In this document: piece after piece, positions 1 through 57,683 of the stretch
Layout: every line of letters begins with the position of its first letter
Position numbering within the stretch: position 1 is the stretch's first letter
Virus record (IMG/VR): IMGVR_UViG_3300044971_000875
Span: 1 to 57,683 of that record
Length of the DNA stretch: 57,683 bases
From: a virus
Taxonomy: Duplodnaviria; Caudoviricetes
Reading direction: 5' to 3' (one strand)
Notes under the pieces: model-generated
What the model saw: only the letters and a program-made list of their open reading frames with translations
Told to the model about the DNA's origin: nothing
The model's database searches: none
Program-made: the position numbers and the translations under genes

Positions 1-195
1 TCTAAGAAAAAATTTAAATAATCGCAGGGTATCAAACCATCTCTCTGGCTCCATATTGTCCATATCAAACCAGTGTTATTGGACACATTGGTCAAACCTT
101 TGTATCTGGGATATGGGGGATATCTGGAATACATGGTTTGTTATTACACTAGGGGTATTACGACATTCTTTGTATACCCGCCGATTTTAGGATAC

Positions 196-250
196 TAACC
201 GATAGTGCCCATGTTGGGCAGGATAAGGTTTGATAGTTCTATTTTGCGCC
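196..250 (+). repeat. Intergenic repeat copy 1 (hairpin + ATAAGGTTT + TTCTATTTTGCGCC)
   Basis: taaccgatagtgcccatgttgggcaggataaggtttgatagttctattttgcgcc aligns with 900-953. Confidence 0.75.
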
Positions 251-279
251 TTGCCTTTACCGCCAAACTTTGATACAAT
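251..279 (+). promoter_or_regulatory. Sigma70/SigA-type promoter, leaderless transcript
   Basis: TTGCCT(251-256)-17 nt-TACAAT(274-279); ATG at 286. Confidence 0.7.
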
Positions 280-285
280 AAGTAT

Positions 286-516
286 ATGTGGTGGTCATGG
301 GTATTAGCGGTTATCGGTGTTGCAGGCATATATTTTGTCGGCCGAAAAGATAAATGGGGATGGTTTGTTTTATTATTTAATGAATGCTTATGGATAGCCT
401 ATGCAATAATAACAAACCAATATGGTTTTATATTTTCCGCCCTTGCCTATGCAGTAGTTTACATTAGGTCATATATCCACTGGTCAAAGGAACCTGTAAA
501 TGAAATACCACTTTGA
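286..516 (+). CDS. Small membrane protein, PnuC-like (nicotinamide riboside transporter-like)
   Basis: Three hydrophobic helices, W..GW and Y..W pattern. Confidence 0.55.
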   Translation: MWWSWVLAVIGVAGIYFVGRKDKWGWFVLLFNECLWIAYAIITNQYGFIFSALAYAVVYIRSYIHWSKEPVNEIPL

Positions 517-694
517 TCAAATGATTATAGAAGCCAGAAATGAAAGACCTACAAACCTTACTTGGATTGAAAATGATCTTTGGTATGGATGGACATATAA
601 TGCAAAGAAAAACCTTTATTATTTTAATGATGTAGGCAATAAGTCTCTTATGGGGTTATGGGAAGAACAGTGGAAAAAGGAGTCAGATGACTAA
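500..694 (+). CDS. Hypothetical protein
   Basis: ORF overlapping upstream stop, AAGGA SD. Confidence 0.6.
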   Translation: MKYHFDQMIIEARNERPTNLTWIENDLWYGWTYNAKKNLYYFNDVGNKSLMGLWEEQWKKESDD

Positions 695-800
695 AGTTCT
701 TTGTTTTGATTGTGGATCTATTTTTACCGTGCCAGATAGGACAGATAGGCCTACTAAGCAATGCCCTGACTGTAAGGAGAACAATGAAAGATTTAGTTGA
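687..800 (+). CDS. Zinc-ribbon microprotein (37 aa, not in ORF track)
   Basis: MTKVLCFDCGSIFTVPDRTDRPTKQCPDCKENNERFS; two CxxC; AAGGAG SD. Confidence 0.7.
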   Translation: MTKVLCFDCGSIFTVPDRTDRPTKQCPDCKENNERFS

Positions 801-909
801 TTTAGCCATCTCAATGACAGAAATAGATACAGGTGTTAACTTATCACTTCAAGAAAGAGAGGATATGGTTAAACGTATAATGAAAAAGGTAGAGGATATT
901 AACCAATAG
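784..909 (+). CDS. Hypothetical protein (41 aa; start revised from 706)
   Basis: AAGGAGA SD before ATG 784; MKDLVDLAISM... Confidence 0.65.
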   Translation: MKDLVDLAISMTEIDTGVNLSLQEREDMVKRIMKKVEDINQ

Positions 910-953
910 TGCTTTCGTAGAGCACAATAAGGTTTTTACTTCTATTTTGCGCC
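900..953 (+). repeat. Intergenic repeat copy 2
   Basis: taaccaatagtgctttcgtagagcacaataaggtttttacttctattttgcgcc; hairpin differs in sequence from copy 1 but still pairs. Confidence 0.75.
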
Positions 954-985
954 AAACTTTTGTTTTTTAAAATTATGATAACATT

Positions 986-1086
986 GTCTTCTGCACCACC
1001 TCACCGTGGAGTCGCAGATATGTCGGGGGAGACAGCGACATTAAATAACTGGGATAGTCCTGAGCACGACTGTAAAAAACTGCTCA
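986..1086 (+). ncRNA. Candidate ~100-nt structured RNA (two hairpins + 3' pseudoknot)
   Basis: GC-rich island after TATGAT (974-979); stems 990-999/1006-1018, 1020-1025/1036-1041, pseudoknot 1055-1086. Confidence 0.55.
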
Positions 1087-1151
1087 TTTGCTTATATCGC
1101 AAAAAAATGGTAAGATTAATATACAAACATATATGATAAAATGGAGAAGAC

Positions 1152-1874
1152 ATGTTTAAAAAAAGTATTTTTAATAAAAAACAAAAACCAATTTTAAGAT
1201 ATGAGTCTGCCGTTCCAACTTATCCAAACTCAATAGTTCCAACAAAAAAAGTTGTACCAGATTGGTATAAAAAAATACCACAATATTATGATGATGTAAT
1301 GTTTAGTGATGATTTTAATATTAGGTCAACAGTTAAATTATGTGTACCATTTTTAGATTCATTAACTATTGGCTACGTAATGACCCTTCCTTTTGATCTA
1401 TATGTTGAAATAAGAGACGGGGTTCCATTTATTTTATGGCCAAAAGGTGCAAAAGGCACACCAAATGTCAGAAATAATGTAGCAAGTGAAAAACTTGTTC
1501 CAATTGGTCATTATCCTACAGAATTTGTTTGGCACCCAGGAGTTTCCTATGGCGTTCCAAAAGGATATAGTATTTTATTTACTCATCCACTAAATAGACA
1601 CGATCTTCCATTTACAACTTTAAGTGCAGTGCTTGATGGAGGATTGGTATTAAGCGAAGATGGAAATGTTCCATTTTACCTTAAAGAGGGATTTACAGGA
1701 CTCATTGAGCAAGGAACGCCAATAGCACAACTAATACCGTTTCGCCAAGAAGACTGGAACTCAGAAAAAACAAAAGGTCTGGTAGAAATTGGAAAGAGTC
1801 ATAGTGATTCTGCTAGTAGTGTTTTTAAAGGATGGTATAAAAAAACATTTTGGACAAAAAAACAATACGATTAA
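1152..1874 (+). CDS. DUF6065-related / dUTPase-like beta-fold hypothetical protein
   Basis: P.WYK, K.C.PFLD, HPLNR, GTPIAQLIPF motifs; similar to 17413-18198. Confidence 0.55.
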   Translation: MFKKSIFNKKQKPILRYESAVPTYPNSIVPTKKVVPDWYKKIPQYYDDVMFSDDFNIRSTVKLCVPFLDSLTIGYVMTLPFDLYVEIRDGVPFILWPKGAKGTPNVRNNVASEKLVPIGHYPTEFVWHPGVSYGVPKGYSILFTHPLNRHDLPFTTLSAVLDGGLVLSEDGNVPFYLKEGFTGLIEQGTPIAQLIPFRQEDWNSEKTKGLVEIGKSHSDSASSVFKGWYKKTFWTKKQYD

Positions 1875-1889
1875 ATTTTATATTACGTA

Positions 1890-1918
1890 TTGACATACCG
1901 TTATAAATTTGATATACT
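1890..1918 (+). promoter_or_regulatory. Near-consensus promoter, leaderless
   Basis: TTGACA-17 nt-TATACT; ATG at 1926. Confidence 0.85.
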
Positions 1919-1925
1919 GAATTGT

Positions 1926-2033
1926 ATGTCAGCCAATAAATTTGTTATTTGTGAAACATGTAGTAAGGAAATACAGGTGAGGTCAACAATGGCACATCAA
2001 ACTATTTATAATCATATGAAAACACATAAATGA
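1926..2033 (+). CDS. C2H2-type zinc-finger microprotein (35 aa, not in ORF track)
   Basis: MSANKFVICETCSKEIQVRSTMAHQTIYNHMKTHK; CxxC...HxxxH. Confidence 0.65.
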   Translation: MSANKFVICETCSKEIQVRSTMAHQTIYNHMKTHK

Positions 2034-2197
2034 GAAAACAAAAAAAAATAAAGGAACTTACCAGGCCAATAGATTTAGTAGTTCACACAAGATGTCCTGA
2101 AAAGTGGATGCTTATAGATAAAGAAACTGGAGAAATATACCAAGGTAATAATAGTGGATATTGGGATAGGCTTGATCCAGTTTTAAAAAATAAATAA
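2030..2197 (+). CDS. Hypothetical protein (55 aa, not in ORF track)
   Basis: ATGA overlap; MRKQKK...TRCPEKWMLIDKETGEIYQG. Confidence 0.65.
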   Translation: MRKQKKIKELTRPIDLVVHTRCPEKWMLIDKETGEIYQGNNSGYWDRLDPVLKNK

Positions 2198-2201
2198 AAA
2201 C

Positions 2202-2230
2202 TTTACAAAACAAGATAGGTGGGGTATACT
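2202..2230 (+). promoter_or_regulatory. Promoter, leaderless
   Basis: TTTACA-17 nt-TATACT; ATG at 2237. Confidence 0.7.
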
Positions 2231-2236
2231 AGTAAT

Positions 2237-2635
2237 ATGAAAAAAATAACTATAGTAGCAGTACTTTTAACATTATTGATTCCTGTATCTTCAGCGGAGG
2301 CTACAACAAAATCTTTAAATACTAAGAATAATAAAAATTCTTGTAAATTTATTAAAACAAAATATCAATCTGAAGTTATGCTTAATTGGGCTACTGGCAT
2401 CGCAACTGACGAAGATATGCTAAAAGAAACTACTCAAAACATAGCAATGCTATCTAAAAGAGAAAAACTTACAAGTGGAGCAATTAAAAATGTTGTAAAA
2501 ACTTGGATTGTTTCAGAACAAAATACTAAAATAGCATTACAAAGTAAAAATTTAGATGCAGTTATAAAATCAGTAGAGTTAAAGATTTCCTCTGTTGAAA
2601 AGTTTGACAAATTATGTAGGTCTATAAAGGCTTAA
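2237..2635 (+). CDS. Secreted helical hypothetical protein (start revised from 2219)
   Basis: Signal peptide MKKITIVAVLLTLLIPVSSAEA; two Cys. Confidence 0.7.
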   Translation: MKKITIVAVLLTLLIPVSSAEATTKSLNTKNNKNSCKFIKTKYQSEVMLNWATGIATDEDMLKETTQNIAMLSKREKLTSGAIKNVVKTWIVSEQNTKIALQSKNLDAVIKSVELKISSVEKFDKLCRSIKA

Positions 2636-2740
2636 AATTTTGTTAAACACTGGCAATCAAGTTTTTTAAGGTTTTAAACTAATAATTCCGTTATTACAAG
2701 TTTGATACCTACCCAGTCTATGATCTGGTATCATAGAATT

Positions 2741-2842
2741 ATGTATTGCGAATCCTGTGGCGGTAGACTGGTTAATGGAGATTGTTATAATTGTTTTAAA
2801 AATTCTAATGCTTTAAAGGGGTTTGAAGAAGAAGATGACTAA
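2741..2842 (+). CDS. Zinc-finger microprotein (33 aa, not in ORF track)
   Basis: MYCESCGGRLVNGDCYNCFKNSNALKGFEEEDD; -10-like TATCAT just upstream. Confidence 0.6.
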   Translation: MYCESCGGRLVNGDCYNCFKNSNALKGFEEEDD

Positions 2843-3050
2843 CTGGACCGAAGAACTTACAGATAAACAAAAACAGGATGTGTGGAATTTCATTGTTTTT
2901 ACTGTCAAAGAAATAAGAGAACAAATTGCTAAAGACATTGAAGCAACTATTCCGCTTTGGAAAGAAAAAGGATTATTGAAATCCCGTAGAACACAAAAAG
3001 CATTTGAAGCATCTGCTGCAATTGCTAGAGGAGAAAACGAAAAAATATAA
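2835..3050 (+). CDS. Hypothetical protein (start revised from 2823)
   Basis: MTNWTEEL...EIREQIAKDIE...AAIARG. Confidence 0.65.
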   Translation: MTNWTEELTDKQKQDVWNFIVFTVKEIREQIAKDIEATIPLWKEKGLLKSRRTQKAFEASAAIARGENEKI

Positions 3051-3751
3051 TGTCAATTACTGTTTATTGGGCCTGTATTGAAGAAGAATGGCTAAGGGCT
3101 AAAGAGCCTGAGCCAATATATAAACAATTTTTAAAAAATATAAAAGATAAAAATACAGTAGTAAATTTTTGCCCATCAGTAAAAGAATACATGAAAAATG
3201 TTTTTTCAATAGAATCCATATATGATTATAATTTTGAAATAAAAGATAATCAAACAGGTACATTTACTAATTTATACGATCAAGACTTTTTCAATAAACA
3301 TGTAATGGTTCGTTCAGAAAAAGAAAAACTTTTTTCATTTTTTCAACAGTTTATTTTTTTTACTGAGAAAAATTCTTTAAAAATGTCTGCAGGGATGCTG
3401 CCATTTTTAGAAGATAATGAAATAACTAAAAGATGCATACCAATTCCTGGAATTTTTGATATTGGAAAGTGGTTTCGTCCAACTGAGTTTGCTTTTTATT
3501 TAAAAAATAATTACAATAGATTTGAAATTAAAGAAGAAGATATTTTTCAGTATATTAAATTCTATACGGAAGAAAAAATTATTTTTAAACAATTTTATGC
3601 TAGCGAAAAAATTATGAAATATGCAGGAGACGTTACAAAAGCAAAAGATTATAGAGTAAATAAAACTAGACAATTGCAAAGTTATTATTCAATGCTTAAG
3701 CATAAAAAAAATATAATAAAAGAAATTAAAAATAACTTAATAAAAGGATAA
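3050..3751 (+). CDS. Hypothetical protein, distant relative of the DUF6065-like family
   Basis: CPS motif, PGIFDIGKWFRP; AT-rich. Confidence 0.5.
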   Translation: MSITVYWACIEEEWLRAKEPEPIYKQFLKNIKDKNTVVNFCPSVKEYMKNVFSIESIYDYNFEIKDNQTGTFTNLYDQDFFNKHVMVRSEKEKLFSFFQQFIFFTEKNSLKMSAGMLPFLEDNEITKRCIPIPGIFDIGKWFRPTEFAFYLKNNYNRFEIKEEDIFQYIKFYTEEKIIFKQFYASEKIMKYAGDVTKAKDYRVNKTRQLQSYYSMLKHKKNIIKEIKNNLIKG

Positions 3752-3753
3752 AT

Positions 3754-4713
3754 ATGGCTAATATAGTATTTCTTGGTAACTTTGAAGTGCCTTATAGTAG
3801 TGAGAATCATCATGCTAAATCTTTGGAATCTCTTGGGCATACGGTGCAAAAATTGCAAGAGAAGAAAGCGGGTAGTGCTGAAATATTAAATGCAGCACTA
3901 AAGTCTAATTTATTCATCTGGGTGCATACACATAGATGGCAAACTCCAGGATCTAGATCTATGACAGATGTATTAAAACAATTAAAGGCTGCTGGCATAC
4001 CAACCATGACCTATCATTTAGATTTGTGGTTTGGTATTGAGCGTGAAAAAGATTTAAAAAATGATGATTTCTATACAAACATAGGTCACTTTTTTGCTAC
4101 AGATAAGTTAATGTGTGATTGGTTTAATGAAAACACACAGGTAGAAGGACACTTTTTACCTGCTGGTGTGTATGATAAAGAATGTTATATCCATGAAGAT
4201 TATGATCCACATAACTTTGAAAATGATATTATATTTGTTGGTAGTAAGGGTTATCATCATGAACATAAATACCGACCAGAATTAATAGATTTTTTGAGAA
4301 ACACATATGGTAAAAGATTTTTACATGTTGGTGGAGATGGTGACACTGGAACTGTTCGTGGAGATGCATTAAACCGTATCTACGCAAAAAGCAAAATAGC
4401 AATAGGTGATAGTTTAAATATTAATTTTAATTATCCTTACTACACTAGTGATAGATTGTTTGAGAGTACTGGTCGTGGTGGTTTTACTATCTACCCTCGC
4501 ATTAAAGGTCTTGAGGAATACTTCAAGGATGAAAATGAGATTGTATTTTATGAACACGGCAACCTTGAAGATCTAAAAAATAAGATAGATAAGTATTTAT
4601 TAGACGGTATATCAAGAGAAGCAATCAGACTTAATGGGCATGAAAGAACAAAAAAAGAACATACTTACGTTCATAGATGGTCTGTAATACTAGAAACTCT
4701 AAACATAAAATGA
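3754..4713 (+). CDS. Glycosyltransferase, GT-B, CgeB/Glyco_trans_1_2-like
   Basis: DIIFVGS, SDRLFE..G.GGF, HTY.HR motifs. Confidence 0.85.
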   Translation: MANIVFLGNFEVPYSSENHHAKSLESLGHTVQKLQEKKAGSAEILNAALKSNLFIWVHTHRWQTPGSRSMTDVLKQLKAAGIPTMTYHLDLWFGIEREKDLKNDDFYTNIGHFFATDKLMCDWFNENTQVEGHFLPAGVYDKECYIHEDYDPHNFENDIIFVGSKGYHHEHKYRPELIDFLRNTYGKRFLHVGGDGDTGTVRGDALNRIYAKSKIAIGDSLNINFNYPYYTSDRLFESTGRGGFTIYPRIKGLEEYFKDENEIVFYEHGNLEDLKNKIDKYLLDGISREAIRLNGHERTKKEHTYVHRWSVILETLNIK

Positions 4714-5594
4714 AATATTTAGTTACTGGTGGTGCTGGTTTTATTGGGTCAAACCTTGTTGATAAGTTAATTAGTCTTGGTCACGATGTTATTTGTATTG
4801 ATAATGAGTCTGCAGAGTGCCATGAACAATTCTATTGGAATGATAAAGCACAAAACTATAAGTATGATATCTGCGATTATGATCTGGTTGCACCATTATT
4901 TAAAGATATTGACTGCGTGTTTCACGTTGCATCTGATGCAAGAATACAGCCAGCAATACTAAACCCTAAAAAATCTATTCAGTCAAACGCAGTAGGAACA
5001 GCCAATGTTCTTGAACTTTGTAGGGTTAATAATGTAGATAGATTAATTTATTCAAGCACATCATCTTCTTATGGCAAAAAAGCCTTGCTTCCAAACCAAG
5101 AAACACAGTCACCTGATCCATTAACGCCATACTCTGCTGCTAAAGTTTTTGGTGAAAACCTTGCAAGAGTTTACTATAATCTTTATGGACTAAAAACAAT
5201 ATCACTTAGATACTTTAATGTTTATGGAGATAGACAGCCATTAAAAGGTCAGTACGCACCAGTAATAGGACTATTCTTAAAACAATATCATGAGTCAAAA
5301 CCATTGACAGTAGTTGGAGATGGATCTCAGCGTAGAGATTTTACTCACATATCAGACGTAATACAGGCAAACATTCTTGCATCTGAAGTTGAAAATGGAT
5401 TTGGGGAAGTATATAACATTGGGTATGGAAGTAACTACTCTATACTTGATATTGCTAATATGATTTCAAATGATATTAAATTTATCCCGCCAAGAATTGG
5501 TGAAGTGCAAGAAACCCTTGCGTCTAACGCAAAGTTTAAAGATTTAACTGGATGGATGCCAAAGGTATCACTAATAGAATGGTTACAGAAATGA
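4710..5594 (+). CDS. NAD-dependent nucleotide-sugar epimerase/dehydratase (WcaG/GalE-like)
   Basis: GGAGFIGS, YSAAK (YxxxK), LRYFNVYG, RDF; ATGA overlap at 4710. Confidence 0.92.
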   Translation: MKYLVTGGAGFIGSNLVDKLISLGHDVICIDNESAECHEQFYWNDKAQNYKYDICDYDLVAPLFKDIDCVFHVASDARIQPAILNPKKSIQSNAVGTANVLELCRVNNVDRLIYSSTSSSYGKKALLPNQETQSPDPLTPYSAAKVFGENLARVYYNLYGLKTISLRYFNVYGDRQPLKGQYAPVIGLFLKQYHESKPLTVVGDGSQRRDFTHISDVIQANILASEVENGFGEVYNIGYGSNYSILDIANMISNDIKFIPPRIGEVQETLASNAKFKDLTGWMPKVSLIEWLQK

Positions 5595-6304
5595 CCGAAA
5601 TGAAAAAAGTAACGATAAATGGTGACTTTGAAATTACATTGCCAGAACATCGTGCAGCACGTCCTGATTGGTATCAACCCCATGGTTGGGAAAAGCCAAG
5701 GCTAAAACATATGTCAGAAAACATTTCATCTGGAGATGTTATGTATTATGTTGGTGCAGAAGAAGGAGAGATGCCTGCTTTGTGTCAAATGTGGGGATCA
5801 GAAGTTGTTTTATTTGAACCTAATCCAAAGGTTTGGTCACACTTTCCATTGCTTTGGAGTGCAAATAACTTAGAGATGCCACTGGCTTCTATTCCTGGTT
5901 TTGCATCTGATGTAGATAATAAACTTGCACGTATATATTATGATGCATGGCCTCCAGAGGCTGATGCTCCTATTGAGGCTTCACATGGATTTAAAGAACT
6001 ACAATATGAAGCAGATAAATATGGTCAAACAAAGATTGATACTCTTGTTTATGAAAAAGGAATGAAGCCACCAACAGCAATATCCCTTGATGTTGAGGGT
6101 AGTGAATGGAGGGTCCTAGGAGGGGCTGAGAGGGTCCTTAAAGAGCATAGACCCAAGATTTGGCTATCTGGACACCCAGAATTTATGATGATGTATTGGA
6201 AAGAATATCTGTATGATTTAAGACAATTTATTAAGGGTATTGGCTACAAAGAAACCTTGCTTGACTATCAGCATGAGGTACACTTATTTTATGAACGATC
6301 TTAA
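5591..6304 (+). CDS. FkbM-family SAM-dependent methyltransferase
   Basis: YVGAEEG, FEPNP, LDVEGSE..VL.GA. Confidence 0.85.
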   Translation: MTEMKKVTINGDFEITLPEHRAARPDWYQPHGWEKPRLKHMSENISSGDVMYYVGAEEGEMPALCQMWGSEVVLFEPNPKVWSHFPLLWSANNLEMPLASIPGFASDVDNKLARIYYDAWPPEADAPIEASHGFKELQYEADKYGQTKIDTLVYEKGMKPPTAISLDVEGSEWRVLGGAERVLKEHRPKIWLSGHPEFMMMYWKEYLYDLRQFIKGIGYKETLLDYQHEVHLFYERS

Positions 6305-7145
6305 AGCATATCTTTATTCAGTTAAACAAGAAGATTGTGCTGCTGATAAATGGGATTACGGTCTATTAAAACAATTTTTTAATAAAAATAATATCAAACC
6401 AGACAGGGTAACAACTTTGACTAAAGCAGACAGAGCCTTTGTTGTAATTCCTGGACCTCAAAATGTAGACTATGAAAATCAAATATCTGAAGAGTTAAAT
6501 AAAATAGATAGGGTGGTCTTACTTATTACTGGAGATGAAAGCGCCACTTTTAAGGTTGATAAGATAGAGCATAATAATATTGAGATTTGGATTCAATACC
6601 CGCACAGAAAACATTCACAATATAATAAATTAGCGTTAGGTGTTCCTCAACATTTATCAAATAATTTACCAGAGTATCAAGATAAATCGTATGATGTATT
6701 TTTTTCAGGACAGATAACTCATCAAAGAAGGCAAGAACTTGCAACCGTTATGCCTGAGATACCAAACTCTTTTTATAATCCAACTACTGGTTTTGCAGAA
6801 GGCTTAAGTCCGAAATCATATTACGATAAAATGTTTTTATCAAAGATTGTTCCTTGCCCTAGCGGAGCAATGGTTGTTGATTCATTTAGATTCTATGAAG
6901 CAATTGAAATGCTTTGCTTACCCATAGGGGATAGGTTAGACCCAAGAATGCGAAACACAGACTTTTTTAATTTTTTATTTGAGGGTAATCACAAAATAAA
7001 AACTTTTGAAAATTGGCAACTCTTTCCTGAATTGCTACCTGAATTATTAAACAATTACACATCGGATATGCATCAAGTTGTTTGTTGGTGGATTAAATAT
7101 AAAAGGGATCTTTTTATTGAGTTAATGAGGCAAGTAAATGCATAA
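6291..7145 (+). CDS. Exostosin/GT47-like glycosyltransferase
   Basis: YDVFFSGQ, CPSG, SFRFYEA...C.P. Confidence 0.7.
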   Translation: MNDLKAYLYSVKQEDCAADKWDYGLLKQFFNKNNIKPDRVTTLTKADRAFVVIPGPQNVDYENQISEELNKIDRVVLLITGDESATFKVDKIEHNNIEIWIQYPHRKHSQYNKLALGVPQHLSNNLPEYQDKSYDVFFSGQITHQRRQELATVMPEIPNSFYNPTTGFAEGLSPKSYYDKMFLSKIVPCPSGAMVVDSFRFYEAIEMLCLPIGDRLDPRMRNTDFFNFLFEGNHKIKTFENWQLFPELLPELLNNYTSDMHQVVCWWIKYKRDLFIELMRQVNA

Positions 7146-7899
7146 AAGAGATATAACAATTGTCATGGCTACCTCTGTAATTCCAGATCACCCAAGTACA
7201 AATATGATAGAGCAAACAATTAGTGATATTCGTGTTCACTTTCCAGACAACGAAATTATTATGCAAATAGATGGTCTTAGAGAAGAACAACAAAACCGTA
7301 AAAAAGATTACGATGAATATAAAAATCGTATTTTATGGAAATGCTTGCATGAGGATAAAAACATATTGCCTTTTGTATTTAAAGAGCATAGCCATCAAAC
7401 TAACATGATGCGTCAAACAATCAATGAAATTAAAACACCGCTATTGCTTTACATTGAAGGAGATGCCCCATTAACTCCAGATGTAGCAATAGACTGGGAT
7501 AAATGCTTAGACATGTTTGAGTATAATAAAGCAAACACCATTCGTTTTCATTTTGAATCATCCATACCGAAAGATCACGAACACCTAATGTTTGGTTTAG
7601 AAGATGGGTTTATGAAAACAATACAGTGGAGTCAACGACCACATCTAAGTAGAAAAAAATATTATAAAGATATAGTGCTTCCAAGATGTAAAGATAAATT
7701 TTTTATAGAAGATACATTTCATGGAGCAATTCAAGACGATATATCTCCGTATGAAGTGTTTAATCAAGAAGGTTGGGAGATGCATAAACTTTGGATATAT
7801 CACCCTGAAGGTAGTATTAAACGTTCTTATCACTTAGATGGTCGTCAAGGTACCCGAAAATTTACGGTAGACGATGAAACTTGGGGGTATAAAGAATGA
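7138..7899 (+). CDS. GT-A fold glycosyltransferase-like protein
   Basis: ITIVMATS N-terminal strand, YIEGD (DxD-like), HLDGR. Confidence 0.6.
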   Translation: MHKRDITIVMATSVIPDHPSTNMIEQTISDIRVHFPDNEIIMQIDGLREEQQNRKKDYDEYKNRILWKCLHEDKNILPFVFKEHSHQTNMMRQTINEIKTPLLLYIEGDAPLTPDVAIDWDKCLDMFEYNKANTIRFHFESSIPKDHEHLMFGLEDGFMKTIQWSQRPHLSRKKYYKDIVLPRCKDKFFIEDTFHGAIQDDISPYEVFNQEGWEMHKLWIYHPEGSIKRSYHLDGRQGTRKFTVDDETWGYKE

Positions 7900-8933
7900 G
7901 ACTAGGCATCATAGCAAGATCAGACAATACTGGTCTTGGTAATCAGACTAAAGAGTTAGTTAATATGCTCAACCCTGATAAGATTCTTTTAATTGACTCT
8001 ACCCCGTTTAATAATAACAAGCAACATCCACACTGGTATGACCAATACAGTTGTATTAAAACACAAGGTTTTCCATCTGTTCAACAGATAAAAATGTTTT
8101 TAGGAGATGTGGATGTTGTATTAAGTTGTGAAACTTTTTATGATCAAAATTTTGTAAGGTTTGCAAATAAACGTGGTGTAAAAACCATTCTTCAATATAA
8201 CTATGAATTGTTTGGTCACTTATCAAACCCAGAACTTCCACTACCGACTGTTTTGCTATCTCCCAGTTTATGGCAAATTGAAACAATTCAAAGTATGTTT
8301 GGAGATAGAACAAAGGTAGTTCATCTTCCGCCACCCACTACTCCTGAGTTATTTACAACTGTAAAAAATAATAACATTTCTAAATCACACAACAGGCTAT
8401 TACACATTGCTGGTAAAAAAGCAGCCAAAGATAGAAATGGTACTGAGACTGTAATAAATATGTTAAAACACTCTAAGTCTGATTATGAATTAGTTATTAG
8501 AAGTCAAAGTGAAATAGTAACTAATGTAACAGACTCAAGACTAAAGATTGAGATTGGCAATCCAGAAAACAGGGAAGATCTGTATAATGGCTTTGACGCT
8601 ATGGTATTACCAAGAAGATATGCAGGACTATGTTTGCCAATGAATGAGGCTTTGCTTTCTGGTCTCCCCGTTTTTATGACAAATGTTTCACCCAATAATC
8701 AGATCTTGCCACAAGATTGGTTAGTTGAATCAGATTCTATAGGAACAATTAGAACAAAAGTTAGAATCAATTTGTTTGAAGCAAATAATGTTTTGTTAGC
8801 ACAAACAATTGATAAGTATATGTCTATTATTGATAAAACTAGTTATAAACAACAAGCCTATGATTTAGGATTTAACCATTTTACGCCAGCAATATTAAAA
8901 AATAAATACTTAGAACTCATTTCTCAAATTTAG
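7896..8933 (+). CDS. GT4-family glycosyltransferase
   Basis: TGLG N-terminal motif; GLCLPMNEAL.SGLPV. Confidence 0.85.
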   Translation: MRLGIIARSDNTGLGNQTKELVNMLNPDKILLIDSTPFNNNKQHPHWYDQYSCIKTQGFPSVQQIKMFLGDVDVVLSCETFYDQNFVRFANKRGVKTILQYNYELFGHLSNPELPLPTVLLSPSLWQIETIQSMFGDRTKVVHLPPPTTPELFTTVKNNNISKSHNRLLHIAGKKAAKDRNGTETVINMLKHSKSDYELVIRSQSEIVTNVTDSRLKIEIGNPENREDLYNGFDAMVLPRRYAGLCLPMNEALLSGLPVFMTNVSPNNQILPQDWLVESDSIGTIRTKVRINLFEANNVLLAQTIDKYMSIIDKTSYKQQAYDLGFNHFTPAILKNKYLELISQI

Positions 8934-9609
8934 TTTTTTTGTCAAATTTATCTTTAAGTATTTTATTAAATATATTATTAAATGAACTATCTGCACTAGA
9001 TAAATAAGTATGATCATCTATATTTAAATTATAAGACTTAAGAACTAATGGTCCAGAGTTGTAAACCTTGACGTCCTCCATTTGTGTGCCACCGACATCA
9101 AACTTATTTCCGTAAATAGATCTCCATAAAAATTGATCTAAAAGTTCTAATACTAACTTTAGTTTTTCTTTTTCCATAATCATGGGAACGTGAAGTTCAT
9201 AGTCTAAAGGGTTTTCAAATCCCAAGGCTTTAAGTTTTTTATATGTGCCTGAAAGTTTTCTGGTGTATTGAGAGTTGCCATTTAATTTTTGATATAAATT
9301 TATTTTATTTAATAAATAACCCCCATGAAAATTTTCTATTTTGTCTATTTTTTTAATAATATAAAAGTCATCATTCATTAAAACAAATGATTTTGATATC
9401 TGATCTGAGGTAGAAATTATTTTTAAGTTTTCTACAGCATTTTTATATTTTGATTCTTTTTGTTCTACTTTTATGTAATTACCCACATACCAATCAGGCT
9501 TACCACCAACTACCCATATGTTTGAGTCTGGAAAACTTTCAACAACAGATCTAATAGAATATTTTAACTCTTCGTTAATGCCTTCTTTACATATATACAC
9601 AAAGTCCAT
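8917..9609 (-). CDS. Stealth-like sugar-phosphate transferase/glycosyltransferase (start revised from 9642)
   Basis: MDFVY, EELKYSIRS, FVLMNDDF, ELHVP motifs resembling Stealth conserved regions. Confidence 0.65.
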   Translation of the reverse strand: MDFVYICKEGINEELKYSIRSVVESFPDSNIWVVGGKPDWYVGNYIKVEQKESKYKNAVENLKIISTSDQISKSFVLMNDDFYIIKKIDKIENFHGGYLLNKINLYQKLNGNSQYTRKLSGTYKKLKALGFENPLDYELHVPMIMEKEKLKLVLELLDQFLWRSIYGNKFDVGGTQMEDVKVYNSGPLVLKSYNLNIDDHTYLSSADSSFNNIFNKILKDKFDKKTKFEK

Positions 9610-9624
9610 AATTCTCCTGATATA

Positions 9625-9665
9625 AAAAAATAAAGAGGGCAAGGTTTTAAGTTTGCCCCCTTTAT
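9625..9665 (-). terminator. Rho-independent terminator
   Basis: gggcaa...ttgccc stem with T-run on the minus strand. Confidence 0.65.
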
Positions 9666-9675
9666 TAGAAACAAA

Positions 9676-9957
9676 CTACTTTTTCTTAGCAGCCTTCTTT
9701 TTTGCTGGAGCCTTCTTAGCAGGTGCGATCTTGCTAAGTGCATCCGAAATAGCACCAGTATCTGGCAGTATGCCAAACGCCTTGTCATTTGGATTCAACG
9801 CTCTCAATGCAACGGGCGCTAAAGCAGCAATTAATGCAGCCCATAGATCTTTTGGATCTGTTACGCCAGCCATGTAAAGTGCAATTACAGCACCAAGAAC
9901 AGATCGTCCGTATGATGCAAGCATTGCCTTTGTATTATCGTTTAGTAAGTTATTCAT
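9676..9957 (-). CDS. Holin-like membrane protein
   Basis: Two TM segments, LNP.D..FG motif, Lys/Ala-rich basic tail. Confidence 0.65.
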   Translation of the reverse strand: MNNLLNDNTKAMLASYGRSVLGAVIALYMAGVTDPKDLWAALIAALAPVALRALNPNDKAFGILPDTGAISDALSKIAPAKKAPAKKKAAKKK

Positions 9958-9965
9958 TATTCCTC

Positions 9966-10124
9966 CTAGGATATAATTTGTGTTAGTGTTTTATAGCCAA
10001 TCCACAAACCAATAATTCCTGCGACTCCCGCAAAAACTGGTGGTGCTGGTACTGGCAATTTGAATGCTGCGAACACGACACCGCATCCAAAACCTGTAAT
10101 GACTGATAGCAAAATATCTCTCAT
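9966..10124 (-). CDS. XapX-domain (DUF1427) small membrane protein (52 aa, not in ORF track)
   Basis: MRDILLSVITGFGCGVVFAAFKLPVPAPPVFAGVAGIIGLWIGYK...; LP.PAPP..AG..G..G...GY signature. Confidence 0.8.
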   Translation of the reverse strand: MRDILLSVITGFGCGVVFAAFKLPVPAPPVFAGVAGIIGLWIGYKTLTQIIS

Positions 10125-10125
10125 G

Positions 10126-10488
10126 TTATTCTTTTTCTTGACCCATTTTTGGTAAAAGTTCTAAAAGTTTTTCAGAATAGTTGTCCAAACCTTTATTTTT
10201 AAGTTCTTCTGAAACCTCTTTAATTGTTTTTTGTGACTGCTCAATATACTCAAAAGCCCAATCCCTAGAATCAGAAAGGAATTTAATAAAGTTTTCTTTA
10301 TGAATTAGATCATCGGATGTACCTATACCGCTTTTTACCTGGAAGGCTAATTCTTCAAGCGCTTTGTTTTTTATAAAAAGTTCAGCCATTAAAAGATTAG
10401 ATTTTTTTAGTTTATCAAAAGTAGACCAATAGGCTATGCCAAAGGAAAAAGACAGGGTGGCAAAAAATATAACAAACATCATTTCCAT
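10126..10488 (-). CDS. Membrane-anchored hypothetical protein
   Basis: N-terminal TM; FIKFLSDSRDWAFEYIE; leaderless after TACAAT. Confidence 0.7.
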   Translation of the reverse strand: MEMMFVIFFATLSFSFGIAYWSTFDKLKKSNLLMAELFIKNKALEELAFQVKSGIGTSDDLIHKENFIKFLSDSRDWAFEYIEQSQKTIKEVSEELKNKGLDNYSEKLLELLPKMGQEKE

Positions 10489-10493
10489 AATAA

Positions 10494-10982
10494 CTATTGT
10501 ACTCTATCCCTAATGGCATGAGTTACCCAATAATATAAACACTTATCACAACAAGGCTTGTTATATTCACTTTTTGTATCAATATAAAACTCAGCATAGT
10601 ATGTAGGATCTTTACGATATAGATTAGTCCTATGAGTGATATTAACACGATTTACGTGAGATGCACTATTCCATAGAGGCTTAGCAGTACCCCAGATAGG
10701 GCCAGAAAGGGCTTCTAGAGCCTCTATATTGGCCTGGTTCTTGTCTGTCTTAATACCCCTCAAGGTAGCCTCTGTAATCATGGCCTTTACGTATGCTCTT
10801 AGTGAGTGCTCAGCACCTTTCCACATCAAGACTGCTGGGTGATTTCGCCATGCCCCTGAAGTAGATCTGCCAGATAAAACCTTGAGTATCTGATAGGTTT
10901 CAAGTATCTGTTTATTTAATCGTTTATTGTCTAGTATTTCCGCACACTGATTATAATCTTTGTAAGGTAGAAAGGTTTGCAT
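10494..10982 (-). CDS. Pyrimidine-dimer DNA glycosylase/endonuclease V-like (MSMEG_6728 family)
   Basis: MQTFLPY, LD.KRL.KQ..E, W.NHPA..MW.G, H..NL..KD. Confidence 0.85.
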   Translation of the reverse strand: MQTFLPYKDYNQCAEILDNKRLNKQILETYQILKVLSGRSTSGAWRNHPAVLMWKGAEHSLRAYVKAMITEATLRGIKTDKNQANIEALEALSGPIWGTAKPLWNSASHVNRVNITHRTNLYRKDPTYYAEFYIDTKSEYNKPCCDKCLYYWVTHAIRDRVQ

Positions 10983-11107
10983 TAGTCTTTTTCTACATCA
11001 AAAATATCTAATTCAGATATTTTTTTTAAATTAGATGCTGCCCAAAGTGTTACGGCAGTCAAGAAAGATAATGTTATCAGTATTAATATTTTTGTCTTTT
11101 TTTTCAT
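10982..11107 (-). CDS. Small membrane protein (41 aa, not in ORF track)
   Basis: MKKKTKILILITLSFLTAVTLWAASN...; stop overlaps next start. Confidence 0.55.
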   Translation of the reverse strand: MKKKTKILILITLSFLTAVTLWAASNLKKISELDIFDVEKD

Positions 11108-11223
11108 ATTGCTATCATTGCTCCACATCTTGTACAGGCGTTATAATTTTTTCCAGTAAATGGACATGCTCCAGCAGTAACTAGGATATGACCTTTAATT
11201 TTACAAAAAATAATTTTAAACAA
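11104..11223 (-). CDS. Cys/His-rich microprotein (39 aa, TTG start)
   Basis: FCKIKGH...CPFTG...CTRCG. Confidence 0.5.
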   Translation of the reverse strand: MFKIIFCKIKGHILVTAGACPFTGKNYNACTRCGAMIAI

Positions 11224-11231
11224 TTCTTTAA

Positions 11232-11462
11232 TTATTTAAGTGCCTCCCTGGTTATTAAAACAATTGCTCCACAATGCTCTAATGCTTTTTTAAGTTTTAC
11301 AACATATTGAAGTGCCGATATTTTATCATCATGTGCCATACGTAAAAACTTTTTTTCATCTAATTTTACAGTAAGAAAGTGATCATTGTCAATAATTTCT
11401 ACCCCAAATCCTTTTGGAGGAATAATTGAATGTACAGCCTTACGCATAGAGTCTGTATACAT
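11232..11462 (-). CDS. Hypothetical protein
   Basis: ORF in tightly packed operon. Confidence 0.7.
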   Translation of the reverse strand: MYTDSMRKAVHSIIPPKGFGVEIIDNDHFLTVKLDEKKFLRMAHDDKISALQYVVKLKKALEHCGAIVLITREALK

Positions 11463-11463
11463 T

Positions 11464-11745
11464 TTATTCCATAGTTAAAGACTGCCAAGTTTCATACCAG
11501 TCTTTTTTAGTTTTATGCTTATTAAATTCTCTTGAAACTTCTCCACCCTCTAAATAAACACCACCCCAGACTCCCCATTCTTTTCCAGAGACCCCGTTGG
11601 CAAAACATATTTTTTTTACTGGGCATTGTTTGCAAAGTGCATCAATATCTTTTCTAGATTCTTCATAATCTTCGTATTTATCAAAGAATGCATTGTTGTC
11701 CATTCCCAAGCATAAGGCTTGATCTTTCCATAAATGCTGTTTCAA
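11464..11745 (-). CDS. whiB: WhiB-family Fe-S transcription factor
   Basis: W...A.C, C..C.....C, GVWGG. Confidence 0.92.
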   Translation of the reverse strand: MKQHLWKDQALCLGMDNNAFFDKYEDYEESRKDIDALCKQCPVKKICFANGVSGKEWGVWGGVYLEGGEVSREFNKHKTKKDWYETWQSLTME

Positions 11746-11747
11746 AA

Positions 11748-11957
11748 TTAATCCTTGTACTTATTTGGTATGTCCCAGCCAATGCGAGTAGGCTTATAAA
11801 TTCTATGTAAATACCATTTATCTTTTATTCTAATACCCATTGGGGAAGTTTTTGCTACTTCTGATTCTTTTAAATCAACAATGTCCCAGCCATGCCAAAT
11901 TAAATTTTTATTTTTGTTTACAATTTTTTCCATTGTGTTTAAACTTTTAATTATCAT
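11748..11957 (-). CDS. Hypothetical protein (start revised from 11987)
   Basis: AGGAG SD; W.GWD motif. Confidence 0.7.
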   Translation of the reverse strand: MIIKSLNTMEKIVNKNKNLIWHGWDIVDLKESEVAKTSPMGIRIKDKWYLHRIYKPTRIGWDIPNKYKD

Positions 11958-11964
11958 TTTTCTC

Positions 11965-12315
11965 CTAATATCTAAAAAGACCAACATTAATATTATTTGC
12001 TTCTGCAGTTAAAACCAATTTTGATTTTGGTTCTTTTGGAAGACTTAAAAAAACAAAGTAGTTAATTTTATCTATGTTTTCACTTAACCATGCTGGAGCA
12101 ACGTTATAGAATTTAACTTTTTTGCCTCTTGCTTTCATCCCACGCTCTGATAAATTGCAAAACTCTGAAACAAAATTATTAATTTTTAATGGACCAGCAG
12201 AATAAACAACAAACTCTTTGTCTTCTTTTCCCATATCGGAAAGAGCAACGCTCATAGCACGTAAAAATACACCATAGTCATTAAACTCTTTTGTTCCCTG
12301 CACTGCCACTATCAT
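11965..12315 (-). CDS. Hypothetical protein, possibly SLOG/YspA-like
   Basis: MIVAVQGTKEFNDY N-terminus resembles SLOG I.V.GSR.F.DY. Confidence 0.5.
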   Translation of the reverse strand: MIVAVQGTKEFNDYGVFLRAMSVALSDMGKEDKEFVVYSAGPLKINNFVSEFCNLSERGMKARGKKVKFYNVAPAWLSENIDKINYFVFLSLPKEPKSKLVLTAEANNINVGLFRY

Positions 12316-12709
12316 TTGGTCCTACCCCTTGTTTTAAGTCATCAAGTATTGATAACATCTTTTCTAATTCTTTTGCTGGCATGCCTTCGGCATTTAATGG
12401 TTTTATTGTTTCTTCATCTACTCTGCCATTTATAGCATTTGCAGTATAAAAAACATTATCTAATATCCAATATGCCTTTCCTTCAGTTATGACTACCTTA
12501 AGCATATTCTTTTGAATATGTTTTTCAGACTGCGTTATAACTTTAGGTTTATCAAACTTTTGTTTTGGAATAACATCTTTAACCATTTCATAAATAGAAC
12601 TTTGTCTATATTTATGTTTGCCTAAAAATATCATTCTTTTTTTGTTTGATATTTTAATTATAGACCAAGAAGACAGCAATGTCAAGCCTATAATTAATAA
12701 ATATTCCAT
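12281..12709 (-). CDS. Membrane-anchored hypothetical protein
   Basis: N-terminal TM; AYW..DNVFY.A. Confidence 0.7.
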   Translation of the reverse strand: MEYLLIIGLTLLSSWSIIKISNKKRMIFLGKHKYRQSSIYEMVKDVIPKQKFDKPKVITQSEKHIQKNMLKVVITEGKAYWILDNVFYTANAINGRVDEETIKPLNAEGMPAKELEKMLSILDDLKQGVGPNDSGSAGNKRV

Positions 12710-12710
12710 C

Positions 12711-12872
12711 TTATTTAATTTTTTTCTCTGGCGTTTTGCTTAAATTTAAAACCATAGAATTAAGTTTATTAACTTCAAGTTGTAACTTTAATGACTCTAA
12801 CTCTATATCAGATAGTTTTTGTTTATAAAATGATATTAACTGAATTAATTCATTTTTTTCTAAATTATCCAT
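12711..12872 (-). CDS. Coiled-coil microprotein (53 aa, not in ORF track)
   Basis: MDNLEKNELIQLISFYKQKLSDIELESLKLQLEVNKL...; GGGG SD. Confidence 0.6.
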   Translation of the reverse strand: MDNLEKNELIQLISFYKQKLSDIELESLKLQLEVNKLNSMVLNLSKTPEKKIK

Positions 12873-12882
12873 AGATCGCCCC

Positions 12883-13251
12883 CTATTTTTTTAGATCAAA
12901 TGCAGTTCCCTGCCAAATTTTTTCTACTTTTTTCTTTTCTCTTTCTACAATTGCACGACTCCAGGCAAATCCTGCGTCACCGCCCCACGCATCCCACATA
13001 ATTCTTCCATTGGAAGGAAAGTCTGGGCCATCAAAAAATCCTTTACCTTTTTTATCTACTTCGTGGCGAGAAAAAAAAGAAAACATTCTTTTAACAGTAC
13101 TAAGAGACATAACAGATCCATTTACGATATCTGTTGCACGACCCCAACCTACAGGAGTTCCTGCGCCAGTTGCTTTACCGTCTGCTTTCCATTTTAATGC
13201 ACGACGGGCAGCAGCCTTCATACCAGCGTTAGGTGTATATGTATCAGCCAT
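12883..13251 (-). CDS. Conserved phage hypothetical protein
   Basis: GT.VG..RA, RM.SFFSRH, I.W..WGGDAG..W motifs common in phage head-region proteins. Confidence 0.7.
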   Translation of the reverse strand: MADTYTPNAGMKAAARRALKWKADGKATGAGTPVGWGRATDIVNGSVMSLSTVKRMFSFFSRHEVDKKGKGFFDGPDFPSNGRIMWDAWGGDAGFAWSRAIVEREKKKVEKIWQGTAFDLKK

Positions 13252-13254
13252 TGT

Positions 13255-13401
13255 TTATTTTTTCCCTTGATTCTTTATGTATGGACCTAGTTCTGCTTTA
13301 ATTGTGCCATCTTTTCTTAAACGAACAATTTTTCCATCTTTAATTTGAATAGAATTAAATGGACTATTCTTAAAATAAGAACCTGAAGATCTGTTAGCCA
13401 T
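13255..13401 (-). CDS. Hypothetical microprotein (48 aa, not in ORF track)
   Basis: MANRSSGSYF...IKDGKIVRLRKDGTIKA; TAATG coupling. Confidence 0.6.
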   Translation of the reverse strand: MANRSSGSYFKNSPFNSIQIKDGKIVRLRKDGTIKAELGPYIKNQGKK

Positions 13402-14198
13402 TATTTTTTAAACCTTAAAGGGTTAAATGATCCATCCCAAATACTTTTTGTTGTAGGTTGTGACTCTGACTTGTATGTACCACCACGACGCTTATATTCT
13501 TGAACTACCCAAGAATTAGCAACTGCAGATGGATAAACATCAAATTTATCTTTTGCTGCTTGCACTACTGTTGCGTATAACTTTGGATTTGATGGTGTTG
13601 ATCCACCCCTACGAGGTTGAATAAAATCTCCGTAGTTTGGTTCTTTTGCTTTTTCCATTTCATCATCCATATCTTCTGATTTACCAATTTGAGTATCATA
13701 CATTTCCATCATAGTTTTAGAATCTGCTGTTGATGGAATTCCAGATCCGTTAGAGCCCATTTCAACTACAAGATCTACTGATACAGATAGTGATTCAATT
13801 TTAATAACTTTAGACATGCGATGATAAGAAACATAAGATTTTTCTTCCCATGCGCCATCTTTTTCTTCATATTCACGAACAATAACTGGCTTATCATTTT
13901 CCATGTATTCCATAGAGTATTCTGATCCTGGTAACCCAAGTAATCCTGGATTAGTCATTACGTATTCAACACGACCAATCATAATTTCATCATCTTCGCC
14001 TACATATGTTACAAAGTCGCCTTCTTTAATTTCATTCATACTTTTCCCTATATTCCCTTCGGAACGATTAATTGCATAAATTTGTGCTGCTGCTTCACTA
14101 CGAGTTTTGTGACAACCCATAACTTCATTTGTCCCCTCTTTTAAAGCGGGATAGCCTGAACAACCAAATGAACCCTTAGCACCTATACGATATGGCAT
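13401..14198 (-). CDS. Multi-domain hypothetical protein with DUF5872-like C-terminus
   Basis: GCH.TR.EA..Q N-domain; N.KLY...AK.KF.VYPSA.A..W.V.EYK..GG.Y. Confidence 0.65.
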   Translation of the reverse strand: MPYRIGAKGSFGCSGYPALKEGTNEVMGCHKTRSEAAAQIYAINRSEGNIGKSMNEIKEGDFVTYVGEDDEIMIGRVEYVMTNPGLLGLPGSEYSMEYMENDKPVIVREYEEKDGAWEEKSYVSYHRMSKVIKIESLSVSVDLVVEMGSNGSGIPSTADSKTMMEMYDTQIGKSEDMDDEMEKAKEPNYGDFIQPRRGGSTPSNPKLYATVVQAAKDKFDVYPSAVANSWVVQEYKRRGGTYKSESQPTTKSIWDGSFNPLRFKK

Positions 14199-14216
14199 CT
14201 TAGTATTATATCAGAG

Positions 14217-14594
14217 TTATTCTTTACGAGTTAGGCGTTTAAGTTCTTCTATAGCCCAAACATCTTGCTTGCGTAGTTTTGACATTTCTACGGGATCAAA
14301 AGATTTATTTGTGACTGTTACTATTGGCTCTTTTGCCAAGAAGTCTATGTCTACATAGCCTTTTTCCCATAATGAAAGTATTTCAGCATTAACTCTATTG
14401 AGATGGTCGTTATAAAGTTCTGGCATTACCTGTTGAATTTTGGAAGTAAATGAATATAACAACGAACCATCTTCAGAGTCAATACCCGCAACCTCAAGTG
14501 CTCCTTCAAGAATTAATTTTTCAATCATTTCGTTTTCATCTGAAATCATACTTTTCCTATCTGGATTAAATATTCTCTTGAATATTTTTTTCAT
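14217..14594 (-). CDS. Hypothetical protein
   Basis: LIL.GALEVAGID...G..LY; start uncertain (14594 or 14549). Confidence 0.65.
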   Translation of the reverse strand: MKKIFKRIFNPDRKSMISDENEMIEKLILEGALEVAGIDSEDGSLLYSFTSKIQQVMPELYNDHLNRVNAEILSLWEKGYVDIDFLAKEPIVTVTNKSFDPVEMSKLRKQDVWAIEELKRLTRKE

Positions 14595-14838
14595 AGTTAA
14601 TAAACTCATTTAACTTTTCCCTTGTTTGTGCCCCAGTTACACGATCAAGTTCTTTGCCGTCTTCTAATAAAATAAATGTAGGAATTGATTTAACTTGAAA
14701 TTGTTTAGCCAAAAGTTGTTCATAATCAACATCTATAATTTGAAACTGAAATCCTTCTTTTTTTAATTCCTCAACGACTGGTCTTGTTTTTTTACAAGGG
14801 TTGCACCAGTCTGCTGTAAAGTAAAAAACGTTTTTCAT
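14566..14838 (-). CDS. trxA: Thioredoxin
   Basis: WCNPC active site, SIPT. Confidence 0.92.
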   Translation of the reverse strand: MKNVFYFTADWCNPCKKTRPVVEELKKEGFQFQIIDVDYEQLLAKQFQVKSIPTFILLEDGKELDRVTGAQTREKLNEFINYEKNIQENI

Positions 14839-15242
14839 TTGCCAGACTTTGATCTAGCCTTTTTAAGAACTTCAAAATCTTTAATCTTAGTTTCACCAAG
14901 ATATCCCCAAGCATATCCATCGTTAATCATCTTATTATTAATTGATTCAGACTCTCCGTTAATATATATCCAGCCGAGAATGCGTCCATATTTTTCAGAT
15001 GAGTTCATTTTTTCTGTACGAATAACCACAGACTTTGCATCTTTAAGTTGTTTTTTTAAATATTCTTTAGATTCAAGACCAAGAGTCTTTTCAATCTTAT
15101 CTGTTGTACGTGATTCTGGTGTATCAATACCTGCTAAGCGAACACGGGATGAAAATAAAATATCAAACCCTAAATCAATAATTACATCAATGGTATCTCC
15201 ATCAACAACATTTTTTACTTCTTTTACAAAATACTCATACAT
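14835..15242 (-). CDS. Thermonuclease (SNase-like)
   Basis: VVDGDTID, RVRLAGIDTPE, KYGRILG. Confidence 0.9.
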   Translation of the reverse strand: MYEYFVKEVKNVVDGDTIDVIIDLGFDILFSSRVRLAGIDTPESRTTDKIEKTLGLESKEYLKKQLKDAKSVVIRTEKMNSSEKYGRILGWIYINGESESINNKMINDGYAWGYLGETKIKDFEVLKKARSKSGK

Positions 15243-15248
15243 TATTTG

Positions 15249-15500
15249 TTAACCCCCTATTTGTTCTTTAATTAACTTTTCACGCTCATCAATAACTGTG
15301 AGCATAAAAGACATCATTTTTGCATACCCATCTTTAGTATCCATAATTTTATTATAATGATGACCACAAAACATTAGGTCTCCAGTTAATCCAGTTACTT
15401 TGACAAGGGCTTCTGCTGCACATGAATCACAGCGATCTTTTGCACTTAAAAGCCATTCTTTGGGTTTTACACTTGGATGATCTTTAATTGCACTATTCAT
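15249..15500 (-). CDS. Zinc-binding hypothetical protein of actinobacterial type
   Basis: DRCD.C.A.A...L.FCGHH; leaderless after TATAAT. Confidence 0.7.
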   Translation of the reverse strand: MNSAIKDHPSVKPKEWLLSAKDRCDSCAAEALVKVTGLTGDLMFCGHHYNKIMDTKDGYAKMMSFMLTVIDEREKLIKEQIGG

Positions 15501-15515
15501 AGTATTATTATACAT

Positions 15516-15689
15516 CTACTTTCTGTTGTCGGTTGAATAAAATCCACTACCGTTGAAAATTGCAGTAGTGGCACTCCAAAGCCTTTGCATAGATTGATTA
15601 CAGCATACTGGAAATATTTCTTCATCAAACTTTTTTTCAAATTCAATCTGTGAAGAACAAATAGAGCATTTGTAGTCATATCTTGGCAT
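15516..15689 (-). CDS. FmdB-family zinc-ribbon protein (start revised from 15749)
   Basis: MP.YDYKC..C...F.GSGFYSTD; AGGAG SD. Confidence 0.85.
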   Translation of the reverse strand: MPRYDYKCSICSSQIEFEKKFDEEIFPVCCNQSMQRLWSATTAIFNGSGFYSTDNRK

Positions 15690-15726
15690 AAACTCTCCTA
15701 TAGTTATATCTAAGTATATCAAAAAA

Positions 15727-15755
15727 TAGGCAGTTTTACAACATGCCAAGGTTGT
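15727..15755 (-). other. H-type pseudoknot element at 3' end of hsp20
   Basis: ACAAC-CTTGGCAT-GTTGT-AAAAC-TGCC; same architecture as 1055-1086. Confidence 0.6.
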
Positions 15756-15760
15756 TATTT

Positions 15761-16177
15761 TTATTTTATTTTAATTACTTTAGGTTTTTTATCTTCAGGA
15801 ATTACACGAACAACATTAATTGTTAGCAGTCCATCTTTTAGTTCAGCACTAGATACTTCCATGTATTCACCTAAAGCAAAAGATCGTACAAACTTACGAC
15901 CAGCAATTCCTTTGTGAACAACTTCAGCATCTGTAACCTCTACAATTTCACCTTTAATTACCAAGGTTCCATTATCTACTGATACATCAATATCTTCTTT
16001 TGTAAATCCCGCAATAGCAAGAGATAGCCTATATGTATCTTCATCTAATTTAAGAAGATCGTATGGAGGATATGATTGTGAATTTACTTTATGTGCTGTA
16101 TTTAAACGGCCTAACTCTCTGTTAAAGCCAATAAAAAAAGGATCATTGAATAGATCCATTGCAAACTGTGTTACCAT
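15761..16177 (-). CDS. hsp20: Small heat-shock protein Hsp20 (IbpA-like)
   Basis: YPPYD, LAIAGF, HKGIA.R.F.R.F.L, A.L.DGLL. Confidence 0.95.
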   Translation of the reverse strand: MVTQFAMDLFNDPFFIGFNRELGRLNTAHKVNSQSYPPYDLLKLDEDTYRLSLAIAGFTKEDIDVSVDNGTLVIKGEIVEVTDAEVVHKGIAGRKFVRSFALGEYMEVSSAELKDGLLTINVVRVIPEDKKPKVIKIK

Positions 16178-16240
16178 TTTATTCCCCTTTCAAGCGAATA
16201 AGTTAATTTGCTCCCCATTTGGGCAAGCATAACAATTATA
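16178..16240 (-). promoter_or_regulatory. hsp20 promoter and ROSE-like thermometer 5'UTR
   Basis: TGATATAAT at 16235-16243; UTR hairpin UUAUUCGCUUGAAAGGGGAAUAA pairs UCGCU with the SD. Confidence 0.6.
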
Positions 16241-16259
16241 TCATGAAGATAAAATGAAG

Positions 16260-16333
16260 TAGAGTGGGTAGGACTTGAACCTACGATAACCGAATTATGA
16301 GTTCGGGGCCTTAACCAACTTGGCTACCACTCC
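16260..16333 (-). tRNA. tRNA-CAT (Ile2 or elongator Met)
   Basis: GGAGTGG...CCGAA-CTCATAA-TTCGG...GGTTCAAGTCC...CCACTCTA; lacks initiator features. Confidence 0.88.
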
Positions 16334-16340
16334 CTGATTG

Positions 16341-16413
16341 TGTCCCCAACGGGATTTGAACCCGTGTTAACGCCGTGAAAGGGCGACGTCCTAGGCCACT
16401 AGACGATGGGGAC
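16341..16413 (-). tRNA. tRNA-Glu(TTC)
   Basis: GTCCCCATCGTCTAGTGGCCTAGGAC...CTTTCAC...GGTTCAAATCC. Confidence 0.93.
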
Positions 16414-16418
16414 CTTTG

Positions 16419-16489
16419 AGCGGATAGCGGGAATCGGACCCGCACATTAACCTTGGCAAGGTTACGCACTACCACTATGCAATATCCGC
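16419..16489 (-). tRNA. tRNA-Gly(GCC)
   Basis: GCGGATA...TAACC-TTGCCAA-GGTTA...; T-loop reads TCCGATT. Confidence 0.88.
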
Positions 16490-16508
16490 AACTATATTTT
16501 AGTATTAT

Positions 16509-17141
16509 TTAATTTTTTATCCAACCACGAAGCAATTGAAAGAACTTACTTAAATTTTCTTTAAGAATAGTGCTTTCTTGAATAGATTCTTCAAACTGTT
16601 CTTTGGTTTTTGGTTCATCAAAAGATTTTGTTTCAATTAACTCACCCTGAGTTGCAGAAATAGTTGCACCTGTCGTTGAAGTTACAACAGGAGTAAATTC
16701 CATTTGACCGTCAATAAAATTGTTAGGACCAAAAGTAACTGCATCTGAATGAATCGTTGCAGTTATAGTAGTAGTTTCTACAATCTCACTTCTTGTAACT
16801 GGTTGTGGAAAACTTGTTGACCCTGAACTAAAAGTATTGCTTTGTTCATTATATGTAACTGCTTTTTCAGGATCTGGATTGTAGTAACCACCTTGTGAGG
16901 TATGGGTTGTTGGGTTGGCTGGAACCTGCAGCACTACTCTTACTCCAGCAAATGTTCCTGAGCCACACACTGACGGTTGGCAAACAATAATATTTGTAAC
17001 ACGACCATCATTATCTAGCATTGCCCATGTTCCACAAGGATTTTCTGCAGTACACTCACTAGCATTTGCTTGTGATGGAATAAATACAGACATAGTACTT
17101 GCAATTAATGCAAAAACTAAAATTAATAATTTGTTTCTCAT
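16509..17141 (-). CDS. Secreted hypothetical protein
   Basis: Signal peptide ending SQANA; two Cys pairs; Thr-rich. Confidence 0.7.
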   Translation of the reverse strand: MRNKLLILVFALIASTMSVFIPSQANASECTAENPCGTWAMLDNDGRVTNIIVCQPSVCGSGTFAGVRVVLQVPANPTTHTSQGGYYNPDPEKAVTYNEQSNTFSSGSTSFPQPVTRSEIVETTTITATIHSDAVTFGPNNFIDGQMEFTPVVTSTTGATISATQGELIETKSFDEPKTKEQFEESIQESTILKENLSKFFQLLRGWIKN

Positions 17142-17153
17142 TTTTCCCCTTTA

Positions 17154-17375
17154 TTAGTTATTTTTTATTTTAACTACTACTTGACATGGGTCGCCTCCTG
17201 CTTCCCACTCTTCTTGTTCTTCTTCTTCCATGAAAGGATCCCCTTCATGTGTATTGCAGAAAGGCTCTGTTATCCAGCCCCTCTCAATTCCATTTTCTAG
17301 CCAAATTTCAAATTCTTTATCGTTTGAATCTAAATCTTGTATTTTTTTTAAAACTTCTTCAAAATTTTCATCCAT
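17154..17375 (-). CDS. Acidic hypothetical protein
   Basis: WL..GI.RGW...FC.TH.G...GGDPC. Confidence 0.75.
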   Translation of the reverse strand: MDENFEEVLKKIQDLDSNDKEFEIWLENGIERGWITEPFCNTHEGDPFMEEEEQEEWEAGGDPCQVVVKIKNN

Positions 17376-17381
17376 ATATTA

Positions 17382-17410
17382 ATTATACCTATCTACTAAC
17401 TTAAAGTCAA
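17382..17410 (-). promoter_or_regulatory. Promoter, leaderless
   Basis: TTGACT-17 nt-TATAAT; ATG 6 nt downstream. Confidence 0.85.
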
Positions 17411-17412
17411 AT

Positions 17413-18198
17413 CTAGTTTGTTGTTTTTTTAGGAAGTTGGTGATTAATAAATTTATTATTGTTTACGTCCATTCCACGATAATAAAGCCTATCTGGAAGA
17501 GATTTATTGTAATTTGACATCTCTCTACGCTCCGTATGTTTTTTGACTACATTTCTTTCTTCTTCTACAATATCTTTATCAAAAATATCGTATGCATTTT
17601 TTAATTCAAATGAATCACAAAAATTTCTAGGTATTGGAATTAAACCCATTAACGGAGTATTAGCAAATACACGAATAATAATATTTGGTAAATCCATTTT
17701 AAGATTCATTGTAAAAGTAAATCTTAAGTTGTCTGACTCAACGACACCCGTCATTGGGCTCATTCCAGGAATCGGATAGTTTGGTGGAGCAATAGTCATC
17801 AAGTTAATACCTGGTGGTGTTTTTAACGTTACTGGAAAATGAATCGTAAGGATGCCACTTCCAAATTCAGATTTTAAATTGACCTGGTTTTTATTTTTAT
17901 ACAAACTTGCGTCTGAATGTAAATCTATTTTAATGTCATTGGTAGAGTCTCCACCATTCCACAAAACATCAAATCCAAATGGAACACTAAAAACAAATCC
18001 TTGCATATTTCCTATTGATAATGGCAAGCAATGATAAAAGTGTGAGGAAAACCAATCTCTTTTATGATCTAGGTTTAATGGTTTTAAAAAAGAATTAAAA
18101 TCCATATCAAACTCTTCAACGCCATCATTTGGGATTAATGGAAAAATTGCTATGGTGTTATCTGGCACTACTAAATCTTTGTCTTGATTAATTATCAT
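17413..18198 (-). CDS. DUF6065-family protein
   Basis: RDWF...Y.CLPL.IGN..G, TPPG.NL...PPN, GVVE.D...FTF.MN. Confidence 0.7.
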   Translation of the reverse strand: MIINQDKDLVVPDNTIAIFPLIPNDGVEEFDMDFNSFLKPLNLDHKRDWFSSHFYHCLPLSIGNMQGFVFSVPFGFDVLWNGGDSTNDIKIDLHSDASLYKNKNQVNLKSEFGSGILTIHFPVTLKTPPGINLMTIAPPNYPIPGMSPMTGVVESDNLRFTFTMNLKMDLPNIIIRVFANTPLMGLIPIPRNFCDSFELKNAYDIFDKDIVEEERNVVKKHTERREMSNYNKSLPDRLYYRGMDVNNNKFINHQLPKKTTN

Positions 18199-18207
18199 TA
18201 AGATCTC

Positions 18208-18738
18208 TTAAATACTTACTACATCAATAGGCCCCATACAGGATGGGCTAAATTTAATAGCAGAATTTACTGCACCAACCACTCTTTTACGAGGATCTTT
18301 AGATTTTTCTGTAGCATTTAAAAATCCATAGGCATACTCTGCGCCAGATCCCATTGCTAAGTAATCTAAATTGTATTTAGACAAAGACATGTCAACTGCA
18401 TTGTGCTCATATATTTGTCCCTTAACACAAATAATTAAACCAAGGTCAGCCTCTTTGCCAGTGTCAACCCACCAGTCATTGTAAAAATTTTTAAGTTGCT
18501 TAATAAATTTAGTTTGCATAAATTTGTCTATGTCTTTAATGTCTGGTATGTATGGATTAAAATTATACCTAATACGTTCACCATCTAGTGCACCAGCATA
18601 TCCTATTAAGTATGGACCAAGTTTCCAAACTTTTGGTGCTGTTAAAGAAAGAATAGTATTATCATCTGAGGCACCACGATCACCAGCCATATAAACTTTA
18701 TTTGTTTCTAGATCACGTACAACTGCAAGCACTGTCAC
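18208..18738 (-). CDS. HslV/proteasome-beta-like Ntn peptidase
   Basis: N-terminal Thr, AGD, K, G.AG, AMGSG..YA.G. Confidence 0.8.
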   Translation of the reverse strand: MTVLAVVRDLETNKVYMAGDRGASDDNTILSLTAPKVWKLGPYLIGYAGALDGERIRYNFNPYIPDIKDIDKFMQTKFIKQLKNFYNDWWVDTGKEADLGLIICVKGQIYEHNAVDMSLSKYNLDYLAMGSGAEYAYGFLNATEKSKDPRKRVVGAVNSAIKFSPSCMGPIDVVSI

Positions 18739-18764
18739 AACATTCCCCCTCAGAATATATTTAA

Positions 18765-18793
18765 ATTATATCAAAAAGTTGTTAATTAGTCAA
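18765..18793 (-). promoter_or_regulatory. Promoter
   Basis: TTGACT-17 nt-TATAAT. Confidence 0.85.
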
Positions 18794-18799
18794 ATACTT

Positions 18800-19384
18800 T
18801 TATTTAACAGTTTGTCCACATGATGAACATGTTTTTGGTTTAGCAGTACCCTTTTTTGCAGGGGCTGCTGGAGTTGTTGATCCAGATGCACCGAATTTAG
18901 GTCTACCAAATCCTACTATAGATATCATAACATTTTTTGGATTTTTCTTATAAGCACGAAGTTTTTTACAAACCTCTCCACCATTACGTTGGCTACCTTT
19001 TGGATCTCCAGATGTATTACCTTCAACACACCAAACAGTTCCATCTCCATTGTCTTTAACAACAATTGCTACGTGAGAAATTCTATCAACACCATCTGAA
19101 GGGAAATCAAAGTATGCAATGTCTCCTGGTTCTGGATCTGCTACTTTTGCATCAGTCCAACTACCTGCTTTTTTAAATGCTGCTGCGCCACCTGGAGTAA
19201 ATACAGTATTTGGAATTTTTACTCCTGCTTCATTAGCACACCAATTTACGAAAGAGCCGCACCATGGCTGTAAGTCTGCTTTCATAAACTTACCATATTT
19301 GGTTTCGTTATCTTTGGGACCCTCTACGGTTCCAATTTCTGCTATAGCAACTTCAATAAGACGTTCTGCTGTACCTTGTGACAT
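18800..19384 (-). CDS. CHAP-domain endolysin
   Basis: PWCGSFV, PGDI..F, SHVAIV, EGNT. Confidence 0.9.
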   Translation of the reverse strand: MSQGTAERLIEVAIAEIGTVEGPKDNETKYGKFMKADLQPWCGSFVNWCANEAGVKIPNTVFTPGGAAAFKKAGSWTDAKVADPEPGDIAYFDFPSDGVDRISHVAIVVKDNGDGTVWCVEGNTSGDPKGSQRNGGEVCKKLRAYKKNPKNVMISIVGFGRPKFGASGSTTPAAPAKKGTAKPKTCSSCGQTVK

Positions 19385-19791
19385 TACTTATCCCAATCTG
19401 TATCAACAGGTTGTTCTTCTGGCATCGCTCCATCTGGCTTAGCAAGTCTTCTTGCTGCTGCCTCATCAATTTCTGCTTCTAATTTTTTATCTGCTAAAGT
19501 ATTTTTTGCATCTACTTCTTTGTTTGCAATTTGTGCAGCCATAACATCTTTGGCCCCAGATGAACCAATAAGTAGACCAGCAAGTGTGCCTGTAATAAAT
19601 GTTGCAACGCTTCCAAGAACGTTAAAAAACATTTTATCGTTTTCTGATTGTCCTGTAACTGGCTGTGTAACAAAAATTAGCGCATACATAATTCCTGTTG
19701 CAGTTATAAATAAAATTGAACCTAGTGTAATTCCTAGAATAAATTTTAATCTTGCATCTAAATCTTGTGGGGACAATCTTTCTTTAGCCAT
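19384..19791 (-). CDS. Two-TM membrane protein, holin-like
   Basis: Two TMs; coupled to endolysin. Confidence 0.6.
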   Translation of the reverse strand: MAKERLSPQDLDARLKFILGITLGSILFITATGIMYALIFVTQPVTGQSENDKMFFNVLGSVATFITGTLAGLLIGSSGAKDVMAAQIANKEVDAKNTLADKKLEAEIDEAAARRLAKPDGAMPEEQPVDTDWDK

Positions 19792-19981
19792 TTTCGTTTT
19801 CCTCCATGCTTGCTAAATCTTCTGGACATGCTCCGTTAGCCGTACAAATTGGTGGTTTGCATTCTGCACTTTCCCAGTTTGATGGATCCTGACATGGATA
19901 GCGATAGTGACCATCGTATCCGCAGGATGTTAGTCCTAATACTAGTATACCGTATAAGAAAAATGTTAGTGGTTTTTTCAT
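19784..19981 (-). CDS. Cys-rich lipoprotein
   Basis: Lipobox LTSC; RYPCQDP.NW...C.PP.C...G.C. Confidence 0.75.
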   Translation of the reverse strand: MKKPLTFFLYGILVLGLTSCGYDGHYRYPCQDPSNWESAECKPPICTANGACPEDLASMEENENG

Positions 19982-20001
19982 AATTTGATTATACCCTCAT
20001 T

Positions 20002-20187
20002 TTATTCTTCATCATTTTTATGTCTAATTGGACTAGTTAATATCCAAAGAGCCGTAGTTGCAATGATACCGTATCCAACTACTGTTTTTGCGCTACCGTC
20101 TAAAACAACCCAGGCTATGTACATACCTAGTAGTGTCCATGCTTGATCAATTAAATCAGTAATCACATTTTTTATTATTTTTACCAT
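20002..20187 (-). CDS. Small two-TM membrane protein
   Basis: DQ.WTLLGM.IAW.VLDGSAK. Confidence 0.7.
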   Translation of the reverse strand: MVKIIKNVITDLIDQAWTLLGMYIAWVVLDGSAKTVVGYGIIATTALWILTSPIRHKNDEE

Positions 20188-22706
20188 TTTCCGCTCCTTC
20201 TTGATGCGCCTGAATTTGCTCCACTTGATGAACTTCCAGAAGAACCTCCTGAAGGTGCTCCACTACCTGCTGCCACCGCTGCTGCGTTAATTGCTGCACC
20301 TGTTGCTACTACTGTTGCTACAACCATATCCGTTGCTTCTTCTCTTTCTTCCTCAGTCATATCTGCACCAACACTTCCAAGTGCTGCTAGGGCTGCTCCT
20401 GGATCTGTAAAAGCGGCTGCAAGCAAAGCCCCTGGATCTGTAACTAATTCAACACTTGCAGCAACCTCTGCAGTAATGACAAGGGCATTTCCATTCTCAT
20501 CTGTGCGAAGTTCTACTGGAGTCGTTGGTGGTAGGTCTGCAAATGAAACACCAGATGCTTTTACTTCTGCTGCTGAGATTGATTCGCCAGGCTTAAGATC
20601 TTCTAGCAGTGCCTCAACAAGAACTTCTTTTTGTTCTTCAGTTAATTCTTTTCCGTCTTTTGCTTCTTCAAGTATTTCTTTTAATTCTTCTTCTTTTTCT
20701 TGTGCTTCTTCTTCTTCAGCCTTTGCTTCTTCTAATTCTTTTTCTTTTGCTTCAGCCTCTGCCTTAGCATCCTCTTCTGCTTGTCTGGCAGCCTCAGCCT
20801 CTGCTTCTTCTGCTGCTCTAGCCTCTTCTTCAGCCTGGGCTGCTGCTTCTTCTGCAGCAATTCTATCTTGTTCTGCTTGTTGTGCTTCAGCCTCTGCCTG
20901 CGCTGCAGCCTCTTCTGCTGCTACTCTATCAGCCTCTGCTTTTTCTGCTGCTGCTTGGGCTGCTTGTGCTGCTGCTTCTGCAGCAATTCTAGACTGCTCT
21001 GCTTCATACGCCTGCTGTGCTGCGACTCTTGCATTCTCTGCTGCTATTGCAGCAAGTCTTGCTTGCTCTGCTGCTTGTCTTTCTGCTTCCTCGTTGGCAA
21101 GTGTTTGACTAACTGTATTATTAGCATATGCAACTTTGTTGTTCATAATGCTTACAGCGGTTCCAACCTGAAGTATTAAAGAGTCTAGTTCATCCTGAGC
21201 ATCCTGTAAATTTTCTTCTGCCTCAATTAAATCTTCCTCTGCACTAGTCAAGTCGCCCTCAAGAATATCTAGTGCCCCTTGTGCAATGTTAAGATTATTT
21301 CTTGCAGTTGCAAGTGCTTGAAGTTGTTGTGGACTTGCATTTGTTGTACTAAATTCTGATGCAGGAATTACTTCCCATCCAGATCCTGTGTATCTTAGTA
21401 ATGACACATTGGCTCCTCCACCATTTTCGTAATACCACATTTGGAATTGCTTTGCTACTCCAGCGGTAGTCATAACATCAGCGGTAGATCCTCCACCACC
21501 CTTATCAAACCAGTCATCAATAACTAATTCATTATCAAGATAGAGGCGAACTCCATCATCTGCTGGTGCAGTTATGTACTGTGTTCCTGTTGTTTGTGGT
21601 GTCCAAATACCTTCCCACTTAACCTGGAAATCTTCTGCCACTGTTGTTGTTGAAGTAACCTGGCTCGTAGCAGACACATTGTCTACTCCATAATAATCCC
21701 AGTTGGCAGGAATATTTATTGTTGCAATAGTTTTTCCTGTTGGTGCAGTAATTGTTTCTTGATGAACATAGTTTGGGTATTCCTGACTAACATTATGCTG
21801 AATACTAAAAGTACTTGTAGTTCCGTCAGTATATGTAACTACGGCATTATGATCACCATTTTTAGCAAAAACCTGGAAACTTGCAGAGGTTGTGTTTGCT
21901 GGCATAGTTATAAGAGTATCTGCAGTTGAACCTATAAGTGTTAGAGAAGGATCTTGTCCAGGACCAGGGAATCCGATTGATCCTATATATACATTATTAT
22001 TATTTTCAGTAGAAACAGGGGTTCCATTTACTGTGATTCCAATAGATGTATTTAAACGATTACCAGCAAATGTTTCAGTTACTGTTGTTGTGGTAGTTGC
22101 ACCATTTACTGTTGGTCCTGAACTACCATACTGCTCATCAATTCCATCTGTATCTGTACCAGTATAGACAACATTTCCACCCATGGCTGGCATGTTGTTT
22201 GTTCCAGGATTATGATATATTGTTACATTTAATCCAGGAGTTGTGTTAGCCTCAACCACTGCTGTTGCTGATTCTAAAACCAATGTCTTGTCTTCTACTA
22301 CTGCTGTTTGAGACTCTACCGCTATTTCTGCAATAGCAACATTTTCTTCAGCCTCAGCAACTAAAACGGTAGCAGAATCAACCTGAGCCACAGCCACAGT
22401 AGCACTATCTACTACTGTTTGAGCCTGTAATATTGAGTCCTGTGCCTGTGTGATAGTGGCTGTAATGGTCTCTGTAGGGCTTGTAATGGCTGTTGCTTGG
22501 ATTTCTATGACTGCCGTGGCAGTTTCAGCCTGAGCAATAGCAGCAGTTGCTGACTCTATAGTTTGGGCTACCACGGTGGCAGTATCTAGTATGGGTTGGT
22601 TAGTTGTCTCTAGTTGTACAGTCTCTTCAGCATGTGCTTTTTCTGTTGGGGACAGCAAGGTCCACATAAACAATAATAATGCTATTAAACTTAACCTAAT
22701 AAACAA
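20181..22706 (-). CDS. Large secreted PA14-domain protein with coiled-coil stalk
   Basis: Signal peptide AHA; F.V.W.G, ADDGVRLYLD..LVIDDW, YYENGGGA; Ala/Glu-rich repeats; hydrophobic C-terminal stretch. Confidence 0.8.
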   Translation of the reverse strand: MFIRLSLIALLLFMWTLLSPTEKAHAEETVQLETTNQPILDTATVVAQTIESATAAIAQAETATAVIEIQATAITSPTETITATITQAQDSILQAQTVVDSATVAVAQVDSATVLVAEAEENVAIAEIAVESQTAVVEDKTLVLESATAVVEANTTPGLNVTIYHNPGTNNMPAMGGNVVYTGTDTDGIDEQYGSSGPTVNGATTTTTVTETFAGNRLNTSIGITVNGTPVSTENNNNVYIGSIGFPGPGQDPSLTLIGSTADTLITMPANTTSASFQVFAKNGDHNAVVTYTDGTTSTFSIQHNVSQEYPNYVHQETITAPTGKTIATINIPANWDYYGVDNVSATSQVTSTTTVAEDFQVKWEGIWTPQTTGTQYITAPADDGVRLYLDNELVIDDWFDKGGGGSTADVMTTAGVAKQFQMWYYENGGGANVSLLRYTGSGWEVIPASEFSTTNASPQQLQALATARNNLNIAQGALDILEGDLTSAEEDLIEAEENLQDAQDELDSLILQVGTAVSIMNNKVAYANNTVSQTLANEEAERQAAEQARLAAIAAENARVAAQQAYEAEQSRIAAEAAAQAAQAAAEKAEADRVAAEEAAAQAEAEAQQAEQDRIAAEEAAAQAEEEARAAEEAEAEAARQAEEDAKAEAEAKEKELEEAKAEEEEAQEKEEELKEILEEAKDGKELTEEQKEVLVEALLEDLKPGESISAAEVKASGVSFADLPPTTPVELRTDENGNALVITAEVAASVELVTDPGALLAAAFTDPGAALAALGSVGADMTEEEREEATDMVVATVVATGAAINAAAVAAGSGAPSGGSSGSSSSGANSGASRRSGKW
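20700..21090 (-). repeat. Coding Ala/Glu repeats (AE.DR.AAEEAAAQAE)
   Basis: Imperfect repeated units in the coiled-coil. Confidence 0.7.
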
Positions 22707-22774
22707 CTTTTTAATTTGGGGTCCTTTACGTTAGCCCCCATATCTAACAATACTATTATATCATTTTATGCAAT

Positions 22775-22811
22775 AAAAAAGAGGGTAGAAATTAATCTAC
22801 CCTCAATTTTT
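22775..22811 (-). terminator. Rho-independent terminator (possibly bidirectional)
   Basis: aaaaaa-gagggtaga-aattaa-tctaccctc-aattttt. Confidence 0.85.
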
Positions 22812-22821
22812 ATAAGGAGTT

Positions 22822-24423
22822 TTAAGCCTTTACCTTCTTCTGAATCTTTAGAACCAAGTTTGTTAATGTAACAATCAAGGTGCGTAGAGATGCAATTGTT
22901 GCTGTTAAAGCAGCAATTTGTGTAAGTGCAACTGTAGCAGGACTTACCACTGTTGCTGATGCAGATACTTCTACCTGTCCAGCAGTTGGTAGTAATGATC
23001 CACCCTTTGCAGTAACTTTAATATCACCCTCTACTGCTGGCATAAATACTTTGTAAATCTTTACACCGTTAGCGTCTGTTGTTACAGATGTTGCAGTTAA
23101 AGTATCGCTACCTGAACCAAATGCATAATTTGTTGAAATTCCACCATCTGTTAATACGTTTGTATTAGTTTTTCCAGATAAAGCCAATCCGCTTGCATCA
23201 AGAACTGACAATGTGATTGTTGCAGCCTCACCTGGTGCATATGTTGTCTTATCAAAAGCAACCTTTACAGATGATGCAGTTCCTTCTACACGAACAGTTA
23301 CTGTATCAGCAACAATTGTTCCACTTTTTACAACAATTCCAGCCTTACCAGTTGCAACACCAGTAAGTGAGAACAGTGCTTCACCATTTACGATGGAAGC
23401 AGTTGTTGCAGAGTTGCTAACTATAGATAACGCATCTGATGTTGCTGAAAGTGTTCCAGCACCAACCTTTACACCACTTGAATCATAGGCAATTGCAGAA
23501 ATAGCATCAGCATTTGATCCTGTAGAAATTACAGGCTTCTTAACTGTAGTTACTACCTTGGCAATATCACCATAAAATGTTATTGATTCTGTTCCAAGCA
23601 CCACACCAGATTGTGTTGTAATTGTAACTGTTCCTACTCCAGATGTACCATCAGCAAATACACCAATGTAGTTGCCAGCAGCGACTGAAATAGAACGTCC
23701 TAGTGCTGAAATTGTTGCGTGGTTTGAACCAGTTCCAATAAGACCAGAACCTGAAACTGTTGCTATCAAAGATTCTGAAACAGATGTTCCAGCAGCATTC
23801 TTTTGTGTTACTACGATTACCGCAGCAGCATCAGAAGATACAGTCTTTGGGGCAAAAACAGTTGCGTCAGCAGTTGCTGTGATTGTTTCTCCAGAGTTAA
23901 TAATAGATGTTGAATTTGATGCAGATGCTTTTACATCTGCTGCACTAACTACAACTGACCACAGAACAGCAGAAGAATTTAATGTTCCTCCACCACCCTT
24001 TACAGATGGAGTTAATTTAATAACATAAGTTCCAGCAACCGTTGGGTTTACTAGGCTTACATTTAACTTTGTGGATACTGAGGTAAGAGCATTTACGGAT
24101 GAGGAAACATCAGCCGAATATAAATCTGCTGCTACAACAACTACAGCGCTAGTTGTTTCTTTTACAGACAAAGTTGCTAATTTAGCAGCCCCTGTTGGAA
24201 GACTTACAACTGATGAAGTTACCGTGAGAGTATCTCCAGTATTACCTGCCAAAAAAGACAATGTTGCTACTGCCGTTGCAGTCTCACCTGTTGAAATAGT
24301 GCTTGACACTGTATCAATAGTAAGAGAGTCTGCATTATGCACAGCATTTGCCTGAGTTGCAGTTAAGGTGCTAATAGACAAGGCTGCAGCCATGACTAAA
24401 GCGATTTTCTTAAATGAATTCAT
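22822..24423 (-). CDS. Secreted Ala/Thr/Val/Ser-rich Ig-like (S-layer-like) surface protein
   Basis: Signal MNSFKKIALVMAAA...QANA; beta-rich; FDKTTYAPGE.ATIT; C-terminal amphipathic helix ending KIQKKVKA. Confidence 0.7.
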   Translation of the reverse strand: MNSFKKIALVMAAALSISTLTATQANAVHNADSLTIDTVSSTISTGETATAVATLSFLAGNTGDTLTVTSSVVSLPTGAAKLATLSVKETTSAVVVVAADLYSADVSSSVNALTSVSTKLNVSLVNPTVAGTYVIKLTPSVKGGGGTLNSSAVLWSVVVSAADVKASASNSTSIINSGETITATADATVFAPKTVSSDAAAVIVVTQKNAAGTSVSESLIATVSGSGLIGTGSNHATISALGRSISVAAGNYIGVFADGTSGVGTVTITTQSGVVLGTESITFYGDIAKVVTTVKKPVISTGSNADAISAIAYDSSGVKVGAGTLSATSDALSIVSNSATTASIVNGEALFSLTGVATGKAGIVVKSGTIVADTVTVRVEGTASSVKVAFDKTTYAPGEAATITLSVLDASGLALSGKTNTNVLTDGGISTNYAFGSGSDTLTATSVTTDANGVKIYKVFMPAVEGDIKVTAKGGSLLPTAGQVEVSASATVVSPATVALTQIAALTATIASLRTLIVTLTNLVLKIQKKVKA

Positions 24424-24439
24424 TTTTCTCCTTATTAGT

Positions 24440-26224
24440 TTATATTAAGTTTAATTTATCCAGGAAATCCTTAACATCGTTAGGCATTTCCCGATTATCT
24501 AATTCTACCATAAGTTGTTGTTTTTCTGCAAGTCTTGTTGCAGAACTCCAAGTGTGGACATCTATCTCTGTATTATTAGTCCTTGCTGTATGAGAAATTG
24601 CTCCAAATACCGCTCCACAAACCGCATCAGCCAAGTCTTTAGATTTTTTACGTGGATGGTCAACTCTGTTACCTTTCATTATTCTCAATTCTGACATTTC
24701 TTCTAACAGAATTGGGATCATAGGAATAGCAACACGTTCTTCGTAAATCATCATCGCTAAATCTTCATAGTGTTTTTTAGCAACTGATACAGTTTCTGTT
24801 TTAATTCCAACAGCCTGTAATTCATTTTGGATATCAAAAGATTGCCACCTATCAAAAGAAACCATTCCAATATTAAAACCTTCTCTGCGTAAGTTAATAA
24901 TCCACTGTTTTACTTCTGATAAATTTACTGGTCCTTCTGCTCTTGGCTCCCACCAGGCCACAGCATCAACAACAACAATGGGGGCTACCTGTTCATAATC
25001 TTTAATAACCTGAATATTAACCCATTTATCTACGTGAGCAATTGCTACTGCACACTTATCGTGTTTTTGTGCAAGGTCAGCATGGATGTAATAAATTTTT
25101 TCTGGATCTGCTTTAAAAGTTTCATCAAACCTTCTAAAAGAGTCTAGTGGATTTCTTGTGTTCATGCATTTTTCTAATTTTTCTTTTTGTTTAAAGAATG
25201 CATCTGAGGCAAAGGTTGGTACGCAGGCAAAACGCATCATTGCATCACCCAAATCTGTATAAAATGCTAATTTAAAATCATCTATTTTGCGAGTAGGATT
25301 TACTTCCCATGTAGGTCTTTTTAATGCTAATATTTTTGGTACCTTGTAAGAAATAATAGAATCTTCTTCCCAGATAATCTCAAATTGATTGCTAACGTCA
25401 TCATGCGGTAAGTCTTCGTTCATAATAAATGTATGTTTTTTTTCAATTATTTCTTTTTCCATAATAACATCTTCATACCTTTTTGAAATAAAGTCACCTT
25501 GATAACGAGGGAATGAAAGTAATACTACTTTGCCTAAATCTGGAAAGCGAGAATCAACTGAGCCACGAAACGCTTTGTAAATATTTTCTGCTGTCTTGCC
25601 TTGCTCATTGCCAGTTCCAACTTCAGATGCAAAACCAGAAATTTCATCAAGCACTGCAAGTAATAAGTTTAATCCCTCATGCGATTCTCTTTCTGAGTGT
25701 CCAGAGTAAACTGTAATTGATTTATCAAACTCTATTGAGTCTGCTTTAGCATTATACTTACCAGCAAACCATGGTGATCTTTCAATCTTACTTTTAAAAC
25801 CTTTAAAGAAAACATTTTTTGCTTGCTGTGCATTTATTGCAACGTTAATTAAATCTATTGCATCTCCGCTTGGCTTTCCAAAATATCTAGCGGGATCCTT
25901 AAGACACAACAACTTATATACAATATAGGCACAGGCAACCGTAGAGGTAAAGTCTTTACCAGAGCCTTTTCCTAGTTGTAAAATAATTTCATTTTTAGTA
26001 TATTTGTCATAATATCTTGCGCCTTCTACTGGGCCATACAATTCTTGCAAGTCTTCTTTTTTATATATTTGACTCATTGCTTCTACAATGTCATATTGAA
26101 TTGATGATAGCGGTGGCTGCCCCAAATAATCAGAAGACTCAACAAATGTCTTTGCATCTACTGGCTGTTCTTCAAATTGTTTTTCTTTTAGTACCTCAAA
26201 AAAATCATTGAACATCTTGGACAA
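24440..26224 (-). CDS. terL: Terminase large subunit
   Basis: GKGSGKD Walker A, VLDE Walker B, RNase H-like DLA...FDRW...KD.ADA. Confidence 0.92.
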   Translation of the reverse strand: MSKMFNDFFEVLKEKQFEEQPVDAKTFVESSDYLGQPPLSSIQYDIVEAMSQIYKKEDLQELYGPVEGARYYDKYTKNEIILQLGKGSGKDFTSTVACAYIVYKLLCLKDPARYFGKPSGDAIDLINVAINAQQAKNVFFKGFKSKIERSPWFAGKYNAKADSIEFDKSITVYSGHSERESHEGLNLLLAVLDEISGFASEVGTGNEQGKTAENIYKAFRGSVDSRFPDLGKVVLLSFPRYQGDFISKRYEDVIMEKEIIEKKHTFIMNEDLPHDDVSNQFEIIWEEDSIISYKVPKILALKRPTWEVNPTRKIDDFKLAFYTDLGDAMMRFACVPTFASDAFFKQKEKLEKCMNTRNPLDSFRRFDETFKADPEKIYYIHADLAQKHDKCAVAIAHVDKWVNIQVIKDYEQVAPIVVVDAVAWWEPRAEGPVNLSEVKQWIINLRREGFNIGMVSFDRWQSFDIQNELQAVGIKTETVSVAKKHYEDLAMMIYEERVAIPMIPILLEEMSELRIMKGNRVDHPRKKSKDLADAVCGAVFGAISHTARTNNTEIDVHTWSSATRLAEKQQLMVELDNREMPNDVKDFLDKLNLI

Positions 26225-26741
26225 TGGTAATCACTTCTCCCTCTTTAGCAATTTCAGAAAGACGGTGCATAATTAAATCACGAACCTCTGGATGCTCAGA
26301 AGCAACGTCTCTAAGAATTCCAATGAGAACTTCTTGTTTACGTTCAATCTGCACCATTTCTTCTGCTAGTTCCTTGTTTTCAAGAAGTCCAGCCTTTTGT
26401 AACATTTCAATTCTAGATTTTTCTATATCCATAACTAATTTAATTGCTTGAGTTTTTGCACTAAGATTATTTGTCATTGATGCTTCATCAATAACCTCAT
26501 AAGATTTTGTAATTAATTTGCTATAGTGTGCATCTGCTCCAGCAAGGGCTTCTTTTGCACGAGCACGTATAGCGTCATTGGCAGATGCCATAACTTTCCA
26601 TTCATTAATTAATGCAACAACACGAGTTCTTGGCATATCCAAATCTTTAGAAATTTTTGTAGGATCTTGGCCTTTAAGATATTCTGCAACAACTTTGTTT
26701 ACTTCATCAAGATGTTGAATTAATTCTATTTCAGTTGACAT
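26205..26741 (-). CDS. Terminase small subunit / HTH protein
   Basis: N-terminal HTH, helical body, directly upstream of terL. Confidence 0.6.
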   Translation of the reverse strand: MSTEIELIQHLDEVNKVVAEYLKGQDPTKISKDLDMPRTRVVALINEWKVMASANDAIRARAKEALAGADAHYSKLITKSYEVIDEASMTNNLSAKTQAIKLVMDIEKSRIEMLQKAGLLENKELAEEMVQIERKQEVLIGILRDVASEHPEVRDLIMHRLSEIAKEGEVITIVQDVQ

Positions 26742-27066
26742 TTTTTTCCTTTGCTATTTTAAGCAATACTAAGTATCCAATAAGATCATCTATATCGTTG
26801 TCTCCAATATAGTCCGTGCCTTTCATAAGTCTGCTTAATTTATCATCAATTCTTACTCTAAGTTGTTCTACTGGATCTGCCTTGCTAAAAATTCTAACAG
26901 GATCTAAAGCAGAATCTCCATATGCAATATTTTTATCAATAAGCATCTGTGCAATTCCATGACATGTTGACCAAATCTCTTTTCCAGAAGGTGCGCTAAT
27001 AGAATAAAGATATAAATCCTCACAACTAAAACTTTTTACATCCTTATAAACTGGATTTAGTTTCAT
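26731..27066 (-). CDS. Nucleotide-modification-associated domain 1 (DUF1599-like) protein
   Basis: KN.AYGDS, RIDDKLSR, DLIGYL. Confidence 0.75.
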   Translation of the reverse strand: MKLNPVYKDVKSFSCEDLYLYSISAPSGKEIWSTCHGIAQMLIDKNIAYGDSALDPVRIFSKADPVEQLRVRIDDKLSRLMKGTDYIGDNDIDDLIGYLVLLKIAKEKNVN

Positions 27067-27218
27067 CGTTTTGATTTCCTTAATCCAAATTTAGCAAGGT
27101 ATACGTAGATTGTTTCTACGCTTGCCCCACACTCTTTGGCAATGTCTTGTGGAGACTTTTTATCCATAAGGTATCTCTTACGAAGCCAAGTTTCACTTGT
27201 ATACAGTTTACCAGTCAT
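27063..27218 (-). CDS. Small HTH DNA-binding protein (start revised from 27269)
   Basis: WLRKRY...KS..DIAKECG.S..TI..YL.KFGL. Confidence 0.8.
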   Translation of the reverse strand: MTGKLYTSETWLRKRYLMDKKSPQDIAKECGASVETIYVYLAKFGLRKSKR

Positions 27219-27222
27219 AGTA

Positions 27223-27867
27223 TTATTTGTCAACCTCAGTCTCATTAATTTCATAGTTAAACCTATCACTGTCTTCTAAGGTCCATTTGTCTTGATTCTC
27301 TACGTCCCACTTATAATCATTAATTATTCTATCAATAACATATTCCTTTTTTAAAGTAAAAGAAGGTTCATAAATACGAACTCTATTGTTTGGCTGTATA
27401 GCAAAGTTCCCATCGTCTCTTTGTATAACATGACCACATTTATGTTCCGCTGGATTCTCTGAGTACCCGTCATCTAAAACATTGGAGTCTGGATTGTGCC
27501 AGTCAAGTGTAAACAAATATGTCCCCTTATGCATAGTCTTTGTTCTATCAATGTAAGACATTTTAAGATTTGTTAAGTTTTCAAATTTTGTTACAGATAT
27601 ATGATGACTAAAGGCATTCCATAAAACCAAATTGTGTATGTCTTGTTCTTGTACTCCAGGTTGTGTACAGAATGCGCTGATTGGCATTCTCCACCACAAA
27701 CCACCATCTTCCATCATTATGTGGAATAAGGGACTTCTACTTTTAATACTAGCAACACCAAATATAACACATGGAAAATATTTATCATGACTATCTAATT
27801 GATTTCTTAAATAGTTTCCACGCACATAACATTCTATAGGTGGTATGTTTGCATTTAATTCTGGCAT
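27223..27867 (-). CDS. Conserved phage hypothetical protein
   Basis: LNANIPP, R.PISAF, G.YLFT.DW, EHKC.H, QPNNR. Confidence 0.8.
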   Translation of the reverse strand: MPELNANIPPIECYVRGNYLRNQLDSHDKYFPCVIFGVASIKSRSPLFHIMMEDGGLWWRMPISAFCTQPGVQEQDIHNLVLWNAFSHHISVTKFENLTNLKMSYIDRTKTMHKGTYLFTLDWHNPDSNVLDDGYSENPAEHKCGHVIQRDDGNFAIQPNNRVRIYEPSFTLKKEYVIDRIINDYKWDVENQDKWTLEDSDRFNYEINETEVDK

Positions 27868-27870
27868 TTT

Positions 27871-29331
27871 TTAACCTATCCCTCTAATAATTTTAATTAT
27901 TTCTTTATGATTTAAGTATTGTTTAGACTGATCTTGAAAAACCGCTGAATTAATCATTATTTCTGCATTATTTTTTATATTTTTTGATAAAAATTGATAC
28001 TCGTTTAAAATTGCATCATTGTCAAACAAATTAAGACCTGCCATGACAACGACAAAGTTTAATGGTAAAAACATAGCATAAGAAGAATCTTTTCTAAAAT
28101 CCTCTTTAATTGGAAGTTTTGTTTTCCATTTTTCTAAATTATATTTTAAAGATTCTGGTATGTCTATAGTTAAAATATTTTTCCAAAATTCGGTATCATT
28201 TCTTTTTGTTAAATAATGTAAAACAATAAAGTCTCTAATATTTTCTGTAATATTTTCAAATGACTCATTATATTCTTTTATAACTCTTTCGTTATAATTT
28301 TGAAGTCTATGCATTAATAAAAAACTTTGTTGAATAGTTAATCCAATTGATGTTGCCTCTAGTGGTTCAAAAAAACATCCACTTAATCCCATTGCAACAC
28401 AATTTTTCGTCCATACAGTTTCTAAAGCCCCTGGATCAAAATTAAAAGTTTTTCCAACTTCTATTTTGTAACCAAGTTCTTTTTCTACTTCTAACTTTGC
28501 TTGATCGGCATTTATAAAATTATTATCATATATGTATCCATTTCCATGTCGTCCCCAAGTTGGTATTTTAAATCTCCAACCAGAATCCATGGCTTTTGCT
28601 AATGTCCAAAAATTATAATTATCTTCGTCAACAGTTGGAAATGTAATTGCAGAGTTCAATTTTAAATATTTATTAAAAGATTTCCATTTAACATCTAATT
28701 TATTCATTAAAACTCGTTTAAATCCTGTTGCATCTATATAAAAATCACTTTTATATTTATTTTTTTCTCCCACTACATAATCAATAAATCCATTTTGATC
28801 TAATTCAACATATAAAATATTATCATCAAAAACATTGATTCCTTTTTCAATTGCTTTCTTTTTTAAAAAATCATTTAATTTAAATGTATTAAAATGATAT
28901 TGATTTGTTACTGGTGTATTATCTATGTTTATTGCTTGAGCAATAACTTTATTTTGTAAAACACTATCTGGATAAATGTATTGTAAGCCTTCAGATATTT
29001 GTTTTGCGTATACGTGTGAATATTGACCAACTATATTGCTAAATGGTGGACCAACCGTATGCATATATTTTTTATTTTTAATCCAGCCATCAAACATAAT
29101 TCCAATCTTAAATGTTGCATCACATTCTGTAATGATTTCACTACCTTTAATTCCAACAAAATCCATAAACTCTCTAAAATGTTCTGTTGATCCTTCTCCT
29201 ACACCAACAATTCCAATATTTGAAGAATATACTAAATTAACCTCTAAAGTGCTACGTTCTTTTAAAATAAGTGCAGAAATTAAGCCAGCAGTTCCCCCAC
29301 CAACAACAGTTAAACTTTTCACATGTTTCAT
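27871..29331 (-). CDS. Flavin-dependent (tryptophan halogenase-family) halogenase
   Basis: GGGTAG, GVGEGS, ATFKIGI (catalytic K), DATGF, GWRFKIP, FFEPLEATSI. Confidence 0.9.
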   Translation of the reverse strand: MKHVKSLTVVGGGTAGLISALILKERSTLEVNLVYSSNIGIVGVGEGSTEHFREFMDFVGIKGSEIITECDATFKIGIMFDGWIKNKKYMHTVGPPFSNIVGQYSHVYAKQISEGLQYIYPDSVLQNKVIAQAINIDNTPVTNQYHFNTFKLNDFLKKKAIEKGINVFDDNILYVELDQNGFIDYVVGEKNKYKSDFYIDATGFKRVLMNKLDVKWKSFNKYLKLNSAITFPTVDEDNYNFWTLAKAMDSGWRFKIPTWGRHGNGYIYDNNFINADQAKLEVEKELGYKIEVGKTFNFDPGALETVWTKNCVAMGLSGCFFEPLEATSIGLTIQQSFLLMHRLQNYNERVIKEYNESFENITENIRDFIVLHYLTKRNDTEFWKNILTIDIPESLKYNLEKWKTKLPIKEDFRKDSSYAMFLPLNFVVVMAGLNLFDNDAILNEYQFLSKNIKNNAEIMINSAVFQDQSKQYLNHKEIIKIIRGIG

Positions 29332-29906
29332 TTATTTTTTACCGTGTTCCACTTGTCCCAATTATTAATAGCCCAATGCCCAATACCACAAGCGTCAGCA
29401 ACGTCATTATCATTAATAACTTTATTATAATTAATTTCAATTAGTTTGATAGTTCTTTCTTTCCTAATTTGTCTTTCATATGTTTTATACCAAGAGTCTG
29501 ACTTTCCTGGGTTCTTTGATCTAATTACAACCTGTTCCTCTTTTGTTATTTTTTTATTTCCTAAATAGTTTTGCCAAGTTATTGGTGCTACAGTTCCTAT
29601 AACCTTTGTTCCAGTTAGTCCTGCTGCTCCTAATAGCGCACCTTGGACTAAAGCCAAATCCGCAGCAGTTTTAGGGCTATTCATAAAAACGGTATGCTCA
29701 ATTACAATTGTTTTAAATCCACCATAATATTCAAAAAATGCTTTTGTCTTAGCACAAGCATCCATAACTTTTTCATAATTTGTATTTCCTTCAAACCTAA
29801 TCTTACCAATACTTTCTAGATTGTTATTATTAAAAATAGCAAAGGCAAGACTATTAGTGCTTGCATCAATAGCACAAACTGTTTTTGAATTACCACTGTT
29901 GTTCAT
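29328..29906 (-). CDS. RuvC-like Holliday junction resolvase
   Basis: AIDAST, IVIE, ND.ADA.GIG. Confidence 0.85.
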   Translation of the reverse strand: MNNSGNSKTVCAIDASTNSLAFAIFNNNNLESIGKIRFEGNTNYEKVMDACAKTKAFFEYYGGFKTIVIEHTVFMNSPKTAADLALVQGALLGAAGLTGTKVIGTVAPITWQNYLGNKKITKEEQVVIRSKNPGKSDSWYKTYERQIRKERTIKLIEINYNKVINDNDVADACGIGHWAINNWDKWNTVKNK

Positions 29907-30183
29907 AGTCAATAAATCCTTTTATTTGTTTTAACATTTTATCTACTTCTTTTTTATTTATATTGCAATTAGGACAAAATCCAGAGTCATTATATATTGA
30001 CAGTTGTTCTCCACAGCCACCAAAGCAAAGTCTTTTTTTGCCTATTCTTTTTTGTCTACGAGTTATTTGATACCTTTCGGCTATCTTTATTTTGGTGGCT
30101 CCTTCTCTACAAACATCTCCACAATAAATTTGATAACTTACCTTTGGTGTAAATTGGGTCTCGCACCTTTCACATAGTTTCAC
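29890..30183 (-). CDS. Zinc-finger hypothetical protein
   Basis: C..C..F...Q.YC...C and C..C motifs. Confidence 0.7.
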   Translation of the reverse strand: MKLCERCETQFTPKVSYQIYCGDVCREGATKIKIAERYQITRRQKRIGKKRLCFGGCGEQLSIYNDSGFCPNCNINKKEVDKMLKQIKGFIDYEQQW

Positions 30184-30185
30184 AT

Positions 30186-31049
30186 TTATTCATCTTTCTC
30201 GTCCTTTAATAATTTCATAGGTTTAATCTTAATTGTTCCGTCTCCTGCTTCAGCACATGCCTTTTGAATAGGACACACTTTGCAAATTTTTGAATTTGAA
30301 CGATAAGGAATTTCTGGTAATTGTTTATCTTGCCAACTCTTGTAAACTACTCTCATCCATTCAAATGTTTCATCTACCCAAGTACGATACTGATCATTTA
30401 CTACAACGGGCAATGTAAGTAGTTCATGATTGTTTTTATTTTCATAAATCATTACACCCTTGCCAATTTTCCAAACCTTCATATACATTAGTAATTGCAT
30501 TAAGTGACCCATTTTAGGTTTTCTACTTAATTTTTTATGTTCAAAGTCGTCGTTTCTTATTGTTTTAATTTCACCAACAAGTCTTTCACCTTTATAGTCA
30601 ATCATGACATCTCCATACCCGTCAAAAGGTGGATCATCAGTTTTAACTCTAAACTCCATTGCTGGGTGAGTTTGCTTGCTATATTTTCTTGGTATTGGAT
30701 CAAACTCTAAATCTTGTGCAAGTAAACCAGAAGCCTCTATTGCATCTTGTATTCTTCCATGTCCGAGAGTTCCTTGTGTTCTATTTGCTACGCCAATGGC
30801 GTCTGAGTTATCATAAAATATTTGTCCATCAAACCCTAGGTGCCAATATCTTGGACACTCACCTGCGCCATAAGTCAAACCAGATGCAGAAAAATTATTT
30901 TTCTTAGTAAACTTTGGTTTTGTTTTAGTAAGATAGCCAGCATTTATGGCAGTATCTAAACCTTCAACAAGACTTTCGTCTTCTTCGCTATTTCTTTTTT
31001 TCTTTTTGGTATCTTTAATCATAACCTGTTTTAGTAAGTTTTTAGCCAT
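30186..31049 (-). CDS. Cas4-like PD-(D/E)XK exonuclease
   Basis: CPR, GT..H, G.GD, EIKT, Q...Y, C..C.....C. Confidence 0.85.
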   Translation of the reverse strand: MAKNLLKQVMIKDTKKKKRNSEEDESLVEGLDTAINAGYLTKTKPKFTKKNNFSASGLTYGAGECPRYWHLGFDGQIFYDNSDAIGVANRTQGTLGHGRIQDAIEASGLLAQDLEFDPIPRKYSKQTHPAMEFRVKTDDPPFDGYGDVMIDYKGERLVGEIKTIRNDDFEHKKLSRKPKMGHLMQLLMYMKVWKIGKGVMIYENKNNHELLTLPVVVNDQYRTWVDETFEWMRVVYKSWQDKQLPEIPYRSNSKICKVCPIQKACAEAGDGTIKIKPMKLLKDEKDE

Positions 31050-31071
31050 ATTTCATCCTTTGTTTATATTA

Positions 31072-31080
31072 ATTATAGCA
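31072..31080 (-). promoter_or_regulatory. Extended -10 promoter
   Basis: TGCTATAAT upstream of AAGGA SD. Confidence 0.65.
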
Positions 31081-31082
31081 GG

Positions 31083-31397
31083 TTAGCGCATTATGTATTT
31101 AAGCGCTGATACCAGATCGTTTATTGCTTGTGCTGCTGTAAAGTATATGTTTTTCTTTGCCCTGTCAGATTTGTCAACATTGGCCATCCAAGTGGCTTTA
31201 AAAGACATTTTTGCTGCAATGGCTTGTAGCCTTACAATTTCAAGGCTAGCAGCCTGAAGGGGGATATCTGGTTTTATAATAATTTTTGCGATCATAGTTA
31301 AAGCAACGGTCAATTCCTCATCTTGCATATAGTCTGCAATCTCTGTTAAACCATTTACCATGTCAAGTGTTGTTTTTTGTGATCCTGGTTCAGACAT
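31083..31397 (-). CDS. Hypothetical protein
   Basis: Helical ORF, AGGAG SD. Confidence 0.75.
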   Translation of the reverse strand: MSEPGSQKTTLDMVNGLTEIADYMQDEELTVALTMIAKIIIKPDIPLQAASLEIVRLQAIAAKMSFKATWMANVDKSDRAKKNIYFTAAQAINDLVSALKYIMR

Positions 31398-31689
31398 TAT
31401 ATTTCTCCTCTGTTAATTGTTCTAGCATGTTCATTTCAATTATGGCAAGTCTTACTTTTGTATTTCCTTCTCCAAGAATTACAACAATGGCTGGAGACTT
31501 ATCTCTACCTGCTTGAATAGAATCAGTAACAGCCTTTGCCCATACGTCCTTATTTAATGTAAAAGATTTGCTGGCTTCTTTAAAGTCAACAACAAATTCA
31601 CGCCATGTTGCATCGCCCTTCTGTGTGTTTCTACCAGAATTTTTATGCTGCTTAGCACCTATTCTTTTACTTTCGTTCTTTTCGCTCAT
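31390..31689 (-). CDS. Hjc-like PD-(D/E)XK resolvase/nuclease (start revised from 31758)
   Basis: NSGR...KGD......D.K. Confidence 0.7.
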   Translation of the reverse strand: MSEKNESKRIGAKQHKNSGRNTQKGDATWREFVVDFKEASKSFTLNKDVWAKAVTDSIQAGRDKSPAIVVILGEGNTKVRLAIIEMNMLEQLTEEKYNV

Positions 31690-31855
31690 AATCCTTCTTT
31701 GTTGGGGGAAGTAGGTTAACTTTTGAAATATGTTTTTGTGTACACATCCATGTCGCATCTCCAGTCTCTCTCCAATATCTTAAAGATGTTACAATTTCTT
31801 GGCAAGTTTTACATGGCCACTGGCCAGGATACACGGTAAAATTTTTTTCAAGCAT
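31667..31855 (-). CDS. Zinc-binding hypothetical protein
   Basis: C..C...W.C...H. Confidence 0.65.
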   Translation of the reverse strand: MLEKNFTVYPGQWPCKTCQEIVTSLRYWRETGDATWMCTQKHISKVNLLPPTKKDYERKERK

Positions 31856-32861
31856 TAATTATTTTTGCCTTAAGTTGTTCTTGTAAAATTAGGTCTTCTT
31901 TGACACGGTCTATAAACCCATCACGACCTTGCACCTTTGTTCCATCATCTAACTGATACCATGCTCCAGTTCTATTGACTAATCCCATTGATTCTGCGGT
32001 ATCAACTAAGTCCCCTATTGCATCAATACCAATATTGTCACCTCTAAAATAAAAATCATACTCACCAGATTGAAACCCTGGAGAGGTTTTAGAGAATTGT
32101 AGTTCCCAACGAATCTTTCTACCAATTTTTTCTTCAATTAATTTATCTCCCACTTTAATCTTTCCTTTAATTGCTTGATTTTCTGACTCAGAAGAAAACA
32201 ATTTAATTACGCAAGATGAATAGAATTTTGTAGCCTGACCGCCAGAAGGCTGTTGACTTGTGTACATCGCATTAATGTTATTTCTTGATTGTGAAATAAG
32301 AACAAGCAATGTCGGTTTTACCTTGTTGTTGGCATAGTTAAGCATTTTCCAGGCATTGCTAAAATCTCTAGACTCTGCACCAATCTGTTTTGTATTTTCA
32401 AGTGCTTTCATTTCGTCTGAATCTTTTTCAAAATATATTGCAGGAAGCATTGATGTAATTGAATCAATAACAATAAGATCAACTCCAGCATTTATAAGTC
32501 CAACACCAACATCTACCATGTCGCTAATAGTACGTGCTTGTGAGTAAATTAATTTTGTTGGATCTACCCCCATTTGTTTAGCCCAATCTTCTGAATAGGA
32601 CATTTCAGAATCAATCCATGCACAAGTCTTGCCTTCTTTTTGTGCTAAAGCAATCATTTGTAGACACATAGAAGATTTTGCAGATGACTTGCTACCCCAA
32701 ACAAGAACCTGCCTTCCGTATGGCAATCCGCCACCTAGAGCACGATTTAAACCAAAACTTGGAGTGGGCTGATACTCAAAATTAATTCCCTCTCCTGTGC
32801 CAAGACGTTTTCTAATTCTTGGGTCTAACTGTGCTAGTACATCTTGTATATTAACTGACAT
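31848..32861 (-). CDS. recA: RecA/UvsX-like recombinase
   Basis: GGGLPYGR, GSKSSAKS P-loop, IDSE, VIDS, GG.A.KF, GAWY. Confidence 0.9.
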   Translation of the reverse strand: MSVNIQDVLAQLDPRIRKRLGTGEGINFEYQPTPSFGLNRALGGGLPYGRQVLVWGSKSSAKSSMCLQMIALAQKEGKTCAWIDSEMSYSEDWAKQMGVDPTKLIYSQARTISDMVDVGVGLINAGVDLIVIDSITSMLPAIYFEKDSDEMKALENTKQIGAESRDFSNAWKMLNYANNKVKPTLLVLISQSRNNINAMYTSQQPSGGQATKFYSSCVIKLFSSESENQAIKGKIKVGDKLIEEKIGRKIRWELQFSKTSPGFQSGEYDFYFRGDNIGIDAIGDLVDTAESMGLVNRTGAWYQLDDGTKVQGRDGFIDRVKEDLILQEQLKAKIINA

Positions 32862-35800
32862 TTACATCCTCCATAATTACCGTGCCATCTTTGGTTTTAC
32901 CAAAACTAAATTTATATGATTTGCCTTCTTCAATGTGCATATATGCTTTTGGAAATGCCGTAGGAAATACTGTTACTGAGTGTAAGTCTCTTGAGGTATC
33001 TGCCAAAGTTAAAGAAGCCATTTTCTTTCCAGCCTTTGTTATTCTTGATTTAAATGAAACAACAAACATCTCATCTTCTGTATAAGGTAGTTGTTTATAA
33101 CTTAAAAATTTAACAAGTGCATTTGTAGATCCTTTTATTTCATCAACAGGAATTGCAGAAACAATCCTATTATCGTTAGCAAGAACCAAGTAAGTGCGAC
33201 CCGTTTCAACAGTTGTTGACTCTTCATCAAATACACCAACACTCCCAGTTTTGTCCAGAATTTCAACTCGTGACCAACCCTTTCCCCTTTTAATTGCTTT
33301 AACCATGCCCATTAAGATAAAAGATCCTTTTTCCTCAAAATCTTCAATTGATTGAATAAATGCATAATAGTGAGATGGAATAGAAACATTAAACTCTGGA
33401 AGATTTAAATACTCATAAAGATTTTCTTTAATGTCTTCATCATTACGTGGATTATCAGAAAATGTTGCAGCACCAGTTAGCCTAAGTGCATTTAGTGCTC
33501 TACTGTTTACGCCATTACCTTTTGTAAAAGTAAATTCTTCAAGTTGTTTATAACTAGTAAATGGTCTTGCATCAATATATTTTTGTGCAATATTATTTGA
33601 AATAAACTTAATTCCAGTTAGTCCAAAACGAATACCCTTACCTTCAATTTTAAAATCTAAACCTGAGTCATTGATGTGTGGTAGTTTAATTGAAATTCCC
33701 ATACGCTTAGCCTCAATTAAATATTCTGTACGACCATCTTTATCTTTTTCATTTTTAAGAAGAGCAAACATAAACTCAAGTGGGTAATAGTATTTTAACC
33801 ACGCCGTCCAATACGAGAGCGTAGAATAAGCAACCGCATGAGATTTGTTGAACGAATACCCTGCGTGTTCTTCAAAGTCTTTCCATAGATCCAAGGCCTT
33901 ATTAGGAGATATGAACTTGCTCGCCCCAGCAACAAACCTATCTTGAAATAAATTGAATTCTTTCGCATCTTTTTTCTTTCCAATAATCTTACGAACCTTG
34001 TCAGCCTCTGCCATTGTCATTCCACCAAGATAAACGCAAGCCTGCATAACTTGTTCCTGATACAGGATACACCCATATGTATCATCTGTAAATTCTTTCA
34101 TAGTTTGATGAATATAAGAAACGTTTTGCTTACCATGTTTACGAGCAATATAATCTTTTCCAATAGTATTCATTGCACCTGGACGGACAAGGGCATTGGA
34201 TGCTGCTAACTCATTAAAGTTTTTTACTCCCATTTTTACTAAAAGGTTTGTATATGGAGTTGCTTCACATTGAAATACACCCTTGGTATATCCATCTGAA
34301 AGCATTTCATATACTTTAGGATCTGCCATGTCAATAGATAAAAGATCAATATCCTTATAATGATTTTCTTTAACCATATCAATGCAATCTTTTACTACGC
34401 TTAAAGTTTTAAGACCAAGAGCATCAATTTTTATAAGACCAATTTTTTCAGCCTCTTCCATATCAACACCAACCACAGGAATGCGATCATCAGATCCAGG
34501 AGAAGAACGGGTTTCTAATGGCGCATATCTAAAGATTGGATTTTTACTAGTAACCACGCCAGCAGCGTGAATGCCCGTACCCCTAATACGGCCACGTAAT
34601 TGCTCTCCATAAATCTCTACCTCTGGGTATTTTTCTCTAAAAGATAATGTAGTTTTAGATGTGCAATATTCATCCCAGGTATCAACAAGTTTTAAAACCT
34701 TGTTAACATCTGTAAGTGGAATATCTAAGACTCTTGCAACATCTCGCACAACACCCTTATCTTTAAATTGAAGGAATGTTGCAATAGATGCTACGTGCCT
34801 ATACTGTCTAACTAAATAATCTTTTACTTCATCACGACGAGTATCTTGGATATCTGTATCAATATCGGGGAAGTCGTTACGTTCTGGATTAATAAAACGA
34901 AAGAACAAAAGACCATGTTCTAATGGATCAATGTCAGTAATACCAAGAAGATAACAAACCAAAGAGCCAGCAGAAGAGCCACGTCCTGGACCAACCAAGA
35001 TTCCCTCTTTCTTTGCCCAAGAAATCATATTTTGAACTACTAAGAAGTATGGTGCAAATTTTTTATCACGAATAATGTCAAGTTCTTCTGTTAGGCGAAG
35101 TTCATAGGCATCATTTCCAAGCCAGTTAGAATTTAAATTTTTTTCTTCTAGCGCAGCAAAGGCCAAGTTTGCTAATTCTTGATCTGGATTTTTGTATTGA
35201 ACTGGAAGTAAATCAAGACCATCTTTAATGTCATAGTCTTTTACTGTCTCTGCTAGTAATAGTGTGTTTGAGTATATGTCTTCTCTATCAATACCCTGTT
35301 TTTCCATTGCTGCTTTAATCTCTTCATAAGAAAGTAAGTGAATGTCAAATTTATTAAATGTTATCTGACGATCTTCCCCATAAAGATAGTCAAGGCGCTC
35401 CATCATAGAATCAATCTTTATAGATTTTGCATATGTGGTATCTTTTTGTACCTTAGCGTGAGTATTCATTAAAAGTTTAAACTCTTGAATATGCTTTTGT
35501 GATTCATCAGCGTGATGACAATCTGGCGTAACTACAACCTTAATATTAAATTCATCGGCAAGATCAATAAGGTATTTATTTATTTCTGGTGTATTGTGTG
35601 GCATAACCTCAATGTAGTAGTCGCTACCAAAGTTATCTTTAAACCACCCAATGTGTTTTTTAGCAAGTGCAAATTCCTGCTCTTCTAATGCCTTAACGAT
35701 AACGCTGCTAGGACAAGCAGATGTTACAATTATTCCTTCTTTATATTTTTGAAGAATTTCAAAATCAAACCTTGGCTTTTTAAAAAATCCATCTGTCCAT

Positions 35801-36138
35801 GCTATTTCACTAATCTTGTTAAGATTTTCTAAACCTTTTTGGTTCTTGGCTAGAAGGATAATATGATTATAAACAAGATCTTGTTGACCTGTTCTTTCAG
35901 ACTTATCTCTTTTATCTGATATGTCTGCACACATATATCCTTCTAGACCAAGTATTGGCTTAATACCCTTTTCTTTTGCAGAACGGTAAAACTCTCTGTG
36001 ACCAGAAAGTGAACCGTGATCTGTAATTGCAAGAGCGTTCATACCCAACTTGCTAGCACGGTCTACATACTCTTGTGGAGTTGCTATGCCGTCAAATAGG
36101 GAGTAGTGAGTATGAACATGTAAGCCTACGTAGTTCAT
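32851..36138 (-). CDS. dnaE: DNA polymerase III alpha subunit
   Basis: PHP HVHTHYS/TDHG, GRGSSAGSLV, PDIDTD, HAAG, KIDALGL, YSFNKSH. Confidence 0.96.
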   Translation of the reverse strand: MNYVGLHVHTHYSLFDGIATPQEYVDRASKLGMNALAITDHGSLSGHREFYRSAKEKGIKPILGLEGYMCADISDKRDKSERTGQQDLVYNHIILLAKNQKGLENLNKISEIAWTDGFFKKPRFDFEILQKYKEGIIVTSACPSSVIVKALEEQEFALAKKHIGWFKDNFGSDYYIEVMPHNTPEINKYLIDLADEFNIKVVVTPDCHHADESQKHIQEFKLLMNTHAKVQKDTTYAKSIKIDSMMERLDYLYGEDRQITFNKFDIHLLSYEEIKAAMEKQGIDREDIYSNTLLLAETVKDYDIKDGLDLLPVQYKNPDQELANLAFAALEEKNLNSNWLGNDAYELRLTEELDIIRDKKFAPYFLVVQNMISWAKKEGILVGPGRGSSAGSLVCYLLGITDIDPLEHGLLFFRFINPERNDFPDIDTDIQDTRRDEVKDYLVRQYRHVASIATFLQFKDKGVVRDVARVLDIPLTDVNKVLKLVDTWDEYCTSKTTLSFREKYPEVEIYGEQLRGRIRGTGIHAAGVVTSKNPIFRYAPLETRSSPGSDDRIPVVGVDMEEAEKIGLIKIDALGLKTLSVVKDCIDMVKENHYKDIDLLSIDMADPKVYEMLSDGYTKGVFQCEATPYTNLLVKMGVKNFNELAASNALVRPGAMNTIGKDYIARKHGKQNVSYIHQTMKEFTDDTYGCILYQEQVMQACVYLGGMTMAEADKVRKIIGKKKDAKEFNLFQDRFVAGASKFISPNKALDLWKDFEEHAGYSFNKSHAVAYSTLSYWTAWLKYYYPLEFMFALLKNEKDKDGRTEYLIEAKRMGISIKLPHINDSGLDFKIEGKGIRFGLTGIKFISNNIAQKYIDARPFTSYKQLEEFTFTKGNGVNSRALNALRLTGAATFSDNPRNDEDIKENLYEYLNLPEFNVSIPSHYYAFIQSIEDFEEKGSFILMGMVKAIKRGKGWSRVEILDKTGSVGVFDEESTTVETGRTYLVLANDNRIVSAIPVDEIKGSTNALVKFLSYKQLPYTEDEMFVVSFKSRITKAGKKMASLTLADTSRDLHSVTVFPTAFPKAYMHIEEGKSYKFSFGKTKDGTVIMEDVNVS

Positions 36139-36139
36139 A

Positions 36140-36796
36140 TTACCAATCTGTGTTGGTTGATGAAGTTACGGATGGAGTATCAAACCCCAAATAGAATGCT
36201 TCTTGCTCAGCATAAGGAATTTTCTTTAGTGCTAACTCAAGTGCATATGGCTTTAGTGCTGCCCAGTTAAATGGTTCTTTGTCTGGTGCAGATGGAATAA
36301 GTGTATAACTTGTTTCAGTTCCCTGACCATTACGCTTCACTTTCCATGTAAGATTTGAAATACTGCCTGTCTCCAGTGCGTATTCACGAATAGTATTAAA
36401 TGCAGATTGCTTGCTTACGCCCATTGACCAAATAGCCACATATGGCTCTTCAATTCCATCATCTACAAGTACGTTGCAATAAAAACGAAGACGTGCTCTC
36501 CAGCCAGCCTTTGGATCCTTGCGATGCATTTCTTCAGCCCAGTCACGACCTTCTGATTCCATAGTGTCTACAGCCTTACGCTTATAGTCCTTTGGATTTG
36601 TGTGTTCTTTAACAACAAGTGCTAAACCACGTTCTGCGTTGTAATTTGCAGAGTCTTCGTCAAGTTCTTCAACGAACCTAATTTTTGCAGACTGTCCATC
36701 GGCAAGTTTTAACCATCTTACCTTTGGAGAGTTTTCATCATACTTTGGCTTGTCAACTAGGGCATTAATGTTTTTGAGTCCCTTTACAATAGTCAT
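36140..36796 (-). CDS. Single-stranded DNA-binding protein (gp32-like)
   Basis: KL.DG.S..IRF, K.KRNG.GTETSY; position before dnaE. Confidence 0.75.
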   Translation of the reverse strand: MTIVKGLKNINALVDKPKYDENSPKVRWLKLADGQSAKIRFVEELDEDSANYNAERGLALVVKEHTNPKDYKRKAVDTMESEGRDWAEEMHRKDPKAGWRARLRFYCNVLVDDGIEEPYVAIWSMGVSKQSAFNTIREYALETGSISNLTWKVKRNGQGTETSYTLIPSAPDKEPFNWAALKPYALELALKKIPYAEQEAFYLGFDTPSVTSSTNTDW

Positions 36797-36822
36797 ATTA
36801 TTTTTTCTCCTTGTTTTTTATT

Positions 36823-37137
36823 TTATAGTACTAACCCAAAATGTTTTAAAATAAATATGATAGCAAGAGCACTCCATAATATATTAAACCAAATTAAAGT
36901 TGGTATAGTTTTTACTGTTGATGACCAGATTAGCCCCAAACTTGACACTAAAGCAAAAATGTAAAACCACCATATGCTAATATCAAATAAAAGGCCTGGA
37001 ATGATAATTAGGCCTTTGGCAACAAAAGCAAAAAACTCAACAGTATTGGCTTTAGTCCAATATTTTTTATGACCCATTGTTTTTAAAGCAATAACCCACT
37101 GCATGTTTTTATTTTTTGTTTTATTTTTCATGTTCAT
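36823..37137 (-). CDS. Membrane protein
   Basis: Three TMs; KTIPTLIWFN. Confidence 0.7.
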   Translation of the reverse strand: MNMKNKTKNKNMQWVIALKTMGHKKYWTKANTVEFFAFVAKGLIIIPGLLFDISIWWFYIFALVSSLGLIWSSTVKTIPTLIWFNILWSALAIIFILKHFGLVL

Positions 37138-37142
37138 CTTTT

Positions 37143-38066
37143 CTATTTTAACATACTGGTAATGGAATTGTCAAACTTAAACTCCAGTTTTTTAATTGCA
37201 TCATCATCCATGTCGCCTATATCTTTATATTTTTTATCTATATACACAGAAGTAACAACAGGCCCAAGTCTTTTAATTAACTTATCTCTCATTATTATTC
37301 CTGCATCATCGTTATCTGCAATTAAAACAATGCTATTAAAATACTTTTCTAATAGTTTTATCTGTGCTGCAGAAACATTAGCACCCAGCGTAGCAACCGC
37401 AGGGAATCCTACTTGATCTAACCTAATTGCATCAAATGAAGACTCTACTACATAGACAATACTTGAAGTCTTTATTCTATGTAAATTAAATAATGTTTTA
37501 CCTTTTGGCAATCCAGGTGTATTTTTAAATTCTTTTCCTTCAACAGTTCTAGCCACAAACCCTATACACATTCCATCTGGGGAGTGTACTGGTATTGTTA
37601 CTGAATCTTGTTTTTCTGAATACCCAAGATTAAACTTATTAATAGAGTCTTTTGTAATACTTCTTCCTTCAAAATATCTAACTGCTCTTGGAGACTCCAA
37701 TGCTTGATTAGTTAATCTTTTAATAAGAAGTTCATCGTACTGAATAAATTCTGGTTTTTCAACTAATGCCCTGTTTACTGAATCCTCAATACTTGTCTCT
37801 TGTTCTTTGCTTTTAATATACCTAATTGATTCAAAGTATGTTCTATTAGATGTGTGCATTATAAATTCAATAAGTGTTTTTGTTGTCTGGCATCCAAAAC
37901 AAAAAAACATCCCATGATCTTTTGATACTTCTCCAGCAGGAGTTCTATTGTTATTGTGATATGGACAAAAAACAATGTAGTCAGTTCCATACTCTGCTTC
38001 AATGTCAATTCCAGCGCCAGTTAGTACACGACGTACCTGTTCTGCAGTATACACATCTTTAACCAT
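37143..38066 (-). CDS. dnaG: DNA primase (start revised from 38108)
   Basis: CPYH...CFGC zinc finger; VVES.FD, DND.AG, KD.GD TOPRIM. Confidence 0.92.
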   Translation of the reverse strand: MVKDVYTAEQVRRVLTGAGIDIEAEYGTDYIVFCPYHNNNRTPAGEVSKDHGMFFCFGCQTTKTLIEFIMHTSNRTYFESIRYIKSKEQETSIEDSVNRALVEKPEFIQYDELLIKRLTNQALESPRAVRYFEGRSITKDSINKFNLGYSEKQDSVTIPVHSPDGMCIGFVARTVEGKEFKNTPGLPKGKTLFNLHRIKTSSIVYVVESSFDAIRLDQVGFPAVATLGANVSAAQIKLLEKYFNSIVLIADNDDAGIIMRDKLIKRLGPVVTSVYIDKKYKDIGDMDDDAIKKLEFKFDNSITSMLK

Positions 38067-39285
38067 TTTTATCCTCATAGTCTTTATAGCGATAGTATCC
38101 TCTATCAAAGTCTACTTGAACTAAAAAATCACCCATAAAACCATTTCTATTTTTTCTAAATACGCATTCAATAATATCACTATTCGTAGCACGACCAAGA
38201 GCCATTACCCAGTCAGCATCATAGGCAATCTGTCTTGACCAAGCCGTTTGACCCAGTGTTGGTGGGCTAGATAAATCCTTAACATCATCTGGTGTAGCAG
38301 AAGAAATAGCCATAATTGGAACCTCTTCACTGATAGACATAAGTTTAAGTTCTCGTGAAAGGTTTTTCATTCGTACCGTTTCATTATCTGATTTTTGATT
38401 TGGAGACATAAGTTGTAAATAGTCAACAACAACAAAGTCTGGTTTATACTGATCAATTTTTCCACGTATAACCGAAGGAGTCACTTCTCCACCACTGTCA
38501 TTAGATATAATATGAAACTCTGGCTTACCCTGTAATTTATCTGCATGCCATTTTTTAAGCATATCAATCTCTACTTCGCCATTGCTAAGTTTACGATGAG
38601 ACCAAAGACCTTCACCCATAATTGCAAATACACGATTACGAACTTCTGTTTCAGACATTTCAAGACTTATGACTAGTGGGCTACGACCCTGTTTCCAAGC
38701 CTGTACAGCGAAATACAAGGCCAGCCAAGACTTTCCAATACCTGGGTATGCAAGGAAGACTCCAAGTTGTCCTGGCATAATTCCAGAAGGTAAATAGTTA
38801 TCAAACCCTGGAAGCCCAGTTTTAATTCCAACCTGTCCAAGATCCTGCATTTTTTTTACATTTTCAAAATAAGCAACTGCAGAGTCAAGGTCTGTTACCT
38901 CAATATCTCTAATTGCAGCAGTATTTTTTTTAAGTTCTGATGTCTTGGTAATTAAATGTTCAAGAGCATTATTACCATTACCGCTTTGAACTTCACCTGC
39001 TGCATTTCGTAAAATATCTTTAAGGCTATCATTTAAATATTCTGATTGTAATTCTTCAAGATGGTGCTTAGTTGCACCAACCCCCTCTACTGGATTAAAA
39101 TCTCTAAACTTTTCTACAACTAATGATGTTGGTGGAACCGATTGGTTATTTTCTGAATACTGTCTAATAAAATTCCAGACATCGTTGTGAGTTCTTAAAA
39201 GATTATCAACATTGGCTTGTAACAATACATGGATTTGTTTATCATTTAATACTGCTGTAATTAATTTTGCTTCTGTATTATTCAC
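38059..39285 (-). CDS. dnaB: Replicative DnaB-like helicase
   Basis: AYPGIGKS, SLEM, VDYLQLM, YDAD, K.RNG. Confidence 0.93.
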   Translation of the reverse strand: MNNTEAKLITAVLNDKQIHVLLQANVDNLLRTHNDVWNFIRQYSENNQSVPPTSLVVEKFRDFNPVEGVGATKHHLEELQSEYLNDSLKDILRNAAGEVQSGNGNNALEHLITKTSELKKNTAAIRDIEVTDLDSAVAYFENVKKMQDLGQVGIKTGLPGFDNYLPSGIMPGQLGVFLAYPGIGKSWLALYFAVQAWKQGRSPLVISLEMSETEVRNRVFAIMGEGLWSHRKLSNGEVEIDMLKKWHADKLQGKPEFHIISNDSGGEVTPSVIRGKIDQYKPDFVVVDYLQLMSPNQKSDNETVRMKNLSRELKLMSISEEVPIMAISSATPDDVKDLSSPPTLGQTAWSRQIAYDADWVMALGRATNSDIIECVFRKNRNGFMGDFLVQVDFDRGYYRYKDYEDKNG

Positions 39286-39586
39286 TAATCCACTTTCTTG
39301 CTAGTTTTCTTCGCTCTTCTCGTTCTTTAATATCTTGCTCTACTTCTATTTTACCATTAAGAATTTTTTCTGCATTGTATGCAAAATAATTCCAAGTAGG
39401 ATTTTCCGCTATCTTAAAATAATAATCTAATAAATCATAACATTGAGAAATGCTATAAGATTCAACAAGAGCATCTGCAGCCCATTGTTCAACATTAAGA
39501 TTCATGTTGCTTTTGGCTTCATATCTTTGTAGATGCAACTTATTGTATCTACTGAGCAAAGCCATACGGTCTTTGCGTTCAGCCAT
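39278..39586 (-). CDS. Hypothetical protein adjacent to helicase
   Basis: Coupled ORF. Confidence 0.7.
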   Translation of the reverse strand: MAERKDRMALLSRYNKLHLQRYEAKSNMNLNVEQWAADALVESYSISQCYDLLDYYFKIAENPTWNYFAYNAEKILNGKIEVEQDIKEREERRKLARKWISE

Positions 39587-39798
39587 TAGTCGTTACTGTC
39601 GGCCTCTGACTCGGCTTCTTTAACTTTTTCTGTTAACTTTTCTTCAACAAATTTATAAATTCTTTCAAAAGCCTGCTCTGTATTTTCATCATCACGCTTA
39701 GAATCAACTACTCCAAAATCAAATCTTAATGACTGAAAATTACCTAGATTAAGCGTATATCCAAGTGCTACAGATATTTTTGTATTTTCGTTTTCCAT
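39586..39798 (-). CDS. Hypothetical protein (start revised from 39855)
   Basis: V.LGYTLNLGNFQSLR.D motif. Confidence 0.75.
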   Translation of the reverse strand: MENENTKISVALGYTLNLGNFQSLRFDFGVVDSKRDDENTEQAFERIYKFVEEKLTEKVKEAESEADSND

Positions 39799-39817
39799 TA
39801 CCCCACCATTTCTGCTA

Positions 39818-40360
39818 TTAAATATTCTCTGCCCAAACAGGAATAAATCTACCATCTTCTGTCTTCGTATATGTAAGTATACCGTCTCCCATTCGCCGTG
39901 TCAATTCTTGGCTTGTAGGAGTCATATTATTTGTTATAAGTCCATCTTTTCTTGGTTGCCCTATATGTATAGTAGCCAGTATAGCACGAATGTCCTTTAC
40001 CATGCTTTCTGAATAATATGACCTTATTCTAAAACCACGTTCGCCATTTAACTTTGATCCAACTGGTAATGGAATTACACCGTTTTTCATTAATTTAGGC
40101 ATATACTTTCTATGACGATTAATCAATTTAGCAGTCTCTGCTACGGTGTAGGCTCTTTCTCTTTTTTTTCTAAAATCTGAACGTAAACAAGTTTCAAGTC
40201 TATCTTTAGTTATATTATAAACAGAAACCATGCCAGTAGATCGTGAACTATGATGAAGCCTTACAAGATCTCCATTAAGAAACCATATTTTTTTATTTCC
40301 TTGTATTACAGTTTCGTTATTGTATGCTTGGCTCTGAATGATTCCTTTGCTAGTAACCAT
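39818..40360 (-). CDS. MerR-like HTH DNA-binding protein
   Basis: YTV.ETAKLINRH...G.IP.P...YYSE. Confidence 0.7.
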   Translation of the reverse strand: MVTSKGIIQSQAYNNETVIQGNKKIWFLNGDLVRLHHSSRSTGMVSVYNITKDRLETCLRSDFRKKRERAYTVAETAKLINRHRKYMPKLMKNGVIPLPVGSKLNGERGFRIRSYYSESMVKDIRAILATIHIGQPRKDGLITNNMTPTSQELTRRMGDGILTYTKTEDGRFIPVWAENI

Positions 40361-40497
40361 CTACCTTCTTCGCTTTCTGTTGGCGGATGAAAGAATTTTC
40401 TTAATCCACATATAACACAATATGTTTCCATATGCTGGATACTACTATATTGTCTGTCAACAAGTACTCTACCCCTACATTTTTTACAAAAAATCAT
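40306..40497 (-). CDS. Zinc-ribbon hypothetical protein
   Basis: C.KC.GR...DR...C..CG. Confidence 0.7.
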   Translation of the reverse strand: MIFCKKCRGRVLVDRQYSSIQHMETYCVICGLRKFFHPPTESEEGRWLLAKESFRAKHTITKL

Positions 40498-40507
40498 TGT
40501 TTTATTC

Positions 40508-40948
40508 TCAGTTTGGAATTCCGATAATAATTAAGTGTACTGATAAAGATAGGTCACCAGAGGTACCAAACCTTACAACGCCTTCAACTCTTGTTTCTGT
40601 AACGCTTTTTAAAACAATATTCACGTTTTGTCCTGCTGGAGTACCTCTAGTATTAACTGGTGTTGCTGATACTATTGGTGGATATTTAAAGTCTTTAAAG
40701 TCATAAGTAAATGTTCTTTCGTTTCCCGCTGAAACTGTGGAGTTATTTGCAACTTCAACCAAACCGCCAACTATTCTTGTGTTAGAAGTTTGCACCTCTG
40801 CCTTACCCGCACTTGCTGTATCAATAATTGTTTTACTTGTTTGCTTAGAAGCAACATTTGTAGAAAGGTCGTTTACAGCCTCAATCAATTGATATAAATA
40901 TGTAACATCAAGAGGTTGCCCTCTTTCTGGTAGTGGTACTTTTGCCAT
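40508..40948 (-). CDS. Minor tail/virion protein
   Basis: End of tail module; F.YPPIV.AT, IIIG C-terminus resembling H-lectin/gp53-like folds. Confidence 0.55.
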   Translation of the reverse strand: MAKVPLPERGQPLDVTYLYQLIEAVNDLSTNVASKQTSKTIIDTASAGKAEVQTSNTRIVGGLVEVANNSTVSAGNERTFTYDFKDFKYPPIVSATPVNTRGTPAGQNVNIVLKSVTETRVEGVVRFGTSGDLSLSVHLIIIGIPN

Positions 40949-40965
40949 TTATTCCTCCTATTTTA

Positions 40966-41391
40966 TTATACCAAAGAAACTAAGCCAGAATTGTATATTT
41001 GCAAATTGGCATTTAATGTTTTTTCAGATGATTCAACTTGAATAATTACACGTACATTTGTGGTTCCAGTTTTAATAAATTGATATGAGTGAATTGGTGT
41101 TGTCCCATGATAGGTTGCCGTAGCCCCATCAAATCCAACAAAAACATCATACTTTGGTCTATTTAATTCATCTCCCCATACTGCACTAATAACCGAGGTT
41201 GAGACCTGTATGGCTCCAGCAACGCTGGTAATTGAGTCATCTAATACAAGATTTATTGGAGACCATTGAGAGGTTCTGTTTTTATCTTCAGAAACAATCC
41301 TATATCTAAAAACGTATCCAACTTTATCATGATCTAGTGCTGGCAAAGATGTTTTTTTAATTATAACTTTTTTAATTCCTGCATCAGCCAT
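40966..41391 (-). CDS. Minor tail protein
   Basis: RYRIVSED.NR.S.WSP; tail module position. Confidence 0.55.
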   Translation of the reverse strand: MADAGIKKVIIKKTSLPALDHDKVGYVFRYRIVSEDKNRTSQWSPINLVLDDSITSVAGAIQVSTSVISAVWGDELNRPKYDVFVGFDGATATYHGTTPIHSYQFIKTGTTNVRVIIQVESSEKTLNANLQIYNSGLVSLV

Positions 41392-42551
41392 TATGAATTA
41401 TTTCCACTAGAAAGATCTACTGAAAATCTAAATTCAACATAGTTACTGGTATTGGGACTCTTAACTATAGTTGCTGCGCCTGAAGTTTGAATAACTGAGT
41501 ATCCTGTTAATCCATAAAGTGGATTTACTGTAGCAACATTTTCTAGTTTTAAAGCATCTAGGGCTACATAATAGTTTCCCGATGGATTAACTCCATCAAT
41601 AACACATGCGTATATTTTAACTACAGAAACATCATTCCAATCAAATCCAGATGTTCTATATAGTTGTTGAAGTTGTTTTGTTACAACAAAGTACCTTTCT
41701 GTAGCAAAATCATGTTGTCCACCACTACTGTCATCTGCAACTTCTGCTTCAAGTCTTGCAAATTGTGTTCCACTTGTATTTTCAAATGAAACTAAAACTC
41801 TTGCTCTTTCTGGTTGAGTGCCAGCCCCATATGTTCCATCTCTATTTATTATTGAAAATGCCAATCTTAGTTCATCTGTTGGAGCATTTCTTGTAAAGTC
41901 AACCGTTGCTCCGCTTAATCTAATATAGTTTGATCCTGCTCCTATTTGAAAAGTATCTTGTGTTGGACCGCTATCTGATTCAATATCAAGATCAGCCTCA
42001 TTGCCTTTTATCATAATTACATTATTTAAAAATCTTGGTCTTTCATATCTTGCAACTCTTGGTGATTTAAAAAATATTGGGTTATCTGCGTTTGTTTGAA
42101 ATACTGGATTTGCTATAGCGATAATGTTGTCATAGTTTGGGGCATCTAACGCATTGGATTCTGTATTAATTGCTACTGCAGATGCTGCTGTTACATATTG
42201 CCAGTTTTCTGTTTGTGTAAAAGCAAAAACTGTTTTACTATCATATGCTCCCGCAGATGGGTTAGAACCTGCAGAATATATTCCAATTTCAGATATTTCA
42301 TATCTTTCTTCTGTTGGTAGTTCTGCTGTCAAAACAATTTTATCTACACCGTCTTCGTTTACAAAGCCTCTAGAAGATATTGGAACACGAAACATTTCAA
42401 AATTTAAATTTGTTTTTGTTGAATAGTCGCCAATTTCATCGGCAGTATCTAGTGGGGTAGCACCACAACCAATAGCAATATACGAGGCATAGGCAGGGGC
42501 CTGACCAAGTAAATATTTTGCAATAATAGATTTACCAGTATTAGTTATCAT
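41391..42551 (-). CDS. Minor tail/baseplate protein
   Basis: MITNTGK..IAKY, FE.FR.P, AELP, E.G.Y. Confidence 0.65.
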   Translation of the reverse strand: MITNTGKSIIAKYLLGQAPAYASYIAIGCGATPLDTADEIGDYSTKTNLNFEMFRVPISSRGFVNEDGVDKIVLTAELPTEERYEISEIGIYSAGSNPSAGAYDSKTVFAFTQTENWQYVTAASAVAINTESNALDAPNYDNIIAIANPVFQTNADNPIFFKSPRVARYERPRFLNNVIMIKGNEADLDIESDSGPTQDTFQIGAGSNYIRLSGATVDFTRNAPTDELRLAFSIINRDGTYGAGTQPERARVLVSFENTSGTQFARLEAEVADDSSGGQHDFATERYFVVTKQLQQLYRTSGFDWNDVSVVKIYACVIDGVNPSGNYYVALDALKLENVATVNPLYGLTGYSVIQTSGAATIVKSPNTSNYVEFRFSVDLSSGNNS

Positions 42552-43414
42552 GAGGCGTAGTCTCCAAGATCTGCTTCATATATTGTACCACTTACGCTAA
42601 TCTGTGTTTCTATTTGTTCATCAGGATTTATATTAATAAATTCAATAATTAAGTCTCCTGTTGCGTTAAGGTACACGTTTTCTCCATTAGTCCCGTTGCC
42701 AGTTTCTGGAATTTTGTCCTCTAATTTAATTGAAAATCCAGCAAAAAATTTATCTGAGGTTTGTTGAAGACTAATAATATTGTTTGAATTATATATTTGT
42801 TGAATGGCTGAAAGGTTTTTAATTGGTTGATATGATATTTTTTGACCATTAACAATATCAGACCTTGTTATATTAATTAATTCTTGTCCGCCAATATTTT
42901 CAAATATTTGATCAAACATTCCGTCTGTTGTAACAACTTCTTCATCAAATAAAATAATATCTAATGTTGCAGTTTTAACTGGTGGTGGAGGTGGAGAGAC
43001 TGTTACTGACAAGTTTGGAGTTTGTGGTATTGCAACTATTGCACCTGTCATAAAAGTAGTTTGTCCTGTATTTGCAACTACAGTTTCTTGCTTAACTTTT
43101 CCTGGTTCAGATTCTTTTTTAACTGTTGCTGGCTCATACCCAGTTGCTGTACGAACAGTTCCCATCGGTATAGGTCCAATAAATAATTTATTTGATGATG
43201 TTGACTGAACAGCAGAAGATTTTGTAGGAACTGTTTGAGTTTTTGCGATTGGCGTTGGGGTAAAATTTAGACGATCTTCTCTTATGTTTGCTTTATTAGC
43301 ATCTCTCTTTGCTTCAACAGCAATTGCTTCGGCTTTTTTTGCTGCTTCTCTTTTTTCAAATTCTTTTCTTACGTTTGGCACTCCAGCAGAAGTAGGAGTA
43401 AATGGTTTTGCCAT
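42548..43414 (-). CDS. Minor tail protein with low-complexity N-terminus
   Basis: FE.IGGQELI.I.R.D..NGQ; Pro/Thr/Lys-rich N-terminal part. Confidence 0.55.
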   Translation of the reverse strand: MAKPFTPTSAGVPNVRKEFEKREAAKKAEAIAVEAKRDANKANIREDRLNFTPTPIAKTQTVPTKSSAVQSTSSNKLFIGPIPMGTVRTATGYEPATVKKESEPGKVKQETVVANTGQTTFMTGAIVAIPQTPNLSVTVSPPPPPVKTATLDIILFDEEVVTTDGMFDQIFENIGGQELINITRSDIVNGQKISYQPIKNLSAIQQIYNSNNIISLQQTSDKFFAGFSIKLEDKIPETGNGTNGENVYLNATGDLIIEFININPDEQIETQISVSGTIYEADLGDYAS

Positions 43415-43415
43415 A

Positions 43416-46400
43416 TTACACCTCCGCTAAATAAATAGTCATATCTGGACCATTTATTTTTCTTGTATATTCAATATTATAAACTATAAATCTAGAGTTA
43501 TCTGAAGTAACCAAATCTAAATTATTAGAATCTTTATAGTTAATTGTTAGTATATCTCCTAGTTGAATTGTTGGAGTTGCAAATATTTTTAAACCGATTA
43601 ATTTTTTAGGAAACATAAGTTTATTTATTGTCCAGCCCATTAAATTTTCTGCATCATCCTGTGTTTGTATGTATGGGGTATCTAAAGTAAACTCGTTATT
43701 TCCGTAAATCATCCTGCTTCTTTTAATTTCATCAAACTTTTGTTTTTCAACTTGTGGAGAAACAATTTGAGAAGATCCAGTTAATAATGGATTAGAAAAA
43801 TTGCCACGTTTTTTAAAGTACTCGTCAACAGTTAATTCATGAGTGGTATCCTGTGTAAATGTTATACCCTGAATTCTTAAATAATTACCGCTTGTCTCAT
43901 CAAGATTTAATGCTGTGTCTGTAGCGTTAAATATTAAAAACTCAGCACCATATGAGTCTGCATAAAAGCCAGATGAAACATATCCCTTAATGTTATTAAA
44001 TGTTGGCGATAATTTGGCATAAAGCGCAGGGTATGCACGATCATATTTAATATCAAAATAGGCGCACTCTCTCATTATTGAGCCAAATTCATCAAAATAT
44101 AAATTATATTTAGGTGGTTGTTGAGAACTAATTCCAGATAAATAAGTTGCCTGAACAATACCACTCATTGCATATTTTCTTAAAGACTCACTAGCGCTTA
44201 TTTCGTTGTCGCCAAAGGCGGAAGATAGCGTTTCTCCAACTGTAAATACAGTATTTTGAGAATAGTTTTGAGATAGAGCGTATATGTTTTCAAACATTAC
44301 TCTAGATGATCCACGGACAAACGGAGCCATATTATTATATATTGGAAGTGGATCTGGATCATCTACAACCTTAATTAATTGATTATTAATGTATAAATAA
44401 AATCTTCTTATTTTTCCTATATCTTGGTACTCTACTGCTAAATCATATACCGTTGGATTTTCTTCGCCAGTCATTCTATATTGGCCAGTAAACCTTCCAT
44501 CGTCAACTATAATTTTTGATAGACCTCCATAAAGTTTTACAGGAATTGCATCATTATTTGATGCATCTTTTTTAATTTTATAAAATACAACGTTGTTGAT
44601 AGAAATGTTTGATTTATTTTCTTTGTCTAATTTTAAGTATGACTCTATATTGTCTTCTGTTAGTGCAGCAATTTCAAAATAGTACCCATTGTTAGTGGTT
44701 GGATTAAGCAATACTGCAAGGCCACCTGAGCCACCACCAATACTTACGTTTTGGTCTGGTTGAACTCCAGCAACTTGATAATATGTTGTGCTTCCGTTTG
44801 GCGTTTGACTACGGCGTTCGTTATTTTCAATTTTTCCAATAATACGTATTCTTGTTCCAAAATGTTTGTAGGAATTGTCTAATTCTTTATAAACATAAGA
44901 AACTAGATTAATTGGAGTTTCTGTTGTTTCAAAAGTTGGACCATTCATTACTAGCGCTGATGATTGAATTGTTCCAGTTTTAGGAGATGTAGTTGAATTA
45001 ACTGAAGTTTCTGTTGTATAACTTGAAGACATAAAATTTTTAATTGTTCCATTTCTTAAAGTTTGTTGAGCCTTAGAATTATTAACTCCTGCTGCCCCAG
45101 TAGTAGTTGCTGGTAAAGAAATATCTTCAAGTAGGGTGGTTGTAAATAAATATTCAGTTTGCATTTCACAACCTCTAACATAAGAATTGTCTGACCAATA
45201 AGAATTTATTCCAGCCGTATGATCTGTTATAGTTGTTCCAAATTGAGCACGACCATGCTCATAAACTGCACCATTTTGTAAGCGAGTAATACCTTCAATT
45301 TCTTCATAAAATGGAACTGTATAAATCCTTATTAAGCCAGTCGGATATATTTTTCCATTAAACGGTAGTGATCTAAAAAAATTTTGATATTCTTGATTAT
45401 TTGTAATCCACACATTGCTACTACCTTGCTTATGAGATGCCCTCCATGCCTGAATTTCTTCACCCTTTTGTGCTTCTGTAATTTCTCCATTTGCAACCTT
45501 CTTGTCTAATCCATCAATAACACCTGTTGGGGCTAGTCTTCCAGGTAAAACTATTTGTGGTTTAGAGTCATCTAGATTTATACCGTCCGATAATATTGGA
45601 TACCAAATTGCAAGAGTAACGTTAAATTGGGCAGCATCATATCTAATAACTTCTCCATTAGAATAAAAATATCCTTGGTATCTTGTAAGCCAATAAATAT
45701 TTTCTCCAACATCAAAAACATTGTTTACTATTTTATGATTAACTACGCTTGGTGCAGATGCAGTAAGGTCCGAACTTAATGGCATTGCACCCAAAACATA
45801 TTTTCCTTGTTTAGACGCAACTTCATTAATTGTTTTAGTTGAGTCTGTTCCAGATACTTCCCATAAAAGTGCAGGTTTGTAGATCCAAGTTTTGTCTATA
45901 TCAATCATACTTGCTTGGCGAATAGAACCATATGATCTTTGTATATACCTAGTAGTGTAATTAATTTTTCCATTATTATAAACTTTTTTGTCTTGTGAGG
46001 CAATTGAAATAATGTTTGGAAGTGTTCCAGATGAAAAATTTTCAACAATACCACTAATAGATTGGTTGTTAGTTCCAGATAAAACCATGCTGGATGCTCT
46101 ATCATTTAAATTTGGAAGCATGTAATTTTTGCTCATTACAATAAAATTATTGTATTCATCAAAAAACATTGCTGTTTGTGTAGAAACTGCAAGTTGGTTT
46201 AACACTTCTGCTACCGTTTGGTCTGGAGCAATAAAAAAATATGGAATGATTGGATCTGGCTCATTAACTGTTCTATAAAATGCATAGTTGCTAAATCCAA
46301 TGTAATCAAGGATTAAACTAATTGCATAACTAAGTGATACTTCTGTTACTAACATTCTTGGAGCAGGCATAGATTCTAAGAAAAAATAAAAATCTCTTAA

Positions 46401-47924
46401 AGATATTTCTAACGTACCCGCAGTGACATCTGCTTGTGGAAATCCATCGGAGTAAAGTGTTTTAATTGGGACCCAATAGTCAAACCCACTTACATTTAAT
46501 ATTTTTTCATAAAAATTAAATTTAATATTTTTACGAACATAATCACTAACTATGCTATTAGTATTGTTTTCATTAAATGCTTGATCATCATCAAACAGAG
46601 ACATGCTTCCAGTTGAGGCAAGTAACTGTCCTACTGGCAAAGCAGATGTTCCAAGATCGGAAAGAATTTTTTTAACACTGTATTCAATTGTTTTATTAGA
46701 TAAATCAACAATCAGTCTTGGTGACATTTCAATTAAATCAAAAGTAGAGTCAAATTTGTTCATTCTCTCTACAACAATTCTTAGACCACGAAGATTTTGA
46801 AATTCTCTGTAAAAAGTTTTACCGTTTGTTGTTTCTTGAAAAGATAATGGATTTGTAAGATCTGTAACAAAAGTTGTTTTATTATTAATTTCTTCGTTTC
46901 CTAATACCCAGCCGTAAACTGGAGCAAATGTTTCATATTCTTCTGTAGTGCTATTCCAAACACTATATGTTCCAACTTCATTTTCGTTTGCAATAACTAA
47001 ATATGCGTATCCATTTATTGATTCTTTTGGCAACAAAGTAGATGATGAAATTGTATCAACATGAATAAAATTGTCTTCAAAAATACTTGGAATATTTTTT
47101 ACTCCATACTGTAACTCAACATAGCCGTCAGAAGCAATAATAGGAGATCCATCATTGCGAGTATCATTTTCAGTAAATACGTAAGCATCTGTCCAATTAT
47201 TTTCTTCAAGGTACTGAATTTTCCATCTTGTTGGTGTTGTCTTATTTTCATTACCAAAAAATGGATCTGCAAAAGTTTTAGATATATCGGTAAAATCTCC
47301 CAAGTCTATATCTCCAACATTAGTTTGCATTTTTACAATAATTCGGTTTGCTGGTACATTTTTTTTATAAACTACAAACGGTACGGCATCATCTATATAG
47401 TAATTGCCATTAACAATTATTTTAGCAATACCTCTTTCAATACCACTTTCAGTTCTAAAAGATGTAAAATATTTAAATTGATCATAGCGTGATGCCATAT
47501 AATATCTTGGCCTTCTTGCAAGGTCACTGCCAGAGTTTGATAAAAACTTTCCTTTAAAGGCAACTGCTTTGTTAATACCAGATCTTGGCCTGAATGGTTT
47601 TACGCAATCTTCTAGTGAGTATAAAAGTTTATTTTTTTCTTTTATAGATGTAAAAATTTGTGGTGTTTCATTATTTTCAAATCCTCCGTCAATGATAACA
47701 TCAGCGTCTGTTGCACCAGTATAAAATAACCCAGTGTCTGCGTTATCAAATGTGTTTGGTAATGTTAAAAATTTAGAACTTTGCTCTTGAGATCTATATC
47801 TATAATTGCCAAGTTTAAATATATTATCTGGCATATTCATGTTCCACTCAGCCAAAACTAGGGATTCTGTTTGTATTGTTGCAGATGTTTCAAAATGGTT
47901 TTTTAGTTCGGTGCTTTCAAACAT
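43416..47924 (-). CDS. Large minor tail (hub/central fibre) protein
   Basis: 1502 aa, two genes after TMP; FFDEYNN, P.IQLGD. Confidence 0.75.
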   Translation of the reverse strand: MFESTELKNHFETSATIQTESLVLAEWNMNMPDNIFKLGNYRYRSQEQSSKFLTLPNTFDNADTGLFYTGATDADVIIDGGFENNETPQIFTSIKEKNKLLYSLEDCVKPFRPRSGINKAVAFKGKFLSNSGSDLARRPRYYMASRYDQFKYFTSFRTESGIERGIAKIIVNGNYYIDDAVPFVVYKKNVPANRIIVKMQTNVGDIDLGDFTDISKTFADPFFGNENKTTPTRWKIQYLEENNWTDAYVFTENDTRNDGSPIIASDGYVELQYGVKNIPSIFEDNFIHVDTISSSTLLPKESINGYAYLVIANENEVGTYSVWNSTTEEYETFAPVYGWVLGNEEINNKTTFVTDLTNPLSFQETTNGKTFYREFQNLRGLRIVVERMNKFDSTFDLIEMSPRLIVDLSNKTIEYSVKKILSDLGTSALPVGQLLASTGSMSLFDDDQAFNENNTNSIVSDYVRKNIKFNFYEKILNVSGFDYWVPIKTLYSDGFPQADVTAGTLEISLRDFYFFLESMPAPRMLVTEVSLSYAISLILDYIGFSNYAFYRTVNEPDPIIPYFFIAPDQTVAEVLNQLAVSTQTAMFFDEYNNFIVMSKNYMLPNLNDRASSMVLSGTNNQSISGIVENFSSGTLPNIISIASQDKKVYNNGKINYTTRYIQRSYGSIRQASMIDIDKTWIYKPALLWEVSGTDSTKTINEVASKQGKYVLGAMPLSSDLTASAPSVVNHKIVNNVFDVGENIYWLTRYQGYFYSNGEVIRYDAAQFNVTLAIWYPILSDGINLDDSKPQIVLPGRLAPTGVIDGLDKKVANGEITEAQKGEEIQAWRASHKQGSSNVWITNNQEYQNFFRSLPFNGKIYPTGLIRIYTVPFYEEIEGITRLQNGAVYEHGRAQFGTTITDHTAGINSYWSDNSYVRGCEMQTEYLFTTTLLEDISLPATTTGAAGVNNSKAQQTLRNGTIKNFMSSSYTTETSVNSTTSPKTGTIQSSALVMNGPTFETTETPINLVSYVYKELDNSYKHFGTRIRIIGKIENNERRSQTPNGSTTYYQVAGVQPDQNVSIGGGSGGLAVLLNPTTNNGYYFEIAALTEDNIESYLKLDKENKSNISINNVVFYKIKKDASNNDAIPVKLYGGLSKIIVDDGRFTGQYRMTGEENPTVYDLAVEYQDIGKIRRFYLYINNQLIKVVDDPDPLPIYNNMAPFVRGSSRVMFENIYALSQNYSQNTVFTVGETLSSAFGDNEISASESLRKYAMSGIVQATYLSGISSQQPPKYNLYFDEFGSIMRECAYFDIKYDRAYPALYAKLSPTFNNIKGYVSSGFYADSYGAEFLIFNATDTALNLDETSGNYLRIQGITFTQDTTHELTVDEYFKKRGNFSNPLLTGSSQIVSPQVEKQKFDEIKRSRMIYGNNEFTLDTPYIQTQDDAENLMGWTINKLMFPKKLIGLKIFATPTIQLGDILTINYKDSNNLDLVTSDNSRFIVYNIEYTRKINGPDMTIYLAEV

Positions 47925-48560
47925 TTAAACTTCTTCCAAGGTTACCGATATGTTCCAAAGGTCATGATTTGTCGCTCCACGCTTTATCACGGAATAATTA
48001 AAATCTGCAAAGTAAACTTGAATAATTTGGTTATATCTATTCAAACCAGTATATTGATAATTTTCCCCATCTAAATTTGTATATTTATCATAAGCAAGGT
48101 ACATAAAAAATGGACCTTGATGTGTCTCATACCAATCAAGAAGTTCTACTCCACCTGCACCGCCATCTGCTGTGTACTCTGTTTTAGATCCTTCACTTGG
48201 AGATATGCCAGTTGATGTATTAAATGCTGGATCAGCACTATAGGCTCTTGATGGCAACATGTTCCAAGACACAGACATGGTTAGTTTGTCTGCAATATGA
48301 TATGAACGCATACGACCATTAATTGTTCTTTGGCGTTGCTCAATTCTTTGGGTATTAAATTGCATATCACCCCTATTGTGATCAGATAAAATAATAAACT
48401 GGTCTAACAGGCTTGGATTTGTTTCTCCCGTAGATGCTCCTACCTCTATCCCATTGGGCACGTATAGGCCATTAGAGAGGGTTCCAGGGTTGTTTGCCCA
48501 TAAGATACCCTGGGGTCTTGTATATCTACGTCTACCTGTTAGATAGGCACTAGTAGCCAT
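47925..48560 (-). CDS. Distal tail-like protein
   Basis: Follows TMP; R.INGRMR, W.ISVTLEEV. Confidence 0.7.
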   Translation of the reverse strand: MATSAYLTGRRRYTRPQGILWANNPGTLSNGLYVPNGIEVGASTGETNPSLLDQFIILSDHNRGDMQFNTQRIEQRQRTINGRMRSYHIADKLTMSVSWNMLPSRAYSADPAFNTSTGISPSEGSKTEYTADGGAGGVELLDWYETHQGPFFMYLAYDKYTNLDGENYQYTGLNRYNQIIQVYFADFNYSVIKRGATNHDLWNISVTLEEV

Positions 48561-51500
48561 TATATTCTTTGCCCCCGAATTCTTTGTGAATCAACATTTT
48601 TAATTTCTCTTATTACTGCCCTAGCAATATCATTTGGATTTGAGTTACTTCCGTTAATATTAAATCCCAGACTATAATTATACACTGCTGTAGAATTATC
48701 ATTCATTGATGTAGAAATACTATTAACTGGAACCTGGGCACTATTTCTATTGCCAATCATTGAAGGATATTTTGACTCATTCAACATTGATAGCAATGGG
48801 CCAAACTGCTGGGTTGCTTTTTTGTTCATTACAAACTCGCCAGGGGTGAGCATTGCTGGCACGGTATCAGAGCCAATTGATCCACCATTAGCCATATATT
48901 TAGGAACTAGTCCTCCCATAGCCATAGATAAAATTTTTCCACCATACATTTTCTTCTGTGCTCCAGTAAATGGATCAATGTTTGGATTTGCTTTAAAATA
49001 AGCATCGGCTTGGGCCTGTAATCTAACAGATGATGCGGCCAAGCCTGATGCTGGACCTGATGCTATTCCCCTATCTGTAAATTCTTTTGTTAAATCTTTT
49101 TGCATTTTATCATAGTCTGCAGGACCTGCAGTTTTTGCTGTAGGGCTAGGCACTGCTCCTGAAAGCGATGATGCAGCCTTCATTGAAGCAAGAATACTTG
49201 TCCACGCACCTGCTGCTGTGGTGGAAGAAGTGGCAACCTTGTCTATATCAATTACTATTTGATTCAGATGTTTATTTGTTGCATCTGTATATCTTTGTAT
49301 AAAGTCCCACTCAGCCCTTGTCATTCCATTAATTGTTAATGATTGTTGTTCTTTTGAAATTTGAAAATCAAGATCAGAAAGCAATTTCTTTTTTGCATCT
49401 GCTTGTTTTTGTAAAGGTTCAAGTTGTTTTAATTCAATATTATAAATTTCATCGTTTAAAGTAATAATTTTCGCATCAATTTGTTTTCTAGTTAACTTTT
49501 CACCATTAACAACAGCGGTGACTAAAGACAAATCTTTTTGTTTTTCTAGTTCTAAGTTGCTTGTTGCTTTTTCTAATCCTCCACCCATTCTATTAAGGGC
49601 TTCCTCTGCTGAACTTGCTCGCATTTCTTGTGCAATTGAAGCGGCTGCTGAAATATCTCCTTGAGTTAATGCGTTAGCAAGGCCAAGTTGTTTTTGTTGT
49701 TGTGAAATCAAAAATGAATTTATTGATTTTATTGATTCAAGAGCGTCTTTTTGTTTATTTAAAGATTCAATTTTTTTATCATAAGTTTCTGTAATAATAC
49801 TTTCTTGTTTACCGATTGAGTCAAGAGTGCGACTATAAGATTTAATTTTTAAGTTAATTCCATTAATCTCATCTTCAATTTTATTAATTGCTTGTTCGTC
49901 AATCATAATGCTTAATTCTATTGCTTCTGAAGACATACCATTTATCTTTTTAAATGAATCTTTTGCCTTTTTTTGAATTTCAATAAATTGATAATCAAAA
50001 TTTTCACTTAATGCTTCTGCTCCACCTTCTGATAATTCATCTGCTTCAAATTGAGTAGCCTTTAATGCTTTTTCAAATTCTTTTGTTGCAGCAGTAGCCT
50101 TTTTAGTTCTATCAATCATTTTTTCTAGATCTTTGCCATCCAGGTCTTTACTTACGATCGCTGCTGCTTGTGCTGCATCAGCAGTTAATTCTAGTGCAGT
50201 AGCGGCATCAACGCCTCTTGCTCTCAGCATTGATAGTGCTTTATTTTGAGTTGTTTGTTCTCTTGTAATCTGGTCCTGTTGTCTTAAATATATACCCGCC
50301 TGAACTGTTGGGAATAGTCGGTTTAATGATTTACCATAATCGTTTAGCACTAACTTGCCATTCTTTGCCTTACTTGTAATCTTATCAAAGAATTTTCCTG
50401 CTTCTTCTGCACCAAGTCCTTCGGCAAACTGAACTAAACTTTCGTTAGCACCCATACCTTGTAATTGATTTGTAGTTCCCTTAAATGCATTTATAGATTT
50501 TCCGCTACCCAGTTGTTTGACAAGTTCTTTCCAACCACCCAAAGCATTTACAGACTCTTTTCTAAATAATTTTAATTTTAATAATAAGTCGTCAAGCACT
50601 GTATCTCGTTTGCCAGGACCCTTATCTTCAACAACTCCTCCACCTGGTATTGCTCCTGGTAATATTCCACCCTTTGCTATAATTTCTGCTGCACTTTTGC
50701 CAGCAGCACCTTCAAAACCTTTAAAGTTTGGATCGTTAGATACAACATCAAAAGCAACCTTTAGGTTTTTATTTACAAAATCTTTTCCTTCAGACAAAAT
50801 TGTCCATTGATCATAAAAAGCCTTCCACTCTCCTGGTTTTTCTTCAGCAAGTTTTGCAACTACATCTTTAGTTAATGTGGGATCTAGCCCTTCAATTTGT
50901 TTTAATGCATTTGTAGCCGTTGCCAATTGCTGTATTCCATTGGCTTTAAGATCAAGAGTAATTCCATATGTAGGATTTATTTGATTTAAGAAACTTAATG
51001 CTTGCATATCTTTATCAAAATCTTCACTGTTGTTATTAATATATCCAAGCATAAGCGCTCTTGTTGTATCTGTTGCACCCTCAGATGGTAACAATTCTGC
51101 AATTAATGCAGCATCTGCAAGACCTTGCTTGTCAACTAAAAGACTAAATGCTGTTTCAAATCCTTTATTTCCTGCTGCAGTTGAAAGAATTTTTGTAATT
51201 ACTGCTGGTCCTACCTGCCCAGATGCAAGACCTACCTGCAACTCTGTTTTAAATTCTGAATCTTTTAAATTATTTAATGCGTCTAATGCTTGATCTTTAA
51301 AGACTGCCATTGGACCTTCTTTATACATCGCATCTGCTGCTGCCTTAATTCCTTTAGTAAACGCTTCTCCTCCTAGTTGATCTCTTTGTTTTACTAATAA
51401 ATTTAATGCATTTGCATTACTTGCATTTAATGTAGCAAGACCTGCTTTTCTTTGATCTTCAATTGTTTTTATTTCTTGTTCTGTTTTTGCAGACTTTAAC

Positions 51501-54500
51501 TTTAAATCATATTGTTTATTTAATGAATCTACAAGTCCTTGATTTTGTGCTACCTCTTGTATTCCAAGTTCAACTGCTGCTGCAGCAAGTTTAACATTTA
51601 CTGATTTTCTTTTATTAGCGTCTGCCTCTCCTCCAAGCATCAATCCCGCTCCAGTAGCGGCAAGGGCTGCACCTGGAACTGCAGCAGCGCCTGCGGTGAG
51701 AACGGCAGCGGCTGCTCCTGCTGCTATTAATCCAAAGCCAGCAACTCTTGCCAATACATTTGGACCAGTTGATTCACTAATAGCCCCATCTACTGCTGTT
51801 CTAAAAGAGTCAGCCTGTCTTTGCATAGAATCTTTTTGTATTTGCAATGTTACCTGTAATGGATCTGTTGCAAGGTTTTCGCCATTTGGACCAAGCAGAC
51901 TTACAAGTTTTCCACTTACTAGTGCTGGAATTTCATAACTTCCAAGTTTTTCTCCAAGTGCTGCAGAAATGCTTCTTGCTTGACTTGTTGTTACCGCTCC
52001 TTGTGCAACTGCAACTGCTAAATTATTAGCAAGGTTTTGAGATATTTCTTTAATTGATTTACCACTTTTAGATTGTTTTTCTATATCTGCAAGAATTCCT
52101 TTTCCAAACTCACTCTCTAATGTATTTTGTCCAAACTGTCTTTGTCCTTCAACTGTTCCAGAAACTATGTTTTTTCTTCTTCTTGCAGCCTCTTCACTTG
52201 CACTTACAGTTCCAGCAATAACAGATAAAGCAGTTAATTTTTCTGAAGTCATACTCATTGATTTAGCAAGATTAATTCCTTCTAGCCTTGCTTTTTCTAA
52301 ATCTTTACCCATTTTATATATTACTCCACCAACCAAAGCAAATCCAGCAACAACTGCTACCAAAGGATTAGCGAGTAGTGGAAGAATCATAGCAATACCC
52401 TGTAATCCAAAAACAAATGGCATTATAGTTTGAGCCATTTCTCCTAACTTGCCTCCAGCAAAAGATGCTGCAATTGTAAGTCCAGAGATAGCGCCAAGGC
52501 CCATAGTTGCTTTTGAACTAAAAGCAGTCAGACTTTGTTTTGCTGTTTTTGTTTGCTTTGTAAGATCATCTGTAGCCTGGGTTGATTGTTTTATTGATTC
52601 ATTTTGTTTTTTTATTTCTTGTTGCTGTTTAGCAATTAAACCTCTAGGACCCATTGCCAATTTAGATGTAGCCTCAGATAAAGGAACTCCTTTGCTGTCA
52701 ACCTTTTGAGCATCAGCAAAGCCACGTATTCTTCTAATTCTTTGAACTACAGTTTCTTTTGGACCAAGAGTTGTTGTTCTATTATCTGCAATATTTCTGC
52801 TTGTTGTTCCAACCGATGCTGGCTTTCTTTCAGTGTTTTGTCCAGTAAGTGCGGTTAATTTTCCACTGGAATCACGCTTAAACTCTCCTCTTGCTCTAAC
52901 GGCAACAGTTTCTTTTTGAGGTTGTTTACTAATTAATCTATCAAAGGTATCATTCATTGATTTAGTAATTTTAAGAACCTGTCGTCCACCACCTAGAAAT
53001 TCTCTTTGTGATCTAAACTTTCCATCAACTAATCCATTCATTACATTATTCCCTGTAACTTTTCCACCTGTTATTTCAGGTCTTCTATAAGCAACAATTT
53101 CACCTGCACTATTTAGGCTAGTTGGAATTTGAAGATTTGGATTAAGTTTTTTTAACTCATTTAATTTTTTAACCAATACTGGATTTGAACGAGTTTTTTG
53201 TACTGCCTTAATTACATCATCAATTGGCTTTAATTTATTTGTTGCAATTTTTGATCCGCCAACCGCACTTGTAGATGCTGCTCCAAGCAATGATCTTGCT
53301 GCTTTAGATATAATTGGATCTCCTGATTTTGCAAGCGCACCCATAATTCCAGTTCTTTCATTACCCATTCTAGAGTAAATCATTTTGTCATTAATTAAAG
53401 TACCAGATGGCAAACCACTTAAAGATTTTAATAAATTTCCTCTAATTTGTTGTGCAACTTTATATGCTTCTCTATCTGGAATTCCTCTTTTAGCCAGACT
53501 TAAAGTCATTGTTCTTAAAGAGTTGTTATTAAGAAGGGCTTTTCTATAATCATCAATGTTTACTCTTGAATTAGTTCTGTTTAATTGTGCATTCATTTCT
53601 TTAGGAATATCAAAGCCAACGGACGTATAAAGATTTTCTCTTCCAAAGCCAAGTTGTCTAAATTTATCTGATACGTTTGCTCCAGAAACTTGTCTATAAT
53701 CTACAGCATGTCCAAATGCCAAGCCTGGCTTTACTCCAGTTGTTCCACCATTATATTGTGCAATTTTTCCACTTACAAGTGCTGCAACTAATGGTTTAAA
53801 TCTATCGTCTTGTGCTATTGGCTCTGGAACTACTGCTTCTCCAGGAGTTAATAATGCTGGTACAGAATCTTTTCCTGATTCCCCGCCAACTACACCTGTA
53901 GTTCCAGAAGAAAACTTTTGCGTTCCTCCGCCTTTTATTCCTCTAAATCCTGGTAACATCATTCCTGGATTTGTTGCTGCAAACCTTGCTGCTGCTGCAG
54001 TTGCATCAATATATGCCTGACGAAGTAATTTCAGTGAACCTGCTTCCATTACAAACTGTTGTGTAAGTTGTGTATGTCTTTGATTTAGTGATGCTGCTAT
54101 TGTTGCAGCCTCTAATTGTTCTACTGATAAATAATTTGTTTGTTCTGCAAGGATTTTTGAATTACCGCCAAGCCTTAAAAATCCACTACGCATTACTGCA
54201 AATAATTTAATACCATTTGCAACAGCGTTTAATAATAAACCAAAAGTCATTAATAATACTGGGCCAATAACTCCAACCAGTGTAGTTGCTACTACTATAA
54301 ACTTCTTTGTGCCATCTCCAAGATTATTAAATTTATCTAATAAGCCAGCAATTGATTGAGCAATTGGAGTTACTGCTTCTAAAAATGTTTTACCAATTGG
54401 CGCAAGAGTTAACTTAAGATCTTCAATTGCTTTTTTAAATTTAGTTCCAACAGCATTCTCTAAAACTCCAAGTTCTCTTTCAGACATAATCGCAAGTTGT

Positions 54501-55927
54501 TCAACTGAGTTTGTTGTTAAAGCAAGTACCTTTGATGCCTGTGTTCCATCTTTTGTTACGTTTTGAAATAATGTTGATAAACGTGAAAATTGGAACTTGC
54601 CGAATAACTGTTCAATTGCACGAGCACGATTAAGTGGATCTAATGTATCCAAGGCTCTTGAAAAGTCAATAACTGTTTGTCTAATGTTTCCTTGGTTGCC
54701 TTCTACAATTGCATTAATATTAATACCAAACCCTGCAAGCATGGCGCTTGCTTTTTTTGTTGGATTAATTAATGATGCAAGACCAGATTTGAGTGCGTTG
54801 GCGCCTTCTGATGCATTGATACCGCCCTCTTTCATGGCAGTCAAGAAAAATGCTAAATCTTCAACATCTCCACCAAGTTGTTTAACAACTGGACCTGCTT
54901 TAGGAATTGCAATAGTTAAATCTTCAATAGATACAACTGTTTGGTTTTCAACTGCGTTAAGAAAGTCAATCTTTTTTGCTAAATCTTCTGCTGCTATTCC
55001 AAAAGCATTTGTTACTGATATTGTGGTTTCTAATGCTTGACTCTGTTCTACTCCACCAAGGACTGCAAGTCTTGTAGCCTGTGCAACTTGTGCAGTAAGT
55101 TCTGCTCCAGTTTTACCCATTGCCGCAGCATCTGCTGCCATCTTCATTGTATCTACAACTGCTACACCATACTTTGTAAATGACTCTGCAAGTTGTTTTA
55201 TATTTTCAAGAGCCTCATTTGTTTGTTCCGTTGTTGTAAAGACGTCTCCATAAACACGTTTAAATCTAATAGCCTGTTTTTCAAGATCCATAAATGTTCT
55301 GCCAGCCACAGTTCCTAAATAAACAAGTGGAATTGTAAAACCAACCATAAGTTGGCGACCTGCCCATTGTGTGTTTTTACCAAAGTTTAAAAGATTGGTA
55401 GATCCTTGTTTTAATAATTGATTAAATAGTGCTTGTTTTTGTGCTGCCATAGCAATTTGCGTGCCATAGTCTTTCATGTTTAGGCTAGTTGGAGTAACAG
55501 AGATAGCCTTCATTGCTCCGCTTGCATCACGGCCTAGTTTAATATATTGTGTTTGTAATTTTTTTACACGCTCTTGCGCTACCTTGCCAATTGTGTCAAA
55601 CTCTGTTTTAAATAATCTTCCAAATGTTTTTGTTGAACCGCCCGCAAAACGGAAGTATTCACGCATTGACAGTTTATTTTTTTCAAGAGAATGTGTAAAA
55701 GATTCTGTAGATGTTCTAACAACACCCATTTGTGCTGAAAATTTACCAGTAGCATTTATTGAATTCAGCAGATTCTGCTGCATATTTCTTTGTTGAGCAG
55801 CAGCAGAAGCACTACCCTTTGATACCGAAGTATGGAATAGTGCTAACTGTCGCTGTAAACCTTTAAGTTCCGCTAACGCCTGCGACGTATCAATTTGTAC
55901 GCCAATTTTGGCATTAACATCACTCAT
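48560..55927 (-). CDS. Tape measure protein
   Basis: 2455 aa; TP901-type core (GKNTQWAGRQL, N..ENQT, A.EG.NALKS), two LTPGE motifs. Confidence 0.95.
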   Translation of the reverse strand: MSDVNAKIGVQIDTSQALAELKGLQRQLALFHTSVSKGSASAAAQQRNMQQNLLNSINATGKFSAQMGVVRTSTESFTHSLEKNKLSMREYFRFAGGSTKTFGRLFKTEFDTIGKVAQERVKKLQTQYIKLGRDASGAMKAISVTPTSLNMKDYGTQIAMAAQKQALFNQLLKQGSTNLLNFGKNTQWAGRQLMVGFTIPLVYLGTVAGRTFMDLEKQAIRFKRVYGDVFTTTEQTNEALENIKQLAESFTKYGVAVVDTMKMAADAAAMGKTGAELTAQVAQATRLAVLGGVEQSQALETTISVTNAFGIAAEDLAKKIDFLNAVENQTVVSIEDLTIAIPKAGPVVKQLGGDVEDLAFFLTAMKEGGINASEGANALKSGLASLINPTKKASAMLAGFGININAIVEGNQGNIRQTVIDFSRALDTLDPLNRARAIEQLFGKFQFSRLSTLFQNVTKDGTQASKVLALTTNSVEQLAIMSERELGVLENAVGTKFKKAIEDLKLTLAPIGKTFLEAVTPIAQSIAGLLDKFNNLGDGTKKFIVVATTLVGVIGPVLLMTFGLLLNAVANGIKLFAVMRSGFLRLGGNSKILAEQTNYLSVEQLEAATIAASLNQRHTQLTQQFVMEAGSLKLLRQAYIDATAAAARFAATNPGMMLPGFRGIKGGGTQKFSSGTTGVVGGESGKDSVPALLTPGEAVVPEPIAQDDRFKPLVAALVSGKIAQYNGGTTGVKPGLAFGHAVDYRQVSGANVSDKFRQLGFGRENLYTSVGFDIPKEMNAQLNRTNSRVNIDDYRKALLNNNSLRTMTLSLAKRGIPDREAYKVAQQIRGNLLKSLSGLPSGTLINDKMIYSRMGNERTGIMGALAKSGDPIISKAARSLLGAASTSAVGGSKIATNKLKPIDDVIKAVQKTRSNPVLVKKLNELKKLNPNLQIPTSLNSAGEIVAYRRPEITGGKVTGNNVMNGLVDGKFRSQREFLGGGRQVLKITKSMNDTFDRLISKQPQKETVAVRARGEFKRDSSGKLTALTGQNTERKPASVGTTSRNIADNRTTTLGPKETVVQRIRRIRGFADAQKVDSKGVPLSEATSKLAMGPRGLIAKQQQEIKKQNESIKQSTQATDDLTKQTKTAKQSLTAFSSKATMGLGAISGLTIAASFAGGKLGEMAQTIMPFVFGLQGIAMILPLLANPLVAVVAGFALVGGVIYKMGKDLEKARLEGINLAKSMSMTSEKLTALSVIAGTVSASEEAARRRKNIVSGTVEGQRQFGQNTLESEFGKGILADIEKQSKSGKSIKEISQNLANNLAVAVAQGAVTTSQARSISAALGEKLGSYEIPALVSGKLVSLLGPNGENLATDPLQVTLQIQKDSMQRQADSFRTAVDGAISESTGPNVLARVAGFGLIAAGAAAAVLTAGAAAVPGAALAATGAGLMLGGEADANKRKSVNVKLAAAAVELGIQEVAQNQGLVDSLNKQYDLKLKSAKTEQEIKTIEDQRKAGLATLNASNANALNLLVKQRDQLGGEAFTKGIKAAADAMYKEGPMAVFKDQALDALNNLKDSEFKTELQVGLASGQVGPAVITKILSTAAGNKGFETAFSLLVDKQGLADAALIAELLPSEGATDTTRALMLGYINNNSEDFDKDMQALSFLNQINPTYGITLDLKANGIQQLATATNALKQIEGLDPTLTKDVVAKLAEEKPGEWKAFYDQWTILSEGKDFVNKNLKVAFDVVSNDPNFKGFEGAAGKSAAEIIAKGGILPGAIPGGGVVEDKGPGKRDTVLDDLLLKLKLFRKESVNALGGWKELVKQLGSGKSINAFKGTTNQLQGMGANESLVQFAEGLGAEEAGKFFDKITSKAKNGKLVLNDYGKSLNRLFPTVQAGIYLRQQDQITREQTTQNKALSMLRARGVDAATALELTADAAQAAAIVSKDLDGKDLEKMIDRTKKATAATKEFEKALKATQFEADELSEGGAEALSENFDYQFIEIQKKAKDSFKKINGMSSEAIELSIMIDEQAINKIEDEINGINLKIKSYSRTLDSIGKQESIITETYDKKIESLNKQKDALESIKSINSFLISQQQKQLGLANALTQGDISAAASIAQEMRASSAEEALNRMGGGLEKATSNLELEKQKDLSLVTAVVNGEKLTRKQIDAKIITLNDEIYNIELKQLEPLQKQADAKKKLLSDLDFQISKEQQSLTINGMTRAEWDFIQRYTDATNKHLNQIVIDIDKVATSSTTAAGAWTSILASMKAASSLSGAVPSPTAKTAGPADYDKMQKDLTKEFTDRGIASGPASGLAASSVRLQAQADAYFKANPNIDPFTGAQKKMYGGKILSMAMGGLVPKYMANGGSIGSDTVPAMLTPGEFVMNKKATQQFGPLLSMLNESKYPSMIGNRNSAQVPVNSISTSMNDNSTAVYNYSLGFNINGSNSNPNDIARAVIREIKNVDSQRIRGQRI

Positions 55928-55943
55928 TCTTTCACCTCATTAT

Positions 55944-56276
55944 TTAATTGTTTGCAAGAACTGTGTTCAAGAGTGCATTTGCATCTTGAAGTTTTACCCC
56001 TGAAGCAGATTCAATAATTCTGTAAACAGTTGGAAGATCAATATTTTCTTCTAACTTTTTAGCATCTTCTGCAATTTCTGGCTTATATTGCTTCATAGCA
56101 ATTTGAACACACTCAATAAGGACAGTTGTTGACTTGTCATTATCCTCTGCCACCTCTGCTAGTTCTGAAAACTTTTTCATAAATGGACGAAGTAATGAGA
56201 TTTTAAGCGGTCTTGCTTTAATCTTGCTTCCGTCCAAAAGAACTAGTTCTACCTCTTCATACGTGTTTGTTGCCAT
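55944..56276 (-). CDS. Tail assembly chaperone, G-like short form
   Basis: Directly upstream of TMP; L.DG...PLKI..LR.FM, D.PT.Y.I....G. Confidence 0.8.
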   Translation of the reverse strand: MATNTYEEVELVLLDGSKIKARPLKISLLRPFMKKFSELAEVAEDNDKSTTVLIECVQIAMKQYKPEIAEDAKKLEENIDLPTVYRIIESASGVKLQDANALLNTVLANN

Positions 56277-56283
56277 TGATTTT

Positions 56284-56312
56284 TCCTCCTATAGGCTATG
56301 TCAATTATAGCA
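56284..56312 (-). promoter_or_regulatory. Extended -10 promoter and strong SD for short chaperone/TMP
   Basis: TGCTATAAT...AGGAGG. Confidence 0.75.
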
Positions 56313-56337
56313 TGATGATGATTATTTTTTTATTATT

Positions 56338-57033
56338 TTATTTTGTTAAATCTTCGTAATCTAAACCATGACCAATGCCAAACCCTGCTTTTTGGGCACT
56401 ATGTCCTTGAAGAGCCAAAATGTCTTTGCCATCGCCTGTCTTGCCTTTGCTAAATACTCTGGCCTTCATATCTTCCCACTCTTTTTGTCCCCTATCATTA
56501 CCTGATTGCTTATCTAAATCTACCCCCTGAATTGCAGCAAGAAATTTTTTTTCTTCATAGTCAAGTTCTCTACGACTAGAAAGGGTGGCCATTAATTCTG
56601 GCATAGATAGCGATTCTTCTAATTCTTTGTAATCTTTCCAAATGCCCAATAAAAATACTTCTGCTTCTATTTTTGCTAAATCTAACTCAGACCAAGTAGC
56701 ATTACTGTCTTTTGCTTGATCTTTTACTGTTTCTTGAGATTCTTTGTTTATTTTAATTCCCGCTGCAACATCTAATATTGAATATATAGTTGGCATGTCT
56801 AGGCTATCTTCTATGTCCTCTTTGTTTAGTGCTACATCTGGATAATATTGTTTCATACAAATTCTAATGCACTCTGTTATACATTCTATGGCTTCGTCAT
56901 CATTTTTGGCTTTTTTGACATACTCAAATGCTTCCATAAACTCACGTAAATGTTTTATTTTTAATGGATTTATTTCTAACTCTGTGCCATCAATAAGTTT
57001 TATTACTTTATTTTGATAAACGGTTGTTGCCAT
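56338..57033 (-). CDS. Tail assembly chaperone, GT-like long form (in-frame)
   Basis: N-half homologous to 55944-56276; C-half W..LDLA..E.E.FL.G.WK.Y.ELE..LS.PEL. Confidence 0.8.
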   Translation of the reverse strand: MATTVYQNKVIKLIDGTELEINPLKIKHLREFMEAFEYVKKAKNDDEAIECITECIRICMKQYYPDVALNKEDIEDSLDMPTIYSILDVAAGIKINKESQETVKDQAKDSNATWSELDLAKIEAEVFLLGIWKDYKELEESLSMPELMATLSSRRELDYEEKKFLAAIQGVDLDKQSGNDRGQKEWEDMKARVFSKGKTGDGKDILALQGHSAQKAGFGIGHGLDYEDLTK

Positions 57034-57053
57034 AATTTCTATTCTATCATAGG

Positions 57054-57094
57054 CAAAACAAAAAACCCACCTAATTAAAGGTGGGCTTTTGTTT
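57054..57094 (-). terminator. Rho-independent terminator after major tail gene
   Basis: cccacct-aattaa-aggtggg with T-run on the minus strand. Confidence 0.85.
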
Positions 57095-57108
57095 AATCTA
57101 AGTTTAGA

Positions 57109-57683
57109 TTATGATTGTCCATAGGTACGATCAATGATCTTACCGTAAGAACCTGATGTATCTTCAGGAAGAAGACGGAATGAAACTTCAAACATTGACG
57201 GCTCATCACGCTTTGCTGACACAGTTACGTTCTCAATTGATAGAGCACGATATGCTGCATAGATGCGTTCTTTGTCCGCAAAAGTGGCTGGGTCACCAGA
57301 TCCTGGACCAACAGCAACGATTCCTCGTTCTACTGGAACATCTCCGATATCTCCTGCACTTAAGTTAAGTGTTTGACCTGTTGATGCGTTTTTATTTCCT
57401 GTTATTTTATCATCAGAGTATGCTAGTGCTACAAGCAAGTTTTCTAGGGTTGCTTCAGCAAAAGCGGTAGCAAGATTTACTTGCATACCTTGCTTGTATA
57501 GTCTTGCAACGTCAAGAATTTGATCTACCTGAACTTCACCGAAGTCTGGTTGGAATTGTAATTCTAAACCATTCATGGTGTAACCCACGTTGGTATAAGT
57601 AGCGGCTGATGTAAGTGTTTCCTTGTAAGACTCACTTGAATCAATCACTGCTGATGACGCTAAAGTTGCTGGAGTCAAAGTTG
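57109..57683 (-). CDS. Major tail (tube) protein, 5'-truncated by window
   Basis: VGYT.NGL...QPDFGEV.VDQ.LD, T..AEATLENL, F.V.FRLLP; upstream of chaperones and TMP. Confidence 0.88.
   Translation of the reverse strand, partial: TLTPATLASSAVIDSSESYKETLTSAATYTNVGYTMNGLELQFQPDFGEVQVDQILDVARLYKQGMQVNLATAFAEATLENLLVALAYSDDKITGNKNASTGQTLNLSAGDIGDVPVERGIVAVGPGSGDPATFADKERIYAAYRALSIENVTVSAKRDEPSMFEVSFRLLPEDTSGSYGKIIDRTYGQS

Follow-up and report, generated by a model that had tools for sequence, protein, structure and literature searches.

The programmed frameshift that yields the tail assembly chaperones G and GT is among the most conserved viral recoding events, and slippage is usually said to fix the ratio of the two proteins. 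In phage lambda, the tape measure protein is bound and coated by G and GT, and the longer product uses its T part to bind and recruit the major tail protein. Lambda-type G and GT reportedly arise through a programmed -1 frameshift, as is said of the work of Levin in 1993 and of Xu, Hendrix and Duda in 2004. For the BK1 phages, a -1 frameshift that gives two chaperones from one start codon has been predicted, according to the accessible part of a genome announcement (PMC10793280). In some T4-like phages a short gene and a longer fusion gene take the place of the frameshift, as stated in the accessible passages of PMC10885494, which cites Vladimirov 2022; the same work (Vladimirov, Gautam and Davidson 2022, Virology 566:9) is cited for T4-like chaperones in the accessible passages of PMC12846349 as well. 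Some Microbacterium EA phages are described, in the available portion of PMC7302621, as having two ORFs that are expressed separately with no evident frameshift.

We analysed a viral contig of 57,683 bp (hereafter the window, i.e., the whole stretch of DNA under study), which is estimated to be ~53% complete and has ~34% G+C. At its right end all genes in the ORF list lie on the minus strand, in the order major tail gene, ORF231, ORF110 and the gene of a 2455-aa tape measure protein (Table 1), and ORF231 and ORF110 are therefore found between the major tail and tape measure genes, the position that characterizes G and GT. The window's major tail protein matched phrog_2175 (E 5.8e-29) and shared 46% identity over 160 aa with the one annotated in the Streptomyces phage MulchMansion (E 1e-45), and the first 300 aa of the tape measure protein showed 24-26% identity to the tape measure genes annotated in MulchMansion and Circinus (E 2e-24 and 3e-16, respectively). 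No match was obtained by blastn of positions 55700-57683 against the phage collection. By the rule of ~0.15 nm of tail per tape measure residue, a tape measure protein of this size implies a very long tail of ~370 nm.

Table 1. Features of the tail chaperone locus at the right end of the window, in minus-strand order.
Feature	Position	Strand	Remarks
Major tail protein gene, 3' part	57109..57683	-	cut by the end of the window; 210 aa full length in relative L006
Terminator-like hairpin and T run	57061..57090	-	just behind the major tail gene; 12-pair stem with 5 GC pairs
TGATAGAAT, extended -10-like box of GT	57041..57049	-	7 nt before the ATG
GT gene (ORF231), 231 aa	56338..57033	-	in-frame fusion; ATG at 57033, stop 56340..56338
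G1 domain of GT	56746..57033	-	aa 1-96
Linker of GT			aa 97-112
T domain of GT	56341..56697	-	aa 113-231
TGCTATAAT, extended -10-like box of the G2 gene	56304..56312	-	
AGGAGG Shine-Dalgarno	56285..56290	-	8 nt before the G2 ATG
G2 gene (ORF110), 110 aa, short chaperone	55944..56276	-	ATG at 56276
Tape measure protein gene, 2455 aa	48560..55927	-	preceded by GAGGTG; begins 16 nt downstream of the G2 stop

The sequence-only reading of this DNA had proposed that the two adjacent ORFs have a common N-terminal domain, that the 231-aa ORF runs on in frame into a T-like extension, and that the 110-aa copy stops after the common domain; all three points were borne out. In BLASTP, residues 1-96 of the two proteins were identical at 37 of 96 positions (39%), with 72% positives and an E-value of 7e-26. 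Both ORF231 and ORF110 matched phrog_10504 (E 3.5e-23 and 2.1e-22, respectively), and phrog_10474 was matched by ORF231 only, through residues 131-197 (E 4.8e-15). A search of the window's own record found exactly two copies of the G domain, here termed G1 (in ORF231) and G2 (ORF110). The predicted products consist of a shared N-terminal domain with a T extension on the longer one, T being present only in ORF231, where one reading frame holds both G1 and T.

The relatives of ORF231 in cultured phages and in metagenomes identify the extension as T. Neither of the two outcomes that would have spoken against the sequence-only reading was obtained: the N-terminal domains align significantly, and the extension is homologous to T regions. 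A tblastn search with ORF231 of 50,697 phage records matched 127 records, all of them Streptomyces phages (127/127) of ~130 kb, and in all 40 rows listed of these 127 records the match fell into two pieces, on pairs of small ORFs which are located between the major tail and tape measure genes and annotated as 'tail assembly chaperone' or hypothetical. The corresponding search with ORF110 gave 127 records and 127 places, i.e., a single G per Streptomyces phage. Streptomyces BE/BK phages and metagenomic relatives have one G gene followed by a T ORF in the -1 frame, and it is this T ORF that residues 113-231 of ORF231 match. The window's T was 59% identical to that of L085 (the nearest frameshifting relative), 52% to that of Circinus, and 42% to those of both L171 and MulchMansion. 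Because T in the relatives sits in the -1 frame behind a single G, ORF231 is the in-frame equivalent of their frameshift product. The second ORF of MulchMansion occupies the -1 frame, which is open from position 2788 onwards and overlaps the last part of G (stop 2843-2845); a conserved SWDELNLAQLEAEVF, which matches TWSELDLAKIEAEVF in ORF231, precedes the annotated T start at 2875 and must therefore be reached from G. The records of MulchMansion and Circinus annotate G and T as separate genes, and their T starts cut off conserved residues.

Three lineages of relatives carry a canonical slippery heptamer, either C_CCA_AAA or C_CCA_AAT. In L085, C_CCA_AAA is found three codons ahead of the stop codon of G, and T is immediately followed by the tape measure gene; in the metagenomic group L171-L184, C_CCA_AAT was present in 5/5 loci examined out of 15; and in Circinus (locus L002), C_CCA_AAT at 2806-2812 lies in the motif NDPNLL, and a -1 slip at this site reads on into ...TWEELDLAKLEAEVF. 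MulchMansion (BE type; locus L001, 2785-2845) has a non-canonical C_CCG_GAA at the slip place and no canonical heptamer, so that a clear slip site is not found in every relative. In the window, G1 and T share one frame, and G2 has neither a C_CCA_AAW nor a T ORF behind it; since the defining recoding feature fails, the pair is not a frameshifting G/GT gene. A hidden frameshift in GT, yielding a short G1, was also considered and ruled out, as the junction has no conserved heptamer: within codons 95-120, no canonical slippery heptamer was shared by as many as five of 112 distinct fused GT genes. An A_AAA_AAA does occur farther downstream, at 56548-56554 (minus strand), in codon 162 of GT and thus inside the T domain at the conserved EEKKF, and A_AAA_AAR is found at this motif in 65/112 fused GT genes. 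This run probably arises incidentally from Lys codons in a genome rich in A+T, and a -1 slip on it would truncate T.

We thus regard it as probable that ORF231 and ORF110 are the long and the short tail chaperones, encoded by tandem paralogous genes that replace the programmed -1 frameshift, as the sequence-only reading had suggested: the window has a fused GT and a second G, whereas its relatives have a single G with T in the -1 frame. The distribution of the two-gene form was surveyed in several ways. At E<=1e-3, ORF231 had 6487 relatives of 127-405 aa, the best 120 of which measured 230-233 aa, were 79-95% identical and came from several sources. Of 80 viral contigs fetched (71-84% identity), 77 showed GT (230-237 aa) followed by G2 (107-111 aa), in the window's order of major tail gene, GT, G2 and tape measure gene, and the remaining three end before G2 could appear. 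An HMM scan in all frames recovered the GT-then-G pattern in 161/168 loci, many of these loci being the same contigs fetched twice; the others comprised four loci cut after GT and three with split G and T, namely MulchMansion, Circinus and L085. Counting distinct sequences only, and including the window, 104 GT..G2 loci and 112 fused GT genes (230-237 aa, from many samples) remained. The reversed order, GT before G, which had been noticed in the window, is therefore a property of the close contigs and of all 104 distinct loci. The two-gene form was also found in the more distant L165-L170, in which T is 77% and the major tail protein 80% identical to those of the window. Among the best 150 representatives of 50%-identity clusters, some of which are fragments from short contigs, nine had G and T in one protein, 83 had T only and 58 G only, and the split form thus dominates at deeper divergence. 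A scan of viral contigs with P0140 gave no confirmed relative.

These numbers also bear on a trivial explanation, by which the in-frame fusion would be an assembly or sequencing indel in a frameshifting gene, and ORF110 an unrelated small gene. Homopolymer indels occur in metagenomic assemblies, and in one relative (L056, 3744-4078) G2 is split over two frames, being either a broken copy or the result of an assembly indel. However, the distinct fused genes, 112 of them and narrowly confined in length, come from many samples, the best 120 of the 6487 relatives are of the same size and from several sources, and ORF110 is clearly a paralogue of G (39%, E 7e-26); by the counts of distinct fused genes the artefact is refuted, and we give it a negligible probability.

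The space between GT and G2 is occupied in some of the relatives. A 215-aa ORF (~720 nt) is inserted there in 6 of the first 80 loci (L023 at 3725-4372, L025, L026, L027, L035 and L053); it carries a SAM-methyltransferase-like motif, LELGCGSGNDT, and the G2 gene behind it keeps its own box and Shine-Dalgarno sequence. In L186 (1285-1842), a 185-aa Cys/His-rich, HNH-like ORF follows GT at the place where G2 is expected, and the contig ends before a possible G2. The GT/G2 junction seems to tolerate insertions.

Domain databases and structure prediction were consulted for the function of the two proteins. In a Pfam scan of ORF231 and ORF110, no family reached or came near the cut-off, and phrog_10504 and phrog_10474 are both labelled 'unknown function'. 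The AlphaFold model of G2 (pLDDT 69.7) consists of a beta hairpin plus helices; a Foldseek search of the PDB with this model returned 0 matches at E<=1e-3, and its best match in BFVD carries the name tail assembly chaperone (E 5e-6, TM 0.74/0.78), followed by many annotated chaperones in the non-significant tail of the BFVD list. The name 'tail assembly chaperone' in the Streptomyces phage records is the annotation itself, and a chaperone role of ORF231 and ORF110 is suggested by their position, their annotated homologues and the common G/GT architecture. By analogy with lambda, G and GT would jointly cover the tape measure protein, with T bringing in the major tail protein. A complex prediction of the major tail protein with the T domain gave scores of 0.23 and 0.15 against a mark of 0.32, to which no weight is given in either direction.

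It is quite improbable, in our judgement, that only the fused GT acts as a chaperone and that G2 has another role, e.g., as a tape-measure-specific helper or a regulator. Such a role might be read from the promoter-like box and leader that G2 has of its own, and from the unrelated ORFs that can separate GT and G2 (methyltransferase-like in the L023 type, HNH-like after GT in L186), because with such insertions co-translation of the two genes is not needed. Yet G2 retains the nearly invariant residues of the family (G16, P23, L24, I26, L29, F32, M33, D80 and G93) together with the ancestral tail, and it is better conserved than G1. In the tree it joins the G of L085, which belongs to a G/T gene that still frameshifts, and in the survey of 80 contigs and the HMM scan it was always located directly before the tape measure gene.

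To address the origin of the two copies, a tree of the shared domain was built (54 rows, 101 columns); it is suggestive only, because the bootstrap had not settled (correlation 0.963) and the columns are few. All G1 sequences fell into a single clade (99/99) with a long branch (0.71), apart from a clade uniting G2 with the frameshifting G of L085 (98/89); G1, G2 and the G of L085 shared a larger group (90/71) to which the Streptomyces and L171 types did not belong. The placement of G1 outside G2 and L085 would fit faster evolution after a duplication within the lineage, an older duplication, or acquisition from outside. We consider it unlikely that G1 and T were acquired by recombination from another phage lineage, or that the duplication predates the split from L085 and was followed by later loss, although the position of G1 on its long branch and the low identity between G1 and G2 within one locus (31-45% among 104 distinct loci) speak for such an origin. 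Against both stand the common grouping of G1, G2 and the G of L085 and the identity of T to that of L085 (59%), which is in step with that of the major tail protein (68%) and therefore fits vertical descent of T. Furthermore, G1 is, as judged from the alignments, the faster-evolving copy and G2 the more conserved one: mean pairwise scores among distinct loci were 0.678 for G1, 0.745 for G2 and 0.810 for T, and G1 was more diverged than G2 in 1112/1500 locus pairs, so that its faster evolution could displace G1 in the tree.

A duplication within the lineage, which we prefer, could have proceeded as follows. In an ancestor with slippage at C_CCA_AAW, the G/T unit would have been duplicated in tandem; a frame fusion would then have fixed copy 1 as GT, with a G domain that extends to near the former slip site, a linker, and T, and copy 2 would have lost both the T ORF and the slippery heptamer, leaving G2 as the zero-frame product. 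G2 would have kept the ancestral C-terminal tail, as well as an ancestral-looking promoter, leader and Shine-Dalgarno sequence, and G1 would have evolved faster than G2 after the duplication. In the alignments, the tail of G2, KLQDANALLNTVLANN, corresponds to the zero-frame tails of frameshifting G genes (KMDDPNLLAAAVLAGQN and KLNDPNLLAMAAEALGKN), with the heptamer gone, and G1 leaves the tail alignment right after GIKI, to continue as linker and T. Upstream of G2, the sequence also resembles that before the single G of L085, which consists of TGCTATAAT, a leader and AAGGA.

The two genes differ in their start signals. The long gene had been described as lying behind a terminator, with TAGAAT 7 nt before its ATG, and the short one as having a box and a perfect AGGAGG, the unequal signals being proposed to set the ratio of the products; the signals were recovered at these places (Table 1), and their inequality proved to be kept across the 104 distinct loci. 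Both GT and G2 start with ATG in 104/104 of these. For GT, the longest match to a Shine-Dalgarno sequence was <=3 nt in 104/104 loci, and TGnTAnAAT was present in 101/104, ending 7-9 nt before the ATG (7 nt in 16 loci, 8 nt in 14 and 9 nt in 71). For G2, TGnTAnAAT was present in 104/104 loci, ending 23-29 nt before the ATG, and a contiguous match of at least 6 nt to AAGGAGGT (Shine-Dalgarno) in 95/104. In the relatives these boxes stay fixed while the surrounding sequence varies, and a hairpin with a T run is found at the same place behind the major tail gene, with differing stem sequences. Within the window the box TGNTANAAT is not enriched (27 found vs 23.8 expected by chance), so the weight of the boxes comes from their conservation in the relatives; as matches to a consensus, they are putative promoters.

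Since no Shine-Dalgarno sequence follows TGATAGAAT, we infer that GT has a leaderless or near-leaderless start: were transcription to begin at the customary spacing from the box, 0-3 nt of leader would precede the ATG. The SD-less, near-leaderless start of GT and the SD-led start of G2 may set a low GT:G ratio, and stoichiometry would then depend on separate initiation signals (none of the Shine-Dalgarno type in GT vs a strong one in G2) and not on the frequency of slippage. Leaderless mRNAs can be well translated in Actinobacteria; a leaderless start thus need not mean low expression there, and the G:GT ratio could therefore differ from that of lambda. Eight RNA runs gave only small shares of the sampled words, 0.04-0.07. 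Contigs of four lake or freshwater metatranscriptome libraries, compared with positions 55900-57683, contained relatives that were 85-99% alike on the major tail gene and on G2; at >=85% likeness there were none on GT, where missing cover is uninformative, such contigs being unable to rank genes. The metatranscriptome contigs fit a freshwater habitat, and carry-over of DNA into such libraries is possible.

The host is probably an actinobacterium, as suggested by a WhiB-family gene, by the Streptomyces phage relatives and by a contig binned with Candidatus Nanopelagicales. The WhiB-family gene is located at 11557-11730 (minus strand; PF02467, E 1e-13, above the curated cut-off), and genes of this family mark actinobacteria and the phages that infect them. 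A search of 185,579 species genomes gave one match, a 2-kb contig (L186) binned with a Candidatus Nanopelagicales genome, which is weak evidence. Leaderless starts are frequent in Actinobacteria, and an actinobacterial host would thus make a leaderless start of GT plausible. The window further contains a cluster of three tRNA genes at 16259-16489 (minus strand) for Met (cat), Glu (ttc) and Gly (gcc). The fuller picture, which falls somewhat short of being probable, is that of a very abundant clade of uncultured, freshwater, actinophage-like viruses in which a duplication would have replaced the frameshift and two modes of initiation would fix the G:GT ratio, the L085 type being one that still slips.

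A clade without slippage beside slipping relatives implies that the coupling of the two chaperones through a frameshift is not obligatory in long non-contractile tails. Fused GT plus G2 on one side, and genes with C_CCA_AAW on the other, both accompanied by the same major tail and tape measure families, offer matched material on the benefit of the frameshift, and if the ratio is indeed set by two modes of initiation, the window's clade and the L085 type would be a natural pair for asking why the frameshift is otherwise kept. The conserved contrast between an SD-less and an SD-led start provides a testable hypothesis for control of the ratio. For annotation, where a 231-aa ORF in this group has a 110-aa paralogue behind it, the two are best named the long and the short chaperone, and no frameshift should be forced upon them.

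When compared with known systems, the window shares with lambda the position of the genes, a short and a long product with a common N-terminal domain, and the joining of T at about the same point, but it differs in having no frame change or slip site, in using two genes with their own starts, and in placing the long form first; in the Pfam scan, the window proteins showed no detectable sequence or family relation to lambda G. The Streptomyces BE/BK phages (Stanwilliamsviridae; MulchMansion gp54/55, Circinus gp34/35), L085 and L171-L184 have the same G and T families and the same flanking genes, but one G with T in the -1 frame, whereas the window's clade has a fused GT and a second G. The Microbacterium EA phages resemble the window in being actinobacteriophages with non-contractile tails and apparently without a frameshift, but by the description in the available text (PMC7302621) they have G and T apart and not a fused GT with a duplicated G. 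In the literature searched, in which subscription journals were thinly covered, the arrangement was undescribed in the window's phage group and in other phages with non-contractile tails. The closest parallel in principle is the T4-like pair, in which, according to the accessible passages of PMC10885494, short and long paralogous genes likewise replace recoding and the longer consists of the short part plus an extension. T4 gp26 (208 aa) and gp51 (249 aa) were weak paralogues in our comparison (20% over 161 aa, E 2e-6); T4 has a contractile tail and proteins of a different family, and its two genes are transcribed divergently and have drifted much farther apart in sequence, whereas the window's genes are in tandem, 39% identical, and have nearest relatives that still frameshift. 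The principle has thus already been published for T4-like phages, and the window represents a clean, very abundant and well-bracketed case of it in phages with long non-contractile tails.
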